Notes: generated by a model from the letters alone, not told the origin. A DNA stretch of 63,761 nt, filler included, from Desulfonatronovibrionaceae bacterium (GCA_046539845.1; 3 parts of 3 records of this genome joined end to end with filler, not necessarily neighbours in it); one strand, 5' to 3'; shown: positions 1 through 63,761, counted from the first letter of the whole stretch. Program-made: numbers and translations.

Positions 1-87
1 GCCAAGATAGAAAAGCAATTGCAACAGGGCAAAAAATAAAAGCTCATATTTTAATAAACAAACCTTAAATAAAACAGGTCCTATGTG

Positions 88-1449
88 ATGCCAGCGAATA
101 TCCCTCCCTGTATCCTGACCATTGCCGGTTCTGATTCCGGAGGCGGAGCCGGGATTCAGGCCGATCTGAAGACTATTACTGTCCTGGGCGGGTACGGCCT
201 GTCCGTCTTAACCGCTCTTACCGCCCAGAACACCCTGGGAGTACAGGCCATCCACGCGGTTCCGGAAGATTTTGTCCGCAAGCAGCTGGATTCTGTGCTC
301 TCAGATTTCCCTGTCCAGGCGGCCAAGACCGGGATGCTTTTTTCGGAAAAAATTATCCGCACTGTGGCAGAGAAGTTACAAGACAGGCAATTCCCCCTGG
401 TGGTCGACCCGGTGTGCATGAGCCAGTCCGGTGATAAACTGCTCGAGGACCGGGCGATAAAGGCCCTGCTGGAAGATATTGTCCCCCGGGCGGACCTGAT
501 TACCCCCAATCGGCCGGAGGCCGAGCTTTTGACCAAAATCAGGATCGATAATGACCAGGACATCCGGTCCGCAGCGCAGGAATTTTTATCCATGGGCTGC
601 CGGGCGGTACTAATAAAGGGAGGGCACTTTGACCGGGATATGGTCCGGGACTGGCTATTCACTCCTGGCCAGGAGCCGATCTGTATCCAAAAGGAGCGGA
701 TCCGCACTTCAAACACCCATGGGACGGGATGCACCCTGTCCGCCGCCCTGGCCGTGTTCCTGGCCCGGGAAACAGAGACTGCGGAAGCGGCCCGACGCTC
801 CAGGGAGTTCCTGCACCAGACACTCAGCGCAGCCTTTTCTCTGGGTTCCGGACAAGGACCAGTCAACCATCTGGCCGAGCAGAGCAGGCACCGGGCGTGC
901 AAAGAAGTCTTGCATACTCTGGAGACGCTCCGGGACCGCCTGGTCCTGGACACGGATATAGGGCCATTAATCCCGGAAGTGGGCATGAATATTGCTTTTA
1001 GCCCCCCCTGGCCCCGCAGTCCGAAAGACATAGCCGCATTCGACGGACGAATAAGGCGGACCAAAAGCGGACGGCTCATAGCGGGCTGCCCTTCCTTCGG
1101 CTCTTCCTCGCATATGGCCAAAGTCCTGCTCTCGGCCCGAAGACTGAATCCAAAGATCCACTGCGCGGCCAACATCCGTTTCAGCGAAAGGATACTGAGC
1201 GCAGCGAACGAACTGCGTCTGCCTCTGGCCTGGTTCGATCGGGCTGACGAGCCGCGCGATGTCAAGGAAAAAGAGGGCTCAAGCCTAGAATGGGGCACCC
1301 TGCGGGCCCTAGAGGGGCACAAATCACCGGCCACAGTAAAAATAGTGGCTGACCGGGGAGAGGCGGGCAAGGAAGCAATGCTCCGGGTCCTGGCTCAGGA
1401 TGTAGATGAACTTGACTTGTTGCTTACAAAATTATCCCGGATGGCTTAA
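88..1449 (+). CDS. thiD: HMP/HMP-P kinase fused to a C-terminal ThiN-type thiamine-phosphate synthase domain (ThiDN)
   Basis: N-terminal LTIAGSDSGGGAGIQADLKT, TPNRPEAE and HGTGCTLS (ThiD). C-terminal ~180 aa with IPEVGMNI, FGSSSHMA, FDRADEP..KEGSSLEWG and DRGEAGKE (ThiN-like). Start is ATG 88 or GTG 85. Confidence 0.9.
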   Translation: MPANIPPCILTIAGSDSGGGAGIQADLKTITVLGGYGLSVLTALTAQNTLGVQAIHAVPEDFVRKQLDSVLSDFPVQAAKTGMLFSEKIIRTVAEKLQDRQFPLVVDPVCMSQSGDKLLEDRAIKALLEDIVPRADLITPNRPEAELLTKIRIDNDQDIRSAAQEFLSMGCRAVLIKGGHFDRDMVRDWLFTPGQEPICIQKERIRTSNTHGTGCTLSAALAVFLARETETAEAARRSREFLHQTLSAAFSLGSGQGPVNHLAEQSRHRACKEVLHTLETLRDRLVLDTDIGPLIPEVGMNIAFSPPWPRSPKDIAAFDGRIRRTKSGRLIAGCPSFGSSSHMAKVLLSARRLNPKIHCAANIRFSERILSAANELRLPLAWFDRADEPRDVKEKEGSSLEWGTLRALEGHKSPATVKIVADRGEAGKEAMLRVLAQDVDELDLLLTKLSRMA

Positions 1450-1506
1450 GCGACTCGGGGAGTTTTCCTTATTTGCTGAAAAACCGGTTCCGGATGCCGA
1501 CTATAT

Positions 1507-1535
1507 TTGCCCTTAAACGGTAAGAGTGGTATAAG
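1507..1535 (+). promoter_or_regulatory. putative sigma70 promoter
   Basis: TTGCCC-17 bp-TATAAG with an extended -10 TG, ~30 bp before the ATG at 1567. Confidence 0.5.
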
Positions 1536-1566
1536 GTTAGGCAAACAATAAAACGGGGGTGAAATA

Positions 1567-1902
1567 ATGGCGTCCAAGTGCGAAGAATTGCGGAAGATTT
1601 TTGATTCCTGCACCTGGGAGAAAAAATATCTGAATCAGCTCCCGGAAAACGAGGATGATATCAGGTATTCCTGGACCGAAGAGGACGCGGAGTACGCCCG
1701 GCCTTTTTTCAGCACCGGCCTGTTGCAGGAAGAGACGTCAGCGGTAACAAGGAGCCTATATCTGGGCGAAGACCCGCAGAGCAAGGCCTGGAGGCTATGT
1801 GTGTGCGAAGTTACCGACCCGGGGTTCGACACCAAGGAAGTCGCCCGGGGGATCGTGCACATGATGGACATCTCCAAGGTGGTGGACAAAGACAAACACT
1901 AA
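1567..1902 (+). CDS. hypothetical protein (111 aa, acidic)
   Basis: ORF with GGGGGTG RBS and an upstream promoter; fills the gap convergent with proC; no family recognised. Confidence 0.7.
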   Translation: MASKCEELRKIFDSCTWEKKYLNQLPENEDDIRYSWTEEDAEYARPFFSTGLLQEETSAVTRSLYLGEDPQSKAWRLCVCEVTDPGFDTKEVARGIVHMMDISKVVDKDKH

Positions 1903-1926
1903 TCTGAACGAAATTTAGCAGCTGGA

Positions 1927-2721
1927 TCAGGACCCGATTTCCCGGCTTTTGTCCCGAGCCCGGATTACCGCCTGGATAAAAGCGGATTTTACCCGCCTGC
2001 GGTCCAGTTCGTTCAGGCCGATGATGGTCGTGCCCGCCGGGGAGCTCACCTGCTCCTTGAGAAGAACCGGGTGACCCCCTTGGCTTTTGAGCATGGTCAC
2101 ACTCCCGGAAACCAGGGAGGTGACCATGGAAGTGGCCTTGTCTCTGGGCAATCCCAGGGTCACCCCGGCCTCAATGAGACTCTCCATAAAATAGTAGACA
2201 TACGCCGGCCCGGAGCCGATAAGGGCGGTAAAGGCGTCAAAATGTTCCTCGGGAAGGACATGAACGTCCCCGAGTCGGCTGAAAAAAGCAGTCAAAAACT
2301 CCTTTTTGTCTTCCCCCAGTCTTTCATCCTCCAGGCACAGGGCAAATACCCCCTGCCCGACCAAGGTGGGGGTATTGGGCATTACCCGGACCACGGGGCA
2401 GGCCCGTCCGCAGGCCTCGGCGATCCGGGACATACGGATCCCTGCGGCAACCGAGACCAAGCATTTGTCCGCATCCAAAGCCGGAGATACCTCCCGGGTC
2501 ACAGCGGATATCAGGCCGGGTTTCACCGCCAGGATCAGGTATTGGCTCTTCTCGGCCACAGTCAAAGGATCCGGATCCTGGGCGACTGCCTCCAGCCTAT
2601 TGAACCTGTCCGGGTCCGGATCATAACCGCGGACCTTGATGTCTGCAAACGGGACCAAGCCCTCGGCAATAGCCCCGCCCATATTCCCCAGGCCGATAAT
2701 GCCTATATCCACCTGTTGCAT
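1927..2721 (-). CDS. proC: pyrroline-5-carboxylate reductase
   Basis: IGIIGLGNMG, LAVKP, VSVAAG, RVMPNTP, GSGPAY, VSSPAGTT. Confidence 0.96.
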   Translation of the reverse strand: MQQVDIGIIGLGNMGGAIAEGLVPFADIKVRGYDPDPDRFNRLEAVAQDPDPLTVAEKSQYLILAVKPGLISAVTREVSPALDADKCLVSVAAGIRMSRIAEACGRACPVVRVMPNTPTLVGQGVFALCLEDERLGEDKKEFLTAFFSRLGDVHVLPEEHFDAFTALIGSGPAYVYYFMESLIEAGVTLGLPRDKATSMVTSLVSGSVTMLKSQGGHPVLLKEQVSSPAGTTIIGLNELDRRRVKSAFIQAVIRARDKSREIGS

Positions 2722-2726
2722 ATCGC

Positions 2727-3146
2727 TTAGTCCATAAGTTCCAGTTGGTTAAAAAAGAAAGCTATCTCCCGGGCTGCGTTTTCCTCTGAGTCTGAACCAT
2801 GCACGGAATTTTTCTCTATGTCCAGGGCGAATTGCTTGCGGATGGTCCCTTCGGCCGCTTCTTCCGGATTGGTCGCACCCATGAGCTTTCTGTATCTCTC
2901 CACTGCATTGTCCTGTTCCAGGACAGAGACCACCACCGGCCCGGAAGTCATAAACTCGGTTAAGCTCTGAAAAAAAGGCCGTTCCTTGTGTACCGCATAA
3001 AATTTCTCGGCCTGGCTCCCGGTCATCCGGATCATTTTCAGGCCCACGATTTTGAATCCATCCTCCTGGATCAGGCCCAGGATTTTCCCCTGCAGATTGC
3101 GGGAAGTGGCATCTGGCTTGATAATACTCAAAGTCCTCTGGCTCAT
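2727..3146 (-). CDS. ndk: nucleoside-diphosphate kinase
   Basis: [15 protein letters not shown], catalytic NSVHGSDS. Confidence 0.98.
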
Positions 3147-3306
3147 TTGATTTCCTCCCTTGGTTTATTTTTCCCTGCTCCTAATAGGATTGCCGGCAAA
3201 GGGCAAGATTTTATCCTTAGCCGCAGGCATTGCAGGTTTGCCTGTCCCGCGATAAAAGGATGTCTTTCCCAACCCGGGAGTAAAAAGACAAAAAAGGACA
3301 TACCGT

Positions 3307-4575
3307 ATGGATAAACTGATTATAGAGGGCGGGGCCAAACTGAACGGAAAAATCCGGATCAGCGGGTCGAAGAATGCGGCCCTGCCCATTCTCATGGCCG
3401 GAATAATGGCTGAAAACGGGGTGCGGATCCTGAATGTCCCGGGTCTGAAGGACATCTATACCACAGTCAAGCTTTTGACCATGCTCGGCTGCGAAGTGGA
3501 TCACGACCCAAATAGAGGCGAGGTGACTATCCGGCCGCAAAATATAGTCCCCGAGGCCCCGTACGATCTGGTCCGGACCATGCGCGCCTCTGTTCTGTGC
3601 CTGGGTCCCCTTCTTGGTCTTCTGGGGCTGGCCAAGGTGGCCATGCCCGGAGGCTGTGCCATAGGCTCCAGACCGGTGGACATGCATCTTAGGGCCCTGG
3701 AGCAGATGGGGGCGGAGTTCGAGCTTAAGGATGGATATATAATCGGCAGGTGTTCTGGACTCCGCGGGGCGCATATCCAATTCGACTTCCCCACTGTGGG
3801 GGGGACGGAAAATCTGATTATGGCCGCGGCCACCGCAGACGGGGAGACCGTTCTGGAAAACGCCGCCCGGGAGCCGGAAGTGGCTGACCTGTGCAATTTT
3901 TTGAATTGCTGCGGAGCGGAAATAAGCGGCCAGGGAACGAGTGTCTTGCGGATCACGGGAAAAAGCAGGTTATGTACGGATATAAGGCCTGAATACGCGG
4001 TCATGCCGGATCGCATTGAGGCCGGTACCTATATGGTGGCCGCGGGTATAACCAACGGAGAGCTTTTGCTGGAACAATGCCCGCTTAAGGCCCTGGATGC
4101 GGTTGTTTTCAAACTGCGGGAAATGGGCCTTGAGATTACCCCGGAAAACGACGGGGTCAGGGTCAGATGTTCGCATCCCCTTTGCGGCGTGGATGTGATG
4201 ACCCTGCCTTTTCCCGGTTTTCCCACGGACATGCAGGCCCAGATCATGGCCCTTATGACTGTGTCCAAGGGATCGGGAATAATCCAGGAAACCGTGTTCG
4301 AGAACCGGTTCATGCATGCCCTGGAGATGATTCGCATGGGGGCGAATATAAAACTCTCCGGGCAAAATGCCATGGTCCGGGGAGTGGAGCGCCTGAAAGG
4401 GGCTCCGGTCATGGCCTCAGATCTGCGGGCCAGTGCCGGGCTGGTCCTGGCCGGACTGGTTGCCGAGGGAAACACAGAGGTGCGCAGGATATATCACCTG
4501 GACCGGGGATATGAACGCATGGAAGAAAAACTAAAACTTGTCGGGGCCAAAATAAAAAGGACCGAAGACAAATAA
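3307..4575 (+). CDS. murA: UDP-N-acetylglucosamine 1-carboxyvinyltransferase
   Basis: [24 protein letters not shown] with catalytic Cys, [22 protein letters not shown]. Confidence 0.98.
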
Positions 4576-4609
4576 AAAAGGCCGGGGATGCCCCCGGCCT
4601 TTTTTATTT
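4570..4609. terminator. bidirectional intrinsic terminator
   Basis: AAATAAAAAAGGCCGGGG-ATGC-CCCCGGCCTTTTTTATTT between convergent murA and the MCP gene. Confidence 0.9.
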
Positions 4610-4625
4610 ATATGTCTAAGGTGAT

Positions 4626-7097
4626 CTAGACCTTGGCCGCGTCATCAGCGGCGTCTTCCTGCTCTTCCTTTATATCTTTCATCTCCTGCACCAGTTTGTG
4701 CAGTTTCTGGGCCTGGGCGGCCAAATCGGAGATGGCCTGGGAGGACTGGCGCATCCCGTCCGCGGTTTCCGTGGATATCTTGTTGATCTCCTCCACGGCC
4801 TGGTTTATCTGCTCGCTGGCCGCGGACTGCTCCTCGGAAGCGGTGGCTATAGCCCGGATCTGGTCCGTGCTGTCCTTGACCAAAGAGACGATCTTGTTCA
4901 GGGCCTGTCCGGAATTGTCCGCCAGCTTGGTACTCTCCTCCACCGCGGAAGTGGCGTTTTCCGTTTCCTGCACGTTCTTCTGGGTGCTGTCCTGAATGTT
5001 GGAAATGGCCGACTCCACTTCCTTGGTCGCGGACATGGTCTTTTCCGCCAACTTGCGCACCTCGTCGGCGACGACCGCGAAACCGCGGCCGTGTTCCCCG
5101 GCCCGGGCCGCTTCAATGGCCGCGTTCAGGGCCAGGAGATTGGTCTGGTCGGCGATATCGTTAATGGTATTTATGATCTCGCCGATGGACTTGGCCTGTC
5201 CACTGAGCTCGTTCATATTCTCCCTGAGACTCCCGGTCATGGCATCGACGCGTTTAATGGCCTGGATGACCTGATTGACCACCTGAGCCCCTTCCTCGGC
5301 CTGCTGCCGGACCTGATCCGCGCCCTCGGCCGCATTGGAGGCGTTCCTGGCCACCTCCATGACCGTGGAGTTCATCTGCTCCATGGAGGTCGCGGTCTCA
5401 CCGGCGCGTTCATTCTGCTGCTCCGCGCCCCTGGTCGCCTGGTCTATCTGTGCGGAGAGCTCCTCTGAGGCGGAAGCGAGCAGGTCGGCCACTTCAGTCA
5501 GGGAATCCGCGGCCTTGGACAAGCGCTCGGCCTGGGTGCGCATGATTTCTTCATTCTGACGGATCTCGGTGATATCCTGGACAATCACGTTGGCTTCCAG
5601 GATTTCCCCATTACGGTCCGCAGTGGGGAAGGCAAAAATCTGGATGGTCTTTTCCTCTTTTTGCTTGTTGTGAAATGTGGCCTCGCCGGACCAGATCTTA
5701 CCCTGAGCGAGGACAATATCCTGGATCGGACCGCACACCGGACACTCATCCAAAGAGGAGTAGTTCAGGAACTCAAAACCGGTCATCTTGCCTATGACTT
5801 TGTCCGCGGGGTTGCCGGTCAATGCGCAGGCTGCGTCGTTTACATGGTTAATCTTCCTGTTGCCCGCGTTCAAGCTGAACATGGGAACGGAAATGCCCTT
5901 TTTGAACGACTCCAGGTAAAATACCCGGTCTTCGATCTCCCGGGCCATGTTGTTTATGGACCCGGCGGTCTTACCAATAATATCGTCTGCGCTGTAGTCA
6001 ATGCGTTTCTCGTAGTTGCCTTCGGCCATCTCCCCGCAGGCGGAGGAGATATTCTGCAGCGGCTTTATAAGGGACCTTATGACCAGATAGATAAGCAGGG
6101 CGGCCACTAGAAGGGATAATCCAACACTGGCTGCCGTGGTCCAGGCCAGAGTCTTGTCCATCCCGAAATACATGTCTTTCTTGCCCAGGCCGAAGGCCAG
6201 ATACCAGTCCCAGGGCTTGAAGTGGGCGACATAGGTGACCTTGTCCTCGCCCTGCCAGTCATAGCTGACCAGGCCGCTCTTGGTCTGGAGCATCTTTTCC
6301 CCGAAAGGAAAGTCGGTTAGGTTCTTTTCCGCCACTTCATCATTTGGATGATAGATGAATTCGCCTTTAGAGTTGAAAATAAACGGATAGCCCTTGCCCT
6401 TAACATTCATCCGGCCGAGCATGTTCTTCAGATCCGGGGTCACTATCTTCCGGCCCACGTACAGGACGGCCACTACATCCCCGTTTTTGTCCTTTAAGGG
6501 CTTGTACGCGGTCAGGTACCAGGCGTTTACCACATAGGCCTTGCCCCGGTAGGTTTCCCCGCGCATGACCGTTTTATATACCGGGCTGGAGGAGGGTATG
6601 TACGTACCCACGGCCCGTTCGCCGTTCAGTTTCTTTACATTGGTGGACACCCGCAAAAGCTTGTCCGGCAGGACCTGGAATATGGTCGCAGTCCCCCCGA
6701 CCATATCCTGGACCTGATCCACAAGCTCAAAATTATTGTTTATCTGCTGCCCGCCGATCTTGAGGGTAGGGATGTTCACCCTTTCGGACTCCTTGGTGAC
6801 CTGGTTGGTAATCCGGGTGTCAATGGTCTGTTCCTCGTCCAGGAGCGGAGTGCCCTGCCGACTGATTTCGCCCTGCATGAGCTTTAAATCAGAGTCAATT
6901 TTCTCCTGCAGGACGTCATTTTCCATATCCAGAAAATCTTCCAGTTGAACCACTGTATTCTTGACGATGTCCTCGCCCAGGGCAAACTGGGAATCGCTTA
7001 TCTTCCAGAAGGTCAACCCGGAAGTAATCAAGATGGTTAAAAGGACCACCCCGAAAAAACTGATAAGCAGCTTGCTTGAAAAGCGCATGGTGCGCAT
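4626..7097 (-). CDS. methyl-accepting chemotaxis protein (Cache sensor, HAMP, PAS-like, MCP signal domain)
   Basis: Two TM segments; Cache motifs ATIFQ..RVSTNV..GERAVGT and [49 protein letters not shown]. Confidence 0.96.
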
Positions 7098-7264
7098 GGG
7101 GTCAACTCCTTGTGTGGTTAGAGATTAATTTCCACTTTGTTTTATACATTATAAAATTTAATACCAAAAAACAAGCAGATAACTTAAAAAAAACGCCATC
7201 CATAGAAAAGGAAGGGGAAAGTCAATCGTATACGCGATAAAATCAAGCGGGATTTATAACCGGC

Positions 7265-7729
7265 TTAGTTGTGGTAGGGAAAATTGCGGATTATGGCCGC
7301 GGCCCGGAATATCTGCTCCAAAAGCATCACCCGGGCCAGCTCATGGGGAAAGGTCATGGGGCTTAGGGAAAGGACAAGGTCGGATTTTTGCTTGAGCTTT
7401 ATTGATGGGCCGTAAGGCCCGGGGAGGAGAAAACAGGGGATTTTTCCGGGCATTTCCAGCCAAGCGGACAGGGCGGATGCAAACTCCCGGGTGGACATCT
7501 CTTTCCCGTGTTCGGAAAGGAGGATCAGAAAGTCCCGGCTCGTAACCCGGGAGAGGATGTCGCGTCCCTCGCAGGCGATTTTCTGCTTAACATCGCGGCT
7601 GGAGGAATCCTTTATCTCTGTTTCCTGCAGGGGGAAAAACCTATCTATTCCCTTGCGGTAGTGTGTGCATCCCTGCCGAGCGAACTCCTGTTTAAGTTTG
7701 CCCGTGTAAATACATTTTATTTCCAGCAT
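7265..7729 (-). CDS. rlmH: 23S rRNA pseudouridine-1915 N3-methyltransferase
   Basis: LSLSPMTFPHELARVMLLEQIFRA..FPYHN. Confidence 0.93.
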   Translation of the reverse strand: MLEIKCIYTGKLKQEFARQGCTHYRKGIDRFFPLQETEIKDSSSRDVKQKIACEGRDILSRVTSRDFLILLSEHGKEMSTREFASALSAWLEMPGKIPCFLLPGPYGPSIKLKQKSDLVLSLSPMTFPHELARVMLLEQIFRAAAIIRNFPYHN

Positions 7730-7780
7730 GTAGACATCATCCGGGATTTTTCCCCGACAGAGATAAATAAGCTCGTAATA

Positions 7781-9856
7781 TCAAGCCAAAATGCGGCCGA
7801 TACGCTCGCTTATGGAGGTCAGGTCCGGACACACAGTATATCCGGTGTCGTGCATCTTTTTAAGCTTGCCCTCGATCCCGGCCTCATCTTCCAGAATGGC
7901 CCCGGCGTGTCCCAGCCGTTTTCCCGGGGGAGCGGTCTGTCCGGCAATAAACCCGAAAAGAGGGCGGTCAAATCCTTTTTGTTGCAAATATTCGCCCAGT
8001 TCCTCCTCGGCCCGGCCGCCGATTTCCCCCAAAACAAGCAGGGCCTTTGTGGCCGGATCATCGAGCAAAAGCCCGGCTATATCCTTAAAGGAGGAGCCCA
8101 CGAAAGGATCCCCGCCGATCCCGATGCACGCGGACTGGCCTATGCCCGCCCGGGTCAGGCGGAAAACGCTTTCATAGGTAAGGGTCCCGCTGCGGGACAA
8201 GACAGCCACCGGTCCCGGGGTAAACACGTCTCCGGGCATGATCCCGATCTTTATCCGCCCGGGAATGATCATCCCCGGAGTATTCGGGCCTATAAGCCGG
8301 GTGCCTGTTCCAGCAAGCTGCTGTCTTACCCGGAGCATTTCCTGTTGAGGAATGCCCTCGGTTATGCACACCACCCATTTTATCCCCGCGTCCGCGGCCT
8401 CCAGGATTGCGTCCGTAGCCAAGGCCGGGGGGACGAAAATGATGGAAGCGCCTATCTTTTGTTCGCGGCAGGCCTCTTTTACCGTATTATACACCGGAAT
8501 CCCGTGCACATCCGTGCCGCCCTTGAACGGAGTCACCCCGGCCTTTACCCGGGTTCCGTAATCAAGCATCATCCGGGTATGGAGCATGCCTTCCTTCCCG
8601 GTTATCCCCTGGACAAGTACTCCACAGTCATCCGGGAGCAATTTTTTTGAAGACTTTGTACTGTTTTGGATGCGGGAAAAATTTTGTTCCGGGAATTTCA
8701 GGTGCCGGAAACGGGATTCGGTCTGTCCGGATTTGTATTCGCAAAGCAGATCGATAGCTTGCGTGAGATCCTCGGCCAGACGCAGCCGGCCCGGATCGGC
8801 CTTACAGATTATGTCCCGGGCCTTATCGGACTCGAACCCGGAAAAGCGGACTATTATTTCCTTTTCCCCGGCACTGCTTTTCAAAACGGAACACATGGCC
8901 CGGGCTACCTTGGCGCAGGAAAGGATTCCTCCGAAAATATTGATAAATACCACCCGGACCGACTCATCCCGGCAAAGGATATCCAGGGCCCGGGACATTT
9001 TTTCTTCCGAGGCCCCGCCCCCCATATCCAGGAAGTTGGCCGCGGGCAAATCGGAGAAGTTTAAAAGATCCATGCTGGCCATAGCCAACCCCGCTCCATT
9101 GACCATCAATCCGACAAATCCGTCCAGGCGATGAAAATTCAGTCCGGCCCGCTTGGCCTCCAATTCCACCGTATCCATATGCTCGGGGACAAAATAGCTT
9201 TCAAGCTCCGGAGCCAGGGCAAAATAATTGTCATCTATCTCCACCTTTCCGTCCAGGGCGATGAGGGTCTCATTCCGGTCCAGGACCAAAGGATTTATTT
9301 CAGCCAGGAGCAGACGCTTGTGCACAAAGATATTATACAGGGCAAAACAGGTCTCCGCCCATTTCTTGTATATGTCCTTTTTCAGATCCAGATGGAAAAA
9401 GGCCTGGCGCAGCTGGTAGGAAGACAGTCCACGGCAGGGATCTATCTCCAAAAAGAGAAAGTTGTCCGCTCCGGTTTGTTCTATATCCACGCCCCCCTGC
9501 CGACCAACGGTCAGGGTTATGTTTTGCCGTTCCCGGTTAACGGAAAAAGAGACATAAAATTCCCTGTGGATGTCCGTGGCCTGTTCCACACGGACAAAGG
9601 GCACTGCCTCGCCCCGGATATGCATGTCCAGGATGCGCGCGGATTCCTTTGCCAACTCCGCGTGGTCCCGAACAATGCTTATCCCCCCGGCCTTGCCCCG
9701 GCCTCCGCTTAAGACCTGGGCCTTTACCGCCCAGGGAAAGTCAAAATCGGCATCAGCCGGGATGTTCTCCCTGTTTCCGGAGTACAAAAAACCGGGCGGT
9801 ACAATAATGCCCGCCCGGGAAAAGAGCTTTTTGCTCATGTGTTCATTTAATTTCAT
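7781..9856 (-). CDS. sucCD: fused succinyl-CoA ligase beta + alpha subunits
   Basis: Beta: VKAQVLSGGRGKAGG, EINPL, NGAGLAM, NIFGGI. Alpha: VQGITGKEG, IGPNTPG, SRSGTLTYE, GIGGD, GHAGA (phospho-His). Confidence 0.92.
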   Translation of the reverse strand: MKLNEHMSKKLFSRAGIIVPPGFLYSGNRENIPADADFDFPWAVKAQVLSGGRGKAGGISIVRDHAELAKESARILDMHIRGEAVPFVRVEQATDIHREFYVSFSVNRERQNITLTVGRQGGVDIEQTGADNFLFLEIDPCRGLSSYQLRQAFFHLDLKKDIYKKWAETCFALYNIFVHKRLLLAEINPLVLDRNETLIALDGKVEIDDNYFALAPELESYFVPEHMDTVELEAKRAGLNFHRLDGFVGLMVNGAGLAMASMDLLNFSDLPAANFLDMGGGASEEKMSRALDILCRDESVRVVFINIFGGILSCAKVARAMCSVLKSSAGEKEIIVRFSGFESDKARDIICKADPGRLRLAEDLTQAIDLLCEYKSGQTESRFRHLKFPEQNFSRIQNSTKSSKKLLPDDCGVLVQGITGKEGMLHTRMMLDYGTRVKAGVTPFKGGTDVHGIPVYNTVKEACREQKIGASIIFVPPALATDAILEAADAGIKWVVCITEGIPQQEMLRVRQQLAGTGTRLIGPNTPGMIIPGRIKIGIMPGDVFTPGPVAVLSRSGTLTYESVFRLTRAGIGQSACIGIGGDPFVGSSFKDIAGLLLDDPATKALLVLGEIGGRAEEELGEYLQQKGFDRPLFGFIAGQTAPPGKRLGHAGAILEDEAGIEGKLKKMHDTGYTVCPDLTSISERIGRILA

Positions 9857-9973
9857 GGCTTCCCCGAAAAGATGGGCCTGTAAAAAATATGCTCTTGCAG
9901 GCGGTGTTAAATTTTAAATTGAGATTCTCTAGGGAAATAAGCGGGTTGAAGAGTTCAAGCTATACATTAACCC

Positions 9974-10011
9974 CTGACTTTCGTCCATCTGTCCTCTGTC
10001 TTCCGTCCTCT
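9974..10011. repeat. degenerate heptamer tandem repeat
   Basis: CTGACTT TCGTCCAT CTGTCCT CTGTCTT CCGTCCT immediately after the lysA stop. Confidence 0.45.
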
Positions 10012-10013
10012 TT

Positions 10014-11261
10014 CTAAAAGCAGGCATCTTCCAGCCCGATCAGGTCGATATACATCTCCCGTCTTCTGGCTACGGTGACCTCTTCCCCGTCCACCAGGAG
10101 CTCAGCGGCCCGGGTCCGGGAATTGTACTGCGAGGACATCCCGAATCCATACGCCCCGGAAGAAAACACAGCCAAAAGATCCTCCGGCTCCAATGCGGGC
10201 ATCTCCCGGTCCTGGGCCAGAAAATCGCTGGACTCGCAAATCGGGCCGACAATATCCATTTTTATGTCCGCGGCTCCCATTTCCCGGACCGGCGCGATAC
10301 GGTGATAGGCCTGATACAATGAAGGCCGGATAAGGTCGTTCATGCCCGCGTCCACAACCGTAAACTCCTTGAGTTCGGTCTGTTTGGTATACAGAACCCG
10401 GGTGACCAGTATCCCCGCGTTTCCGGAGATTACCCGGCCCGGCTCTAGAATAAGCTTCAGTCCGGAATCTTTAAGGCTTTCAGTTAAGGCTTCGCCCAGT
10501 TCCACCGGATGCGGGGGTTCTTCCTCGTCATAGGTGATTCCCAGGCCGCCGCCCAGGTCCAGATATTTAATGTCCAGACCGATGTCAGCCAGCCGGGAGT
10601 GAAAACCTTTTATCCGCTCCAGGGCCTCCAGAAAAGGGGATATGGACGTCAGCTGCGAGCCTATATGGCAGTCGATCCCCAGCGGCTCAATATGTTCGAG
10701 TTCCTTGGTTCGCTTGTAGATCTCCAGGGCCCGGTCCATATCCACCCCGAATTTATTCTTCTTAAGCCCGGTGGAGATATACGGATGGGTCTTTGGGTCC
10801 ACGTCCGGATTTATGCGCACGCTGATCCGGGCCGTTTGATTCAGCCCGGCGGCGACCTGATTTATTTTTTCCAGTTCCTGGTCCGATTCCACGTTGAACA
10901 TAAGGATATTGGCCAGAAGGGCCTCCTGGATCTCGTTCTCCCTTTTGCCCACCCCGGAGTAGACGATTTTCTGTGGATCAATACCCGCCTTGAGTGCTCG
11001 AAAGAGCTCACCTCCGGAGACAACATCCGCCCCGGCGCCCATCTTGCCCAAAAGGCGCAAAACACACAGATTGGAGTTAGCCTTGGCCGAATAACAGGTC
11101 AGATGGTCCAGGCCGGAAAACGCGGAGTCAAAGGCCTGAAAATGTCTTCTCAAAGTCCGGGCGGAATACACATACAAAGGGGTATCGTATTCCTGAACCA
11201 GTTTGCGCACCGGGATGTCCTCGGCATACAATTCTCCATCCCTGTATTGGAAGTAATGCAT
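10014..11261 (-). CDS. lysA: diaminopimelate decarboxylase
   Basis: YSAKAN (PLP Lys), HIGSQ, LDLGGG, EPGR, GPICESSD, SQYNSR. Confidence 0.97.
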   Translation of the reverse strand: MHYFQYRDGELYAEDIPVRKLVQEYDTPLYVYSARTLRRHFQAFDSAFSGLDHLTCYSAKANSNLCVLRLLGKMGAGADVVSGGELFRALKAGIDPQKIVYSGVGKRENEIQEALLANILMFNVESDQELEKINQVAAGLNQTARISVRINPDVDPKTHPYISTGLKKNKFGVDMDRALEIYKRTKELEHIEPLGIDCHIGSQLTSISPFLEALERIKGFHSRLADIGLDIKYLDLGGGLGITYDEEEPPHPVELGEALTESLKDSGLKLILEPGRVISGNAGILVTRVLYTKQTELKEFTVVDAGMNDLIRPSLYQAYHRIAPVREMGAADIKMDIVGPICESSDFLAQDREMPALEPEDLLAVFSSGAYGFGMSSQYNSRTRAAELLVDGEEVTVARRREMYIDLIGLEDACF

Positions 11262-11263
11262 TT

Positions 11264-11707
11264 TTACTCCTTTCTTTTTTTCTCCGGGGAAAAGACCCGG
11301 GTTTCAGCATCATTGATCTGCGAATGAATATTTTTCCCCAGAATTCGAAAACGATAATCTGAATCCAGATCCAGACCACAGACCTGCAGATGGAGGATAT
11401 CCCCAAGGATATCCATCTGGGCAGAGTTCCTAGACAAGGTAAAGGATTGGGTGGCCTGGAATGGACAGGTGGGACAGGCCGCCTCTTTCCCTATATCTTC
11501 TGCCTCCAAGACCACAGCGGACAGATTGTCGGCCCGTCCGGAAACGCGGGCCTGTACCTGTAGACAATCCCTGACCCGGGTGGCGTTTTCCACTTGGAGA
11601 CTGAAGACCTCTTCCTTAACAATCGGGGAGGGCCATTCCTTCTTTCCACAGGCCAACACCGCGGTTAGACTAAAAATCAAAATAACTACGGTACGGTATC
11701 TAAGCAT
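11264..11707 (-). CDS. putative lipoprotein
   Basis: Hydrophobic leader with lipobox VLAC followed by GKKEWPSP; CPTCP motif; start ATG 11707 (ORF open to 11725). Confidence 0.75.
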   Translation of the reverse strand: MLRYRTVVILIFSLTAVLACGKKEWPSPIVKEEVFSLQVENATRVRDCLQVQARVSGRADNLSAVVLEAEDIGKEAACPTCPFQATQSFTLSRNSAQMDILGDILHLQVCGLDLDSDYRFRILGKNIHSQINDAETRVFSPEKKRKE

Positions 11708-14357
11708 ATTTCTTTTTCCATTCATGCAGGATGTTCAGCGCATCCACCGGTGTGATGGCCTCAGGATCGACCCGCTTGAGTTCCTCTAACAAAGGATGCC
11801 CGGGGGCCTCTTTTTGACTATTTTGTTTTTTTTCTGATCCATCCAGACCGGGGAGTACAACCCGGGCGTCCTTTTTACGCACCCACTTCCCTGGCCCGGT
11901 ACCCTTTTTCTCCAGACCGGAGAGGATATCCTTGGCCCTTTTCACCACCGGGCCGGGGACCCCGGCCAGCCTGGCCACTTCAATCCCGTAACTCTTGTCC
12001 GACGGACCGGGGACCATACGCCGCAAAAAAACTATACTCCCTTTCCATTCCTTGACCGCCACGTTGAAATTGCGAATGGACCCAAATTTATCGGCCAGAG
12101 CGGTCAATTCGTGATAATGAGTGGCAAAAAGCGTTCTTACCCCCCCGTATCTGACGGCCAGATCCTCAGCCACTGCCCAGGCCAGGGATAATCCATCAAA
12201 AGTGCTTGTTCCCCGGCCGATCTCATCCAAAATGACCAGACTCTTTTTTGTGGCCTGACGCAGGATGCGGGCGGTTTCGGTCATCTCCACCATGAACGTG
12301 CTCTGGCCCATGGCCAGATTGTCTGAAGCCCCCACTCTGGAAAAGACCCGGTCGCAGAGACCGATTTCGGCTCTGTCCGCAGGCACGTAGGACCCCATCT
12401 GGGCCATTATGGTGATGATCGCGGTCTGGCGGAGAATAGTGGATTTTCCGGACATATTCGGTCCGGTGATGATGAACAGCCTGGCCCCTTCATCCATCAC
12501 CAAGCTGTTGGGGATGTAGTTGGACCTGCCCTGGACCGCCTCGATCGCTGGATGCCGTCCGGACTTTATCTCCAGGCGCATATCCCTGGCGAGCTTTGGT
12601 CTGTTCCAGTGCCATTTGCGGGCGGCAAAGGCCAGGGCCTGCCAGTAGTCCAGGCTGGACAGGGCGCTGGAGACAGCGGCGAACCTGGCTCTGAAACCGG
12701 CCACCTGCTGCCTGAGGGAGTTGAAGAGTTCGTATTCCTTGGCCTTGCGTCGCTCGGACGCGGAAAAAAGGGTATCCTCGAGCTGCTTGAGCTCCGGAGT
12801 TATGTACCGTTCACTGGAGACCAGGGTCTGTCTGCGCTCGAAATGTGCAGGCACTGCGCCCTTGTACGCCTTGGATATCTCCAGATAGTAGCCGAAGACT
12901 TTGTTAAAACCCAGCTTCAGCTTGGGGATATCGTTTTCCTGCTTTTCCTTCTCCAGAAGCTGCTGCAGACGGGATTCTCCGTGCTCGGTAAGGTCTATGA
13001 GCTCGTCCAGCTCCCGGTCAAAACCGGTTTTGAAAAGGCCGCCTTCGGTTATCAAATGATTGGGGTTGTCCAAAAGGGAGTCCTTCAGGAGACAATAGAC
13101 TTCCTCAAGGTCGTCCCAATGATTCAGGATCTCGTTAACCAGCCGGGGCAGTTCCCGGCAAAAGGGGCTTAAATGGGAGTAAATCTCCGGGAGGACTTCC
13201 AGGCTGCGGCGCAGACTGACAAAGTCCTTGGGCGTGCACCTGTTCAGATATATACGGGTAGCCAATCTTTCCAGGTCATAAACACTGTCCAGCAGGCCGC
13301 GCAGCCCGGAACGGAGTTCGTCTTTGGCGTGGAAAAAAGCCACTGCCTCCTGATTTTCGCTTACCGGGGTCATGTCTTTCCAAGGCTGACGCAGCCTGGT
13401 CTCCAGGAGACGGCCGCCCATAGGGGTCAGGGTCTGGTCCAAAACACTCCACAAGGTCCCGGGACCTGTTTTGCCGTCCATGCGCCGGAAGAGCTCCAGA
13501 TTGCGCTCCGTAACCTCATCCAAAAGGAGGAAATCACCCGGATTCAGAGGGCGGAATTGATCCAAAGGACAGGCGGACTGTTTCTGGGTATTTTTAAGAT
13601 AGACTAGGACCGCCCCGCAGACGCGAACCAATACCGGCTTATCCCCAAGGTCCAAAACTTCCAGGGAGCCTACCTCCTGGGTCTTGTATAAAAGCTCTTC
13701 AGCGGCTGAATAGTCAAAATAGAAAGGGGAGTGGACCCGATTGATTGCGGCAGAAAAGTCCGGATACTCGTCAAGCAGGTCTTCGCCCCTGGACATGAGT
13801 ATTTCTTTGGGTTTGACCTTGACCAGCCATTGCTTGAGGGTCTGTCTGGATCTACTTTCCAGGCCGGTCCAATAACCGGTGGAAAAATCCGCCCAGGCCG
13901 CCGCCCCTTTACCCGCCTCCTCATCCCAAAAAAAGGCGGCCAGGTGATTATGCTCCTTGGCCTTCAGGCTGAGGTCCTCAACCACAGTGCCCGGGGTGAG
14001 GATCCGGGTCACCGCTCTTTGCACCAGTCCCTTGGCCTGGGCAGGGTCCTCGATCTGGTCGCAGATAGCCACTTTGTAACCCTTATCTAAAAGCTGGCGC
14101 AGATATTCCTCACAGGCATGATGCGGCACGCCGCACATGGGGACATTGAGGTCGGCATTGGGATTGCGGGAAGTCAGGGTGATCTGCAGTTCGCGGGCTG
14201 CTTTTTCCGCATCCTCAAAAAAGAGTTCGAAAAAATCTCCCATACGGAAAAAGAGCAGGACTCCGGGATTTTCTTCCTTTATCCGCAGATACTGCTCCAG
14301 CATGGGGGTCAGTCGACCCGAAAGCCGTCTTTTAAAGCCGGAATACTTCTCAGTCAT
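11700..14357 (-). CDS. mutS: DNA mismatch repair protein MutS
   Basis: TPMLEQY, FRMGDFFELF, PMCGVP, Walker A GPNMSGKST, STFMVEM, DEIGRGTST, ATHYHEL, SYGIEVARLAG. Confidence 0.98.
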   Translation of the reverse strand: MTEKYSGFKRRLSGRLTPMLEQYLRIKEENPGVLLFFRMGDFFELFFEDAEKAARELQITLTSRNPNADLNVPMCGVPHHACEEYLRQLLDKGYKVAICDQIEDPAQAKGLVQRAVTRILTPGTVVEDLSLKAKEHNHLAAFFWDEEAGKGAAAWADFSTGYWTGLESRSRQTLKQWLVKVKPKEILMSRGEDLLDEYPDFSAAINRVHSPFYFDYSAAEELLYKTQEVGSLEVLDLGDKPVLVRVCGAVLVYLKNTQKQSACPLDQFRPLNPGDFLLLDEVTERNLELFRRMDGKTGPGTLWSVLDQTLTPMGGRLLETRLRQPWKDMTPVSENQEAVAFFHAKDELRSGLRGLLDSVYDLERLATRIYLNRCTPKDFVSLRRSLEVLPEIYSHLSPFCRELPRLVNEILNHWDDLEEVYCLLKDSLLDNPNHLITEGGLFKTGFDRELDELIDLTEHGESRLQQLLEKEKQENDIPKLKLGFNKVFGYYLEISKAYKGAVPAHFERRQTLVSSERYITPELKQLEDTLFSASERRKAKEYELFNSLRQQVAGFRARFAAVSSALSSLDYWQALAFAARKWHWNRPKLARDMRLEIKSGRHPAIEAVQGRSNYIPNSLVMDEGARLFIITGPNMSGKSTILRQTAIITIMAQMGSYVPADRAEIGLCDRVFSRVGASDNLAMGQSTFMVEMTETARILRQATKKSLVILDEIGRGTSTFDGLSLAWAVAEDLAVRYGGVRTLFATHYHELTALADKFGSIRNFNVAVKEWKGSIVFLRRMVPGPSDKSYGIEVARLAGVPGPVVKRAKDILSGLEKKGTGPGKWVRKKDARVVLPGLDGSEKKQNSQKEAPGHPLLEELKRVDPEAITPVDALNILHEWKKKYA

Positions 14358-15450
14358 TGAGCTTGATTCTGAAGGCTATGGAATGCCAGCTGTGGCAGCG
14401 GGGACATACAAAAAAAACCTGTTCTCTTTTTAGACCGCAGTGAGTACAGACAAAACGCTTTACCAGCCGGGCCTTTTCCAGAAAAAAATCCAGCTGGGTC
14501 TTGAAAGTACTGGTCAAGTCCTGTTCCCCGGCGCTTATGGACAAAAGCTCCAAGCGAGCGGGCCAGAACTCCGGATCCAAAACCAGAGACTTCTCCAGCC
14601 CCTGTAAAGCGGTGTGATTGTCCCCGGCCTTGAGGCTGAGGACCGCGTGATAGTAATGCAGTAACGAATCCTCGATATGTCCGGCCAAAACCCGGCCCAC
14701 AACCGAAACTATCCTGGAGCAGGCCTCGGAATCACTCTTTGTCCCGCTTTTACTTACATGGGAGACAAGCCCCTGCAGCAGGACGAAAGACAGACGCGGG
14801 GCCACCCGCTCCAGGCCTTGACACAGATCTTTCTCCAAAAGTTTCCAGTTCCGGGCGGTTACATCCCGGCGAATCTTTTCCAGCCAAGCTTCGGGTGAGG
14901 GCGGATATATTTTCAGGGCCCGCTCCAGCTGCTTGTCCCGGCTGTCTGCATCCCGGGCCCCCAGGACCAAATAATGCGCCTGGGGGATGGGATCATGCAG
15001 CTGGCTGAAAATCTCCGCGGCCTGGCGGTAATCTTTGCTCTCGGCAAAAATAGAGGCCATGGTCCGCAGTATGGCCGGTTCATCCCCGGCGGTCAGGCGG
15101 GCATTCTCCAGAGAGGAAAGGGCCCGGTCCAGAAGGCCGGCCCGCTTGAAGTCAATGCCCAGTTCATACCAGGCCCGAGCCTTGAACTGGGCATCCAGAT
15201 TGGGCCTTGCGATTATGTTCTGCCTTATGTGCAAAGCCCGTTCAATGTCCCCGCGGGAACGATAAAGATTGCCCAGAGCCAGATATATCTCCACCGCATC
15301 CGGATTGTTCCGGACCACCCGGCTCAAATCGTTGATAGCCGTTTGGGTGTCCTTGGTGGTCAGGCTGTCCCCGCCGGCCATATCCCGGAAAAGGGCCCTG
15401 GACTCCCGCTTCAGACCGAATTTATTCCTGAATCTGCGAAACAATGTCAT
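14350..15450 (-). CDS. LapB-like TPR protein with C-terminal rubredoxin-type CxxC..CxxC
   Basis: LALGNLYRSRGDIERALHIRQN, DFKRAGLLDRA, C-terminal CTHCG..CPRCHSW; downstream of a LapA-like gene. Confidence 0.8.
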   Translation of the reverse strand: MTLFRRFRNKFGLKRESRALFRDMAGGDSLTTKDTQTAINDLSRVVRNNPDAVEIYLALGNLYRSRGDIERALHIRQNIIARPNLDAQFKARAWYELGIDFKRAGLLDRALSSLENARLTAGDEPAILRTMASIFAESKDYRQAAEIFSQLHDPIPQAHYLVLGARDADSRDKQLERALKIYPPSPEAWLEKIRRDVTARNWKLLEKDLCQGLERVAPRLSFVLLQGLVSHVSKSGTKSDSEACSRIVSVVGRVLAGHIEDSLLHYYHAVLSLKAGDNHTALQGLEKSLVLDPEFWPARLELLSISAGEQDLTSTFKTQLDFFLEKARLVKRFVCTHCGLKREQVFFVCPRCHSWHSIAFRIKLND

Positions 15451-15468
15451 TCCGGGTGCCGGGTTGCA

Positions 15469-15819
15469 TCAACTGCGATCGCTCATTTGCTCATCAGTAT
15501 GGAATCCGGACTCCTCCAGGGGCATATTGCGCAGGGAATTGAGTTCCTTTTCCAGATTGGCAACCTTGTGCCTGTATTGTCTGATTTGTCTGGTAGTCCT
15601 GAATTTCTCCACAAAAAAGTAGGCCACTGTAAGCAGGGCGCCCACGGCAAAGGCGATCAAGACCAGAAGATAGAAGGGAAACTCTTTGCTGATGAACTCG
15701 GTCTCGAACAGGTTCAGGCGCAAGGAAAGAGTCTGGGAGAGGACATCAGTATTCTGGACAAAAAAGAGCATGGAGAAAAAGAAAATGGCCACAAAGACAA
15801 TGATCTTTACAAAGCGCAT
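15469..15819 (-). CDS. LapA-family membrane protein
   Basis: Two TM helices, FFVQN motif, C-terminal coiled coil LEKELNSLRN; AAGGAGG RBS. Confidence 0.8.
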   Translation of the reverse strand: MRFVKIIVFVAIFFFSMLFFVQNTDVLSQTLSLRLNLFETEFISKEFPFYLLVLIAFAVGALLTVAYFFVEKFRTTRQIRQYRHKVANLEKELNSLRNMPLEESGFHTDEQMSDRS

Positions 15820-16044
15820 AACCCCTCCTTAAGATAGAGTTGATGGAATCACCGGTCCGGGACCGGATATTTAAATGCATTCATAGGTCCGCAGCAAGGA
15901 ATCCTTTGCTTCTTCAATGGCAGTAAAGCGGCATTAAGGGCAACCTCTTTCTATCCTGATAAGTATATTCAGGCCTTGAACTTTTTAAGTCGCCATTGAG
16001 GTCTTTGAACGGCCTGGGTTACAAGGTTTTTTTTCAATCCTCAG

Positions 16045-16533
16045 TCAGATCTCGACTTTATCGAAATACGGCTTCAATTTGCCGTAGGTCTTTTGCAAGT
16101 GCTCGGGAATGACCATGGTCTCGTCCATAACCGCCATAAAGGAATGGTCCCCCACCCAGCGGGGGAGGAGATGGTAATGGAGGTGCTCCCTGATCCCCGC
16201 CCCAGCGGCCTCACCTATATTCAGACCGATATTTACGCCCTGAGGATTGAATTCCTCCTTCAGTATCCGGGTACAAACCAAAAGCCAGTCCATGATCTCC
16301 CGGGACTCATCTTTTGAGAGTTCGGTCAAACACTGCACGTGCCTGAAGGGGGTAACCATTATATGGCCGGTGTTGTACGGGAACTTGTTCATGATAACAA
16401 AACAGGTCTTTGCCCGTTTCAACACCAACCGCTCTCTATCCTCAGCAGTGTGTTCTGGAAGACAAAAAACGCATTCGTCCGGTTTAGGCCCCAGGATGTA
16501 CTCGATGCGCCACGGGGCCCACATGGTTTTCAT
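16045..16533 (-). CDS. HIT-family hydrolase
   Basis: MWAPWR, CVFC, NKFPYNTGH, GEAAGAG, histidine triad HLHYH; start trimmed to ATG 16533. Confidence 0.92.
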   Translation of the reverse strand: MKTMWAPWRIEYILGPKPDECVFCLPEHTAEDRERLVLKRAKTCFVIMNKFPYNTGHIMVTPFRHVQCLTELSKDESREIMDWLLVCTRILKEEFNPQGVNIGLNIGEAAGAGIREHLHYHLLPRWVGDHSFMAVMDETMVIPEHLQKTYGKLKPYFDKVEI

Positions 16534-16709
16534 TATTAATATCCCTTGTTTTAAAATCCGCTGCACAAGGGCGGCACCCCGGGCGCGGGTTCATTTTCTT
16601 CGAAAGCAATCTTTCGGGTACCGGCCGCAATATGGCCGGACCGCGTTCGTACGGTAAATTAATTAGTTAAATTATAGGGGAAGTTTGGTCAAGAACAAGG
16701 ATGTGCGGG

Positions 16710-16745
16710 AAAATATCCGGACCGCCCCCTTTGGGCGGCCCGGAT
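16710..16745 (-). terminator. intrinsic terminator of the candidate sRNA
   Basis: Minus strand ATCCGGGCCGCCC-AAAGG-GGGCGGTCCGGAT-ATTTT: 13-bp stem with one G-U pair and a short U tract. Confidence 0.7.
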
Positions 16746-16846
16746 TATTAGGAGGGGGAGTGATAGAAGAGGAGGTTGGTCCCCTGATCACAGAGGTCTA
16801 TCCTGTCCAAACAGGAAATGGCCCCTGCGGTCATGAAGTCCTGTAT
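16710..16846 (-). ncRNA. candidate sigma54-dependent trans-acting sRNA (~137 nt)
   Basis: Lies between a sigma54 promoter and a terminator. 5' irregular hairpin closed by TCCTGT-TTGG-ACAGGA; unpaired AACCTCCTCTTCTATCACTCCCCCTCCTAAT linker; no RBS-led ORF. Ends are estimated. Confidence 0.65.
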
Positions 16847-16856
16847 CTATAATTTT

Positions 16857-16873
16857 AGCAATTATCATGCCGA
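16857..16873 (-). promoter_or_regulatory. sigma54 (-24/-12) promoter
   Basis: Minus strand TCGGCATGATAATTGCT = GG-N10-GC, close to consensus TGGCACG-N4-TTGCW; divergent from a sigma54 activator operon. Confidence 0.75.
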
Positions 16874-17012
16874 ATCCAACAAGCCCGCCGGTTTCCGATG
16901 TGCAGGCTTTTTACCGGACTCATCACTCCCCGCCTGCAAACTTTGATTGGCAGGCGGGGAACTTATTGCTACACTGGCAAAGAGAACAAAACTGTTCTAT
17001 TGGACCCAAGTT

Positions 17013-19433
17013 ATGCGCCTGAAACAACCCTTGAGCCTGCAATCCAAATTCCTGGCCGGCCTTGCCTTTATTGCCGTCATCTTGGGGTGTCTGTTTATGG
17101 GGATTTTATATTTTCATATGCAGAGCCTGCTGGTTTCCCAGATAAGTGACAAAGCCAACCTGGCCCTTACCCAGGCTAATTCGGTCCAGGAGTATGTCCG
17201 GAGCGTGCTTCGGCCCAGGCTGTTCAAGGAATTTCCCAAGCACAAATTCGTGATCCAGGCCATGTCCTCCTCGTATGTCTCACGCAAGGTCATGGAAAAA
17301 ATGGAAGGGGAAAACAAAGGATTTTATTATCGACGGGTGGCCCTTAACGCCAGAAACAAAAAGTATTCCCCGAATAAGATGGAAAAGGATCTGATCCGCT
17401 ATTTCCAGGAAAATCCCCACCTGAAACATTTTGAGGGATTCAAACAGTTCAAGGGCCTTGAGTACTATTTTTCCGCCCGGCCGGTAAAATTCACCAAATC
17501 CTGTATGCATTGCCACGGCGATCCTGCAGACGCCCCGGAGGAACTGATAGCCAAATACGGCAACAAAAGGGGATTCGAATACGACCTGAACAGGATAGCC
17601 GGAGCTGTAGTGGTCGGATTCCCGGTTCAGGCCTCAGTGAAAAGGATAAAAGACATCACCCTGGGGTATATGGTCTTATATTTGGCCTGCGTGCTCCTCT
17701 TCTTTACGCTTATAAGCATTTATTTTCAAAGACTCGTTGTCCACAACCTGCACCGGGTGACCGGTATTTTTCGCAGGCACTTCTCCGAACCTCAGGATGT
17801 GGAGATCCTGGACAGCCTCAAAGGTAAAGACGAGATAGAGGAGCTAGTCTGGGGAGTGGAGACCCTGGCCGACCACCTGCAGAATACGCGGCGCAAACTG
17901 CAGGAATATGCCGGCAACCTGGAGGAGATGGTCAACGAAAGAACCAGAGACCTGAGCCGGGAGGTCACCGAACGGCACAAAGACGTGCATTTGTTCATCC
18001 GATTTTTGAACTGCCTGAATATCCGTTCTGAAGTACACAGTCTTTTGGACGCGGCCCTGGAGAACATATACGCTCGCTACGATTTGCAGTATGCCGCCTA
18101 TATCGACGCCCAGCCTCCGCAAAAGGTCTACCTCTGGCCTATAGAGGCCAGATTGGACAAGGTCTCATATACAGATATCAGCGCAAAAATGGGCCCCGAT
18201 TCGGTGCTAAAGAAAAACAGGCTTACCTATGTAAAGGTCCGCTCCCAGGAGACGGTCTGGGGAATTCTGATTCTGGCCTGGAAGACTGAGGATGGGCACG
18301 GCCCGGAAAAGAGCCGGGATCTTTTGGACGCTTTGGGGCAGCAACTGGGCATCGCCCTAGAAAATATCCAGTCTTTATATGAGGTAATGTATCACTATGA
18401 AATGCTGCAGACCTTGTTTGACGGCATCTCCGACCCCCTATTTCTGGTCGAAGAACACGGCTGGGTGCGCATGGCCAATCAGGCGGCCCGAGAGCTGGAC
18501 AGCAGCCTGCAGGACGATGGCACATTCATGGATTTCTTGAATACCGGGGAGGCAGACAAAGCTGGCGTGCTGACTGCGTGCCTGGATGCACAGAAACCCT
18601 GGGCCAGCGACGTACGCCTCCCGGATGGGAGATCGTTCTGGGTCAGCGTGTATCCTCTGCCTGCCCCGGGCAATATGCAGCGCCGAGCCGTGCTTTACGC
18701 CCGGGAAAATACTGCGGAAAAAGAAATGGTGGACCGGATGCAACGGGCGGAAAAGCTGAGCGCTGTGGGCAAACTGGCCGCCGGACTGGCCCATGAGATA
18801 AACAATCCCCTTGGAGTGATTATCTGCTATGTGGACCTCTTGCGCTCCAATATTGAGAACGAGGAGGGCTTGTCCGATCTGGAGGTCATAAAGAAGCACG
18901 CCGGGCATGCCCAGAAAGTGCTTCAGGACCTCTTGAATTTCGCTCGTCCCAAGCCGGCCCTTACTACCGGCAAATGCGATCTGAACCGGCTCATTAACAG
19001 CTCCATGCATGTGTTCCAAGTCCAGGCCGAACGCAGGGGAGTGGAACTGGCTGCGGACCTGCATCCCGAGCTCCCGGTGCTGGAATACAGCAGCAACGCA
19101 TTCGACCAGATACTGACTAATCTGCTTTTGAACGCGCTGGACGCGGTGGAGGAAAACACCGGCCGCATCCGGATAAGCACCGCCTTAAGCAAAGACAAAA
19201 GCTGGATATTGTTGACTGTTGCAGATAATGGTCCGGGAATAGAAGAAAAAGTCAAAGAGCATCTGTTCGATCCCTTTTATACCACCAAGGAAGTCGGTCA
19301 GGGCACCGGGCTGGGCTTGGCAGTGGTTTACGGGCTTGTCCAGGAACTCGGAGGCAAGATAGAGGTAAAAAACAGTGGCGGGGCCGTATTCACTATATAC
19401 ATCCCCTGCGAGAGCAAAAAGAATGAGCAGTAA
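17013..19433 (+). CDS. sensor histidine kinase with periplasmic c-type heme (DUF3365/Tll0287-like) domain, HAMP, GAF-like, PAS-like, HisKA, HATPase
   Basis: Periplasmic CMHCHG between two TM helices; H-box AHEINNPL, N-box NLLLNALDA, DNGPGI, FDPFYTTK, GTGLGL; start ATG 17013 (ORF open from 16947). Confidence 0.93.
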   Translation: MRLKQPLSLQSKFLAGLAFIAVILGCLFMGILYFHMQSLLVSQISDKANLALTQANSVQEYVRSVLRPRLFKEFPKHKFVIQAMSSSYVSRKVMEKMEGENKGFYYRRVALNARNKKYSPNKMEKDLIRYFQENPHLKHFEGFKQFKGLEYYFSARPVKFTKSCMHCHGDPADAPEELIAKYGNKRGFEYDLNRIAGAVVVGFPVQASVKRIKDITLGYMVLYLACVLLFFTLISIYFQRLVVHNLHRVTGIFRRHFSEPQDVEILDSLKGKDEIEELVWGVETLADHLQNTRRKLQEYAGNLEEMVNERTRDLSREVTERHKDVHLFIRFLNCLNIRSEVHSLLDAALENIYARYDLQYAAYIDAQPPQKVYLWPIEARLDKVSYTDISAKMGPDSVLKKNRLTYVKVRSQETVWGILILAWKTEDGHGPEKSRDLLDALGQQLGIALENIQSLYEVMYHYEMLQTLFDGISDPLFLVEEHGWVRMANQAARELDSSLQDDGTFMDFLNTGEADKAGVLTACLDAQKPWASDVRLPDGRSFWVSVYPLPAPGNMQRRAVLYARENTAEKEMVDRMQRAEKLSAVGKLAAGLAHEINNPLGVIICYVDLLRSNIENEEGLSDLEVIKKHAGHAQKVLQDLLNFARPKPALTTGKCDLNRLINSSMHVFQVQAERRGVELAADLHPELPVLEYSSNAFDQILTNLLLNALDAVEENTGRIRISTALSKDKSWILLTVADNGPGIEEKVKEHLFDPFYTTKEVGQGTGLGLAVVYGLVQELGGKIEVKNSGGAVFTIYIPCESKKNEQ

Positions 19434-20829
19434 GGATATCGCGATACTCGTGGTGGACGACGAAGAGGACTTTGCCCAAGGGCTGTCCCGGATGATTTCT
19501 AGGAAATTCCCCAATCCTTGCCTTTTCTGTTCTTCCGGGGATAAGGCTTTGGGCCTCCTGGACGAAAAAGAGGTCGGGGTCCTAATCACCGACCTGCGGA
19601 TGCCGGGCATGGACGGCCTTCAACTCATGAAAAAGGCCCTGGGCAAAAAACAAGATCTGAGCGTGATAATGCTTACCGCCTACGGGACCATAGACAAGGC
19701 GGTGGAGGCCATGAAAGAGGGGGCCTACAACTTCTTGACCAAGCCGCTGGATCCGGAACAGCTGGAAATGGTCTTGAACAAGGCCTTGGAAAGGATCCAT
19801 ATCCTGAAGGAGAACACCCGGCTTAAGGAGTTGATCTCCAGACAAAAGACCCAGAGGCAGATCCTGGGAGAGAGTACTGAAATGGTCCGGCTTTTGGAAC
19901 TGATCAAGGCAGTGGCCGCCACCGGATATACAGTGCTCATCCGCGGCGAATCCGGAACAGGCAAGGAACTGGTGGCCAGGACGATTCACGATCTTAGTCA
20001 GCGCCGGGATGAGGATTTCGTATCCGTGAATTGTCCGGCCATTCCCTCGGAACTGATGGAGAGCGAACTCTTCGGACACGCCCGCGGCGCGTTCACCGGG
20101 GCAGAAAAGGCACACAAAGGCCTTTTTTTTCAGGCAGACAAAGGGACCATCCTTCTGGACGAAATCGGGGACATCCGTCCTGAAGTGCAAACCAAACTCT
20201 TGCGCGTTTTGCAGGAGCAGGAAATAAGACCGGTAGGCGGGAGCAAAAATATTGGCATTGATGTGCGCATCCTGGCCACGACCAATCAGGACCTGGAAGA
20301 GAAGATAAAAACGGCCGAATTCAGAGAGGATCTTTTTTACCGGCTCAATGTCCTGTGCATAAATGTCCCGCCCTTAAGGGAACGCAAGGAAGATATCCCG
20401 GTACTGGTGCTTAATTTCGTGCATCAGACCTGCAAGGAATTGAATATCGCACCCAAAGATGTGGAGCCTGAGGCCCAGGCCTATCTGGCGGCCAAGAACT
20501 GGCCCGGCAATGTCCGAGAGCTGCTCAATTTCACCCGCAGGCTGGTGGTCTTCTGCTCCAAAGAAAGCATTGATCTGTCTTTGGTCCGAGTGGTGGAGAA
20601 TATGGAGGAAGGGAACTCATTCAACGCCCCGCCGGAGGAAATTGCCCCGTACAAGGAACACAAGGCAGCAGTGGTCCACGACTTCACCCGGGTGTATGTG
20701 CGCAATCTTTTGCAGAAAACAAAGGGTAATATAAGCGAGGCCGCACGCATTAGCGGATTGGAACGCGTTTCTTTGCAGAAGATACTGCGCCGGATCGGAA
20801 TAGACGCAGAGGAATTCAGAAAGCAATAA
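19423..20829 (+). CDS. sigma54-dependent response regulator (NtrC-family REC-AAA+-HTH)
   Basis: VVDDE, ITDLRMPGMDG, GESGTGKE, intact GAFTGA, LLDEIGD, FREDLFYRLNV, WPGNVREL, Fis-type HTH; overlaps the kinase stop. Confidence 0.96.
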   Translation: MSSKDIAILVVDDEEDFAQGLSRMISRKFPNPCLFCSSGDKALGLLDEKEVGVLITDLRMPGMDGLQLMKKALGKKQDLSVIMLTAYGTIDKAVEAMKEGAYNFLTKPLDPEQLEMVLNKALERIHILKENTRLKELISRQKTQRQILGESTEMVRLLELIKAVAATGYTVLIRGESGTGKELVARTIHDLSQRRDEDFVSVNCPAIPSELMESELFGHARGAFTGAEKAHKGLFFQADKGTILLDEIGDIRPEVQTKLLRVLQEQEIRPVGGSKNIGIDVRILATTNQDLEEKIKTAEFREDLFYRLNVLCINVPPLRERKEDIPVLVLNFVHQTCKELNIAPKDVEPEAQAYLAAKNWPGNVRELLNFTRRLVVFCSKESIDLSLVRVVENMEEGNSFNAPPEEIAPYKEHKAAVVHDFTRVYVRNLLQKTKGNISEAARISGLERVSLQKILRRIGIDAEEFRKQ

Positions 20830-20868
20830 CTCCGCTTTGCCCGGCCCTGCGGTCTTTTTGGTCCGTGG

Positions 20869-23532
20869 TCAGGTCTTGTTTTTATCTGCAGTCAAGGCCT
20901 TTTTTTCCAGCCACTTGAGTTGGGACTCGCGATCCGGGCACTCTCCGTCGATCTGGGCGGCGGTCAGCTCACGCAGGATCCGCCCCACTTCCGGCCCGGG
21001 AGGGACGCCCGCGGCAACCACGTCCCGCCCGGAGACATACAGCTCCACATCCCGCAGGGTGGTAACAAAAGTGGAGATGTGTCTGCGGATATCCTCCTGC
21101 TGGCTCCTGGCCATTAGATAGAGCAGGGCCTCCAGGGAAAGAGGGTCGAGTATAAAGTACAGCTCACTCAGCCGGCCCTGGTTTTTGTACCAGAAATATA
21201 TCTGCTGCACTGCCTCCCGGACCTGCTGGCGCAGGGAATAGAGGCACTCAGCCTGTTTTTTGGACAAATTGAGCCGGCTCACGGTTATTCCCAGCTGCCG
21301 GTCGTTCATGGAGCTGAACAACCCGGCAAAGAAGACAATCCAGGGCCGGGGAGTTTCCTCCATATACAAGAGCCTGTACCAGTTAAGGACCTTGTCGATC
21401 TCTTCCAGCATGCGCTCCAGGGTGGGCGTAAGTTCCAGGTACGGGTTAACAATCTTCAACAGTCCGAATTCGTTCATCCGCCGTAGACAGGCGGATGGGG
21501 CCTCTTCCTCGAAAATAAGACGCAGTTCCTGGAATATCCGGTTTCCGGACAGGCGGTGGAAGGTATCCAGCTCCACTGCGTTCTTGATCAATTTTTCCGT
21601 CTGCTTACCAATTTTGAATTGGAAACGCTGCTCAAAACGGATAGCGCGGATGATCCGGGTGGGATCCTCGACAAAGCTCAAGGAATGCAAAACCCGGATG
21701 GTCTTTTCCTTTATATCTCGCTGTCCGCCGAAAAAATCGACCAACTTGCCGAAGCTGCGGCTGTTTAAATGCACCGCTAGGGAGTTTATGGTGAAATCCC
21801 TGCGGTTGAGATCCATCTTGATCGATGACAGCTCCACAGTGGGCAGGGCAGCCGGATACTCATAGTACTCCAGACGGGCGGTGGCCACATCAATGCGCTG
21901 ATCGTCGGGCAGAATGACCACCGCGGTCCTGAACTTCTTGTGTGCCCGGATGCGGCCGCCCAGTTTCCGGGCCAGCTCACGGGCAAAGACTATGCCGTCC
22001 CCCTCCACAACCAAGTCCACATCCAGATTGTTCCGGGCCAGAAGTATATCCCGAACAAATCCGCCCACACAGTATAGGGAATAGCCCATTTCTTCGGCCA
22101 GCTCCCCGGCACTGACCAACATATTGAACACCTCTTCCGGCAGGCGGTCTTTGAGCATGCTCTTTATATTCCGTTCCCGCTTTTTCTGGGGCAGGAGGCT
22201 CTCCGGCAGGCGGGCCGGCTCCCGGACCAGGATGTTCACCAGATCGGTCCTGGTAACCACTCCGGTCAGGGCCTGGTTCTCAACCACCGGGATAAGTCGT
22301 TGATGTTGACCGATAATTATCTCCATGACCTGATACAGATCCGAATCCGGACCGAGAAGATGGCAGTCCGAATGCATATACTCCCGGACCGCTATATGCC
22401 CCAGACCGTGTCCCACTGCCTTGTCCGCCAATTGGTGATCCAAAATCCCTTCCACTACACTGGATTGGCTGTTTAGCACGGGCACCGCCTTGAGCCCGTA
22501 TCTGGTCATGATCTCGGCCGCCTTGGCCAAATTCTGACTATCCCGGATATACACGGGGGGAGTGGACATGATATCTTTGACCAGGACTTGGGGGTTTATC
22601 TCTGAATAGAGCAGGGCGAACAGCTCGTTTTTTACCTCAGCCGGGGTCCTCTTTTTTATGGAGGCGGAAGCAGCATAGGAGTGCCCCCCTCCGCCCAGAG
22701 AGGAGCATATCTTGCCCACATCCACCTCTGCGGATCGGCTGCGGGCCACCATATGCACCCGGTCGTGCATACGAGCGATAGCAAAAAGGACCCGGATATT
22801 TTCTATCTCCATTAATTTGTGGGCGAGCAGAGCAAAATCACCGAAATATGTCTCCATGGATGCCTCGGCGACCACGATCTCCACTCCATTGATAGACAAT
22901 CGGGTGGAATTTTCGATCAATTCGTTGAGCACGGTAATCTGATCCGCGCTCAGATCCCGGGAAACCATGTCCGAGATAATGTTCAGATCCATTCCCTGAG
23001 TGTGCAGCCAGGCCCCGGCCTCCAGGTCTTTAGCAGTGGTGGAATTGAACGTGAAACACCCGGTATCCTCGTATATCCCCAACCCAAAGATTGTGGCCTC
23101 GTCTTCGGTTACGGCCAGGCCTTGTTCCCTGATCTTTAAGACCAGCATGGAGGTGGTCGCCCCCCAGTCCGAGATGTCCTCCAGATCCCCTTGGATATCC
23201 TCTTCTGTCTGCGGGTGGTGGTCAAAAATATGGATTTCTACGTCCTTGCGATCCAAAAGAGGAAATACGTGACTGAGCCGGGATTTCTGTCTGGTGTCCA
23301 CAACCACCAGGGTACTCACTCCCTCCAGATCGACCTCCCTGGCCATCTTGAAATTATACAAATAAAAGGCGCTTTGGATAAAGAAATTCTTGATATTCTT
23401 TTCCTGGCTGCCCGGAAAAATAAGCGCGGCCCGGGGGTACAATTTTCTTGCGGCTACCATTGCGGCCAGGGCGTCAAAGTCCGCATTCTGGTGGCAGGTA
23501 ATGACCACCGAGGCCTTGATCGGCGTATTCAT
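20869..23532 (-). CDS. DHH/DHHA1-CBS-CBS-tRNA nucleotidyltransferase (A-adding enzyme type)
   Basis: HQNADFD, DHH, GGGGH, CBS pair, VGGFVRD..DVDLVV, DVATAR, RRDFTIN, EDPTRIIRAIRF. Confidence 0.88.
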   Translation of the reverse strand: MNTPIKASVVITCHQNADFDALAAMVAARKLYPRAALIFPGSQEKNIKNFFIQSAFYLYNFKMAREVDLEGVSTLVVVDTRQKSRLSHVFPLLDRKDVEIHIFDHHPQTEEDIQGDLEDISDWGATTSMLVLKIREQGLAVTEDEATIFGLGIYEDTGCFTFNSTTAKDLEAGAWLHTQGMDLNIISDMVSRDLSADQITVLNELIENSTRLSINGVEIVVAEASMETYFGDFALLAHKLMEIENIRVLFAIARMHDRVHMVARSRSAEVDVGKICSSLGGGGHSYAASASIKKRTPAEVKNELFALLYSEINPQVLVKDIMSTPPVYIRDSQNLAKAAEIMTRYGLKAVPVLNSQSSVVEGILDHQLADKAVGHGLGHIAVREYMHSDCHLLGPDSDLYQVMEIIIGQHQRLIPVVENQALTGVVTRTDLVNILVREPARLPESLLPQKKRERNIKSMLKDRLPEEVFNMLVSAGELAEEMGYSLYCVGGFVRDILLARNNLDVDLVVEGDGIVFARELARKLGGRIRAHKKFRTAVVILPDDQRIDVATARLEYYEYPAALPTVELSSIKMDLNRRDFTINSLAVHLNSRSFGKLVDFFGGQRDIKEKTIRVLHSLSFVEDPTRIIRAIRFEQRFQFKIGKQTEKLIKNAVELDTFHRLSGNRIFQELRLIFEEEAPSACLRRMNEFGLLKIVNPYLELTPTLERMLEEIDKVLNWYRLLYMEETPRPWIVFFAGLFSSMNDRQLGITVSRLNLSKKQAECLYSLRQQVREAVQQIYFWYKNQGRLSELYFILDPLSLEALLYLMARSQQEDIRRHISTFVTTLRDVELYVSGRDVVAAGVPPGPEVGRILRELTAAQIDGECPDRESQLKWLEKKALTADKNKT

Positions 23533-24452
23533 GGGCTCTCCTGGGCCCCGAATCCGGTCCCGGCGCGGGAACGGGGGTGGTATTTGCGGTGCATATCAAT
23601 CAGCCTCTGGCTCTGGACGTGAGTGTATATTTCGGTTGCGGCGATATCCGTGTGTCCAAGGAGAATCTGTACGGTGCGTAGGTCAGCTCCGCCATCCAAA
23701 AGATGGGTGGCGAACGAGTGCCTGAGGGTATGCGGGGAAAGGTGTCTGGTGATCCCTATTTTTGCGGCGTATTTCTTGACCATCTTCCACACTCCCTGGC
23801 GGGTCAATCCCCTTCCCGAACGATTAAGAAATATCCTGTCCTCAAGTGGATTAAAAAGCGGCCGCCAGGTTTGGAGATAACGGGCCAAAACAGCGGAAGC
23901 GGTATTGTGCAAGGGCACGATTCTCTGTTTGTCCCCCTTGCCCCATACTTTAAGGATATCGGTCTGGGGATCGAAATCAAAGGGTTTGAGCGTAACCGCT
24001 TCGGATACCCGTAGTCCTGCGGCATACATAAGCTCCAACAGAGCCCGGTCCCGTTCGCCCAGCTTAGATCCAGCCGCCGGGGAATCGAGCAGGGCCTCTA
24101 CTTCCCCTTCGCTGAGCACCCGGGGCAAAGATTTGGGCAGGCGGGGATTCTCCAGCAGTTCAGCCGGATTGACAGCAATATATTTGTGTTCGCTCAGATA
24201 GTCGAAAAAAATCCGTAAAGAGGCCATATGCCGGGCCAGAGTACGGCCCTGCAAACCCTCTTTTCGCCGCAGATGTAAAAAATACAGCATCAAAGCGTCA
24301 TAATCGACCCCGGAAATATCCAGGCCTTTGTCCCCAACAAAGAGAGTAAACTTGTGTATATCCCGGGTATAGGCCTCTACAGTAAGCGGAGACAGGCCTT
24401 TGACCGCGGACAAGAACATATTAAATTCCCTGTGGATTGCTTGCATATCCAT
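23529..24452 (-). CDS. xerD: site-specific tyrosine recombinase XerD
   Basis: RDRALLELMYAAGLRVSE, GKGDKQRIVP, LTRQG, SPHTLRHSFATHLL..GADLR..LLGH..TEIYTHV; start ~24452. Confidence 0.9.
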   Translation of the reverse strand: MDMQAIHREFNMFLSAVKGLSPLTVEAYTRDIHKFTLFVGDKGLDISGVDYDALMLYFLHLRRKEGLQGRTLARHMASLRIFFDYLSEHKYIAVNPAELLENPRLPKSLPRVLSEGEVEALLDSPAAGSKLGERDRALLELMYAAGLRVSEAVTLKPFDFDPQTDILKVWGKGDKQRIVPLHNTASAVLARYLQTWRPLFNPLEDRIFLNRSGRGLTRQGVWKMVKKYAAKIGITRHLSPHTLRHSFATHLLDGGADLRTVQILLGHTDIAATEIYTHVQSQRLIDMHRKYHPRSRAGTGFGAQESP

Positions 24453-24610
24453 GGCACTGAAAAATCCCGGCTGAAAAGGGGGTGAACTCAAAGGGACAAT
24501 ATCGGCCAATGGTCGGGCCCGGCGCTGCCTGCTCCCGGACCGGACCAAAGAATCAAATACATACACCCTATGCCTTGCGCCCTCAAGGACAAATAAGTAA
24601 AGAGCAGGGC

Positions 24611-25138
24611 ATGTCCTGCTCTCGTCTGGAAGTCTTGCAAAGCGCGGAAGCAGCTGTGGGCTTGGGCTCGAACCTGGGTGACAGTACGCAGACCATTTCC
24701 ATAGCCCTGCAGGAGATATCCCGGCTTTCCGGGGTTAGCCTGGTTAGGACCTCAAGGCTGTATAAAACCGAACCGCAGGACTTTTGGAAGCAACCCTGGT
24801 TTACCAATGCCGCGGCCAAATTCCGGGTGGACAGAGACAAATGGTCCGCGTTAGATTTCTTGCGGGAGCTGTTGCGGATAGAAACCGAACAGGGTCGACG
24901 CCGGATTAAGGAAAAAGGACCACGGACCCTTGATCTAGATCTTTTGCTTTTTGGGGATGAACAGTTTTCAGGCCCGGAAATAACTCTGCCGCATCCCAGA
25001 ATGCACAAGCGGGCCTTTGTTTTGATCCCGCTTTTGGAGATCAGTCCGGAATTGGTCCTGCCCGGGGGCAAAAAACTTAAAGAATACCTTAAGGATATCG
25101 ATTACAGCCTGGAGGGGAACCAAATCTGGCAAACCTGA
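24611..25138 (+). CDS. folK: 2-amino-4-hydroxy-6-hydroxymethyldihydropteridine diphosphokinase
   Basis: GLGSNLG, YKTEP, FTNA, GPRTLDLDLL, LPHPRMHKRAFVLIPL. Confidence 0.96.
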   Translation: MSCSRLEVLQSAEAAVGLGSNLGDSTQTISIALQEISRLSGVSLVRTSRLYKTEPQDFWKQPWFTNAAAKFRVDRDKWSALDFLRELLRIETEQGRRRIKEKGPRTLDLDLLLFGDEQFSGPEITLPHPRMHKRAFVLIPLLEISPELVLPGGKKLKEYLKDIDYSLEGNQIWQT

Positions 25139-25162
25139 TGTAAAACTTTAACAGAGGGCAAG

Positions 25163-25465
25163 ATGTTTAAAATTCTTATCATCGCTGCGGCCGGATTTAT
25201 TTTGTTCAAACTGCTGACCAATGACCGCAAGAAAAAAGGCGCCCAGCGCGAGGTAAAGGAAGAAGCGGAAAAAAAGAAAGCTGCTGCCGCCGGGGAGATG
25301 GTCCGGGACCCGATTTGCGGGACATATGTACCAAACAATTGTGACATTCGGGTGCGTAAAGACGGGCAAGTCTTTCACTTTTGTAGCTTCGAATGCAGAG
25401 ATGAATTTTTGCAGGGTGTGGAATCCGGAGCCAAGCAGGAAAAAAACAGGGAGTTGGATACATGA
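25163..25465 (+). CDS. small membrane-anchored YHS/TRASH-domain protein
   Basis: N-terminal hydrophobic helix; [22 protein letters not shown]. Confidence 0.8.
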
Positions 25466-26105
25466 AATTCTTTATTGATACCGCCAATATACAGGAAATT
25501 GAACAGGCAATCGAGTACGGGCAAATCGACGGCGTAACCACCAATCCCAGCCTCATGGCCCGGGAGGGGGGGGACTGGAAACAGACCGCTGAAAAGATCT
25601 GTGCCCTGGTGGACGGCCCGGTCAGTCTAGAGGCAGTGTCCACCGACGCCGAGGGGATGATCAAGGAAGCCAAAGAACTAACTAAATACGGCCCTAATGT
25701 CGTGGTCAAAATCCCCATGACCATGCCAGGAATAAAAGCGGTTCGAACCCTTTCCCGGATGGGGGTTGCCACCAATGTGACCCTGGTTTTTTCCGAGTTG
25801 CAGGCACTTATGGCCGCCAAGGCCGGGGCGGATTACGTAAGCCCGTTCGTTGGCAGACTGGATGATATCGGGCACAATGGTATGGATTTGGTCTCCAGGA
25901 TTTTGTCCATATATGACAGCTACGCCTTTGAGACCGAAGTTATAGTCGCCAGCATAAGGACCATGAATCATGTCCAGGAAGCAGCCATGCTCGGGGCGGA
26001 TATAGCCACCATCCCGTATAAGGTACTAGCCAAACTCGCCAACCATCCGCTGACTGACAAGGGCTTAGAGGCCTTCTTAAAGGATTGGGAGGAGATGAAA
26101 AAATA
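25462..26105 (+). CDS. tal: transaldolase / fructose-6-phosphate aldolase family
   Basis: [42 protein letters not shown]. After 214 codons it ends in TA at the contig edge, probably a truncated stop codon. Confidence 0.93.
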
Positions 26106-26205
26106 NNNNNNNNNNNNNNNNNNNNNNNNNNNNNNNNNNNNNNNNNNNNTTAATTAATTAANNNNNNNNNNNNNNNNNNNNNNNNNNNNNNNNNNNNNNN
26201 NNNNN
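26106..26205. other. artificial contig linker
   Basis: N44-TTAATTAATTAA-N44; stops in all six frames. Confidence 0.99.
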
Positions 26206-26234
26206 AGTGAAATATTTTCATAAAAAAAAGGTCG

Positions 26235-26250
26235 TGTAAATATATTTACA
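26235..26250. promoter_or_regulatory. perfect 16-bp palindrome, putative operator or UAS
   Basis: TGTAAATATATTTACA (TGT-N10-ACA) upstream of fabF. Confidence 0.5.
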
Positions 26251-26398
26251 GCAGGTTTTGACTTTTTGGAGGTAACATGCCAATAATTCGATCTAAGTAT
26301 TCAATGTGCTGAAAAAACTGGAAACCATGCCCGGATCCTTTCCAGCCCAGAGTCCGGTTAGGCGGGAAAAATTTTGTTTAAGAACAGGGTAAGAATAA

Positions 26399-27646
26399 TT
26401 GCGCACAGAAGACAGCAGCAGAGTAGTTATTACCGGCCTGGGGGCGATCACCCCTTTGGCCCTGGGGGCGGAGGCAAGCTGGGAGCGAATGCTTAACGGG
26501 GTTTCCGGCATAACTCCGGTACAAGGTTTTGATGTCACAGGATTGCGAACCAGGATAGCCGGGCAGATAACCGGTTTTGATCCGGCGGAGTTTATGGACA
26601 GGCGGTTTGTCAGGCGTTTTGACCGCTCCATTCAGCTGGGGCTGGCCTGCGCCTTGATGGCCCTGGAGGATGCCGGGCTTAAGATCTCCGAGGGGAGAGC
26701 GGCAGGGACCGGGGTGTTTATGGGCAACGCCCTGGGCGGGCGCAACCTTTTAGAGGAAAATCTGATCCGTATGTACGAAGGCGGATCCAAAAGGGTGTCT
26801 CCATATTTTATCGCCGGGAGTCTGGCCAGTATTATCTCCGGGCAGATAGCCATTTCCATCGGGGCCAAAGGTCCCAATCTGACCGTTAACGCGGCCTGTG
26901 CCTCCGGGGCGCATGCCTTGGCCTGCGGCCTGAAAGCGATCCGCTGCAAAGAGTGCGACTGCGTTTTGGCCGGGGGGTGCGAGGCCGGTCTTACCCGGCT
27001 CACTTTCCTTGGCTATGACTCCATGAAGGTCACCTCAGCAGCCAACGCTGCCCCGGCCAAGGCCTCCAGGCCCTTTGATCGGGACCGGGACGGGTTTGTC
27101 CCCGCCGAGGGGGCGGCGGTATTGGTCCTGGAGAGCATGGCTTCGGCGCGGGAGCGCAATGCGTATATATATTCCGAACTGGCCGGGTGCGGCTCCTCGT
27201 GCGACGCCTATCATGTGACCACCCCGGACCCCGGGGCAAAGGGCCCGGAGTTGTGTATGCAAAGCGCTTTAGATCATGCCGGAATCAGTTCCCGGGAAGT
27301 GGACTGCATAAGCGCCCATGGCACAGCGACCAAACTGAACGACATAGCCGAAACCAAAGCGATCAAGGCGGTTTTCGGGTCAATGAGCCCTAAAATCCCG
27401 GTAACCGCAAGCAAATCCATGCTCGGGCATATGATCGGGGCGGCCGGTGCTGCGGAGGCGGTATTTTCCGTGCTTTCCATTCGGGACGGGGTGATCCCTC
27501 CGACCATAAACCATGAACTCCCGGATGAAGGTTGTGACCTGGATTATGTGCCCGGCCAAAAGCGAAACAGGGATGTCACTTGTGTGTTGAGCAATTCCTT
27601 TGGTTTTGGGGGCAATAATACCGCTTTGATATTCAAAAAATTGTAA
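26399..27646 (+). CDS. fabF: beta-ketoacyl-ACP synthase II
   Basis: RVVITGLG, AACASG (Cys), SRPFDRDRDGFV, SAHGTAT, KSMLGH, SNSFGFGGNN; TTG start. Confidence 0.92.
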   Translation: MRTEDSSRVVITGLGAITPLALGAEASWERMLNGVSGITPVQGFDVTGLRTRIAGQITGFDPAEFMDRRFVRRFDRSIQLGLACALMALEDAGLKISEGRAAGTGVFMGNALGGRNLLEENLIRMYEGGSKRVSPYFIAGSLASIISGQIAISIGAKGPNLTVNAACASGAHALACGLKAIRCKECDCVLAGGCEAGLTRLTFLGYDSMKVTSAANAAPAKASRPFDRDRDGFVPAEGAAVLVLESMASARERNAYIYSELAGCGSSCDAYHVTTPDPGAKGPELCMQSALDHAGISSREVDCISAHGTATKLNDIAETKAIKAVFGSMSPKIPVTASKSMLGHMIGAAGAAEAVFSVLSIRDGVIPPTINHELPDEGCDLDYVPGQKRNRDVTCVLSNSFGFGGNNTALIFKKL

Positions 27647-27755
27647 AGGAGGAGGTATGTCTTGAGAGGCAGTAGCCAACACAAGCGGTTGTTTTCCCGG
27701 AAAAGGAAAAAGTGAGTCATATTTCCGGGACCTTTATGCTTTAGGGAGGATTGTT

Positions 27756-29387
27756 ATGCGCGAATACAGCGAGATATTTAATCAGGATTTTGTTTATCTG
27801 AGGAACTTTTTGCGCACTGTGGAGCGTGATCCGTGGCGAAACGCGCTTACATGTACCGCTCAGGGGCTTACCTGGAGCTATGAGCAGCTGAACGCTGAGA
27901 GTAACAGGCTTGCCGCGGCAGTCCAAAGGGATGGTCTTGTCCGGGGAGACGTGGTCATGACCATGCTCCTCAACACCCCGGAATATGTCTTTTGCTGGAT
28001 TGGACTGCAGAAGGCGGGGGTGGTTTTTTCGCCTATAAATTTCCGTCTGGCCCCGGCTGAAGTGGCTTCGCACATAGAGGACAGCCGTCCCAAGGCCTTT
28101 ATATTTGACGCCAGTGTAAAGGATGTAGTCCTGGAGGCCCTGGAACTGCTAAAGGATAGACCAGAAATCCTGGTCATGACCGGAGAGGAGAAGACTCCCT
28201 CGGAAGGGGTGCTGAGCTACCGGGATTACGTGCAGAGCGTGCCGGCAAATGAGGTATATCCCGAAGGCATGGGACCGTTCGAGGAGATAGTCCGTCTGTA
28301 TACCTCCGGGACCACGGGCAGCCCCAAGGGGGTACCGCTGAACAATATAAACAATGTCCTCAGGAGCTATGATGTGCTTATGCATTTCCCCCTCGGTCCC
28401 GGGGACAAGACAATGAATATGTCTCCCTGGTTTCACGCCGGCGGACTGCACAGCGGAGGACCTTGTCCCACCCTGCATGCCGGCGGGGAGATTTTTGCCC
28501 TTAAGGTCTTTGCTCCGCGGCAGGTCCTGGATTTAGTCCAGGAACACGGTTTGACTTTTCTGATCGGAGCCCCGGCCAACCTGGAGATGCTGGCCGCAGC
28601 CCAGGCTCAGAGCCCCCGGGACTTAAGCAGCCTAAAAGGGATAGTGACCATGGGCGCTCCGCTCTCCAGGGAGGCCTGCCTGCGTTACCAGGAGGTTTTG
28701 ACCCCGAATATATTCAACGGCTACGGGACCACTGAGACCTTCTGGAATACCTTTTTACGGCCGCATGATCTCCCGGCCAAGGCCGGCACCGCAGGAAGAC
28801 CCTGCACCGACGACCAGGTCCGGGTGGTGAGAATATATGAAGAAAAGGTCCATGCCGAGCCTGATGATTATGTGCCCAGAAACGGGAGCGAAGAGGGCGA
28901 GGTGATAATAAGGACGCTCAAGGCCCCTTATCGCTATTTCAACAAGCCTGAAGAGGATGAAAAGCATTATTACCAGGGGTGGTACTATACCAACGATATA
29001 GCCACCTGGGACGAAAAAGGGTTTATAACCATCTGCGGCCGCAAGGATGATATGATTATAAGCGAGGGGGAAAATATCCATCCGGTCCAAGTGGAAACCG
29101 TGATCAACTCCCATCCCAAGGTGCGGGATTCCTTTGTCATCGGAGTTCCGGACAAGATGCGGGGCGAGGCGGTGGCTGCCTATGTCATCCCCGAGGACGA
29201 TGGGCTCACCGCCCAGGAACTGTTCCAGTATCTGACCGACAGCCCGGAGCTGTCCAGGTTCAAGCGGCCCAGATACATAAAATTCGCGGACAGTCTTCCG
29301 TTTACAGCCACCGGAAAGAAGCAGTATTTTGTCCTTCGCAAACAGGCAGAAGAGGATCTTGCAAACGGCAGCCTTAAAAGACCGTAG
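27756..29387 (+). CDS. AMP-forming acyl-CoA synthetase (fatty-acid-CoA ligase family)
   Basis: YTSGTTGSPKG, NGYGTTE, GRKDDMIISEGENIHP, PFTATGK; GGGAGG RBS. Confidence 0.92.
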   Translation: MREYSEIFNQDFVYLRNFLRTVERDPWRNALTCTAQGLTWSYEQLNAESNRLAAAVQRDGLVRGDVVMTMLLNTPEYVFCWIGLQKAGVVFSPINFRLAPAEVASHIEDSRPKAFIFDASVKDVVLEALELLKDRPEILVMTGEEKTPSEGVLSYRDYVQSVPANEVYPEGMGPFEEIVRLYTSGTTGSPKGVPLNNINNVLRSYDVLMHFPLGPGDKTMNMSPWFHAGGLHSGGPCPTLHAGGEIFALKVFAPRQVLDLVQEHGLTFLIGAPANLEMLAAAQAQSPRDLSSLKGIVTMGAPLSREACLRYQEVLTPNIFNGYGTTETFWNTFLRPHDLPAKAGTAGRPCTDDQVRVVRIYEEKVHAEPDDYVPRNGSEEGEVIIRTLKAPYRYFNKPEEDEKHYYQGWYYTNDIATWDEKGFITICGRKDDMIISEGENIHPVQVETVINSHPKVRDSFVIGVPDKMRGEAVAAYVIPEDDGLTAQELFQYLTDSPELSRFKRPRYIKFADSLPFTATGKKQYFVLRKQAEEDLANGSLKRP

Positions 29388-29688
29388 GCCAGATCTAGCC
29401 GGGATATACGGTTTTGCTGAACTCCGCGTTACCGGGAAAAATTCCGGCTTAAAAAAGGGAAGCCTTTGGGGGGGATGGAGGATGGCTGGGGGACAGCAGC
29501 CGCGCATAAACCTCCCCAGGGCAGGAAAGCGGCTATAAATGCATGTTACTTACAGATAGGTACGCTTAGGCCCTGATCTTTTTCACTGTCAGCCAAGGCC
29601 GGGATATTTTCCCGGCTGATAAAGATCGGGTAGAAAGGGATCAAAAACAAGGATTGAATTTAATTGTTTGCCAGGTCAGGCTTTTATT

Positions 29689-29764
29689 TGGTGGAGGCGA
29701 GGGGGATCGAACCCCTGACCTCAGCGTTGCGAACGCTGCGCTCTCCCGGCTGAGCTACGCCCCC
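29689..29764 (-). tRNA. tRNA-Ala(CGC)
   Basis: GGGGGCGTAGCTCAGCCGGGAGAGCGCAGCGTTCGCAACGCTGAGGTCAGGGGTTCGATCCCCCTCGCCTCCACCA; 76 nt, G3:U70 identity pair, CCA encoded. Confidence 0.97.
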
Positions 29765-30021
29765 ACTTGAAGATTGCGGCCGAGTCCCTGTCCACACATG
29801 CTTAAGCGCTCCAACTACTGGCAATTTTTCCCCTGCTTGTCAAAGGAGACTTGGATTGCGCCCAGGGGCTTGACGCCAAAAGCGGATTATACTCCAAGGA
29901 GAATTTCAATGCGTACATCCAAGCCAGTGCATTATAGGCAACCGGCTTCAGGTCCAGGTTGCAGCCGATGGCCTCAAGCCCCGGAAAGGCTGTTCGCTGG
30001 CCGGGGCAAAGGATTTTTTAC

Positions 30022-30097
30022 TGGAGCCAGGAATCGGACTTGAACCGACGACCTGCTGATTACGAATCAGCTGCTCTACCAACTGAGCTATCCTGGC
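30022..30097 (-). tRNA. tRNA-Thr(CGT)
   Basis: GCCAGGATAGCTCAGTTGGTAGAGCAGCTGATTCGTAATCAGCAGGTCGTCGGTTCAAGTCCGATTCCTGGCTCCA; 76 nt, CCA encoded. Confidence 0.97.
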
Positions 30098-30241
30098 TAA
30101 GGGACTCTATTTATACTTGTTTTCCAAAAAAAGCAAGGGATTTTAAGGGGGAATGCGTGTCCCCTGTACAATCGACTCTCTGAGTTGTAAGTAAAAATTG
30201 TCGAGACACAGGCGAAATACATATGGACAAGATCTTTATTT

Positions 30242-31270
30242 ATGGGACTGGTTATGTCCGGATTGCTCCTCAAAACCGGACTTAAAGAGTGCTTTGACGC
30301 CGCGGGCGGGTTAGTACGCTGCAGCGGGTCCGGACAGGATGCAGAGTTTAGGATCGGGAGGGAGATCCCTGTGCCTCGCTTCATCCCTGCCGGGGAAGGA
30401 TTGGTCCGGGATGAATATACCGGATTGGTCTGGCCAAGGGGTTCGGATGTATTTGATTTTCCCCTGACCTGGGCTGAGTCTTTACAGATGATCGAATCCC
30501 TGAATAAAGAGGCCTTTTTGGGCCGAAATACCTGGCGCATGCCGGACAGAAGGGAGCTTAGGAGCCTGATCGATCACGGTTCCAGGATGCCGGCCATGCC
30601 GGGTGAGCATCCTTTTTTCGGTTTCCGGGAGTCCTGGTACTGGACGGGGACGAGTTCAGCCATGTATACGGACTATGCGTGGTATATTCATTTTGCCGGA
30701 GGTCGAATGTTTTGGGGGCGCAAGGATCAGCAGGCATTCTGTCGTCCTGTGAGCGGCCGCTCCAAGATTATCCTGCCCACGGGTCAGTCGACCTGCCTGG
30801 ACAGCCGCGGCAAAGAGATAAGATGCAGCGGGATATATGCCCTGGCGGACAGAGGGCATCCCCTGGATGCGAAAGAGAGATTCCGGGTGCACTCTACGGG
30901 AGTTGAGGACGGGCTGACCGGATTGCTGTGGCATGTGGATCCTTTTCTCGATTCCCGGGAAGTAAAATGGCAAAAGGCCCTGGATATGGTGGACCGGATG
31001 AATTCCAAACAATCGGAAGTGTCTTGGCGCTTGCCGAACATAAACGAGTTGGAGTCAATCGTGGATTGCTCTAGGCATACCCCGGCCCTCTCCCTGCCGG
31101 TAGCGTCTGAAAAGGTCCAAGAAGTGTATTGGTCCTCCAGCACCAGCGGCTATGAAACGGATTGGGCCTTTGCCCTGTACATGCACAAAGGTGCTGTCGG
31201 GGTGGGTCACAAGTCCTCGGCCGCATACGCTGTTTGGCCGGTGGCCGGGGATCCAAAGCGTTTAGGCTGA
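30242..31270 (+). CDS. tandem DUF1566 (Lcl C-terminal-like) domain protein
   Basis: Two repeats of D..TGL.W, WR.P...EL.S..D, YW(T/S)..S, aromatic-rich tail. Confidence 0.85.
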   Translation: MGLVMSGLLLKTGLKECFDAAGGLVRCSGSGQDAEFRIGREIPVPRFIPAGEGLVRDEYTGLVWPRGSDVFDFPLTWAESLQMIESLNKEAFLGRNTWRMPDRRELRSLIDHGSRMPAMPGEHPFFGFRESWYWTGTSSAMYTDYAWYIHFAGGRMFWGRKDQQAFCRPVSGRSKIILPTGQSTCLDSRGKEIRCSGIYALADRGHPLDAKERFRVHSTGVEDGLTGLLWHVDPFLDSREVKWQKALDMVDRMNSKQSEVSWRLPNINELESIVDCSRHTPALSLPVASEKVQEVYWSSSTSGYETDWAFALYMHKGAVGVGHKSSAAYAVWPVAGDPKRLG

Positions 31271-31387
31271 GAGTCTGTCAAGCACTTGATGGGAGAAAGA
31301 TCCGGCAAAGAGAGTTGCGGACAAGGGGTAAGGTGCGCTTGCGGGAACCAGGGAGCTTATCAATTTCAGGCACAAAAGGAGATAGTC

Positions 31388-31924
31388 ATGTTGCGTGTCT
31401 TTTTTGTCTTTTCGGTGTTTTTGTTTTTCGGCCTGTTTTTTGCCCCTGCGGCTCACTGCCAAAGTGCGGAGGAACTGGCCGAGACAGCCAGGGAAAAGGC
31501 GAGTCGATCCTCAGATGCCGATCTCAGTTGGGACGAGATCTATGACAAATTGGACCAAGCCTGTGCCATGCTGCAGGAAGACGGTCTGGAGGAAGGTCTG
31601 AAACAGATGCAGGGCGACAGCCCGTTCGTGTTTAAGGGGACATATATATGGGTGCACGATCTGGACTTTACTATGCTTATGCATCCCATGGACCCGGAGC
31701 TGGTGGGGGAGAATATAAAAGACTATCGCGACGACCAGGGTAAACTCTTGTTTCAGGACATGAACGAGCGGGTGGAGGTGTCCCCGGAAGGCGTGGCTTT
31801 TGTGGATTATTACTGGCCCAAGCCGGGGGTAGAGGACAAGAGTTTTCCCAAGCGTTCTATCGTCAGCCTGTGTGAGGTGGAGGGGAAGGAGGTTGTTTTG
31901 GGCTGTGGCAAATACCTGGACTGA
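31388..31924 (+). CDS. secreted stand-alone single Cache-domain protein
   Basis: Signal peptide; YIWVHD..MLMHP..LVG....D..GK..F, YYWPKPG; AAGGAG RBS. Confidence 0.85.
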   Translation: MLRVFFVFSVFLFFGLFFAPAAHCQSAEELAETAREKASRSSDADLSWDEIYDKLDQACAMLQEDGLEEGLKQMQGDSPFVFKGTYIWVHDLDFTMLMHPMDPELVGENIKDYRDDQGKLLFQDMNERVEVSPEGVAFVDYYWPKPGVEDKSFPKRSIVSLCEVEGKEVVLGCGKYLD

Positions 31925-31970
31925 TTGTTATAACCGGGAAAAATCCTTTTTTCGGCAGCCGCGGGGGTAC

Positions 31971-33218
31971 TCAGTTTTCTGAATAATAGGGTCCGAATAC
32001 CTCGAGGGCCTCGCGGACGGTGTTTAGATCCGCGACCCGGATCTCTACGCCGGCATCGTCCAGAATGATGCCCGGTCCCTTGTCCCGGATGTCATCTTTT
32101 ACAACCAGGCGGTCTATATCCAGGTTGGCAAGCCAGGCGGCCACTTTTATCCCCCGGCCTTGGCCTGCGGATTGGTAGGGGTTGGCCTGGATATCCCGGG
32201 TGAATGAGTTTCTGTCTTGGGCGCAAAAGTCCAGAAAGGCGAAATACGGGGCTGCTCCAAAATTGCCGCTCAGGGCCTCTTTTCCTGCATTAAGAGGCAT
32301 GGCGAGCCGAAAACATTTTTCTGCACAAGGTTCGTAATGGATGGTTATGCGATCCGCCCGCGGCAATGCCCTGCGGATATTTTTCTCTATCTCCTCGCTT
32401 GCCTGATGCGCTTTTTCCAGATCCGCGGTGCGCAGTCTGATCTCCGCCTGGATGAAAACAAATCTGCCCGCATTGCTGGCGATCAGACTTTCTGTCTTGG
32501 TGACCAGGGGGTGTTCATTTATGATGTCCCTAATTTCCTCCAGGGTGCGGGAATCGATTGAGGCGTCCAAAAGGGCGCGTACCCCCTCGGACAAAAGTTC
32601 CCACCCGGCTTTGGCTATGAATAAGAGTACTATTGCGGCTCCGAGGCGGTCTATTCCTATCCCCAGGATATCAAAATCCATATTAAAATAACCCAGGGTG
32701 ACCGAAGTCAAAACCACCAGGGAGGAAAGCACATCCACCTGTCTGTGCTTGGCCTCGGCCAGAAGGGTGGGTGATCCGGTGCGCCGGCCCACGTGCAGAG
32801 CGAATCTGCCGAACCCGTAGATGGCCAGTGTGGACAGAAACATGAAAACAAGGATTGAAAGGGTGATCCTGGGCGCGGGACCGCCCGGGCTCAGAGCCCG
32901 GACAGCGATTTCATATCCGGCGTAAAAGATGAACAGGGCCACAACCACGGAGATCAGGTTCTCTATCTTATACAGGCCCAAAGGGTAATTCTTTGTTTTT
33001 TTCTCCGCGAGGCATACGCCGATGAACACGGCCAAGGAGGTCACCGAGTCTGTGGCCGAGTCAATAGCCCCTGCGGTTACAGCCAGGCTCCCGGACATAA
33101 GGGCCAGCAGCCCCTTGCCTCCAGCCAGAACCAGATTGAGGACAAAGGCGAAAAAGGTGACTTTGCGTATGCTGTTTGCTTCCCGGTCGGTCCGGGATTT
33201 TTGTGCAGAGGTAGTCAT
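31971..33218 (-). CDS. cation diffusion facilitator with C-terminal NifX/NifB-like (FeMo-cofactor binding) domain
   Basis: SGSLAV, DSATD, YPLG.YKIENL, EAKHRQVD, dimerisation domain, then NFGAAPYF..NPY..GRG. Confidence 0.88.
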   Translation of the reverse strand: MTTSAQKSRTDREANSIRKVTFFAFVLNLVLAGGKGLLALMSGSLAVTAGAIDSATDSVTSLAVFIGVCLAEKKTKNYPLGLYKIENLISVVVALFIFYAGYEIAVRALSPGGPAPRITLSILVFMFLSTLAIYGFGRFALHVGRRTGSPTLLAEAKHRQVDVLSSLVVLTSVTLGYFNMDFDILGIGIDRLGAAIVLLFIAKAGWELLSEGVRALLDASIDSRTLEEIRDIINEHPLVTKTESLIASNAGRFVFIQAEIRLRTADLEKAHQASEEIEKNIRRALPRADRITIHYEPCAEKCFRLAMPLNAGKEALSGNFGAAPYFAFLDFCAQDRNSFTRDIQANPYQSAGQGRGIKVAAWLANLDIDRLVVKDDIRDKGPGIILDDAGVEIRVADLNTVREALEVFGPYYSEN

Positions 33219-33598
33219 GGACGATTGCAGCGCTGCAGCCTGTGCTAAAGATTACAGTCAGTCAGTATAAATCTTGCCTTCCCCGGCTGAAAGAGGATCA
33301 AAGTACTCAAAGAGGAGAGTACCCGGACCGGGTTGCGCAGACTGGTTTTGCGGCCCGGATCACAAGGATTTTTTCAGCAGTCAGCTAGGTTCTTGGGCCA
33401 TTTATGGCCATGCTAAGGTGAGGAGCGCATTTTGTCCACGCCCCATTTTCTCGGGATCGTCTGAAGGCTGCGGTCCAGTGCCTTAAGACCGGCGGGATAG
33501 GATGGGGGAAGATCTCAAGCGGATATGTACTTACATGCACCCCCCTGGAGGCAGGCTGCAGAGGCAGGCAAATACACCCGGAATCCGGTCTGCGGTCT

Positions 33599-33628
33599 TT
33601 GACAAATAGGAAACCGCCCGGATATATA
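33599..33628 (+). promoter_or_regulatory. putative sigma70 promoter
   Basis: TTGACA-18 bp-TATATA upstream of the RNA methyltransferase. Confidence 0.5.
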
Positions 33629-33702
33629 AACTTAAAATGGGTGTAAAAAATGAAGGGTTAGCCGGGATATTTAAAACCAAACGAGGCAATACTGGAGGTC
33701 AA

Positions 33703-34452
33703 GTGTCTGCTCCGGCTGTGATATTGTGCAGGACAAAGTATCCGGAAAACATTGGTTCCGCGGCCAGGGCATGTGCCAACATGGGCTGCCGGGAGATGGT
33801 GCTGGTGGCCCCCAATGATTTTGATCCGGAAAAGGCGGCCCCGCTGGCCACTTCCAGGGGAATGCGTATCCTGGAAAAGGCCAGGCGGGTACCGGATCTG
33901 GAACAAGGGCTTTGCGGGTATCATGACGTGTATGCAACTACAGCCAGAATCGGGGGTTGGAGAAAGGGGGTTCTCCGGCCGGATCAGGCGGCCCGGGAAA
34001 TGCTTGCGGGGACAAAAAAAGGCAAGACCGCGGCCGTGGTCTTCGGTCCGGAAGATACCGGGCTTACCAACCGGGAAGTAGAGATGTGCGGCCGGCTCAT
34101 CTGCATCCCCACTGTTTTTGATGCCTGGTCCTTGAATATATCTCAGGCGGTTTTGCTTGTCCTTTACGAGTATTTCAAGGTAGATCCGGGCAAAATGGCC
34201 CGGAACAGCGACCGGGGAAGCGCCCCGTTTATCACCCATTCAGAACGCAGGATCCTCTATTTTCATATCCAAAAGGCCCTTTTGGATATGGATTACCTCC
34301 ATCCGGATAATCCGGACTATTTTATGATGGCCATGAAGCGTTTCCTGGACCGCATAGATTTCCGGCGCAACGAATTTGATCTCTTGATGGGGGTCTGCCG
34401 TCAGATAGGCTGGCTCAGGCGGGAGGCGGATAAAGATCCCATCCGTTCCTAA
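33703..34452 (+). CDS. TrmJ/LasT-family SPOUT RNA methyltransferase
   Basis: PENIGSAARACANMG, ATTAR, VFGPEDTGLTN, SLNISQAV; GTG 33703 has a GGAGG RBS (ORF open from 33637). Confidence 0.9.
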   Translation: MSAPAVILCRTKYPENIGSAARACANMGCREMVLVAPNDFDPEKAAPLATSRGMRILEKARRVPDLEQGLCGYHDVYATTARIGGWRKGVLRPDQAAREMLAGTKKGKTAAVVFGPEDTGLTNREVEMCGRLICIPTVFDAWSLNISQAVLLVLYEYFKVDPGKMARNSDRGSAPFITHSERRILYFHIQKALLDMDYLHPDNPDYFMMAMKRFLDRIDFRRNEFDLLMGVCRQIGWLRREADKDPIRS

Positions 34453-34653
34453 AAGAGGCAGGAATAATAGCCTTTAAATCCAGCTTGTTCAATATTGCTT
34501 GCTGATTATTGGCAACTGAATTTTGTATATATTTGTGTGCGCAGCCGGATACATTTTCCTGGTCCGGTCTTGTTGGCAAGGCAGCATAAAGGGCCGGGAA
34601 AAATCCACAGTAAACGTCAGGGAACCGACTTTTGGTCACAAGCGGAGGGAAGA

Positions 34654-36159
34654 ATGGTCAAAAAAGTCTGTTTTTGGGGGTGCTTGTTTTTGTTTTTTGC
34701 TTGTCCGGCAAGGGCCGCTGTCACTGAGGTGGAGCTGTATCCAAATCAGGCCCGGGTCGAAGAGACCGCGGTCCTTCAGGCCGGGAAAAAGCAGCTGAGC
34801 GTGGAGCTGTCCGGACACGTTCGGGCGAACACGATCCGTGTGCATTATCCGCAGGGAGAGATTATCTCCCTGTCCACTGACCTGCGCTCCGCATCTATGC
34901 CGGATAGACTAGCCGCACTCAAGGAAAAATTGCAAAAACTGAAAAGCAAAAAGGATGCAATACAGAGTCAAGTCAATTCCCTGGAGGGGGAGATATCTTA
35001 TTTCCGGAGCACGGAACCGGCTCCGGAAAGCGGTCTGCAGGCCGTCCTTTCCTTGGGGGAAGCGGTCCGAAAGCAGCTGCGAACTGCTTATGACCAATTG
35101 TTTGAGCACAAAAGGGTTCAAGGCGACATCGAAGAAGAGATAAAAGAGGTTGAGCAGGAGCTGGATCAGGCCTCCGGGAGCCGGGAAGAGAAGTTGGTCC
35201 TTGATCTGGTCGTGGATAGGCCTGCGTCCCGGGATAGTGATGTCTATCTGAGCTATGTAGTGGATAATTGCGGCTGGAGGAGTGAATACCGCCTGAACGG
35301 GGACCCGGCCGGGAAGGCTGTTGATTTTACCTGGAAGGCCGGGGTATGGCAGAATACGGGGGTGGACTGGAGTAACGCCTCCCTGAGCCTGGCCACCTCC
35401 CGGCCTTTCTGGCAGCTCCAGCCCCCGCAGATAGGGGAGTGGACCATAGCCCCGGCCCGGAAGGGCAAAGTGGGGAAAGAAGGCCGGGACGCGGACCGTA
35501 ACCTGGCGGCCATGGCCCTGACTCAGGCCGCACAAGACGAGCCTTTGCAGGAGAAAAAGGAGTTTCGCACGGTGTACAGTCTGGGGGATATGAACCTCAA
35601 GGCCGGGGAAGAGAAAAGCGTTAAGCTCAGACATGAATCCTGGCCGGCGGAATTTGATTACCTGATCCGCCCCTATCGAGCCCAGGCCGCTTTTGTCCGG
35701 GCCCGGGTGGAATTCGATTCCGCTGTGCGCCTCCCTTCGGGTAAGGCGACCTATTTTCTGGATTCGGCGTATGTCGGCGAGGGGCCTTTGAAGATCAGCA
35801 CGGAAGAAAAAGAGCTGTTTTTCGGTCCGGACGAGCAGATACAAGTGGAGTATATGAACGTGGACAGCATGTCCGGGGAGTCAGGTTTTTTTTCCAAAAA
35901 GGACAGTCATTCCTGGAAATGGCGGGTAAGTGTTAAAAACAGCAAATCCGGTCCGGCTGCGATAGTGATCCAGGATATTATGCCCAAAATCGGGGATGAG
36001 GATATTGAACTGGAAAAGACCTTTGATCCCCGACCGGACAGCGTAGAAGACCGTTTGCTGACTTGGCGCCTGGATATAGATCCCGGGGCAGAGAAAAAAG
36101 TGGTCTATGGCTGCGAGGTGGTCTATCCGAGCGATATGAGTGTGGATCTGGGCCGCTGA
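34654..36159 (+). CDS. DUF4140/DUF4139 (MuiA-like) secreted protein
   Basis: Signal peptide, VELYPNQARV, coiled coil, LSYVV...GW...Y, VWQNTGVDW...LSLAT; GGAGG RBS before ATG 34654. Confidence 0.85.
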   Translation: MVKKVCFWGCLFLFFACPARAAVTEVELYPNQARVEETAVLQAGKKQLSVELSGHVRANTIRVHYPQGEIISLSTDLRSASMPDRLAALKEKLQKLKSKKDAIQSQVNSLEGEISYFRSTEPAPESGLQAVLSLGEAVRKQLRTAYDQLFEHKRVQGDIEEEIKEVEQELDQASGSREEKLVLDLVVDRPASRDSDVYLSYVVDNCGWRSEYRLNGDPAGKAVDFTWKAGVWQNTGVDWSNASLSLATSRPFWQLQPPQIGEWTIAPARKGKVGKEGRDADRNLAAMALTQAAQDEPLQEKKEFRTVYSLGDMNLKAGEEKSVKLRHESWPAEFDYLIRPYRAQAAFVRARVEFDSAVRLPSGKATYFLDSAYVGEGPLKISTEEKELFFGPDEQIQVEYMNVDSMSGESGFFSKKDSHSWKWRVSVKNSKSGPAAIVIQDIMPKIGDEDIELEKTFDPRPDSVEDRLLTWRLDIDPGAEKKVVYGCEVVYPSDMSVDLGR

Positions 36160-36349
36160 ACCCGGCGGCTTTACTTTTTTCTTTTGATCGGGAACAGATA
36201 ATCATCGGAATGGAAAAAGGTTCGTTATATTCGCAACAAAAGCGGGTCTGCACATCTGTTCCCGTCCCTGTGGACCGCTCCGGACCCGGAAGGGGCCCTG
36301 GACATGCCCAGCACCCCGAATATGAACACCGGTAATTATTAAGCCGGAT

Positions 36350-36379
36350 AAAAAAGCCCCGGCTGTCCGGGGCTTTTTT
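36350..36379. terminator. bidirectional intrinsic terminator
   Basis: AAAAAAGCCCCGG-CTGT-CCGGGGCTTTTTT between convergent genes. Confidence 0.9.
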
Positions 36380-37712
36380 TAGTCATTTAAGTTTTCCAGG
36401 AATTTTTCCGGGAAGATGGGGTTCCCGTCCGAGTCGTACATAAAGAGTCCCGGGGCATCATCTCCGGCCGGAGCTGAAGGGGGTCCCCCGGGCGGATTCA
36501 TGGGCGGGACTTCCTGTGGCCCGGGATGTTCGGCCCACAGGGGAGGTTCCGGGATGTCGGGGATAATATGTTTTAAATAAGCCGGAGTATCGGCTTCCAA
36601 CCTCAGTTCGTCATCGTTTTTGTGCCGGGAGAGATCGAACTTGCCGCGCAGGACTTCCGCCCCGGATTCGATGTACATATACACGTCGGTCCTCCCGGAA
36701 TAATTAAGCCCGGCATCATCCAGTTCCCAGCAGTCGGCCCTGGTCCCGGGGTCCAGGGAAAAGTCCTTTTCCATTGTGAATTCATCGAATTCATTTCCCT
36801 CTTTGTTCAGTTTGCGGAACATCTGTCTGTATTTGTTTATATTCATCAATTCAAACTCCCTGCCCAATCCGTAGCAGCCGCTGCTTATCATGGTCAAAAG
36901 CGGAGCCGGAAACAGGTACTGGTCCAGATGCAGGGGGACTTCCACTTGCGGCATGGGCATAGCGGAATATGTAATCCCGCAGGAGTTGTCCGTGTGCATT
37001 TGCTTGGTGTGGATGCCTATCTTTTCCTCCTCTGGATAATAAAGCGGCTGCCCGTCCTCGTCTTCACCCAGCAAATCCTCTGGAGTGTCCTCGCAGATTC
37101 TGCATATAACCTCGGCCATTCCCTGCGCATCCGGGGAGGCCTGGACCATAAGCTCGCGGATTACTCCGTCGGTCCCCGGGGTGGGGATTATGTCTTCCCT
37201 GCCGTGGGACAGTTGGCCAAAGGCTTGCGGATCCAGTTCAAAACCGGTTGCTTCCACCGAGGTCAATGGTTCGTCCTTGAAGTCCACCGCCTGGAACGTG
37301 ACTTCCTTTTCCTCGCCGGGAATGAGTGGAATAACCGGGCCGCCCTTGACTCTTACCGGACAGCGCAGAGTCAATTTGGGGGGATCCTTTATCTCAATTT
37401 TGTCATCAGGGGCTATATTGGGATCACCGAAGGAGGATAGGACCCGCAGTTCAGGCTCGGCCACAGGGCGGGCGCAGGGTTCGCCGACTGCATTGCAGCT
37501 TTTGCTCCATCCCTATGATAGTTCCAGGTCGTATGGACCCTAAGGGCGCCGGGTGTGGAGATGTATATAAGCGGGGTATGCGCTATTTGTTTCGGCCCCG
37601 AGGACACATCCGGGAGATACAGCCGGGCAAGCTCAGTAGGTACTTCCGAGCTGTCTCCTTTGAATTCCGTGGTAATGGCCAAAATTAAAGACAGGCAGGC
37701 AGGGATATGCAT
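36379..37712 (-). pseudogene. orphan acidic protein gene apparently split by a 1-nt frameshift near 37512 (or a sequencing error)
   Basis: The 361-aa ORF lacks a good start and its frame is open to a TAG at 37513-37515. The upstream frame from ATG 37712 joins it if CATAGGGA had one more G (..WNYHR-GWSKSC..). Confidence 0.5.
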
Positions 37713-37746
37713 GGCAAAGCCCTTTTTTGCCTTTTGCTTAGCCCAT

Positions 37747-37773
37747 AATAAAGGCCGGGTAAAGTACCCGGCC
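37747..37773 (-). terminator. putative terminator after the GGDEF gene
   Basis: Minus strand GGCCGGGTA-CTT-TACCCGGCC-TTTATT. Confidence 0.6.
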
Positions 37774-37811
37774 ATGATTCAATTTGAGGCTTTTTGGGGA
37801 AATTCAGTCGG

Positions 37812-39260
37812 CTATGGACTCCATGCCGGGGCCTTTGAGGTGCAGACCATGTTCCGGCCGCTGTTTTTGGCCAGGTAAAGTGCCCGGTCCGCGTGTTCGA
37901 TCAGTCTCCCGGCCGGATATAATGAGCCCGGTTCCATGGAGGTGATGCCGATGCTCACGGTAAGCCTTATGGTATGCCTGCCGTACTGCAGCGTCAGCCC
38001 GGCGATTTTTTTGCGCAGTCTGTGGGCCAGAAACCAAGCCTGGTTTTCCGAGGTCTCCGGGAGAATGATCGCGAACTCCTCTCCCCCGTACCGGGCCGGA
38101 AAATCGGTTTCCCGCAGGGTGTACTGCAGGATCTCCCCGATCTTTTTCAAAGCCAGGTCCCCGGCCTGATGTCCGTACTTGTCGTTTATGTTTTTAAAGT
38201 AATCCACATCGAGCATAAGTAGGCTCAGGGTGCTACCGTGTCTTTGGTGTCTTTTGATTTCTTCTTTTAATCTGTTGTCAAAATGGTGACGATTGTAGAT
38301 TTTGGTCAGGCCGTCATGGTCGGCTCGGATGCGCACTCTTTCGTATTTAAGGGCGTTCAGGGCGGCCAGGCCCAGATGGTTGCCGGCGTTGCGGACTATT
38401 TCCACCTGGTCCTTGCCCAACTCGGTTTCATCGTCGGTAACCAAAAGGATCAGGCCCAGGGTGTCTTGTCCGGAGCGGATGGGGATGACTATTGTCTTGC
38501 CCGGCTGAGGATATTCAAGACGGATACTGTCCTGGGTGTAATACCCGGTCTGGTACTCCCGGACCTCTTTCCCGGTCAGCTTGCCGGCTGCCTCCAACAG
38601 ATGCGATGTCCATTCCCTTTCTTCTTCCGGTTCAAAAAAGCTGGGGATGAATAGACCGGCCTCCATAGGCTCACCGGAAGCGTCCCAGAATATCCCCATT
38701 GTGCACCTGGCTTGCAAGAGGTTTTTGAATTCCTCGTCCGCCAAGGCCATAATATCTTTAATGTTCAGAGTCTGTGCCGCCCGGGTCAGGATACGGTTTA
38801 TAAACGACAGCTGTGTGCTTTTGCGGGCCAGGAGCTCCCTTTCCAGAGCGATTTCTTTGGCCATGTGATAGATGTCCGAATAGAGCTCAAATGCCTGGGA
38901 GGCCTTGGCCAGCAGGCCGGTGATTTCATTTTTCTGGATCGGCAGGCGGACAAAACCCAGAAAAGAGGACGGGATGTTCAGGTCAGGGGGCAACTTGTCC
39001 CCGTTTTCCGCCACAAGAGCCAGCTGAACCTCGTTTTCATCCACGACCTTCTGTTCTTGCCAAGAGAGCCCGGCCCATTTGGCGACTGGTGTGATCAAGA
39101 TGTGCGGCCGATTGAAGCTTACCTCCTCTTTCAGGCTAGAAAGTCCGGGATTCAAGGTTTTGACAGTCTCGGCATTATCTATGCAGTCAGAAATTTTTTC
39201 CCGGATGTCCGGGTCGGTTTCCAAGAACAAGATCTTGGGGGTGGTATTTTTTTCCTTCAT
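37812..39260 (-). CDS. diguanylate cyclase (degenerate REC, GAF-like, GGDEF)
   Basis: DGLTKIYNR, DVDYFKNINDKYGH, I-site RETD, RYGGEEF, ADRALYLAKNSGRN. Confidence 0.93.
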   Translation of the reverse strand: MKEKNTTPKILFLETDPDIREKISDCIDNAETVKTLNPGLSSLKEEVSFNRPHILITPVAKWAGLSWQEQKVVDENEVQLALVAENGDKLPPDLNIPSSFLGFVRLPIQKNEITGLLAKASQAFELYSDIYHMAKEIALERELLARKSTQLSFINRILTRAAQTLNIKDIMALADEEFKNLLQARCTMGIFWDASGEPMEAGLFIPSFFEPEEEREWTSHLLEAAGKLTGKEVREYQTGYYTQDSIRLEYPQPGKTIVIPIRSGQDTLGLILLVTDDETELGKDQVEIVRNAGNHLGLAALNALKYERVRIRADHDGLTKIYNRHHFDNRLKEEIKRHQRHGSTLSLLMLDVDYFKNINDKYGHQAGDLALKKIGEILQYTLRETDFPARYGGEEFAIILPETSENQAWFLAHRLRKKIAGLTLQYGRHTIRLTVSIGITSMEPGSLYPAGRLIEHADRALYLAKNSGRNMVCTSKAPAWSP

Positions 39261-39383
39261 ATCCGCTCCCTTGCGCTGGGGATATCTGTTCCCGGTGCTT
39301 ACGTGCCCGGGTTGGGGAGTCCGGACGCAGGTCTTCTGAAACAGATTTCAGGCCCGGCCGGACTTGCTATTCAACCAAGTAAA

Positions 39384-39400
39384 TGCAAAAAAAAGGCCGA
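39384..39400 (-). promoter_or_regulatory. possible sigma54 promoter of the diguanylate cyclase
   Basis: Minus strand TCGGCCTTTTTTTTGCA = GG-N10-GC with TTGCA. Confidence 0.4.
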
Positions 39401-39435
39401 AATCAAAGTGAATCCAAAAAGCACGGTGGTTTTTT

Positions 39436-41067
39436 ATGGGTAAGAAAATCTGGGCCAGCCTGGACTGTTTTCTGGAGCAGGGGCCGGTCATGGGCAGGAA
39501 AGTGGCCAACCTGGAATTCATAAGGGCCCTGTTTCGGGCCGATCCCTTTGACGAATATCATTTCTTCCCGGTCAGTCAGAAACACTTCCAGGGGCTTTTA
39601 AACTGGGTCGAGAAAAATTTTCCTGGGATAAAAAAACGGTTGCTGGCATATTCCCGTTTGGACCTCCCGGATATGCTCTCCCGGGTGGAGTATCACTGCT
39701 TTCACCTTTCGGACTGCATCAATTATCCGGCTGCGGTGGCCCGGCTGCGGAACAAATACAGCCCCCGCGTCTTCCCTGTGACCTCGGTTATCCATTCCCT
39801 GAGCTACAGCGATTACCCGGCCGGTTTTCTGCGTCATCTGTGGCCGGGCACCACAGCGCGCGACTGTGTGGTCTGCACTTCCCGGGCCGGGATGGGGGTG
39901 GTAAACAGCTACTTTCAAGCCCTGCGCCGGGATTACGACCTGGATGACTCCTTTCGGTCCCCTGTGCTCAGGCATATCCCCCTGGGTCTGGACTGGGAAA
40001 AATACTCTGCTGTTTCGGCCGAAGCCCGCGGCAGGGGACGGACCGACCTGGGCATTGCGGACGAGGATGTGTGCATCCTTATTTTGGGACGTATTTCCTA
40101 TTACTCCAAGATGGATTTCATTCCTTTTATGCGTTCTCTTAGCGCCTGCCTGCCCAGGACCGGAAGCGGCGGCACGGTGCATCTGGTTTTGTCCGGTGGT
40201 GCGGACAAAGGGGGCAATATCTGCGAGGCGCTCATGAATCTGGCTGCAAACGCCGGAATCAGCCTGCAGACTGTTTTTGACCCCTCGGAAGATAAGAAGC
40301 TGGATCTTTTGGCTGCTGCGGACATCTTTGCCTCCCCAGCGGACAACTATCAGGAGACTTTCGGTTTGACCCTTTTGGAGGCCGCGGCCAGCGGCCTGCC
40401 AGTGCTGGCCTCGGATTTTGACGGCTATAGAGAGCTTGTAAAAAACCGGGAGACCGGTTTTTTGGTCCCGACTTTCGGCCCTGAGCAGTCAGCAGTGCTG
40501 AACGACCTGGCCTTTGTCCTCCCGGACAGTCATACCCATCTCCTTTTGGCCCAGAACATCTGTCTGGATACCGAAGAGATGGCCGATCGTTTGGGAGAAT
40601 TGCTGGACAACCCAGGACTGCGCCTGGAGATGGGACAACGGGGCAGGGAAAAAAGCAAATCCTATGATTGGGCAAAGATAATAAACAGGTATGTCACGCT
40701 CTGGGACGAGTTATGGGACGCGGAAGTTGACCCCGAAACAGAAAAGGGCCCCCATCCGCTGGGTCTGGATTATGCCCGGGTGTTTGCCGGATATCCAGCC
40801 CGGATATTGACGGATGGGCAGATGCTGGTCTGGACTGATTTGGGCCGATCCGTATATCGCAAAAAGGATTTTCCGGTGGTCTATGCCGGGATGGAGGGAT
40901 TTGCTCCGGTGGACAATCTGCGGACCCTGCTTTTTCTGTCCAGGAACCCGATCAGCCTGCAGGACCTTGCCTCCAGGCTGTGGGCCGCAGTCCCGTCTCT
41001 TGGGGAAAAAGCGGAGTATTTCGTGCTCTGGGCCGTGAAGCAGGGATATCTGCGCCCGGTAGGATAA
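39436..41067 (+). CDS. glycosyltransferase family 4 (GT-B)
   Basis: GRISYYSK, ADIFASP...ETFGLTLLEAAASGLPVLASDFDGYRE. Confidence 0.9.
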   Translation: MGKKIWASLDCFLEQGPVMGRKVANLEFIRALFRADPFDEYHFFPVSQKHFQGLLNWVEKNFPGIKKRLLAYSRLDLPDMLSRVEYHCFHLSDCINYPAAVARLRNKYSPRVFPVTSVIHSLSYSDYPAGFLRHLWPGTTARDCVVCTSRAGMGVVNSYFQALRRDYDLDDSFRSPVLRHIPLGLDWEKYSAVSAEARGRGRTDLGIADEDVCILILGRISYYSKMDFIPFMRSLSACLPRTGSGGTVHLVLSGGADKGGNICEALMNLAANAGISLQTVFDPSEDKKLDLLAAADIFASPADNYQETFGLTLLEAAASGLPVLASDFDGYRELVKNRETGFLVPTFGPEQSAVLNDLAFVLPDSHTHLLLAQNICLDTEEMADRLGELLDNPGLRLEMGQRGREKSKSYDWAKIINRYVTLWDELWDAEVDPETEKGPHPLGLDYARVFAGYPARILTDGQMLVWTDLGRSVYRKKDFPVVYAGMEGFAPVDNLRTLLFLSRNPISLQDLASRLWAAVPSLGEKAEYFVLWAVKQGYLRPVG

Positions 41068-41085
41068 GGCGCCGGGGCAGATACC

Positions 41086-42429
41086 TCAGGCCCCGATTTT
41101 TTTCAGCAGGTTTTTGGCGTTTTGCATGCCCGGCTTCAGTCTTAGGGCTATTTTCGCGTACTTTTCCGCTTCCGGTATCTTTTTCATCTTGTAGTGGGTG
41201 AAAGCGATCTGGTAGGGGACATTGGGATGATTTTCCAGGAGTTCGGGCTGCAGTTCGACGGCCTTTTCAAAGTTTTGCATCGCCCGGTAGAAATGCTCCC
41301 CCTGCAGGTAGGCCATCCCAATATTGTAGTACAGCCCTCCGTCCATGGGCGCTATCTTTAAGGCCTGCTGATAGTATTCGATGGCCTGCTGCCATTTGCC
41401 TTGATGGCGCAGGTTGATTCCCATCTCGTTGAACATCCACAGGTCTTCCTTGTTCAGCATCTCTCCTTTGGCGTCTATGGCCCGGGCGATAAATTCCGTG
41501 GCCATCTCCGGCCTTTTCTCCCTTGTGCTGCGGGCGATATCCATAAGGACTGAGGACAGCAGGTCCGCGGCCTGCTTCTGTACCTGGCGCACGGCCTGAT
41601 CAAAGAATTCCCGGGCCTCGTCGTCCTGGTCCAGGTCCAGATAGGTCTCCCCGATTTTCACCTTGCGCTTGTGGTTTAGAGGGGAGAGATTGTCCAGCCT
41701 TTTCAGAAACTTCAGTTTCTTTTCCGGGTCATTTAGAGACTCGTACAAAGCAACCAGCTTGTTGAGCGGCTTTAGATACATCTTGTTCTGGTTGGCCGCC
41801 CGGATATAGAATTCCTCGGCTGCGGACATGTCCTTTCTTTTAAAGCTTATATCCCCCTTGAGCATCAAGCCTGCGGCGCTGTCCGGCTTTTCCTCCAGGA
41901 CCTTGTCCGCCATTTCATCCGCTTTATCCAGGTCCCCTCCGTCCATGTATTCCTGGCACTTTTCAATATGCTGGGAAAGGGAGGTGTTCGGTTTGACCGT
42001 AAGGGCCACTTTTTGGATTATGGCATTGACCGAGGCCGGTTTGACAATTACATTGTCCGCACCCATTTCATAGATCTGGACTATGGTATCCCGGCCCACT
42101 TCGTTGGTCAGGCAGATGAGTTTGGCTTTTTCTTTGAAAGTCTCTTTTAAGGCGGGAAATTCCAGGACATTGCTCTTGTCCTCCACCCGGGACTCGATAA
42201 AGAAGATTATGGTCTTGAATCTCTTGAGGTTTTTTTGGGCCTCGGCCACAGCGGTGGTCAGGCTGTGATGGATGAACAGGAAATCCTGTTCCTGTCCCAG
42301 GTATTTGAAGCAGGCCTTAAGCGTCCTTTGGATGGTCACATCCGGGGAGACCAGAAACATGCATCCCCCCATCTGCAAAAAGAAATATCTGAAGACCTGA
42401 TCGTATATATTCAGTTGATCCTTGTTCAT
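41086..42429 (-). CDS. atypical receiver-domain + TPR protein
   Basis: N-terminal REC-like fold (ICLT, MGADNVIVKP) followed by multiple TPRs (FNEMGINLR..A...Y..AL, LYYNIGMAY); start uncertain. Confidence 0.8.
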   Translation of the reverse strand: MNKDQLNIYDQVFRYFFLQMGGCMFLVSPDVTIQRTLKACFKYLGQEQDFLFIHHSLTTAVAEAQKNLKRFKTIIFFIESRVEDKSNVLEFPALKETFKEKAKLICLTNEVGRDTIVQIYEMGADNVIVKPASVNAIIQKVALTVKPNTSLSQHIEKCQEYMDGGDLDKADEMADKVLEEKPDSAAGLMLKGDISFKRKDMSAAEEFYIRAANQNKMYLKPLNKLVALYESLNDPEKKLKFLKRLDNLSPLNHKRKVKIGETYLDLDQDDEAREFFDQAVRQVQKQAADLLSSVLMDIARSTREKRPEMATEFIARAIDAKGEMLNKEDLWMFNEMGINLRHQGKWQQAIEYYQQALKIAPMDGGLYYNIGMAYLQGEHFYRAMQNFEKAVELQPELLENHPNVPYQIAFTHYKMKKIPEAEKYAKIALRLKPGMQNAKNLLKKIGA

Positions 42430-42756
42430 GCGTTTTTTATCCGTTTTTTCTGTTTTTCCGGCGCGGATCGCAAACCGGCCATAACAACATATCCTGCCCA
42501 ATCACAGGCGCTTAGTCAAGGATGCCCGGAGATCCGGGTGGATCCAGGAGGGATGTGTTCCGGGTGGATGCAAGGCGGCATTTTTACCCGGGTATTGAAA
42601 TCCCGGCCTGAATAAGTAAAGATATAACTGTGAATGCTTAATGACTGGCTGTCTTTTTGGGGACATGGTTTGCATTAAAAGCAGGGACTTGAGGTAAGTT
42701 GTTGTGTTCTACGTACTAATTTTTTGGCGAGGTCATGCCCGCATCGGGGGCGGACA

Positions 42757-44028
42757 ATGAGGACAAGCAGCCGCCTTGACTGTTTTGGGATCTGGTGCAG
42801 GCGATGTACGGTGTTTATATGCGTTCTTTTCTTTGTCCTCTCCGGTTCAATTGCAACCGGCCAGGACAGGGAGATAGTCCTGGGTATGTCCGGGGCCTTC
42901 AGCGGGGCCACCCGTAGCCTGGGCATTGAACTTTACCGGGGAGCGGCCGCTTATTTCGCCAAAATAAACGAACAGGGCGGAGTGAACGGCAACCGTATCC
43001 GTATTCTGGCCTATGACGACGGGTACAATCCCGAACCCGCGGTAGAAAACACCATAAGGCTTATCCGCGAGGACCATGTCTTTGCGCTCTTCAATTACGT
43101 GGGCACCCCGACCACCACCAGGATGCTCCCCCTTTTGGCCAAGTTCTCGGATCGCCACATGTATCTTTTCTGTCCCTTTACCGGGGCCAATCCCATGCGC
43201 CGAGAGCCCTATTCTAAGTATGTATTCAATCTCCGGGCTTCCTACGATCAGGAGGTCGAGGCCCTGGTGGACAACCTGGTGGATATGGGCAAGACGCGTA
43301 TCGCGGTTTTGCATCAGGTGGACGCCTACGGTCGCGGGGGGTGGCAGGGGGTGAAAAAGGCTTTGAGCAAGCATGGTCTGGAGATCACTGCCGAGGCCAC
43401 TTATACGCGTGGCATGGGTATCAATGATGATTTTCACCCCCAGGTGGATATCATAGCTTCCCGGGATCCGGATGCGGTCATCTGTATCGCCTCCTATGCG
43501 GCAGCAGCCGGATTTATCCGTGACGCCCGGCAAAGCGGGCTGGAAGTGCCTATAGCCAATATTTCTTTTGTGGATGCGAAAATGATGCACAGGCTGCTTA
43601 TCAAGGCCGGGGAAGAGGATGATACCGATTATACCCGTAATCTGGTCAATTCCCAGGTGGTGCCTTTTTACGGGAGCAGGAACCTGCCTGCGGTGGATGA
43701 GTATAAGCAATGCATGCGCAAATACCGCCCGAAAATTCCGGACAAATTCGAGTGTCCGGGCTATGAACAGCAGGGCTTTGGAGCGGTCAGTTTTGAGGGG
43801 TTCTTAAACGCCAAAATGATGGTCGAACTCTTGCGCAGCCTGGGGCCGTATCCCTCCCGTAAGGACATAAAAATCAATATGGACCGTATGTACAATATAG
43901 ATATCGGATTGGACCGGAAGATAAGCTTTACCCCGTTTCTGGATCAGGGCCTGGAACAAGTGTATTTCATTACCTTCCGGGGCGATCAGATATATCCACT
44001 GCGGGATTTTGAAGAGGTCCTCAATTGA
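42757..44028 (+). CDS. periplasmic ligand-binding protein (branched-chain amino acid / Liv-like)
   Basis: IVLGMS.A.SG, INEQGGVNG, YDDGYNP, YVGTPT, FNLRASY. Confidence 0.88.
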   Translation: MRTSSRLDCFGIWCRRCTVFICVLFFVLSGSIATGQDREIVLGMSGAFSGATRSLGIELYRGAAAYFAKINEQGGVNGNRIRILAYDDGYNPEPAVENTIRLIREDHVFALFNYVGTPTTTRMLPLLAKFSDRHMYLFCPFTGANPMRREPYSKYVFNLRASYDQEVEALVDNLVDMGKTRIAVLHQVDAYGRGGWQGVKKALSKHGLEITAEATYTRGMGINDDFHPQVDIIASRDPDAVICIASYAAAAGFIRDARQSGLEVPIANISFVDAKMMHRLLIKAGEEDDTDYTRNLVNSQVVPFYGSRNLPAVDEYKQCMRKYRPKIPDKFECPGYEQQGFGAVSFEGFLNAKMMVELLRSLGPYPSRKDIKINMDRMYNIDIGLDRKISFTPFLDQGLEQVYFITFRGDQIYPLRDFEEVLN

Positions 44029-46787
44029 TAGTCTCCCGCCTGTTCAAAAAGACCTTGCTCGTGGTCTTGGGGATTTTTCTGGCCATAGGAGTGCTCTCCT
44101 CCGCCTTTTCCGCCTGGGTTTTGCGCGAGCAGCTGATAGACGACTATGTCTCCCGGGCAAAGAGTATTGTGAACACCATCTCGGTATCTGTGCCCGCCAT
44201 TTTCCTGGAGAGGGAGGCGGCGAGCATCCAGTCCATAATCGATCAGTATCTTGCGGAAAAAGGCGTGGGTTACGTGTATGTCCTGAACGATGAAAAGGAA
44301 ATCATCGCCCATACCTTCACTCCGGGCATTCCCGAGGACATAGATAATATCTCCAGTATCAGCTATGAGCGCATGGCCCAGAAAAAGGTCTTTATCTCTG
44401 GAAACGAGTACATAGATATAGGCGGACCAGTGCTTAGGGGCGAGGGCGGATACGTGCACGTAGGCATGAAGATGCAGACTATAAACGGGATCATCCTGCG
44501 CAATCTATTCGCCATCCAGGTCTTTAATTTCTTTTTATTCCTTTTGAGTGTGGGCTTTTTATATGCGTATATGGACAAGATATCCCGGCCGCTTATGCAG
44601 CTTACAGACTACGCCCGCAAGCTGGCCGGAAAGGATTTTTCCGCTGAGCTGGATATCCGGTCCAATGACGAGGTGGGGGATCTGGCCAGCTCCATGCAGC
44701 ATATGGGCCGGGAGCTGGCCGGATTCGTGGACAAGCTGCAAAAAGCGGTAAACAACGCCACGCATGAACTCCAGGAGACCCTGGCCTATCTGCACGCCAT
44801 TTTGGATAATCTGGCGGACGGGCTGGTGGTCACGGATGAGAACAAGAAAATTATCCGCTACAATCTGGCCTTCAAGGAGATCTTCGAGGTCTCCAGGAAG
44901 AATCTCGTAGATTCCGGCCTTGCGGAGTTCACCCCGAAGGAGCTGACTCAAAAGGTGGACGAGGACCCCTTTCAGGAAGCGCAGCGGATCGAGCTGGTGT
45001 TCAAGGACCGGGAGGACAGGAAGAGATATATCGAGGCCACGGTCACTTATGTGTCCATGAGCTGTGGGCTCAATTTTATATTTATCTTCCATGACGTCAC
45101 CAAGAGAAAAGAGACCGAGAACGAGCTTCGTTCCCTGTATACAGAGCTGGATCAGCGGGTGATAGAAAGGACCCGGGAGCTGGAAAGGACAAACGAGCTT
45201 TTGCAGTCCGAAGTGGAGCTGCGCAAGCAGGCCGAGGAGCAGCTCATGTCCGAGAAGGAACTCTTCTCGGTTACTTTGCGCAGTATCGGAGACGGGGTGA
45301 TTACCACGGACTGGTCCGGAAACGTGCTCTTTGTAAACGCCACTGCCGAGGGTTTTTTGGGAGCGGGCATGGAAGATGTGCAGGGGCTCCCTTTCAGCCG
45401 GATCTGCCGCCTGGTGGACGGGAACGGCAACCAGATCAACCCGGTCCGGGAAGTGCTTGCCGAGGGCAGGATATTTGAGCGTAAGCGCGGGGTGTCTTTG
45501 AAAGTGGAAGGTGAACTGTCCTGCACCTATTTGAGCGTGTCGTTCAAGACCACTCCCATCTATGACCGCCAGAGTCTTATTCTGGGGACGGTAACCGTAC
45601 TGCAGGACATAACGGATATTTTGCGCATGGAGGAAGAGCGGCTGCGCAAGGAAAAACTGGAGTCCATAGGGGTCCTTGCCGGAGGCATTGCTCATGATTT
45701 CAACAACCTGTTGACTGCTGTCTTGAATCATATCCAAATGGTCCGCCTGAATACCGATCCGGAAAGCAAGGAGTTCTACAGACTGAATGATGCCCAGAAC
45801 GCAGTTATGCGTTCCAAGCAGCTTACCCAGCAGCTTTTGACCTTCTCCAGAGGCGGGGCACCGATCCGGGAGGTCATTTCCATCCCTGAGCTTTTGGAAG
45901 AGACCATAAATTTCGCCCTGCGCGGTTCCAATGTCAAAAGCGATATCCAGACCGCCAAGAATTTGTGGCCGGCTAAAGTGGACTATGGCCAGGTGGCCCA
46001 GGTCTTTGAGAACCTGACCCTGAACTCGGTCCAGGCTATGCCCGGAGGCGGCAATATCTATGTCCGGGCCTCTAACTATGCCTATAAGGGCGGGGATGAG
46101 GACCTGGACTTGTATTTCGGGAACTATATCCGCATCGATTTCTGGGATGACGGTCCGGGGATTTCCGAGGAACACCTGGAAAAGATATTTGATCCGTATT
46201 TTACGACCAAGGAGGTCGGCAGCGGACTGGGACTGGCCAGCTCTTATTCGATTGTCAAAAATCACATGGGGGATATCACGGTTTCCTCTTCGCCGGGCAA
46301 AGGAGCCCATTTCGTGATCTATCTCCCGGCTGTTGACAGTCGACTCCAGGCCAGAGCGGGCCGGGGAGAGCAGGGCGGCCTCAGGTTTGGGCAGGGCCGA
46401 ATCCTGGTAATGGACGATGTCCAGGATATCCTGGATGTCATGCGCGATGCCCTGGAGCTGCTCGGATACGAAGGGGATTTTGCTTCCAGCGGAGAGGAGG
46501 CGGTGGCCAAGTACAATGCGGCCCTGGAGGCGGGCCAGCCTTATGATGCGGTTATCCTGGATCTGACCGTTCCCGGGGGCATGGGAGGTAAGGAGGCCGT
46601 GGGCGAGATACTGCGCATGGATCCCGAAGCCAGGGTGGTTGTCTCCAGCGGGTATTCCCAGGATCCCATAATGGGTAATTATAGAGGTTACGGGTTCTGC
46701 GGGGTCCTGGCCAAGCCGTACACCGTGGAGGACGTGGGCCGGGTGCTGGAGGAAGCACTGCGCGGTACACGGCAAAAAGGAGGTTAA
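44025..46787 (+). CDS. hybrid sensor histidine kinase (HAMP, 2 PAS, HisKA, HATPase, REC)
   Basis: GIAHDFNNLL, NLTLNSVQAM, DDGPGI, FDPYFTTK, GSGLGL, C-terminal ILVMDD..ILDLTVPG..AKPY; TTG start overlaps the upstream TGA. Confidence 0.95.
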   Translation: MIVSRLFKKTLLVVLGIFLAIGVLSSAFSAWVLREQLIDDYVSRAKSIVNTISVSVPAIFLEREAASIQSIIDQYLAEKGVGYVYVLNDEKEIIAHTFTPGIPEDIDNISSISYERMAQKKVFISGNEYIDIGGPVLRGEGGYVHVGMKMQTINGIILRNLFAIQVFNFFLFLLSVGFLYAYMDKISRPLMQLTDYARKLAGKDFSAELDIRSNDEVGDLASSMQHMGRELAGFVDKLQKAVNNATHELQETLAYLHAILDNLADGLVVTDENKKIIRYNLAFKEIFEVSRKNLVDSGLAEFTPKELTQKVDEDPFQEAQRIELVFKDREDRKRYIEATVTYVSMSCGLNFIFIFHDVTKRKETENELRSLYTELDQRVIERTRELERTNELLQSEVELRKQAEEQLMSEKELFSVTLRSIGDGVITTDWSGNVLFVNATAEGFLGAGMEDVQGLPFSRICRLVDGNGNQINPVREVLAEGRIFERKRGVSLKVEGELSCTYLSVSFKTTPIYDRQSLILGTVTVLQDITDILRMEEERLRKEKLESIGVLAGGIAHDFNNLLTAVLNHIQMVRLNTDPESKEFYRLNDAQNAVMRSKQLTQQLLTFSRGGAPIREVISIPELLEETINFALRGSNVKSDIQTAKNLWPAKVDYGQVAQVFENLTLNSVQAMPGGGNIYVRASNYAYKGGDEDLDLYFGNYIRIDFWDDGPGISEEHLEKIFDPYFTTKEVGSGLGLASSYSIVKNHMGDITVSSSPGKGAHFVIYLPAVDSRLQARAGRGEQGGLRFGQGRILVMDDVQDILDVMRDALELLGYEGDFASSGEEAVAKYNAALEAGQPYDAVILDLTVPGGMGGKEAVGEILRMDPEARVVVSSGYSQDPIMGNYRGYGFCGVLAKPYTVEDVGRVLEEALRGTRQKGG

Positions 46788-46863
46788 TTCTTTTTGCCCA
46801 CTGCGGGAAGAGGTCCTTTTTCAGCATCCAGCGAAGACGATAAGCATAAAAAACCGAGACTAA

Positions 46864-47793
46864 ATGCCCGGACCGGACAAAAACCCCCTGCAGGTGGATT
46901 TCTTTCACTGCCCGGATTACGGCCCGAAGTTTACGCACAGGCTGGAAAAGGCGTTCGCCTCTTGCGGGTGTTCTTTTTCCGGGCTTAAGGTGTTGGTCAA
47001 GCCCAATCTGGTGGCGGCAAAAAACAGCGGGGCCGGGTGCACCCATCCGGCATTCACCGCTGAAGCGAGCCGGATCCTCCTGGACTCAGGGGCCAAGGTG
47101 ACGGTTGCTGACTCGCCGGCCTTTGGGAGCGCGGCCAAAGTGGCCAAAAAGATCGGGCTGGACAAATATCTGCAGCCCCTGGGGCTCAAGGCGCTTACCC
47201 TGGACCGGGGCAGGCGCATGGATCTTTCCGGATTCCGGGTCCTTGTCTCAGAAGCGGCCCTGGAAGCGGACGTGATAGTCAATTTACCCAAACTCAAGGC
47301 CCATTCCCAAATGCGGCTGAGCGTTGCGGTCAAAAATCTGTTCGGATGTGTGTGTGGGCTGCACAAGGCCTTATGGCACACCCGCATCGGCTCCTGCCGC
47401 GAGTCTTTTGCCGCCCTGATTCTGGAGGTCTGCCGCCTTTTCCCCAGCGTGTTCACCGTGGTGGACGGAGTGTGGGCCATGCACGGTACCGGGCCGATCC
47501 ACGGCCGCCTTATCAACCTGGAAAAGATCATCTGCGGACAGGATGCAGTGGCCGTAGATACCGCCCTGTACAAGATGTTCGGCCTCCTCCCGGCCGAGGT
47601 ACCTTTGTACCGGGTCGCCTCGGATCTGAATCTGCCTGGTGCAGACCCGGGTGCGGTGCGCATAAGCGGGGAGCAGGCCGGAAGCTGGGCAAAGATGAGA
47701 CTGCCCCGGACCCTGAAAAGTGCGGACTTCAGCCTGCCTTATCTAACCTTAAGCCTTTTCAAACGTCTGAAGCAGAGGATATTTCCCGGCTGA
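46864..47793 (+). CDS. DUF362 domain protein
   Basis: VLVKPNL, THP, DSP, NLPKLKAH, AVKNLFGCV, DGVWAMHGTGP, DAVAVD. Confidence 0.85.
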   Translation: MPGPDKNPLQVDFFHCPDYGPKFTHRLEKAFASCGCSFSGLKVLVKPNLVAAKNSGAGCTHPAFTAEASRILLDSGAKVTVADSPAFGSAAKVAKKIGLDKYLQPLGLKALTLDRGRRMDLSGFRVLVSEAALEADVIVNLPKLKAHSQMRLSVAVKNLFGCVCGLHKALWHTRIGSCRESFAALILEVCRLFPSVFTVVDGVWAMHGTGPIHGRLINLEKIICGQDAVAVDTALYKMFGLLPAEVPLYRVASDLNLPGADPGAVRISGEQAGSWAKMRLPRTLKSADFSLPYLTLSLFKRLKQRIFPG

Positions 47794-47813
47794 AAAGCGC
47801 TGCACCGGGCGGA

Positions 47814-49931
47814 TCAGTCCCTGTCCAGGGACAGGGTAATCCTGACGTCAGCCACAATCCCTTCCTTGGAGTTGACCAGGACTGGATTGAATTCTGCTTC
47901 GTAAATCTCCGGGAAGTCCATGGCCAGCGCGGACATCTTGAGCAGGATGGTCTCCAGGGCGCCGAAATTCACCCCCTCCTCTCCCCGGAATCCCTTAAGC
48001 AGCATATATGACCGGATTTCCTTGATCATTTCCCGGGCATCCCCGGCTGTGAGCGGGGCCAAGCGAAAAGAGATGTCCTTGAGCACTTCCACATATATCC
48101 CGCCCAGCCCAAACATGACCAGGGGGCCGAACTGCTCGTCCCGCTTGACTCCGATGATCACTTCTTTGCTGTCTTCCGGGGCCATTTTCTGGACCAGACA
48201 GCCGGCGATGTGTGCCTGTGGCATGCGCCGCAGGGCCCGGGAAGTTATGGCTGAAAAAGCGGAGCGAACTTCCTCTTCGCTTTTCAGGCTGACCACCACG
48301 CCGTTTACGTCTGTTTTGTGCGAGATGTCCGGGGAGGCGATTTTCAGGACCACAGGAAAACCGATCTCCTTGGCCGCCTGCATCGCAGCCATGCTGGAGC
48401 GGGCTAGGCGTGTTTCCGGATAGGGCAGGGAGTAGGCCTTGAGTATCTCCAGGGCCTGAAATTCCACTATATCCTGATGCCCGTGCCTGCGGGCCCTAGC
48501 CAGGACTTCCCTGGCCCGGTCCAGGTCGCGTTCTATCTCCGGGATCTCCGGCCGGGGCTGGATCTTGCGCTGGTATTGGTTGTGCATGCATTCCAGACTG
48601 CTTATGGCCGGTTCCGGGAAGGAATAGCAGGGGATTCCGGCGTGCAAAAGGATTTTTTGTCCCGGGGCGATCCTTTTTTTGCCCATGTAACAGGCGAGAA
48701 TGGGCTTGTTTGAAGCCGCGGCAGTCTCGGCGATGCCCCGGCTGATTTCCTCGATCTCCCCGGCTGCGCTCGCGGTCGGGGTCAACAGGATCAGGATGGC
48801 GTGGACGTTGCTGTCCCCGGCCACCGCCTTCAGGGTGTTTATGTACCTCTTTGCCCCGGCGTCGCCTATGATATCGATCGGGTTGTATAATGATGCATAC
48901 GAGGGGAGTGCTTTTTGCAGCTTGTGCAGGGTGTCCGGGGACAGACGGGCCATTTGCAGAGAGGAGTTCTCGCACGCGTCCGCGGCCATTATCCCCGGCC
49001 CTCCGGAATTAGTGATTATGCATAGATTTGGTCCTTCGGGCAGGGGCTGGGTAGAAAAGGCATGGGCCAGGTTAAAAAGCGTTTGCACATCATGGGCCCG
49101 GAGGATTCCGGCCTTAGTAAATGCCGAGGAATAGGCCTGATCCGATCCGGCTATGGCCCCGGTATGCGAGGAGGCGGCCTTGGCCCCGGCCGCGGTGGTC
49201 CCGGATTTGATCATGATTACCGGCTTTTGCTGGCTTATTCTGGTCGCGGCCCGGATGAATTTTTCTCCATCGCATACGTTTTCGATATATCCGAGGATGA
49301 CATCCGTGTTTTCGTCCTCGGCCAGGAACTCGAGCATGTCCGCCTCGTCCAGGACCGCCTTGTTGCCCAGGCTTATGAATTTGGAAAACCCGATGTCCTC
49401 ACCCAGGGCCCAGTCCAGGATGGCCACACACAGGGCTCCGGACTGGGAGAAAAAGGCAATATTCCCCTGTTTTGGTTGTTCCGCGGCAAAGGAGGCGTTT
49501 ACCTTGTTCCGGGTATCAATAAGTCCCAGGCAATTGGGGCCGAGCAGGGCCATGCGGTGCTGGCGGGCGATTTTCACCATTTCCTGCTCCATGTGATAGC
49601 CGCGGCCCCCGACTTCCTTGAATCCGGCGGTTATGACCACGGCCGCGCGGGTGCCTTTCTCACCGAGCATGCCCAGCGCCTCCAGGACTCCGTCCCTGGG
49701 GATGGCTATGACTGCCAGGTCCAGATTGGCCGGGAGGGCGCTAATGTCCGGGGTTACTTTTAAGCCCAGGATGCTGTTTGCTTTCGGGTTTACCGGGTAT
49801 ATACTCCCGGAAAAGCCGGAGTCGAGCATATTTTTGACTATGCTGTGTCCTATCTTCCCCTGCGTATCCGAGGCCCCGATTATGGCCACGCTTTGAGGGC
49901 TGAACAAGGCTTGGATATTGTCAGCGGGCAT
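47814..49931 (-). CDS. ADP-forming acetate/acyl-CoA ligase, fused alpha-beta
   Basis: PQSVAIIGAS, GPNCLG, SQSGA, SSHTGAIAG (phospho-His), TNSGGPG, NPIDIIGDA, ATP-grasp VLKIASPDISHKTD, FGPLVMFGLGG. Confidence 0.93.
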   Translation of the reverse strand: MPADNIQALFSPQSVAIIGASDTQGKIGHSIVKNMLDSGFSGSIYPVNPKANSILGLKVTPDISALPANLDLAVIAIPRDGVLEALGMLGEKGTRAAVVITAGFKEVGGRGYHMEQEMVKIARQHRMALLGPNCLGLIDTRNKVNASFAAEQPKQGNIAFFSQSGALCVAILDWALGEDIGFSKFISLGNKAVLDEADMLEFLAEDENTDVILGYIENVCDGEKFIRAATRISQQKPVIMIKSGTTAAGAKAASSHTGAIAGSDQAYSSAFTKAGILRAHDVQTLFNLAHAFSTQPLPEGPNLCIITNSGGPGIMAADACENSSLQMARLSPDTLHKLQKALPSYASLYNPIDIIGDAGAKRYINTLKAVAGDSNVHAILILLTPTASAAGEIEEISRGIAETAAASNKPILACYMGKKRIAPGQKILLHAGIPCYSFPEPAISSLECMHNQYQRKIQPRPEIPEIERDLDRAREVLARARRHGHQDIVEFQALEILKAYSLPYPETRLARSSMAAMQAAKEIGFPVVLKIASPDISHKTDVNGVVVSLKSEEEVRSAFSAITSRALRRMPQAHIAGCLVQKMAPEDSKEVIIGVKRDEQFGPLVMFGLGGIYVEVLKDISFRLAPLTAGDAREMIKEIRSYMLLKGFRGEEGVNFGALETILLKMSALAMDFPEIYEAEFNPVLVNSKEGIVADVRITLSLDRD

Positions 49932-50165
49932 TTCACTTTCCTTTCTTTGTCTGTTTTTCCAAGGCTGTTGGACTTGTCCGTCTTTGCTTTCTTATTTAAT
50001 GTATAGAGGCTACAGGTTTTATATTAAGACTTCAACAAAAGTTGTGCGCCAAGCAGGCCGGCTTGATGTGCATTTTGTTTTTAGGCGTTGCACTCTTGTC
50101 AAACAGGACTGACTTGGTTTATTTTAAAATAGCAAAATCAGGATACAAGTCAGCAAGGAGGAAAG

Positions 50166-51554
50166 ATGTATTTTAAGCAGCTCACGATCCAGGGGCTGGG
50201 ATGCAATTCTTATGTGCTCGGCTGTCCCGGGGCCAGGAAAATGGTGGTTGTCGATCCCAAGCGGGATGTCCAGGACTATCTGGATATTTCCCGGGAAGAG
50301 GGGATGAAGATTACTCATATTATAGACACGCACGTGCATGCCGATCATGTCAGCGGTGCGCATGAGCTCAAATCCCAGACCGGGGCGGATATCTATATGT
50401 CCGAACATGCCCCGGTGAAGTTTGACTGCGGCGAACTTAAGGAAGGGCAGCGCATTGAATTCGGCATGGTCAGGATCGAGGTGATTTATACCCCCGGGCA
50501 TACGCCCAATGCCATTTCCCTTTTGGTAACGGATAAGGCCAGGTCGGATGAACCGTGGATGATCCTGACCGGGGATTTGTTGTTTGTGGGGTCCATAGGC
50601 CGTCCGGACCTGGCCGGAGAGGAGATACTCGAGGATCAGGTCCGGAACCTGTATGATTCCCTGTACAATAAAATCGGGGCTCTTCCCGATTATCTGGAAC
50701 TGTATCCGGCGCATGGACAGGGGTCGTTGTGCGGCAAGGGTCTGAGTTTCAAGAGCAGCTCCACCCTCGGCTTTGAGAAAAGGGCGCAGGAGATTCTCAG
50801 GTTGGACAGCTTTGAGGAGTTTCACGATCAGGTTATCGGAGAATATCCGGCCCGGCCCAAGAGTTTCTCGCATATAATTTCCACCAATACCCGGGGAGCT
50901 CCACTTCTGGAGCGCTGTCCCCTGGATCGGGCCATGAATCCGGATATGTTCAAGCAGGCCGTGGATCGGGGGGCAACCATAATAGATACCCGGGATACCG
51001 GTGCCTTTGGTGGCTTCCATGTCCCCGGGGCCATTAATATCGGTTTTGAAAAACAGATGGCCAATTGGATAGGCATGGTAATCGAGCCGGATGCGGATCT
51101 GCTGCTGGTAGTGGATGAGGAGCACAAATATGACCTTATGCTCACTGAATTGCACCGCATCGGCTATGATAATGTCTTCGGATATCTGGCCGGGGGAATG
51201 GCTGCATGGATAAATCACGGTTTGCCCATAGACAATTTGTCCCCGATTTCCGTGCAGGGGCTTAAAGTCAAGATGGATACCGGCGATTTCGAGCACATAG
51301 TCGATGTCCGCACTCCGGCGGAACGCGAATCAGGCTATGTCCCCAAAACCTCGTTCGCCCCCATGACCGATATACTGGAAAAAGGTCTGGATTTGCCCCC
51401 AAAGGAGGAAGTGATCCTTGTTTGCGGAAGCGGATACCGCTCCAATATCGTTGCCAGCAAGCTGAAGCAAAACGGGTTTACCCATGTGCACAGTCTGGCC
51501 GGGGGCATGCATGCCTGGTCCAGCGCCGGATTTGAGCTTGCCGGACAGTCCTGA
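50166..51554 (+). CDS. MBL-fold hydrolase with two rhodanese domains (persulfide dioxygenase / sulfurtransferase, CstB-like)
   Basis: THVHADHVSG, TPGHT, TGD.LF..GRPDL, PAHGQGSLCG; C-terminal active-site CGSGYRS. Confidence 0.9.
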   Translation: MYFKQLTIQGLGCNSYVLGCPGARKMVVVDPKRDVQDYLDISREEGMKITHIIDTHVHADHVSGAHELKSQTGADIYMSEHAPVKFDCGELKEGQRIEFGMVRIEVIYTPGHTPNAISLLVTDKARSDEPWMILTGDLLFVGSIGRPDLAGEEILEDQVRNLYDSLYNKIGALPDYLELYPAHGQGSLCGKGLSFKSSSTLGFEKRAQEILRLDSFEEFHDQVIGEYPARPKSFSHIISTNTRGAPLLERCPLDRAMNPDMFKQAVDRGATIIDTRDTGAFGGFHVPGAINIGFEKQMANWIGMVIEPDADLLLVVDEEHKYDLMLTELHRIGYDNVFGYLAGGMAAWINHGLPIDNLSPISVQGLKVKMDTGDFEHIVDVRTPAERESGYVPKTSFAPMTDILEKGLDLPPKEEVILVCGSGYRSNIVASKLKQNGFTHVHSLAGGMHAWSSAGFELAGQS

Positions 51555-51669
51555 TCTGCTGCCTTTAAGATTGCTTGTGCCCGGCAAAAGCATCCGGGAT
51601 GATCAGGCGGAAGGAATCCATATCAAGTTTGATATACCCCCGGGCTCCAAAACGGAAAATCAGCTAAAG

Positions 51670-51768
51670 GAAAAGGTCAGGATACTGTGTACGCGTTACA
51701 GGAGCCGATTGCTGCTTACAGCGATGATTTTGGCGGCAAAATTGAGTCTCTAAGGGCTGAAAACGGGC
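51670..51768 (+). repeat. diverged dispersed repeat, copy 1
   Basis: Shares GTGTACGCG and TACAGCGmTGATTTTGGsGGCAAAA (23/25 identical) with 63493-63590. Confidence 0.6.
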
Positions 51769-51799
51769 TTTTGTGGAACGAATTTAATGAAATTTGAGA

Positions 51800-52126
51800 A
51801 TGTTACACAGGTCCGACCCCACACCACTCAATGACAACATACTGAAAATATTTGAGTCATTCTTTGAAAAATACAAGAAAACCGAAGGAGACTGCACGGT
51901 ATGGTCCGCCCCCTTCAGGCAGTTCTTCCCCCATGGCAGCTTTGAGATAAATATGACCAAATGCCCGCGCGGGGAAATATTCAAGGTGTTCGTGGACAGC
52001 CAGAAGATAATGGAAATAGAGGGGCGGGAAAATTTCCTGAACAGCCTGGGCGAACTGGAAAAGACCTATCCCAGGCTTTTCAAAAAGGATGACTTCTTCA
52101 GGGACATGCAGGAGATGGTAGAGTAG
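51800..52126 (+). CDS. hypothetical protein (108 aa)
   Basis: ORF with protein-like composition and no competing gene; no family recognised. Confidence 0.65.
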   Translation: MLHRSDPTPLNDNILKIFESFFEKYKKTEGDCTVWSAPFRQFFPHGSFEINMTKCPRGEIFKVFVDSQKIMEIEGRENFLNSLGELEKTYPRLFKKDDFFRDMQEMVE

Positions 52127-52266
52127 GCGGCATGCCGACCGATCCTCCACTGCTTGACTTCACTTTAGGCACTTTTTGTTCCTAATGCGAAGTAAAAGTA
52201 GTGTCTTTTGAATCCTGAATCCGTGACTATTCCTTAAACGAAGTACTTATATGCACATTTCAGCCG

Positions 52267-52366
52267 NNNNNNNNNNNNNNNNNNNNNNNNNNNNNNNNNN
52301 NNNNNNNNNNTTAATTAATTAANNNNNNNNNNNNNNNNNNNNNNNNNNNNNNNNNNNNNNNNNNNN
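52267..52366. other. artificial contig linker
   Basis: N44-TTAATTAATTAA-N44. Confidence 0.99.
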
Positions 52367-52595
52367 TTAATCGACTCTTCCCAATTTCCACCTCCGTCAT
52401 CCCGATCAGGGACCATGAAACAACAAGAATTAGGCAACCCAATTGCCTTTTATTAAAAAGCTCTAAATTCAGACAGCTTAGTAACGCTTGCAGGGCCTTA
52501 ATAACAAAATCTTGCACATGTTCGTGAAAGGAGCCTTCTTGTTTCTATGACCGAGTTTCTTGAGTAAATCTAAACCACTCACACGATCCTGCCAC

Positions 52596-53123
52596 TTATC
52601 CTCGCAAATCCCGGTTTGCAGCGGTTGCAGGCATAAACATCTCCAGTAGCCGGCCCTGGATCACAGCGCCAGTCAGGATATACACACACAAGAACAGGGT
52701 AAATATCCACCCGAAATAGTCAATCATAATAGGCAAAAGCGGCAGCTTGACCGCTCTGGATGCAAAAAAAGCGGCCAGCAGTCCGTCCCTGGTTCCCTGA
52801 ACGCGCAAGTCATGAAGCAAAGGGTACCAGGCATACATCGGTCCGTGGCTCAGAAGACCGCCGACAAGAGCCCATACCCAACCCCTTATTCCGCTTTTTC
52901 GGCCCAGGTGGCGGGCAATCCGGGCCGGGCGCAAAAAGTAGTTTATGAACGCGGTCAATAGAATTACACCGACCAGAATGGGCAGGATGCGCAAAAAAAT
53001 TTTTGCAGCCTTATGCGCGGCCATGCAGGCGGTTCCGGCATCCAGAACTAGCACCCCCGCGTACAGGATCAAAACGGCCAGGAAAAAATATCCGCCCGTG
53101 AAGGTGAACCTTTTTTTGTTCAT
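52596..53123 (-). CDS. putative permease subunit (DUF318/ArsP-like half)
   Basis: Hydrophobic; LGRKSGIRGW, SHGPMYAWYPLL..L; ATGA overlap with the upstream gene. Confidence 0.75.
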   Translation of the reverse strand: MNKKRFTFTGGYFFLAVLILYAGVLVLDAGTACMAAHKAAKIFLRILPILVGVILLTAFINYFLRPARIARHLGRKSGIRGWVWALVGGLLSHGPMYAWYPLLHDLRVQGTRDGLLAAFFASRAVKLPLLPIMIDYFGWIFTLFLCVYILTGAVIQGRLLEMFMPATAANRDLRG

Positions 53124-53572
53124 GCAAACATTCCCACGGTAAATACAGTGGCTACGGATACCAGGATGACGAATATAAAGGCCAGAACGTTTCTGATAAA
53201 CACGAAACGTAAGCCGAAAACACCGATTTCGGCCGGGATCTGAACCACTCCCAGGCTGACCCAGGACAGAATAAAGGCGCACACCGCATAAAGGGACACT
53301 TCCTGGGCCAGGAGTTCGCCCCCGATTATATAGCTTACAACCGCGTTCCCGGCCGCAAACGCCCCGGCCAGGGTGCCGACAAGGGTATCCAAAACCGGAT
53401 TCCCCTGAAAAAAAGCGGCCAGGAGTTGCGGATCCACAAAAACCTGAAACAGCCCCACCAGCCCGATCACCCCCACCAGCAAGGGCAGAAGGGATAAAAA
53501 GGAAAGAGAACTTCTGCGCAAAGCCGAGAGCAGGGAGGGAGACTGCGCGGAATTATCCCGAATTTCACTCAT
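53120..53572 (-). CDS. putative permease subunit (DUF318/ArsP-like half)
   Basis: Hydrophobic; AAGNAVVSYIIGGELL, SWVSLGVVQIPAE...G..F...RN; start ATG 53572 (ORF open to 53587). Confidence 0.75.
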   Translation of the reverse strand: MSEIRDNSAQSPSLLSALRRSSLSFLSLLPLLVGVIGLVGLFQVFVDPQLLAAFFQGNPVLDTLVGTLAGAFAAGNAVVSYIIGGELLAQEVSLYAVCAFILSWVSLGVVQIPAEIGVFGLRFVFIRNVLAFIFVILVSVATVFTVGMFA

Positions 53573-53765
53573 GTTTTCCACACACACTCGGGTCAGTGAT
53601 TAAAGTTCATCCCACGGTTTTTGTTGCTTCTGGACTTTCCCCGGGGGATTTTTTGTACGCAATCAACGGCAGGTGCGCATATTGTATTCTTCCCGTCAAA
53701 AGGGGAGATATCCGGCAAACTAATTGCGATTAAATCCGCTCCACGTGTCGAACAACCCGCTTTTT

Positions 53766-54512
53766 CTAGGGCAATGTATCCACGGCAGCGAATTCCGGCT
53801 CATGCAGGGGGAGGAGGATATCCGCCATGTCCCGGACTTCAAGCATTATATCGTAGGCCTTCTGCGGGTCTGTGGGAGTGCCCGGGGGAATGACCTCCAT
53901 TTCCATGGCGGTAATCTCCCGGGGAGGATAGAAGTTTTCCCGGATAAGGCAAAAACCGGTAATCACCGCCTTGCCCCGGGCGGTATCCACCACGATGCTC
54001 ATGCCCCCCTGGGTATGCGCCGGGGTATGCACCATGCGGATGCCGGGGACGATCTCCCGGTCCCCGTCCAGGACCTCGACCTGCCCGTTTTCCTCAACAT
54101 CCTCGATAAAATCAGCCAGATATCGAAAGTCCAGGGGATGGGGATCGTGCGCGTGCTCCAGCTCCTTTTTGTGCACGTAAAAACGGGCATTGGTGCACTT
54201 GTAATCGTTTTCACAGTGATCGTTGTGCAGATGGGTGTGCAGGACTATGTCGATATCCTCGGGCTTGAGCCCCCATTTGCCAAGCCCCTGTTCAAAGGTA
54301 TAAATTCTCCCGCCGACGGACTCTTCGCGCTGCTCGGACTGGATAGGGTGCATCTCCCCGGTGTCCACCAGGATGTTTTTGTCCCCGCCCTCCAGATACC
54401 AGCAATACAAGGGGATGGTATACGGCGCTCCGTAATCGTGCTGAAAGGTCATCATGCCCTTATCGAACTGCTTGGTGCCCATGACTATGGGATGGATTTT
54501 GAACTGGGCCAT
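53766..54512 (-). CDS. N-acyl-homoserine lactonase-family metallo-beta-lactamase
   Basis: ILVDTG, HTHLHNDH, HTPAHTQG, terminal PLHE; substrate not determinable from sequence. Confidence 0.8.
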   Translation of the reverse strand: MAQFKIHPIVMGTKQFDKGMMTFQHDYGAPYTIPLYCWYLEGGDKNILVDTGEMHPIQSEQREESVGGRIYTFEQGLGKWGLKPEDIDIVLHTHLHNDHCENDYKCTNARFYVHKKELEHAHDPHPLDFRYLADFIEDVEENGQVEVLDGDREIVPGIRMVHTPAHTQGGMSIVVDTARGKAVITGFCLIRENFYPPREITAMEMEVIPPGTPTDPQKAYDIMLEVRDMADILLPLHEPEFAAVDTLP

Positions 54513-54613
54513 ACTCACTCCTCTTTTGATTGCCGGTAAAGATTTGCGTACTCAGCGTCCTGGCGGATCAATCTGCTTGTTTTTCAGCCGCATTTGCGCA
54601 AAAGTGGGCAGAC

Positions 54614-55024
54614 CTAGGCAGCGGAAGCCTCTTCCTTTTTCACGTGCGGCTTTATGTCCAGAATGGGCGTGCCCTCGCGCATGTCAATGCCCCGGACATC
54701 AATCCTGTTTCCGCGCACGGCAAGCACTTCCACCACGGACAGCCCCACCGGATTGGGCCGGTATGGGGAACAAGTGCGAAAGACCCCTTTTTTCTCCCCG
54801 TTCAAGTGCGGCGGGCGCTGCTGCAGGGACTTGGACCTGAACTCTGGGGACTCGTGAAAGCTGAAAATAACCACGATCTCCTCTCCGGCCTGAATCCCGG
54901 TAAGCCCTTCGGTATACTTTGCATCTATCTCCAGGGTTCCCTGCACGTCGGATACCGACCAGTGCCGGGGGAGATCCCGGGCCTCGGTGTGCACCGTTCC
55001 AATAGACTGCATTGTAATCTGCAT
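54614..55024 (-). CDS. TrmO/TsaA (YaeB)-like SAM-binding protein, short single-domain form
   Basis: SIGTV, F.FH, GVF.T.SP.RPNPVGLS, GID..EGTPILDIKP. Confidence 0.88.
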   Translation of the reverse strand: MQITMQSIGTVHTEARDLPRHWSVSDVQGTLEIDAKYTEGLTGIQAGEEIVVIFSFHESPEFRSKSLQQRPPHLNGEKKGVFRTCSPYRPNPVGLSVVEVLAVRGNRIDVRGIDMREGTPILDIKPHVKKEEASAA

Positions 55025-55072
55025 TCTCTCTCCTTGCGCCTGTTTATTGCGGCCCTCCGCTTTCTTAAATCC

Positions 55073-55843
55073 TTATCCCGAATCCGGGGATCTTAGGCTG
55101 AAAGGCGGTTCCTTGGACACGGAGTCCATGATTTCCTCGACCGCCTTTTCCTCCTCCTTGGAGCCGGAAACCGCAAGCCAGACCGCTCCTTCCGCGCCGC
55201 ACACACCCCCGGCAGCCATGACCCGGGCCTGGGCGCCGGAAAGAGCGGCGATTGCATCCAGCTCGGTGAACACCTCGCCGGGCAAGGGCAGCATGCGCAC
55301 TCCGCTGGCCCCCGGGGAATTAAGCTCTCCGGCGATCTCCCGGATACCGGAATCCACCCGCTTTTCCAGGCCGATGGGGACTATAAACCCCGTCCGCCTG
55401 CCCACAACCGCCTGCATGGCGCACACGGTGGTTCCGCCCCGGGGATGGCCAATAAGCACCCCGGCCTCCCCTTTCTTTATATCCAGGGCATTGCCGCCCT
55501 TGAGGATAACGTCCTTTGGACCTAAATCATGGATCACGTCAAAAATGGTTTGCCCCGCAAGCCATTCGCCTTTGTGCAGGATCACATCCCCGGGAAAATC
55601 GGATTTCGGGCCACCGGCTTTACTTCCCGGGGGAATACTCAGCCCGCGGTAAAAATCGGATCTAAAGAATCCGGCCTCCCGGCCCAGACCCTTTAATATC
55701 TCTTCCGCTATATACCCGTTGGTGGTCCCGGCCAGTACGGCCAGGGTGTTGTTTTCAAGCGCGAATCGGATGCGCTCCTCCCGGGCCAGGGCCAGGGCGA
55801 TAAGCCTTTTTCCTGCGGCCGGGGTAACAACGAACTGCTCCAT
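55073..55843 (-). CDS. conserved hypothetical protein
   Basis: GKRLIA, GTTNGY, LKGGNALD, GHP.GGT, PIGLEK, GG..GAEG; enzyme-like motifs; sits within the minus-strand gene run. Confidence 0.75.
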   Translation of the reverse strand: MEQFVVTPAAGKRLIALALAREERIRFALENNTLAVLAGTTNGYIAEEILKGLGREAGFFRSDFYRGLSIPPGSKAGGPKSDFPGDVILHKGEWLAGQTIFDVIHDLGPKDVILKGGNALDIKKGEAGVLIGHPRGGTTVCAMQAVVGRRTGFIVPIGLEKRVDSGIREIAGELNSPGASGVRMLPLPGEVFTELDAIAALSGAQARVMAAGGVCGAEGAVWLAVSGSKEEEKAVEEIMDSVSKEPPFSLRSPDSG

Positions 55844-55883
55844 TTAACATCCTTTGGACCCGGATCAGGGGATTAAAAACGAT

Positions 55884-56432
55884 CTAGGCAAAATTTTTCT
55901 CAAAAAGCTCATCTATGGCCAGCCGGCCGTTATCCTCCAAAAACCTGGTCCCGGTGCCGGTGAAATGGGTTCTGGAAATAACCGGGGTTTCGGTTTTCTC
56001 CCAGGCCTCTTTCATCCACTTGAACCAGGCATCCTGTTTCTGATCAAAAACATAGAGATTCTTGTTGCAGATTTTGGCGAACTCCGCTCCCCAACCGGTA
56101 CCGCCCTTGACCGTCCCGTCCTCCAGGATGGTGCCCACCACAAAGACCTCTTCCCCGGAATCCACCTGCCAGCTTATGCTCTGCAGAATCTTCCGGAAAA
56201 GCGGGGCCCGGGTGAAGTTGCGGTTCATGAGCCTGGACACATAGGTCAGACTCACGTCCTTTCTGGCCAGTTCCTCACTGGTCAGGTACCTGAGCCCGCG
56301 TGTCCGTTCCGTGGAATGCCCTTCAAAGGTGAAGTTCACCTCCTGTACCCCGTATTTCTCAGCCATCTTGCCGAAATATTCCTCCGTCCCTCTGGCTCCG
56401 CCGCTGAACAACACATACTGCTCCGCTCCCAT
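55884..56432 (-). CDS. hypothetical protein, possibly SLOG (DprA/LOG-like) fold
   Basis: LFSGGARGTE and KGGTGW glycine motifs; GGAGG RBS. Confidence 0.65.
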   Translation of the reverse strand: MGAEQYVLFSGGARGTEEYFGKMAEKYGVQEVNFTFEGHSTERTRGLRYLTSEELARKDVSLTYVSRLMNRNFTRAPLFRKILQSISWQVDSGEEVFVVGTILEDGTVKGGTGWGAEFAKICNKNLYVFDQKQDAWFKWMKEAWEKTETPVISRTHFTGTGTRFLEDNGRLAIDELFEKNFA

Positions 56433-56738
56433 AATAAATCCTCCCAGTCATAAATACTGTTTTTGTCCATCTTGCTCCCCGCCCCCGGACAACTTGTCCG
56501 GAAGCGGTAAAAAGTTCCCATGTGCGTCAGGGATATAGGAGGTAAACATTAGCCCAGAGCAAGATTGTCTGTAAAGCTTCCGAGTGCCCGGACCGGGCAG
56601 AGGACAAATGCCCGGCCCTGGACACTCTCTCTGCTCTGCCGTATCTTTGTCTTTCTTCGGATAACGGACCGGATACCGGCCTGAGCCGGAAGCACGTTTT
56701 TCTCGGGCCCCAAAACAGATCGCACGGATCCAGACTAC

Positions 56739-59321
56739 ATGCAGATAGACGAACACGGCGGAAATATCCATAAACTGGCCCAAGAAGCGGGCTGCCCCCC
56801 GGAAGAAATCCTGGACTTCTCTGCAAGCATAAACCCCTTGGGTCCGCCGGATTGGCTCCCGCTTATGCTCCAAACCGGCACCATGTCCGTGCAGCATTAT
56901 CCGGATCCGGAGGCGAAAACGGCCCGGACCCGGGCAGCAAATTGCTTCGGTGTACCTGCGGAGGAAATAGTCTGCGGCAACGGCTCCTCCGAACTTTTGG
57001 ACGCCGCCTTGCGCGCCTGCTCCCGGGAGCGGGCCGTAATCCCGGTCCCGGCCTATATTGATTACGAACGAAGTGCCCGCCGGGCCGGGCTGAACACAGA
57101 CGTTATCCCTTTACGGCAGCAGACCGGATTCCTCCCGGATTTCACGGCCATTTGCTCGGCCCTGAAAAACGGACCGGCCGCAGTCATCCTGGGCCAGCCT
57201 AACAATCCCACCGGAGTGACCTTTGCCCCGGACGGGTTGCGCCAAGCCGCACTGGACTTTCCGGATTCTTTGTTTATCGTGGACGAGGCCTTTGCCGATT
57301 TTGTCCCCGGTCTGGACCGGCTGCACAGCCGGCGGCCGCCAAACGTACTCACCCTGTATTCCATGACCAAATTCTATTCCGTGCCCGGCCTGCGGGTGGG
57401 GCTGGCCTTCGGTCCGGAGCGGTTGATCCGGGCGATACAGGCTATCCTTCCGGACTGGAGCGTGAACTCCCTGGCCCAGGAATTCATCCGCCGGGCACTT
57501 GAAGATCGATCCTTTTTCCAAAAAAGTGTACAGATGAACGCTTGGGCCCGGGATAGGCTGAAAAAAGACCTGGAAGATCTTGGGATCGGGGTAGTGCCGG
57601 GCCGGGCCAATTTCCTTTTGTCCCGCCTCCCAGACGGTATTTGCGCTTCAGAGCTCAACCGCTTCCTCCTCCGGGAGCACCGGATGGCGGTGCGGGTGTG
57701 CTCCAATTTTACCGGCCTGGACAAAAGTTATTTCCGAACCGCGGTGCGCCAGGAAGAAGAGAACCAAAGACTTGTTTGCGGCATCCGGGATTTTCTGCAC
57801 CCCGGCCGGAGCCGGGTCATAAAAAGACCGGCGCGAAAACCACAAAAACCGGCCCTCATGATCCAGGGCACCTGTTCCAACGCAGGCAAAAGCATCCTGG
57901 CCGCCGGCTTCTGCCGCCTTTTGGCCCGGGAAGGGCTCCAGCCCGGACCGTTTAAATCCCAAAACATGTCCCTAAATTCCTTTGTCACCCGGGAAGGCCT
58001 GGAAATGGGCCGGGCCCAGGCGGTGCAGGCCCGGGCCTGCGGCCTGGAACCCTCGGTAGACATGAACCCGGTACTATTGAAACCCGGATCGGACACCGGT
58101 GCTCAGGTCATTGTTCAGGGCCGGGCGGTGGACAACATGCAGGTCAACGCATATTTCGCCTACAAGCAGGGTCTGTGGGAAAAGATCCGGGACTCGTACG
58201 CCCGGGTGCAGGAGAACGCGGACATAATGGTTTTGGAGGGGGCCGGAAGCCCGGCGGAGATAAATCTCAAGAGTCAGGACATCGTGAACATGAACTTGGC
58301 CGCTTGGGCCGGGGCCAGGGTGCTCATCGCCGGGGATATTGACCGCGGCGGGGTGTTCGCCTCCTTTGCCGGGACAATGGCCCTGCTCGAGCCTGAAGAG
58401 AGAGACCTGGTTTTGGGCTTTATCATCAATAAATTCCGGGGCCAAAAGGACCTTCTGACCCCGGCCCTGGAGCACTGCCGCCTGCACAACCGCAAATCAG
58501 TCCTGGGTATTGTCCCCTATATCCCGGATCTGAATCTCCCGGACGAGGACTCGGTCAGCCTGAAGACTTCCCCGCAGCTAGCGTTTCCGGGCCGGGAGAT
58601 AAACATCGGGTTCGTGGATCTGCCTCATTTATCTAATTTCAACGATCTCGATCCCCTGAAGATGGAACCGGACGTGGGGCTGCAAGTAGTCCGGGAACGC
58701 CGGCCCGAGCATTCCGGTCTGGATGCCTTGGTCATCCCCGGGAGCAAAAACGTGATCCGCGATTTTTGGCAGTTCACGGACTGGGGTCTGGACGGGCTGG
58801 TGCAGGAACTTGCGGACCGGGGCCGTGAAGTGGTGGGTATTTGTGGTGGCTTTCAGATGCTCGGGCAAAGCATAAGCGACCCGCACCGGATTGAATCCGC
58901 TGCAAGCAGGACCCCGGGGCTGGGGATTTTATCCATGCGCACCTCGCTTGCCTCGGAAAAGCGTCTTGTTCAGATCTCCGGAATGGACCAACGCTTTTTT
59001 TGCCCGGTTTCCGGATATGAGATACACCACGGGGAGACTGAGCACGACAATGTCCTGAAACCGGTCATAACCGGGGAAAACGGATTGGTTCTGGGACTGG
59101 CCCACGAAAAGCTCCAGGTATGGGGGACATATATGCACGGAGTATTTGACGCAGACGGATTCAGGAGGAAATGGCTGGACAGCCTACGCACCCGCAAAGG
59201 TCTGAGGCCTTACTCCGGGCCGCGGGCGGCCTACGACCCAGAGCCGGCCCTGGACCGGCTGGCGGACACCCTGCAGGAGCACACGGACATCAGGACCATC
59301 TTCAAATCTTTGGGGATATGA
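56739..59321 (+). CDS. cobQ: fused L-threonine-O-3-phosphate decarboxylase (CobD) and cobyric acid synthase (CobQ)
   Basis: HGGN, DFSASINPLG, PNNPTG, DEAF, SMTKFYSVPGLRVG (PLP Lys); then QGTCSNAGKS, FKSQNMSLNS, EGAGSPAE, DIDRGG, GICGGFQMLG, GYEIH, GTYMHG. Confidence 0.93.
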   Translation: MQIDEHGGNIHKLAQEAGCPPEEILDFSASINPLGPPDWLPLMLQTGTMSVQHYPDPEAKTARTRAANCFGVPAEEIVCGNGSSELLDAALRACSRERAVIPVPAYIDYERSARRAGLNTDVIPLRQQTGFLPDFTAICSALKNGPAAVILGQPNNPTGVTFAPDGLRQAALDFPDSLFIVDEAFADFVPGLDRLHSRRPPNVLTLYSMTKFYSVPGLRVGLAFGPERLIRAIQAILPDWSVNSLAQEFIRRALEDRSFFQKSVQMNAWARDRLKKDLEDLGIGVVPGRANFLLSRLPDGICASELNRFLLREHRMAVRVCSNFTGLDKSYFRTAVRQEEENQRLVCGIRDFLHPGRSRVIKRPARKPQKPALMIQGTCSNAGKSILAAGFCRLLAREGLQPGPFKSQNMSLNSFVTREGLEMGRAQAVQARACGLEPSVDMNPVLLKPGSDTGAQVIVQGRAVDNMQVNAYFAYKQGLWEKIRDSYARVQENADIMVLEGAGSPAEINLKSQDIVNMNLAAWAGARVLIAGDIDRGGVFASFAGTMALLEPEERDLVLGFIINKFRGQKDLLTPALEHCRLHNRKSVLGIVPYIPDLNLPDEDSVSLKTSPQLAFPGREINIGFVDLPHLSNFNDLDPLKMEPDVGLQVVRERRPEHSGLDALVIPGSKNVIRDFWQFTDWGLDGLVQELADRGREVVGICGGFQMLGQSISDPHRIESAASRTPGLGILSMRTSLASEKRLVQISGMDQRFFCPVSGYEIHHGETEHDNVLKPVITGENGLVLGLAHEKLQVWGTYMHGVFDADGFRRKWLDSLRTRKGLRPYSGPRAAYDPEPALDRLADTLQEHTDIRTIFKSLGI

Positions 59322-59322
59322 A

Positions 59323-60729
59323 ATGGACTTTCGGGTGGAAAAGGACAGCCTGGGCAAGAGACAGGTCCCGGTCGAGGCTTACTATGGGGTACAGACGGTC
59401 CGGGCCATGGAGAATTTCCAGATCACTGGCATCCCCATCTCCCATTACAGCCGCCTCATCCAGGCCTTGGCCTGCATCAAAAAGGCGGCCGCCCTGAGCA
59501 ATCGCGAATTGGGGATTTTGGACCGGGAAAAGAGCGAGGCCATTTCCGAGGCCTGCCGCGAAGTCCGACAGGGCTTCTGGGACGAGCACTTTCCGGTGGA
59601 CGTGATCCAGGGCGGGGCCGGGACCTCGGTGAACATGAACGCCAACGAAGTCATCTGCAACCGGGCTTTGGAGATCATGGGCCGCTCCAAGGGTCAATAC
59701 CGGTATCTGCACCCCAACAACCACGTCAATCTCTCCCAGTCCACCAACGACGTCTACCCCACCGCCCTGCGCATAGCCTGCATCTGGTACGCCAGGGAAT
59801 TGATCCCGGAACTGGAGGGGCTGAAAAAGAGTTTTGCGCACAAGGGAAAAGAGTTTTCGCATGTGCTCAAGATGGGCCGTACCCAGCTCCAAGACGCGGT
59901 GCCCATGACCCTGGGCCAGGAGTTCAGCGCCTTCGCGGTGACTATAGGCGAGGACGTGCAGAGGCTTGAGGAGGCGCTCAGGCTCCTGCACGAGATAAAC
60001 ATGGGAGCCACGGCCATAGGCACGGGTATAAACACGGTGCCCGGGTATTCCGAGCTTGTGAGCTCCAGGCTGGCCGACATTACCGGCTTAAAACTGGTCC
60101 GCTCCGGGAATCTGGTCGAGGCCACCAGCGACACCGGGGTCTTTGTCCAGCTTTCCGGCATCCTTAAGCGCATAAGCGTCAAGCTATCCAAAATCTGCAG
60201 CGATCTACGGCTGCTCTCTTCCGGGCCGTACACCGGTCTACGGGAGATAAACCTGCCCCCGGTGCAGCCGGGATCGTCCATCATGCCCGGCAAGGTCAAT
60301 CCGGTCCTGCCGGAAATGGTCAACCAAGTCTGCTACCAGGTGGTGGGCAACGACCTGACCGTGACCATGGCCTCGGAATCCGGGCAGCTGCAGCTGAACG
60401 TATTCGAGCCCATAATCGCATTCAACCTCTTTCAGTCCCTGCAGGTGCTTACAAACGCCTGCTCCATTCTGCGCCGCAGGTGCATCGACGGGATCACCGC
60501 CAATAAGGACACGTGCATGCACATGGTCCGGGAATCCTGCGGGCTTATAACCGCCCTGGTCCCCCGTATGGGATATGAGGCCGCGGCCGAGTTGGCCCGG
60601 GAGGCGCAGCAAGAAGGCAGATCCATCTATGACCTGGTCTTGGAAAAAGGGCTTATGAGCGAGGAGGAACTCGGTGAGTGTTTGGATCCGGCGGGCATGA
60701 CCTGCCCGCGCGATTTGGAGATAAAATAA
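59323..60729 (+). CDS. aspA: aspartate ammonia-lyase
   Basis: YYGVQT.RA.ENF, QGGAGTSVNMNANEV, SQSTND, KMGRTQLQDAVP, GSSIMPGKVNPV, LQLNVFEP. Confidence 0.93.
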   Translation: MDFRVEKDSLGKRQVPVEAYYGVQTVRAMENFQITGIPISHYSRLIQALACIKKAAALSNRELGILDREKSEAISEACREVRQGFWDEHFPVDVIQGGAGTSVNMNANEVICNRALEIMGRSKGQYRYLHPNNHVNLSQSTNDVYPTALRIACIWYARELIPELEGLKKSFAHKGKEFSHVLKMGRTQLQDAVPMTLGQEFSAFAVTIGEDVQRLEEALRLLHEINMGATAIGTGINTVPGYSELVSSRLADITGLKLVRSGNLVEATSDTGVFVQLSGILKRISVKLSKICSDLRLLSSGPYTGLREINLPPVQPGSSIMPGKVNPVLPEMVNQVCYQVVGNDLTVTMASESGQLQLNVFEPIIAFNLFQSLQVLTNACSILRRRCIDGITANKDTCMHMVRESCGLITALVPRMGYEAAAELAREAQQEGRSIYDLVLEKGLMSEEELGECLDPAGMTCPRDLEIK

Positions 60730-60752
60730 AATAGAGGGTAAAAGGACTCGCG

Positions 60753-61544
60753 ATGTATCGGGAAATTGGCCGGGCGTTTCAGGAATTCTACAAGGACAAG
60801 GGGCTGTTGAAAACCGCCGCCCTGGCCTATTACGCCACCCTTTCCTTCATCCCCATGGTCTTTTTGCTTCTGTCCATCGCCGGGTTGTTCTTCGAGGACA
60901 GCAAATGGCTGCAGGACTTTCTCTTCAGCAAACTGTCCATACTCCCCTGGGCCAAAAAGGACCTCTTGACCCAGGTGGCCAAACTGCGCAACCAGGCGGC
61001 CAACCTGGGCATTTTAAGCATCCTGTTCATCATCTGGACATCGGGCATGTTTTTCAGCGCCCTGCAGGCCAGTCTGAATTCCATCCTGGTCCCGGAAAAA
61101 AAGACCTTCAACCTGATGCGCTTAGGCCTTCCCTGGCTTACCAGCCCGATCCTCGGGGCGCTGGTAACCGCCTCCATGCTCATGGTCCATGTCTGGGGAT
61201 ACCTCCCTACCGGATTCATACCCAGCAAGGTCTCAGCTGGCCTATGGACCTGGATTATCTATTCCGGGATTATCTTGTTTTTGTATCAAATGTTCGCCCG
61301 CTCCAGGCCGAGATTCCTACCCAGCCTGGCTGTGAGTTTGGTAATCGGGATCTTGAGCCAGCTGATCACCAGATTCATTGCGGTCATTTTATGGAGCAAA
61401 CCGGAATACAGCCTGGTCTACGGGACCCTGTCCTCGGTAATTCTTTTTTTGCTCTGGCTGAACTACAATATGGTCCTCATCCTGATCGGGGCCTATTTTT
61501 TGAAGCACTGGCGGAAAAGGAGGGAAACGTGGGAAAAGGCTTGA
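60753..61544 (+). CDS. YihY/virulence factor BrkB family membrane protein
   Basis: AALAYY..LS..P, Y..VYGTL..V...LLWL.Y.....LIGA. Confidence 0.88.
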   Translation: MYREIGRAFQEFYKDKGLLKTAALAYYATLSFIPMVFLLLSIAGLFFEDSKWLQDFLFSKLSILPWAKKDLLTQVAKLRNQAANLGILSILFIIWTSGMFFSALQASLNSILVPEKKTFNLMRLGLPWLTSPILGALVTASMLMVHVWGYLPTGFIPSKVSAGLWTWIIYSGIILFLYQMFARSRPRFLPSLAVSLVIGILSQLITRFIAVILWSKPEYSLVYGTLSSVILFLLWLNYNMVLILIGAYFLKHWRKRRETWEKA

Positions 61545-61692
61545 TCTTGTCAGTATATGTCAAAGGGCTTGATCCATGCTTGAATTTTTGATTTACAAAT
61601 TTTTGGTTTTCATTTCTTGGAAAATAAGCCAAAAATAGGACTTGAATAACCGAATAATAGATCCCTTTTTTCCTAACCGCCCAGGAGATATT

Positions 61693-63018
61693 ATGATCGG
61701 CGGACTGTCCAGGATACTGCTTTATATGGGCATTATCATTATCCCCATGTCGATGGTCACAATTGGGGGCAGGGGGTCGGCTCAGGGATTTATCTATGAA
61801 CTGGGCAGGAATGCGGGTCTTGTGGCGGTTATGATCCTTTTCAGCCAAGTGTTGCTGGCGGCGCGGATCAAATGGATCGAACGGCCGTTCGGCCTGGATA
61901 TCCTGCTCAGATTCCACAAATACATGGGAATAACTGCCGCTTTTTTGCTGCTGGCGCATCCGCTTTTGCTGGCCGCCGGCTCTGGCCGTCTGGACCTATT
62001 GATTTCACTGAAACAGCCCGTTTACATCTGGCTAGGAAAGGCTGGCCTAGTGCTGCTTTTAGCCCATACCGGCTTCAGTTTATACTCCTCCCGGCTGAAT
62101 CTGCAATTCGAAACCTGGCGCCTTATCCATGATATCCTGGCGCCGGTGCTTATCGCCGTGGCTTTTATCCATTCCCTAGCCACCGGGAGTGATTTGCAGC
62201 AGCCTCTGATGCAGGGCCTTTGGTTCGTTTTCTTGATCATTGCCGCCGGGGTTTATGGCTGGCACCTTCTTATCCGGCCGATTCGCCTCAAAAAACGCCC
62301 GTGGCAGGTGGTTGAAGTGCTGCCGGAGGCCCCCAATGTATGGACAGTAAAGCTCTCCCCGCCGGCCGGGAAAAGCATATATGACTACCTCCCCGGGCAG
62401 TTCCAGTTTATCACCTTTTATCGCGGCCGCAACCTGCCGGTGGAAGAGCATCCCTGGACCATTTCCTCCAGCCCGACGGAGAAAAAATATATTTCTTCCA
62501 CAATCAAGTCGTTAGGCGATTTTACCGCCAGCATTAAAGACACCCGGCCCGGGGACACGGCTGCGGTGCATGGCCCCTTCGGCCGATTCTCGCATGTACT
62601 AAACCCGAAAGAAAACGACTTGGTGTTTGTGGCCGGCGGCATTGGGATTACGCCGCTTATGAGCATGCTTAGATACATGCGGGACAAAAAAGAAAAGAAG
62701 CGCTCTGTGCTTTTGCTCTTCGGCAACCCGAATACCGAACAGATTGTGTTTCGCCGTGAGCTCGAGAAAATCGAGTCCGGGGGAGTGCCCCGGCTGAAAG
62801 TGGTGCACGTGCTGTCGGCCCCGGAAGAAGACTGGAGCGGAGAACGCGGCCATATTGATCAGGAAAAGATCACCCGCCTTGGCGGCTCTGACCTTTCCGG
62901 TAAAAGCTTTTATGTCTGTGGCCCGCCGCCGCTGGTAAACGACGTGGTCAATACCCTGCTGAATATGGGGGTCTCGTACCGCCAAATACACGTCGAGATT
63001 TTTTCCTTCCTGGATTAA
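61693..63018 (+). CDS. ferric-reductase-like transmembrane + FAD/NAD(P)H-binding oxidoreductase (bacterial NOX-like)
   Basis: Two His pairs in TM helices (FHK..LAH; IHD..FIH), PGQF, EEHPWTISS, GPFG, AGGIGITP, CGP, E.F C-terminus; AGGAG RBS before ATG 61693. Confidence 0.88.
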   Translation: MIGGLSRILLYMGIIIIPMSMVTIGGRGSAQGFIYELGRNAGLVAVMILFSQVLLAARIKWIERPFGLDILLRFHKYMGITAAFLLLAHPLLLAAGSGRLDLLISLKQPVYIWLGKAGLVLLLAHTGFSLYSSRLNLQFETWRLIHDILAPVLIAVAFIHSLATGSDLQQPLMQGLWFVFLIIAAGVYGWHLLIRPIRLKKRPWQVVEVLPEAPNVWTVKLSPPAGKSIYDYLPGQFQFITFYRGRNLPVEEHPWTISSSPTEKKYISSTIKSLGDFTASIKDTRPGDTAAVHGPFGRFSHVLNPKENDLVFVAGGIGITPLMSMLRYMRDKKEKKRSVLLLFGNPNTEQIVFRRELEKIESGGVPRLKVVHVLSAPEEDWSGERGHIDQEKITRLGGSDLSGKSFYVCGPPPLVNDVVNTLLNMGVSYRQIHVEIFSFLD

Positions 63019-63041
63019 TCTTTTAAAAGGAGAAGAGGACC

Positions 63042-63404
63042 ATGCGAAAAGTTCAGCTCAAACAGACGACGATCGGCACCATTATAGTCATTTTTGTTTC
63101 GATTATTGCCCTGGCCGGGCTCCGGTCCCGGGTAACGGCCGATATGCCGCCTGATGAGGGCGCAACGCTTTTCAAATCAAAAGGCTGTGCCAGCTGTCAT
63201 CTCACAGACAGCCAGGAGACCAAATCCGGTCCCGGCTTAAAAGGGCTTTTTGACCGCGAGGACCTTCCGAAAAGCGGCCGTCCGCTCACCACGGAGAATG
63301 TACACAACCAAATCATTGATCCCCATGAGAATATGCCCTCATTTGAAAACCAATTGACCAAGGAACAGATTGAGGCAATTGTCGGATATCTGAAAACACT
63401 TTAA
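63042..63404 (+). CDS. monoheme class I cytochrome c (exported or membrane-anchored)
   Basis: N-terminal hydrophobic helix, CASCH, GPGLKGL, axial Met in NMP. Confidence 0.9.
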   Translation: MRKVQLKQTTIGTIIVIFVSIIALAGLRSRVTADMPPDEGATLFKSKGCASCHLTDSQETKSGPGLKGLFDREDLPKSGRPLTTENVHNQIIDPHENMPSFENQLTKEQIEAIVGYLKTL

Positions 63405-63492
63405 TCAGATTCCCCGTCAGGATTTGGAAAAATTCGCAGGGCTCGAATTAAATGGGTGCTTGCAGCCCGAAACGATTCCGGCTGGAGGTATT

Positions 63493-63590
63493 GAAAAGAC
63501 AACGCTGCCGTGTACGCGATTGAAGCCCTGTTTGCGACTACAGCGCTGATTTTGGGGGCAAAAATAACGCCCTTAGAGGCAAAAGCGGAC
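63493..63590 (+). repeat. diverged dispersed repeat, copy 2
   Basis: Colinear similarity to 51670-51768. Confidence 0.6.
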
Positions 63591-63761
63591 CTCCGAGGGA
63601 CATATTAAGCGATATTTGAGCCAGTTATGGAGGTTTGACCCGGGTGCGGGTTCGGTAGTTAAATTTGTAAAGCCGCACTGCCAGCCAGAGTGGTGCTTGG
63701 CCAGAGTGCGGCTTCTTGAGGAGGGATTAGGATAACTAGCCTTCAGACCAGTTCTTTATAT

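Follow-up and report, generated by a model that had tools for sequence, protein, structure and literature searches.

What does the sigma-54 promoter between a HIT-family gene and a heme-c sensor kinase of this Desulfonatronovibrionaceae bacterium (GCA_046539845.1) serve? In the LuxO-Qrr system of Vibrio and the GlrK/GlrR-GlmY system of E. coli, a phosphorylated NtrC-type regulator activates the sigma-54 promoter of an adjacent sRNA, and the initial annotation of the stretch of DNA analysed here (the window; 63,761 nucleotides, filler included) proposed the same design, with an anti-Shine-Dalgarno RNA controlled by the divergently encoded kinase and activator. Our analyses favor a different history: the locus appears to be the regulatory remainder of an operon that was lost, its two-component system now serving a transporter gene on contig C6 and its short RNA left over, a reading to which we give a probability of roughly two in three. 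The argument draws on the following features.

16045..16533, minus strand: HIT-family gene (Pfam, synteny)
16664..16692, minus strand: the HIT gene's own sigma-70-type promoter, TTGACC-N17-TAACTA (direct reading)
16710..16846, minus strand: predicted transcript of ~137 nt, beginning at the sigma-54 start and ending with the terminator (fold)
16715..16745, minus strand: terminator hairpin of 13 pairs, then AUUUU (fold, alignment)
16748..16834, minus strand: 28-codon ORF, MTAGAISCLDRIDLCDQGTNLLFYHSPS (direct reading)
16751..16762, minus strand: CACUCCCCCUCC block, part of an operon 3' UTR in relatives (alignment)
16785..16833, minus strand: 5' hairpin (folds)
16857..16873, minus strand: sigma-54 -24/-12 promoter, TCGGCATGATAATTGCT (direct reading, aligned with relatives)
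16935..16952, no strand assigned: predicted upstream activator site, palindrome TGCCAATCAAAGTTTGCA as read on the minus strand (unique in the window, counterparts in relatives, match to an EMSA motif)
16947..16975, plus strand: sigma-70-like promoter of the kinase operon, TTGGCA-17-TACACT (promoter scan)
17013..19433, plus strand: sensor histidine kinase with a transmembrane segment, a periplasmic Tll0287-like (DUF3365) domain with CMHCH, a second transmembrane segment, HisKA and HATPase_c (Pfam, translation, PDB 5b82 alignment)
19423..20829, plus strand: NtrC-type enhancer-binding response regulator with REC, Sigma54_activat (AAA+) with GAFTGA, and HTH_8 (Pfam, translation)

The divergent genes are what they had been taken to be, a kinase with a periplasmic CxxCH heme site and an NtrC-type activator with intact GAFTGA. 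The CMHCH motif of the kinase, flanked by two hydrophobic stretches, corresponds in an alignment to the CxxCH of PDB 5b82, and the start of the activator gene overlaps the kinase stop. The kinase is the sole Tll0287 protein of its genome (genome-wide domain count of 1), which also holds 14 strong sigma-54 activators and the sigma-54 gene itself (rpoN; PF04552 match at C8:57512-57991, E 6.7e-62). In the promoter of the kinase operon, the TTGGCA and TACACT hexamers are both conserved in the alignment with L089, and the -35 element overlaps the activator site, an overlap through which the operon may be autoregulated.

The sigma-54 promoter can be read directly on the minus strand: TCGGCATGATAATTGCT has its GG at 16871-16870 and its GC at 16859-16858 with 10 nt between, CGGCAT-GATAA-TTGCT at 16872-16857 thus giving GG-N10-GC in a TGGCAC-N5-TTGCW-like context, and the predicted start falls near 16846. 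On its own, the pattern is within chance: it matches twice in the window where 0.72 matches would be expected, and 19 of 100 shuffles reach at least 2. The second of the matches is located inside a 454-aa ORF. What makes the sigma-54 site credible is that the palindrome upstream of it is unique in the window and that the arrangement is conserved at related loci. The palindrome is embedded in a longer inverted repeat, CCCCGCCTGC...GCAGGCGGGG, occurs once in the window against 0.07 expected and lies ~73 bp upstream of the -24 element; it has counterparts in L089, G001, G003, G035 and G045, a distance of 70-73 bp is kept in the window, L089, G001 and G003, and the promoter aligns with CGGCACAATCATTGCT in L089 and TGGCATCAGAATTGCT in G001/G003. 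Its half-sites, TGCCAA and TTTGCA, both depart from TGCTAA at their fourth position, where the DVU sites vary too (PMC3333781), and the palindrome matches the EMSA-validated DVU0539/DVU0946 motif rather than the DVU0679 site (Table S7/S9, PMC3333781). The promoter and predicted start proposed initially are borne out, and the conserved spacing and the published site suggest that the activator would indeed act on its adjacent sigma-54 promoter.

The short RNA predicted from this start was recovered much as described, by reading and by folding, with an irregular hairpin, a mostly unpaired CU-rich linker and a 13-bp terminator. The fold of 16846-16705 reaches -58.6 kcal/mol (z -3.3), a value equalled by none of 200 shuffles; folded alone, the 5' hairpin is the weaker structure, at -22.2 kcal/mol (z -1.92), with 7 of 200 shuffles doing as well. 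The linker, AACCUCCUCUUCUAUCACUCCCCCUCCUAAU, runs on the minus strand from 16777 to ~16747 and does contain the two CCUCCU motifs reported, the first of which is common to L089 only in a five-locus alignment. The sequence after the terminator hairpin is AUUUUCCC; the upper stem of the terminator varies among the aligned loci with its pairing preserved, and the 13-pair hairpin is absent from the list of a simple terminator scan. The comparison with Rfam that had been recommended brought no family above E about 1: cmscan of 15500-18000, with E up to 10, gave 11.9-18.6 bits only, at chance level and far below gathering scores. Searched with blastn-short against its own genome and all loci, the ~70-nt part 16846-16776 has no detectable relative, and its origin is not recognisable. 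The whole junction is bridged by contigs of two sequencing runs, possibly the source of this DNA themselves, and a third run contains 16553-16838. That the RNA is a mere leader of the HIT operon is ruled out, as the terminator and the TTGACC-N17-TAACTA promoter, conserved in L089, lie between the two; G002 has the TTGACC hexamer and a ATAATTTAAC stretch, which in the window contains the start of TAACTA.

The origin of the unit emerges from the 18 kinase loci examined, 17 related ones and the window's own. A strong sigma-54 promoter is directed away from the kinase at eight of them, seven besides the window, the remaining 10 being without one at the threshold used, and at all seven it is followed by Shine-Dalgarno-led genes for a small and a large membrane protein. 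The domains in G001, the only operon tested, are PF03601 ('PSE' family) and DUF5395, and PSE-family transporters are sigma-54 dependent (Kazakov 2015, PMC4641369). At the five closest loci the operon ends in the CACUCCCCCUCC block and a terminator, with HIT next where sequence is available: G001, G003 and L086 share the order kinase, activator site and promoter, operon, CACTCCCCCTCC and terminator, HIT, LapA (LapB, a TPR protein, was read after LapA in G003 and L086), and the L087 stretch stops past the block, within the part that holds HIT in G001. By synteny, HIT is a conserved downstream neighbour of the module; in G002 (same genus), where kinase, operon and CU block are all lacking, HIT is immediately preceded by a poly(A)-polymerase-like gene, which assigns the block to the module and not to HIT. 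L089 is the closest locus, 72% identical to the window over window positions 18383-16932; the homology breaks off past the promoter and restarts at window 16775, corresponding to L089 3487, two bases beyond the transporter stop codon. In comparison with its relatives, the window is missing ~1.9-2.4 kb of coding sequence, so the promoter directly adjoins the operon 3' UTR. Given that the relatives' promoter drives an operon ending in the same block and terminator, and that this operon is missing here, the "sRNA" is, as far as sequence comparison can tell, a deletion remnant, a predicted ~137-nt sigma-54-dependent RNA; with the operon gone, the promoter can make only a short RNA. A near-identical relative that still has the operon did not turn up, which leaves the deletion junction and its age unmappable. 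At orthologous kinases, conservation holds for the divergent sigma-54 promoter, found at seven loci, and not for the CCUCCU block as an element of its own: in the relatives the CCUCC block lies 2-2.4 kb from the promoter, solely as the 3' end of a coding operon, and was not found there as a conserved gene. The dedicated, conserved LuxO/Qrr-like sRNA gene of the initial annotation finds no support in view of this coding transporter operon, the lack of an Rfam match and the failure to find Hfq.

Ancestrally, a kinase/activator pair of the DVU0539/DVU0946 type would have opened the divergent sigma-54 promoter through the TGC-AA-N6-TT-GCA palindrome, driving an operon whose products were a small membrane protein, a DUF5395 protein and a membrane transporter of the PF03601 ('PSE') family and whose transcript finished, just before HIT, with a CU-rich 3' UTR closed by an intrinsic terminator. 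With ~1.9-2.4 kb of coding sequence deleted, ~80-95 nt would now separate the old 3' UTR from the activator site and promoter. A signal from the periplasmic heme-c domain should still, through the phosphorylated activator, open the promoter, whose sole product would be the ~137-nt RNA of leader remnant, CU tract and terminator, with HIT insulated by that terminator and served by its own promoter. We consider the short RNA more likely a by-product than a regulator, and the two-component system would survive most likely by serving the single remaining PF03601 gene. That gene (C6:75519-77297), unlinked to the kinase, has TGCTAAATAAAGTTAGCA and TGGTTAAATTTTTGCT in its upstream region, a similar palindrome and a sigma-54 promoter, the promoter being conserved in G001 and G002. 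In both of these genomes its counterpart is accompanied by a Tll0287 kinase and an activator of its own (their domains were tested in G001); in the window's genome a FIST protein and a hybrid kinase stand in their place, and none of the 14 strong sigma-54 activators is on C6. Six palindrome-like sites occur in the genome, and only those at C32 and C6 have, no more than 330 nt away, a sigma-54-like promoter that scores at least 12 on the scale applied to the kinase loci. With a similar palindrome and sigma-54 promoter, and its own kinase and activator lost, the C6 gene is thus the likely remaining target of the window's activator. The link between the two is one of motif similarity, and the genome has 13 other activators.

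A left-over RNA could nevertheless have a function. The 12-nt block is invariant in 5/5 aligned loci while its flanks and the upper terminator stem vary. Across loci this diverged, the invariance makes a 3' UTR-derived anti-Shine-Dalgarno sRNA possible: not a base of the block changes between loci with kinases identical at only 42-46% of residues (the window against G001/G003), which argues for a function of the 3' UTR that the short RNA could inherit. Under this possible though unlikely alternative, the RNA would be 3' UTR-derived in the relatives, stand alone here after the coding loss under the same kinase and activator, and pair through UCCCCCUCC with G-rich ribosome-binding sites. The position of the block, immediately 5' of the terminator in a stretch mostly unpaired in the fold, is as such an sRNA would have it, promoter, block and terminator all survived the deletion, six ORFs of the genome carry AGGAGGGGG 1-5 nt before their start codon, and UhpU, a 3' UTR sRNA of a transporter mRNA, provides a precedent (PMC12704781). 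On the other hand, besides the first CCUCCU motif being shared with L089 only, the element was found only in a small clade (two genome and three true metagenome loci), the block is absent after the transporter in six more distant loci, and the 13-mer shows no enrichment in these genomes relative to a reversed control. An anti-Shine-Dalgarno seed is poorly specific, and in a crude duplex scan its pairing with the translation initiation regions of the kinase, the activator, the C6 transporter and HIT was no better than background; Hfq (PF17209) was not found in the 98.9%-complete genome, which is not proof of its absence. The block could, moreover, act in cis on the operon mRNA, in stability or termination. 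An elaboration of the same thought, which we consider unlikely, is the birth of an sRNA gene by subtraction, in which a conserved anti-Shine-Dalgarno RNA normally released from the 3' UTR of a PSE-transporter mRNA under sigma-54 control became free-standing on deletion of the operon, leaving the kinase and activator with two outputs, the RNA and an unlinked paralogous transporter without its own sensor. If true, reciprocal loss would have rewired two paralogous circuits into one, and the locus would be a snapshot of sRNA gene birth.

Translation of the unit is far less probable than either. The initial statement that no ORF led by a ribosome-binding site lies inside it needs a qualification: ATG 16834, with AGGA 4 nt before it, opens a frame of 28 codons that closes at TAA 16748, part of a tandem TAATAA (16750-16745). 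It is very unlikely that the sigma-54 promoter serves this 28-residue peptide, as the searches found no relative of it at the DNA level, the Shine-Dalgarno sequence is weak against the GGAGG sites of the neighbouring genes, and the AUG sits at the foot of the hairpin; the frame crosses the CU tract and with it the former 3' UTR, as an accidental fusion predicts, and is probably an artefact of the deletion. The block might also be conserved for its plus-strand reading, GGAGGGGGAGTG, a Shine-Dalgarno sequence with AGGAGG 4 nt before GTG 16760 that opens a 30-codon antisense frame (16760-16852). The string is kept wherever the block occurs, but no promoter is evident, the peptides downstream, read from the reverse complements, bear no relation to one another (the window has VIEEEVGPL..., G001 has VTIDRLYK..., and L089 a short frame unrelated to these), and in L089 the frame is antisense to the transporter 3' end, all of which makes this reading extremely improbable.

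Taken as the remnant of a lost operon, the locus differs from LuxO-Qrr and GlrK/GlrR-GlmY. Qrr and GlmY are conserved, dedicated genes and Qrr needs Hfq; here the promoter would ancestrally have served a coding operon, Rfam has no match and Hfq was not found. A parallel with the DVU0679 region of Desulfovibrio vulgaris had also been drawn, and it concerns a real published case: like Dv_sRNA2/DVU0679 and three other sigma-54-dependent noncoding RNAs of D. vulgaris, the locus combines a Desulfovibrionales regulator, a sigma-54 promoter and an adjacent noncoding RNA, here a predicted one. The likeness does not extend to the site, as the DVU0679 motif CGTGCG-N4-CGCACG (PMC3333781) is not in the window's intergenic region, and the looser GTGC-N6-GCAC has a single match in the window, inside the kinase gene at 18578, and none in the intergenic region; DVU0679 also has GAYTGS where the window's activator has GAFTGA. 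Closer are DVU0539/DVU0540 and DVU0945/DVU0946 of D. vulgaris Hildenborough, with an NtrC-type sigma-54 regulator with GAFTGA (Rajeev 2011, PMC3333781). DVU0539 and DVU0946 are paralogues binding the same site, the listed sites including TGCTAACTCGTGTTAGCA and TGCAAATTGAAGTTTGCA and the targets the 'membrane protein' genes DVU0943 and DVU2133 (PMC3333781). The palindrome TGC(A/T)AA-N6-TT(T/A)GCA and the adjacent 'membrane protein' targets, represented by the PF03601 operon in the window's relatives, are shared, a likeness of site form and of target; unlike in those systems, the adjacent operon is deleted in the window and the short RNA is the sole possible product. The parental gene of that predicted RNA is gone from this genome, unlike that of UhpU, which derives from the uhpT mRNA (PMC12704781); the two would be alike in that a conserved stretch close to the terminator closes the transcript of a transporter gene and in sharing the transcriptional signal of the parent.

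The ~137-nt RNA predicted on the minus strand between the HIT gene and the sensor kinase gene (16846-16710) is, with a probability that we put at about two in three, the remnant of a deletion, in which the loss of a transporter operon left a sigma-54 promoter beside the old 3' UTR. Upon activation the RNA would then be made as a by-product, with the terminator and a separate HIT promoter insulating that gene, and the two-component system would have been retained for a transporter encoded elsewhere in the genome, on contig C6. The features concerned are these:

16045-16533, minus: HIT gene
16745-16715, minus: terminator hairpin of 13 pairs, with AUUUU directly after
Between the 5' and terminator hairpins, minus: CU-rich stretch AACCUCCUCUUCUAUCACUCCCCCUCCUAAU, largely open in the fold
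16834-16748, minus: 28-codon ORF with a weak AGGA, within the unit
16833-16785, minus: 5' hairpin in the fold of 16846-16705
16873-16857, minus: sigma-54 -24/-12 promoter TCGGCATGATAATTGCT, GG and GC 10 nt apart, predicted start near 16846
16952-16935: palindrome TGCCAATCAAAGTTTGCA, ~73 bp upstream of the sigma-54 promoter, from a pattern match
16947-16975: sigma-70-like kinase promoter TTGGCA-17-TACACT, overlapping the palindrome, from a promoter scan; kept in L089, the closest related stretch
17013-19433, plus: sensor kinase with Tll0287-like (DUF3365), HisKA and HATPase_c domains
Start overlapping the kinase stop: regulator with REC, sigma-54 AAA+ and HTH_8 domains, GAFTGA present

The initial annotation described the unit in much these terms and its features hold, except that its interior, said to be free of RBS-led ORFs, contains the 28-codon one. 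The fold of 16846-16705 reaches -58.6 kcal/mol (z -3.3; none of 200 shuffles equally good), while the 5' hairpin does not stand out when folded by itself (z -1.92; 7 of 200), and the 3' hairpin was missed by a simple terminator scan. The -24/-12 pattern alone is not beyond chance, as the window has two matches where 0.72 would be expected; the second exact GGCAY-N5-TTGCW match, at 982-996 (plus) inside a 454-aa ORF (85-1449), is most likely accidental. The palindrome pattern TGC-AA-N6-TT-GCA, by comparison, has its single window match here, against 0.07 expected, and the genome encodes sigma-54 and 14 strong activators. The overlap of palindrome and kinase promoter suggests autoregulation. A weak sigma-54-like element pointing toward the kinase (CGGGGAACTTATTGCT) does not keep its GG in L089, and the conserved sigma-70-like promoter is preferred. 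The palindrome also sits in a longer inverted repeat at 16922-16965 (CCCCGCCTGC ... GCAGGCGGGG), a form that L089 lacks.

A permissive Rfam search of the unit region gave chance-level matches only, and the 201-nt unit, compared at DNA level with 61 related genomes, had no relatives there except a weak match to its 3' quarter (E 0.002) in the congener G001. The comparison was therefore routed via the kinase, and the partial match led to the synteny result described below. The kinase's Tll0287-like domain is flanked by two hydrophobic segments, and its CMHCH aligns with the CxxCH of PDB 5b82. Full-length relatives of 34-52% identity occur in 15 of the 60 other genomes, and the congener G003 has in addition one that is truncated by its contig. 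Eighteen kinase loci were compared, the window's own included: eight have, 140-390 nt upstream of the kinase, a strong sigma-54 promoter that faces away from it, and in ten none was found at the threshold used. All seven promoter loci outside the window have Shine-Dalgarno-led genes for a small and a large membrane protein after the promoter, the latter in G001 belonging to PF03601 (Cons_hypoth698, the "PSE" family) and the third gene there to DUF5395. The palindrome is present at 5 of the 18 loci (e.g., TGCTAACAAAAGTTAGCA). As the operon-bearing arrangement occurs in other families too (genomes G032, G035, G008, G045 and G037), it is the ancestral one and that of the window is derived. In five more distant relatives (L041-L045, from G031, G057, G049, G041 and G053), a small protein of 77 aa and a large membrane protein are encoded upstream of the kinase in its own orientation rather than divergently, an order that recalls DVU0943-DVU0946.

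What the window is missing can be read from its closest relatives. In G001 and G003 the kinase is followed, across the palindrome and promoter, by genes for the small protein, PF03601, DUF5395 and a 62-aa protein, then by a spacer, a conserved pyrimidine-rich block ((T/C)CACTCCCCCTCC; the CU block) with terminator, HIT and LapA, with LapB after LapA as read in G003. Among 185,579 species genomes, the pattern of block plus terminator matched contigs of G001 and G003 only; metagenomes gave four stretches, of which three were true and one (L088) was a chance match in GC-rich coding sequence. The closest relative, L089, is 72% identical over window 18383-16932, a stretch that begins within the kinase gene and reaches the palindrome (there TGCCAACTATAGTTAGCA, with promoter CGGCACAATCATTGCT). 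Its promoter is followed by genes for the small protein, DUF5395 and a 489-aa transporter, and two bases past the transporter stop the homology restarts (L089 3487-3619 equals window 16775-16644), and it takes in the two CU motifs, the terminator and the HIT promoter. By these layouts the window lacks ~1.9 kb that L089 has, and against G001 the shortfall is ~2.35 kb. Contigs of two runs, from which the window DNA may itself derive, span the junction, and a contig of a third run covers 16553-16838; as far as can be told, the junction is no assembly artefact. The ~70 nt between promoter and 16775, the 5' hairpin included, had no blastn-short match in the window's own genome or any fetched locus. 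The last codons of the L089 transporter, considered by eye as a source of the ~14-20 nt before 16775 (CCTCTG in common), are too weak a match to claim.

The block itself is strikingly constant. In an alignment of five distinct 3' ends (L087 was omitted, its printed stretch being identical to G001), CACTCCCCCTCC, ATCCGG and TCCGGATA are invariant, and the upper terminator stem varies with its pairing kept; the first CCUCCU motif is confined to the window and L089. Such conservation, with kinases of only 42-46% residue identity, argues for a function in the operon's 3' UTR, whether as a released sRNA or in cis. The block was not found after the transporter at six more distant loci, nor do the paralogous, C6-type transporter genes of the window's genome, G001 and G002 carry it at their 3' ends. 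The congener G002, which lacks this kinase, has no CU block, and HIT there is directly preceded by a poly(A)-polymerase-like gene, so the block belongs to the kinase-operon module and not to HIT. The polymerase-like gene is a homologue of an 887-aa protein encoded at window 20869-23532 (minus), with DHH/DHHA1, two CBS domains and a poly(A)-polymerase/CCA-adding head domain, and its position in G002 marks the kinase-activator-operon block as a module insertable or deletable between both genes. As a repeated family the 13-mer was rejected: its counts resemble a reversed control, and one match in the window's genome is a tRNA-like 3' end (...CCGCCA). In G001, L086 and G003 a conserved TATAATCC (TATAAT; alignment columns 12-19) stands ~25 nt before the block and could be the -10 box of an independent ~70-nt RNA in operon-keeping genomes; it has no convincing -35 there, and the motif is absent in L089 and the window.

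The retention of the sensor is explicable by a second circuit. Within the window's genome (98.9% complete) the window kinase is the sole Tll0287 gene, and PF03601 likewise has a single gene, C6:75519-77297, whose product is only 28% identical to the lost transporter type. The C6 gene carries a palindrome, TGCTAAATAAAGTTAGCA, and, ~124 nt on, a sigma-54 promoter, TGGTTAAATTTTTGCT; this promoter is kept in G001 and G002, where the paralogous transporter lies next to a Tll0287 kinase and an activator of its own (G001 being the genome in which the domains were tested). In the window's genome a FIST-domain protein and a PAS-HisKA-HATPase-REC hybrid kinase replace these two (C6:75519-80633), and none of the 14 strong activators is encoded on C6. 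Palindrome-like sites number six in the genome, and a sigma-54-like promoter (score >=12) lies within 330 nt of just two, the one discussed here and that on C6; the sites on C4, C9, C35 and C36 were set aside, C9 having just three weak score-11 matches. We infer reciprocal loss: one circuit probably gave up its transporter, the other its sensor. In D. vulgaris, paralogues have been published to share a site, an EMSA-validated one (e.g., TGCAAAGTGATGTTTGCA, TGCAAATTGAAGTTTGCA, TGCTAACTCGTGTTAGCA) being common to DVU0539 and DVU0946 (Rajeev et al. 2011, PMC3333781), and such sharing would allow the remaining activator to act on the remaining transporter gene.

The same deletion could have yielded a functional RNA, a 3'UTR-type anti-Shine-Dalgarno sRNA made straight from the sigma-54 promoter, and the invariant CU block speaks for it. 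We nevertheless hold this to be unlikely, if well short of negligible, given the narrow distribution of the element, the low specificity of such a seed, the failure to find Hfq in the genome and the absence, in an RNAduplex scan, of specific pairing to genes of the module. In that scan of ~7,600 crude ORF starts, where G-rich false ORFs dominate the energies, the TIR rank fractions were 0.86 for the kinase, 0.74 for the activator, 0.24 for the C6 transporter and 0.64 for HIT. The genome has six AGGAGGGGG-type ribosome-binding sites. In G002, which lacks the module, the rpsM ribosome-binding site (contig C19, locus L079; GAGGGGGAGTGAAGTG) is a perfect 11-nt complement of the block; rpsM was rejected as a seed target, as that of the window's genome has only AGGGGGA. 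A peptide product would fit the 28-codon ORF, very improbably since its sequence is not conserved, and an antisense ORF with a Shine-Dalgarno and GTG start, whose peptide is likewise not conserved, is more improbable still.

On the deletion reading, the loss of a coding operon can produce a textbook-looking module of activator plus divergent sigma-54 sRNA; a single genome can thus mislead, and synteny should be checked before such units are named sRNA genes. Were the short RNA active, the locus would document a path from 3' UTR element to independent sRNA gene, and exemplify two paralogous sensor-transporter circuits merging into one.

The targets of DVU0539 and DVU0946 include the "membrane protein" genes DVU0943 and DVU2133 (PMC3333781), and the PSE-family transporters of D. 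vulgaris are reported as sigma-54 dependent (Kazakov et al. 2015, PMC4641369). The same regulome lists four ncRNAs, under DVU0653, DVU0679, DVU1419 and DVU2359; the DVU0679 parallel drawn in the initial annotation is thus a real published case, but its site, CGTGCG-N4-CGCACG, was not found at this locus, which is instead of the DVU0539/DVU0946 type. Our results widen the known range of the DVU0539/DVU0946-type site, along with its association with PF03601 transporters and Tll0287 heme-c kinases, to include uncultured relatives labelled Desulfovibrionales. Sigma-54-dependent sRNAs beside their activators are familiar from Qrr and GlmY. Dv_sRNA2 is a further reported example, and UhpU is an sRNA originating in the 3' UTR of a transporter mRNA (PMC12704781). 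Regulator type, site and PSE-transporter link are thus published already; what appears new, within a limited literature search and with no claim to its being unpublished, is the configuration, a promoter fused to a 3' UTR through loss of the operon, the regulatory link being probably redirected to a paralogous transporter.
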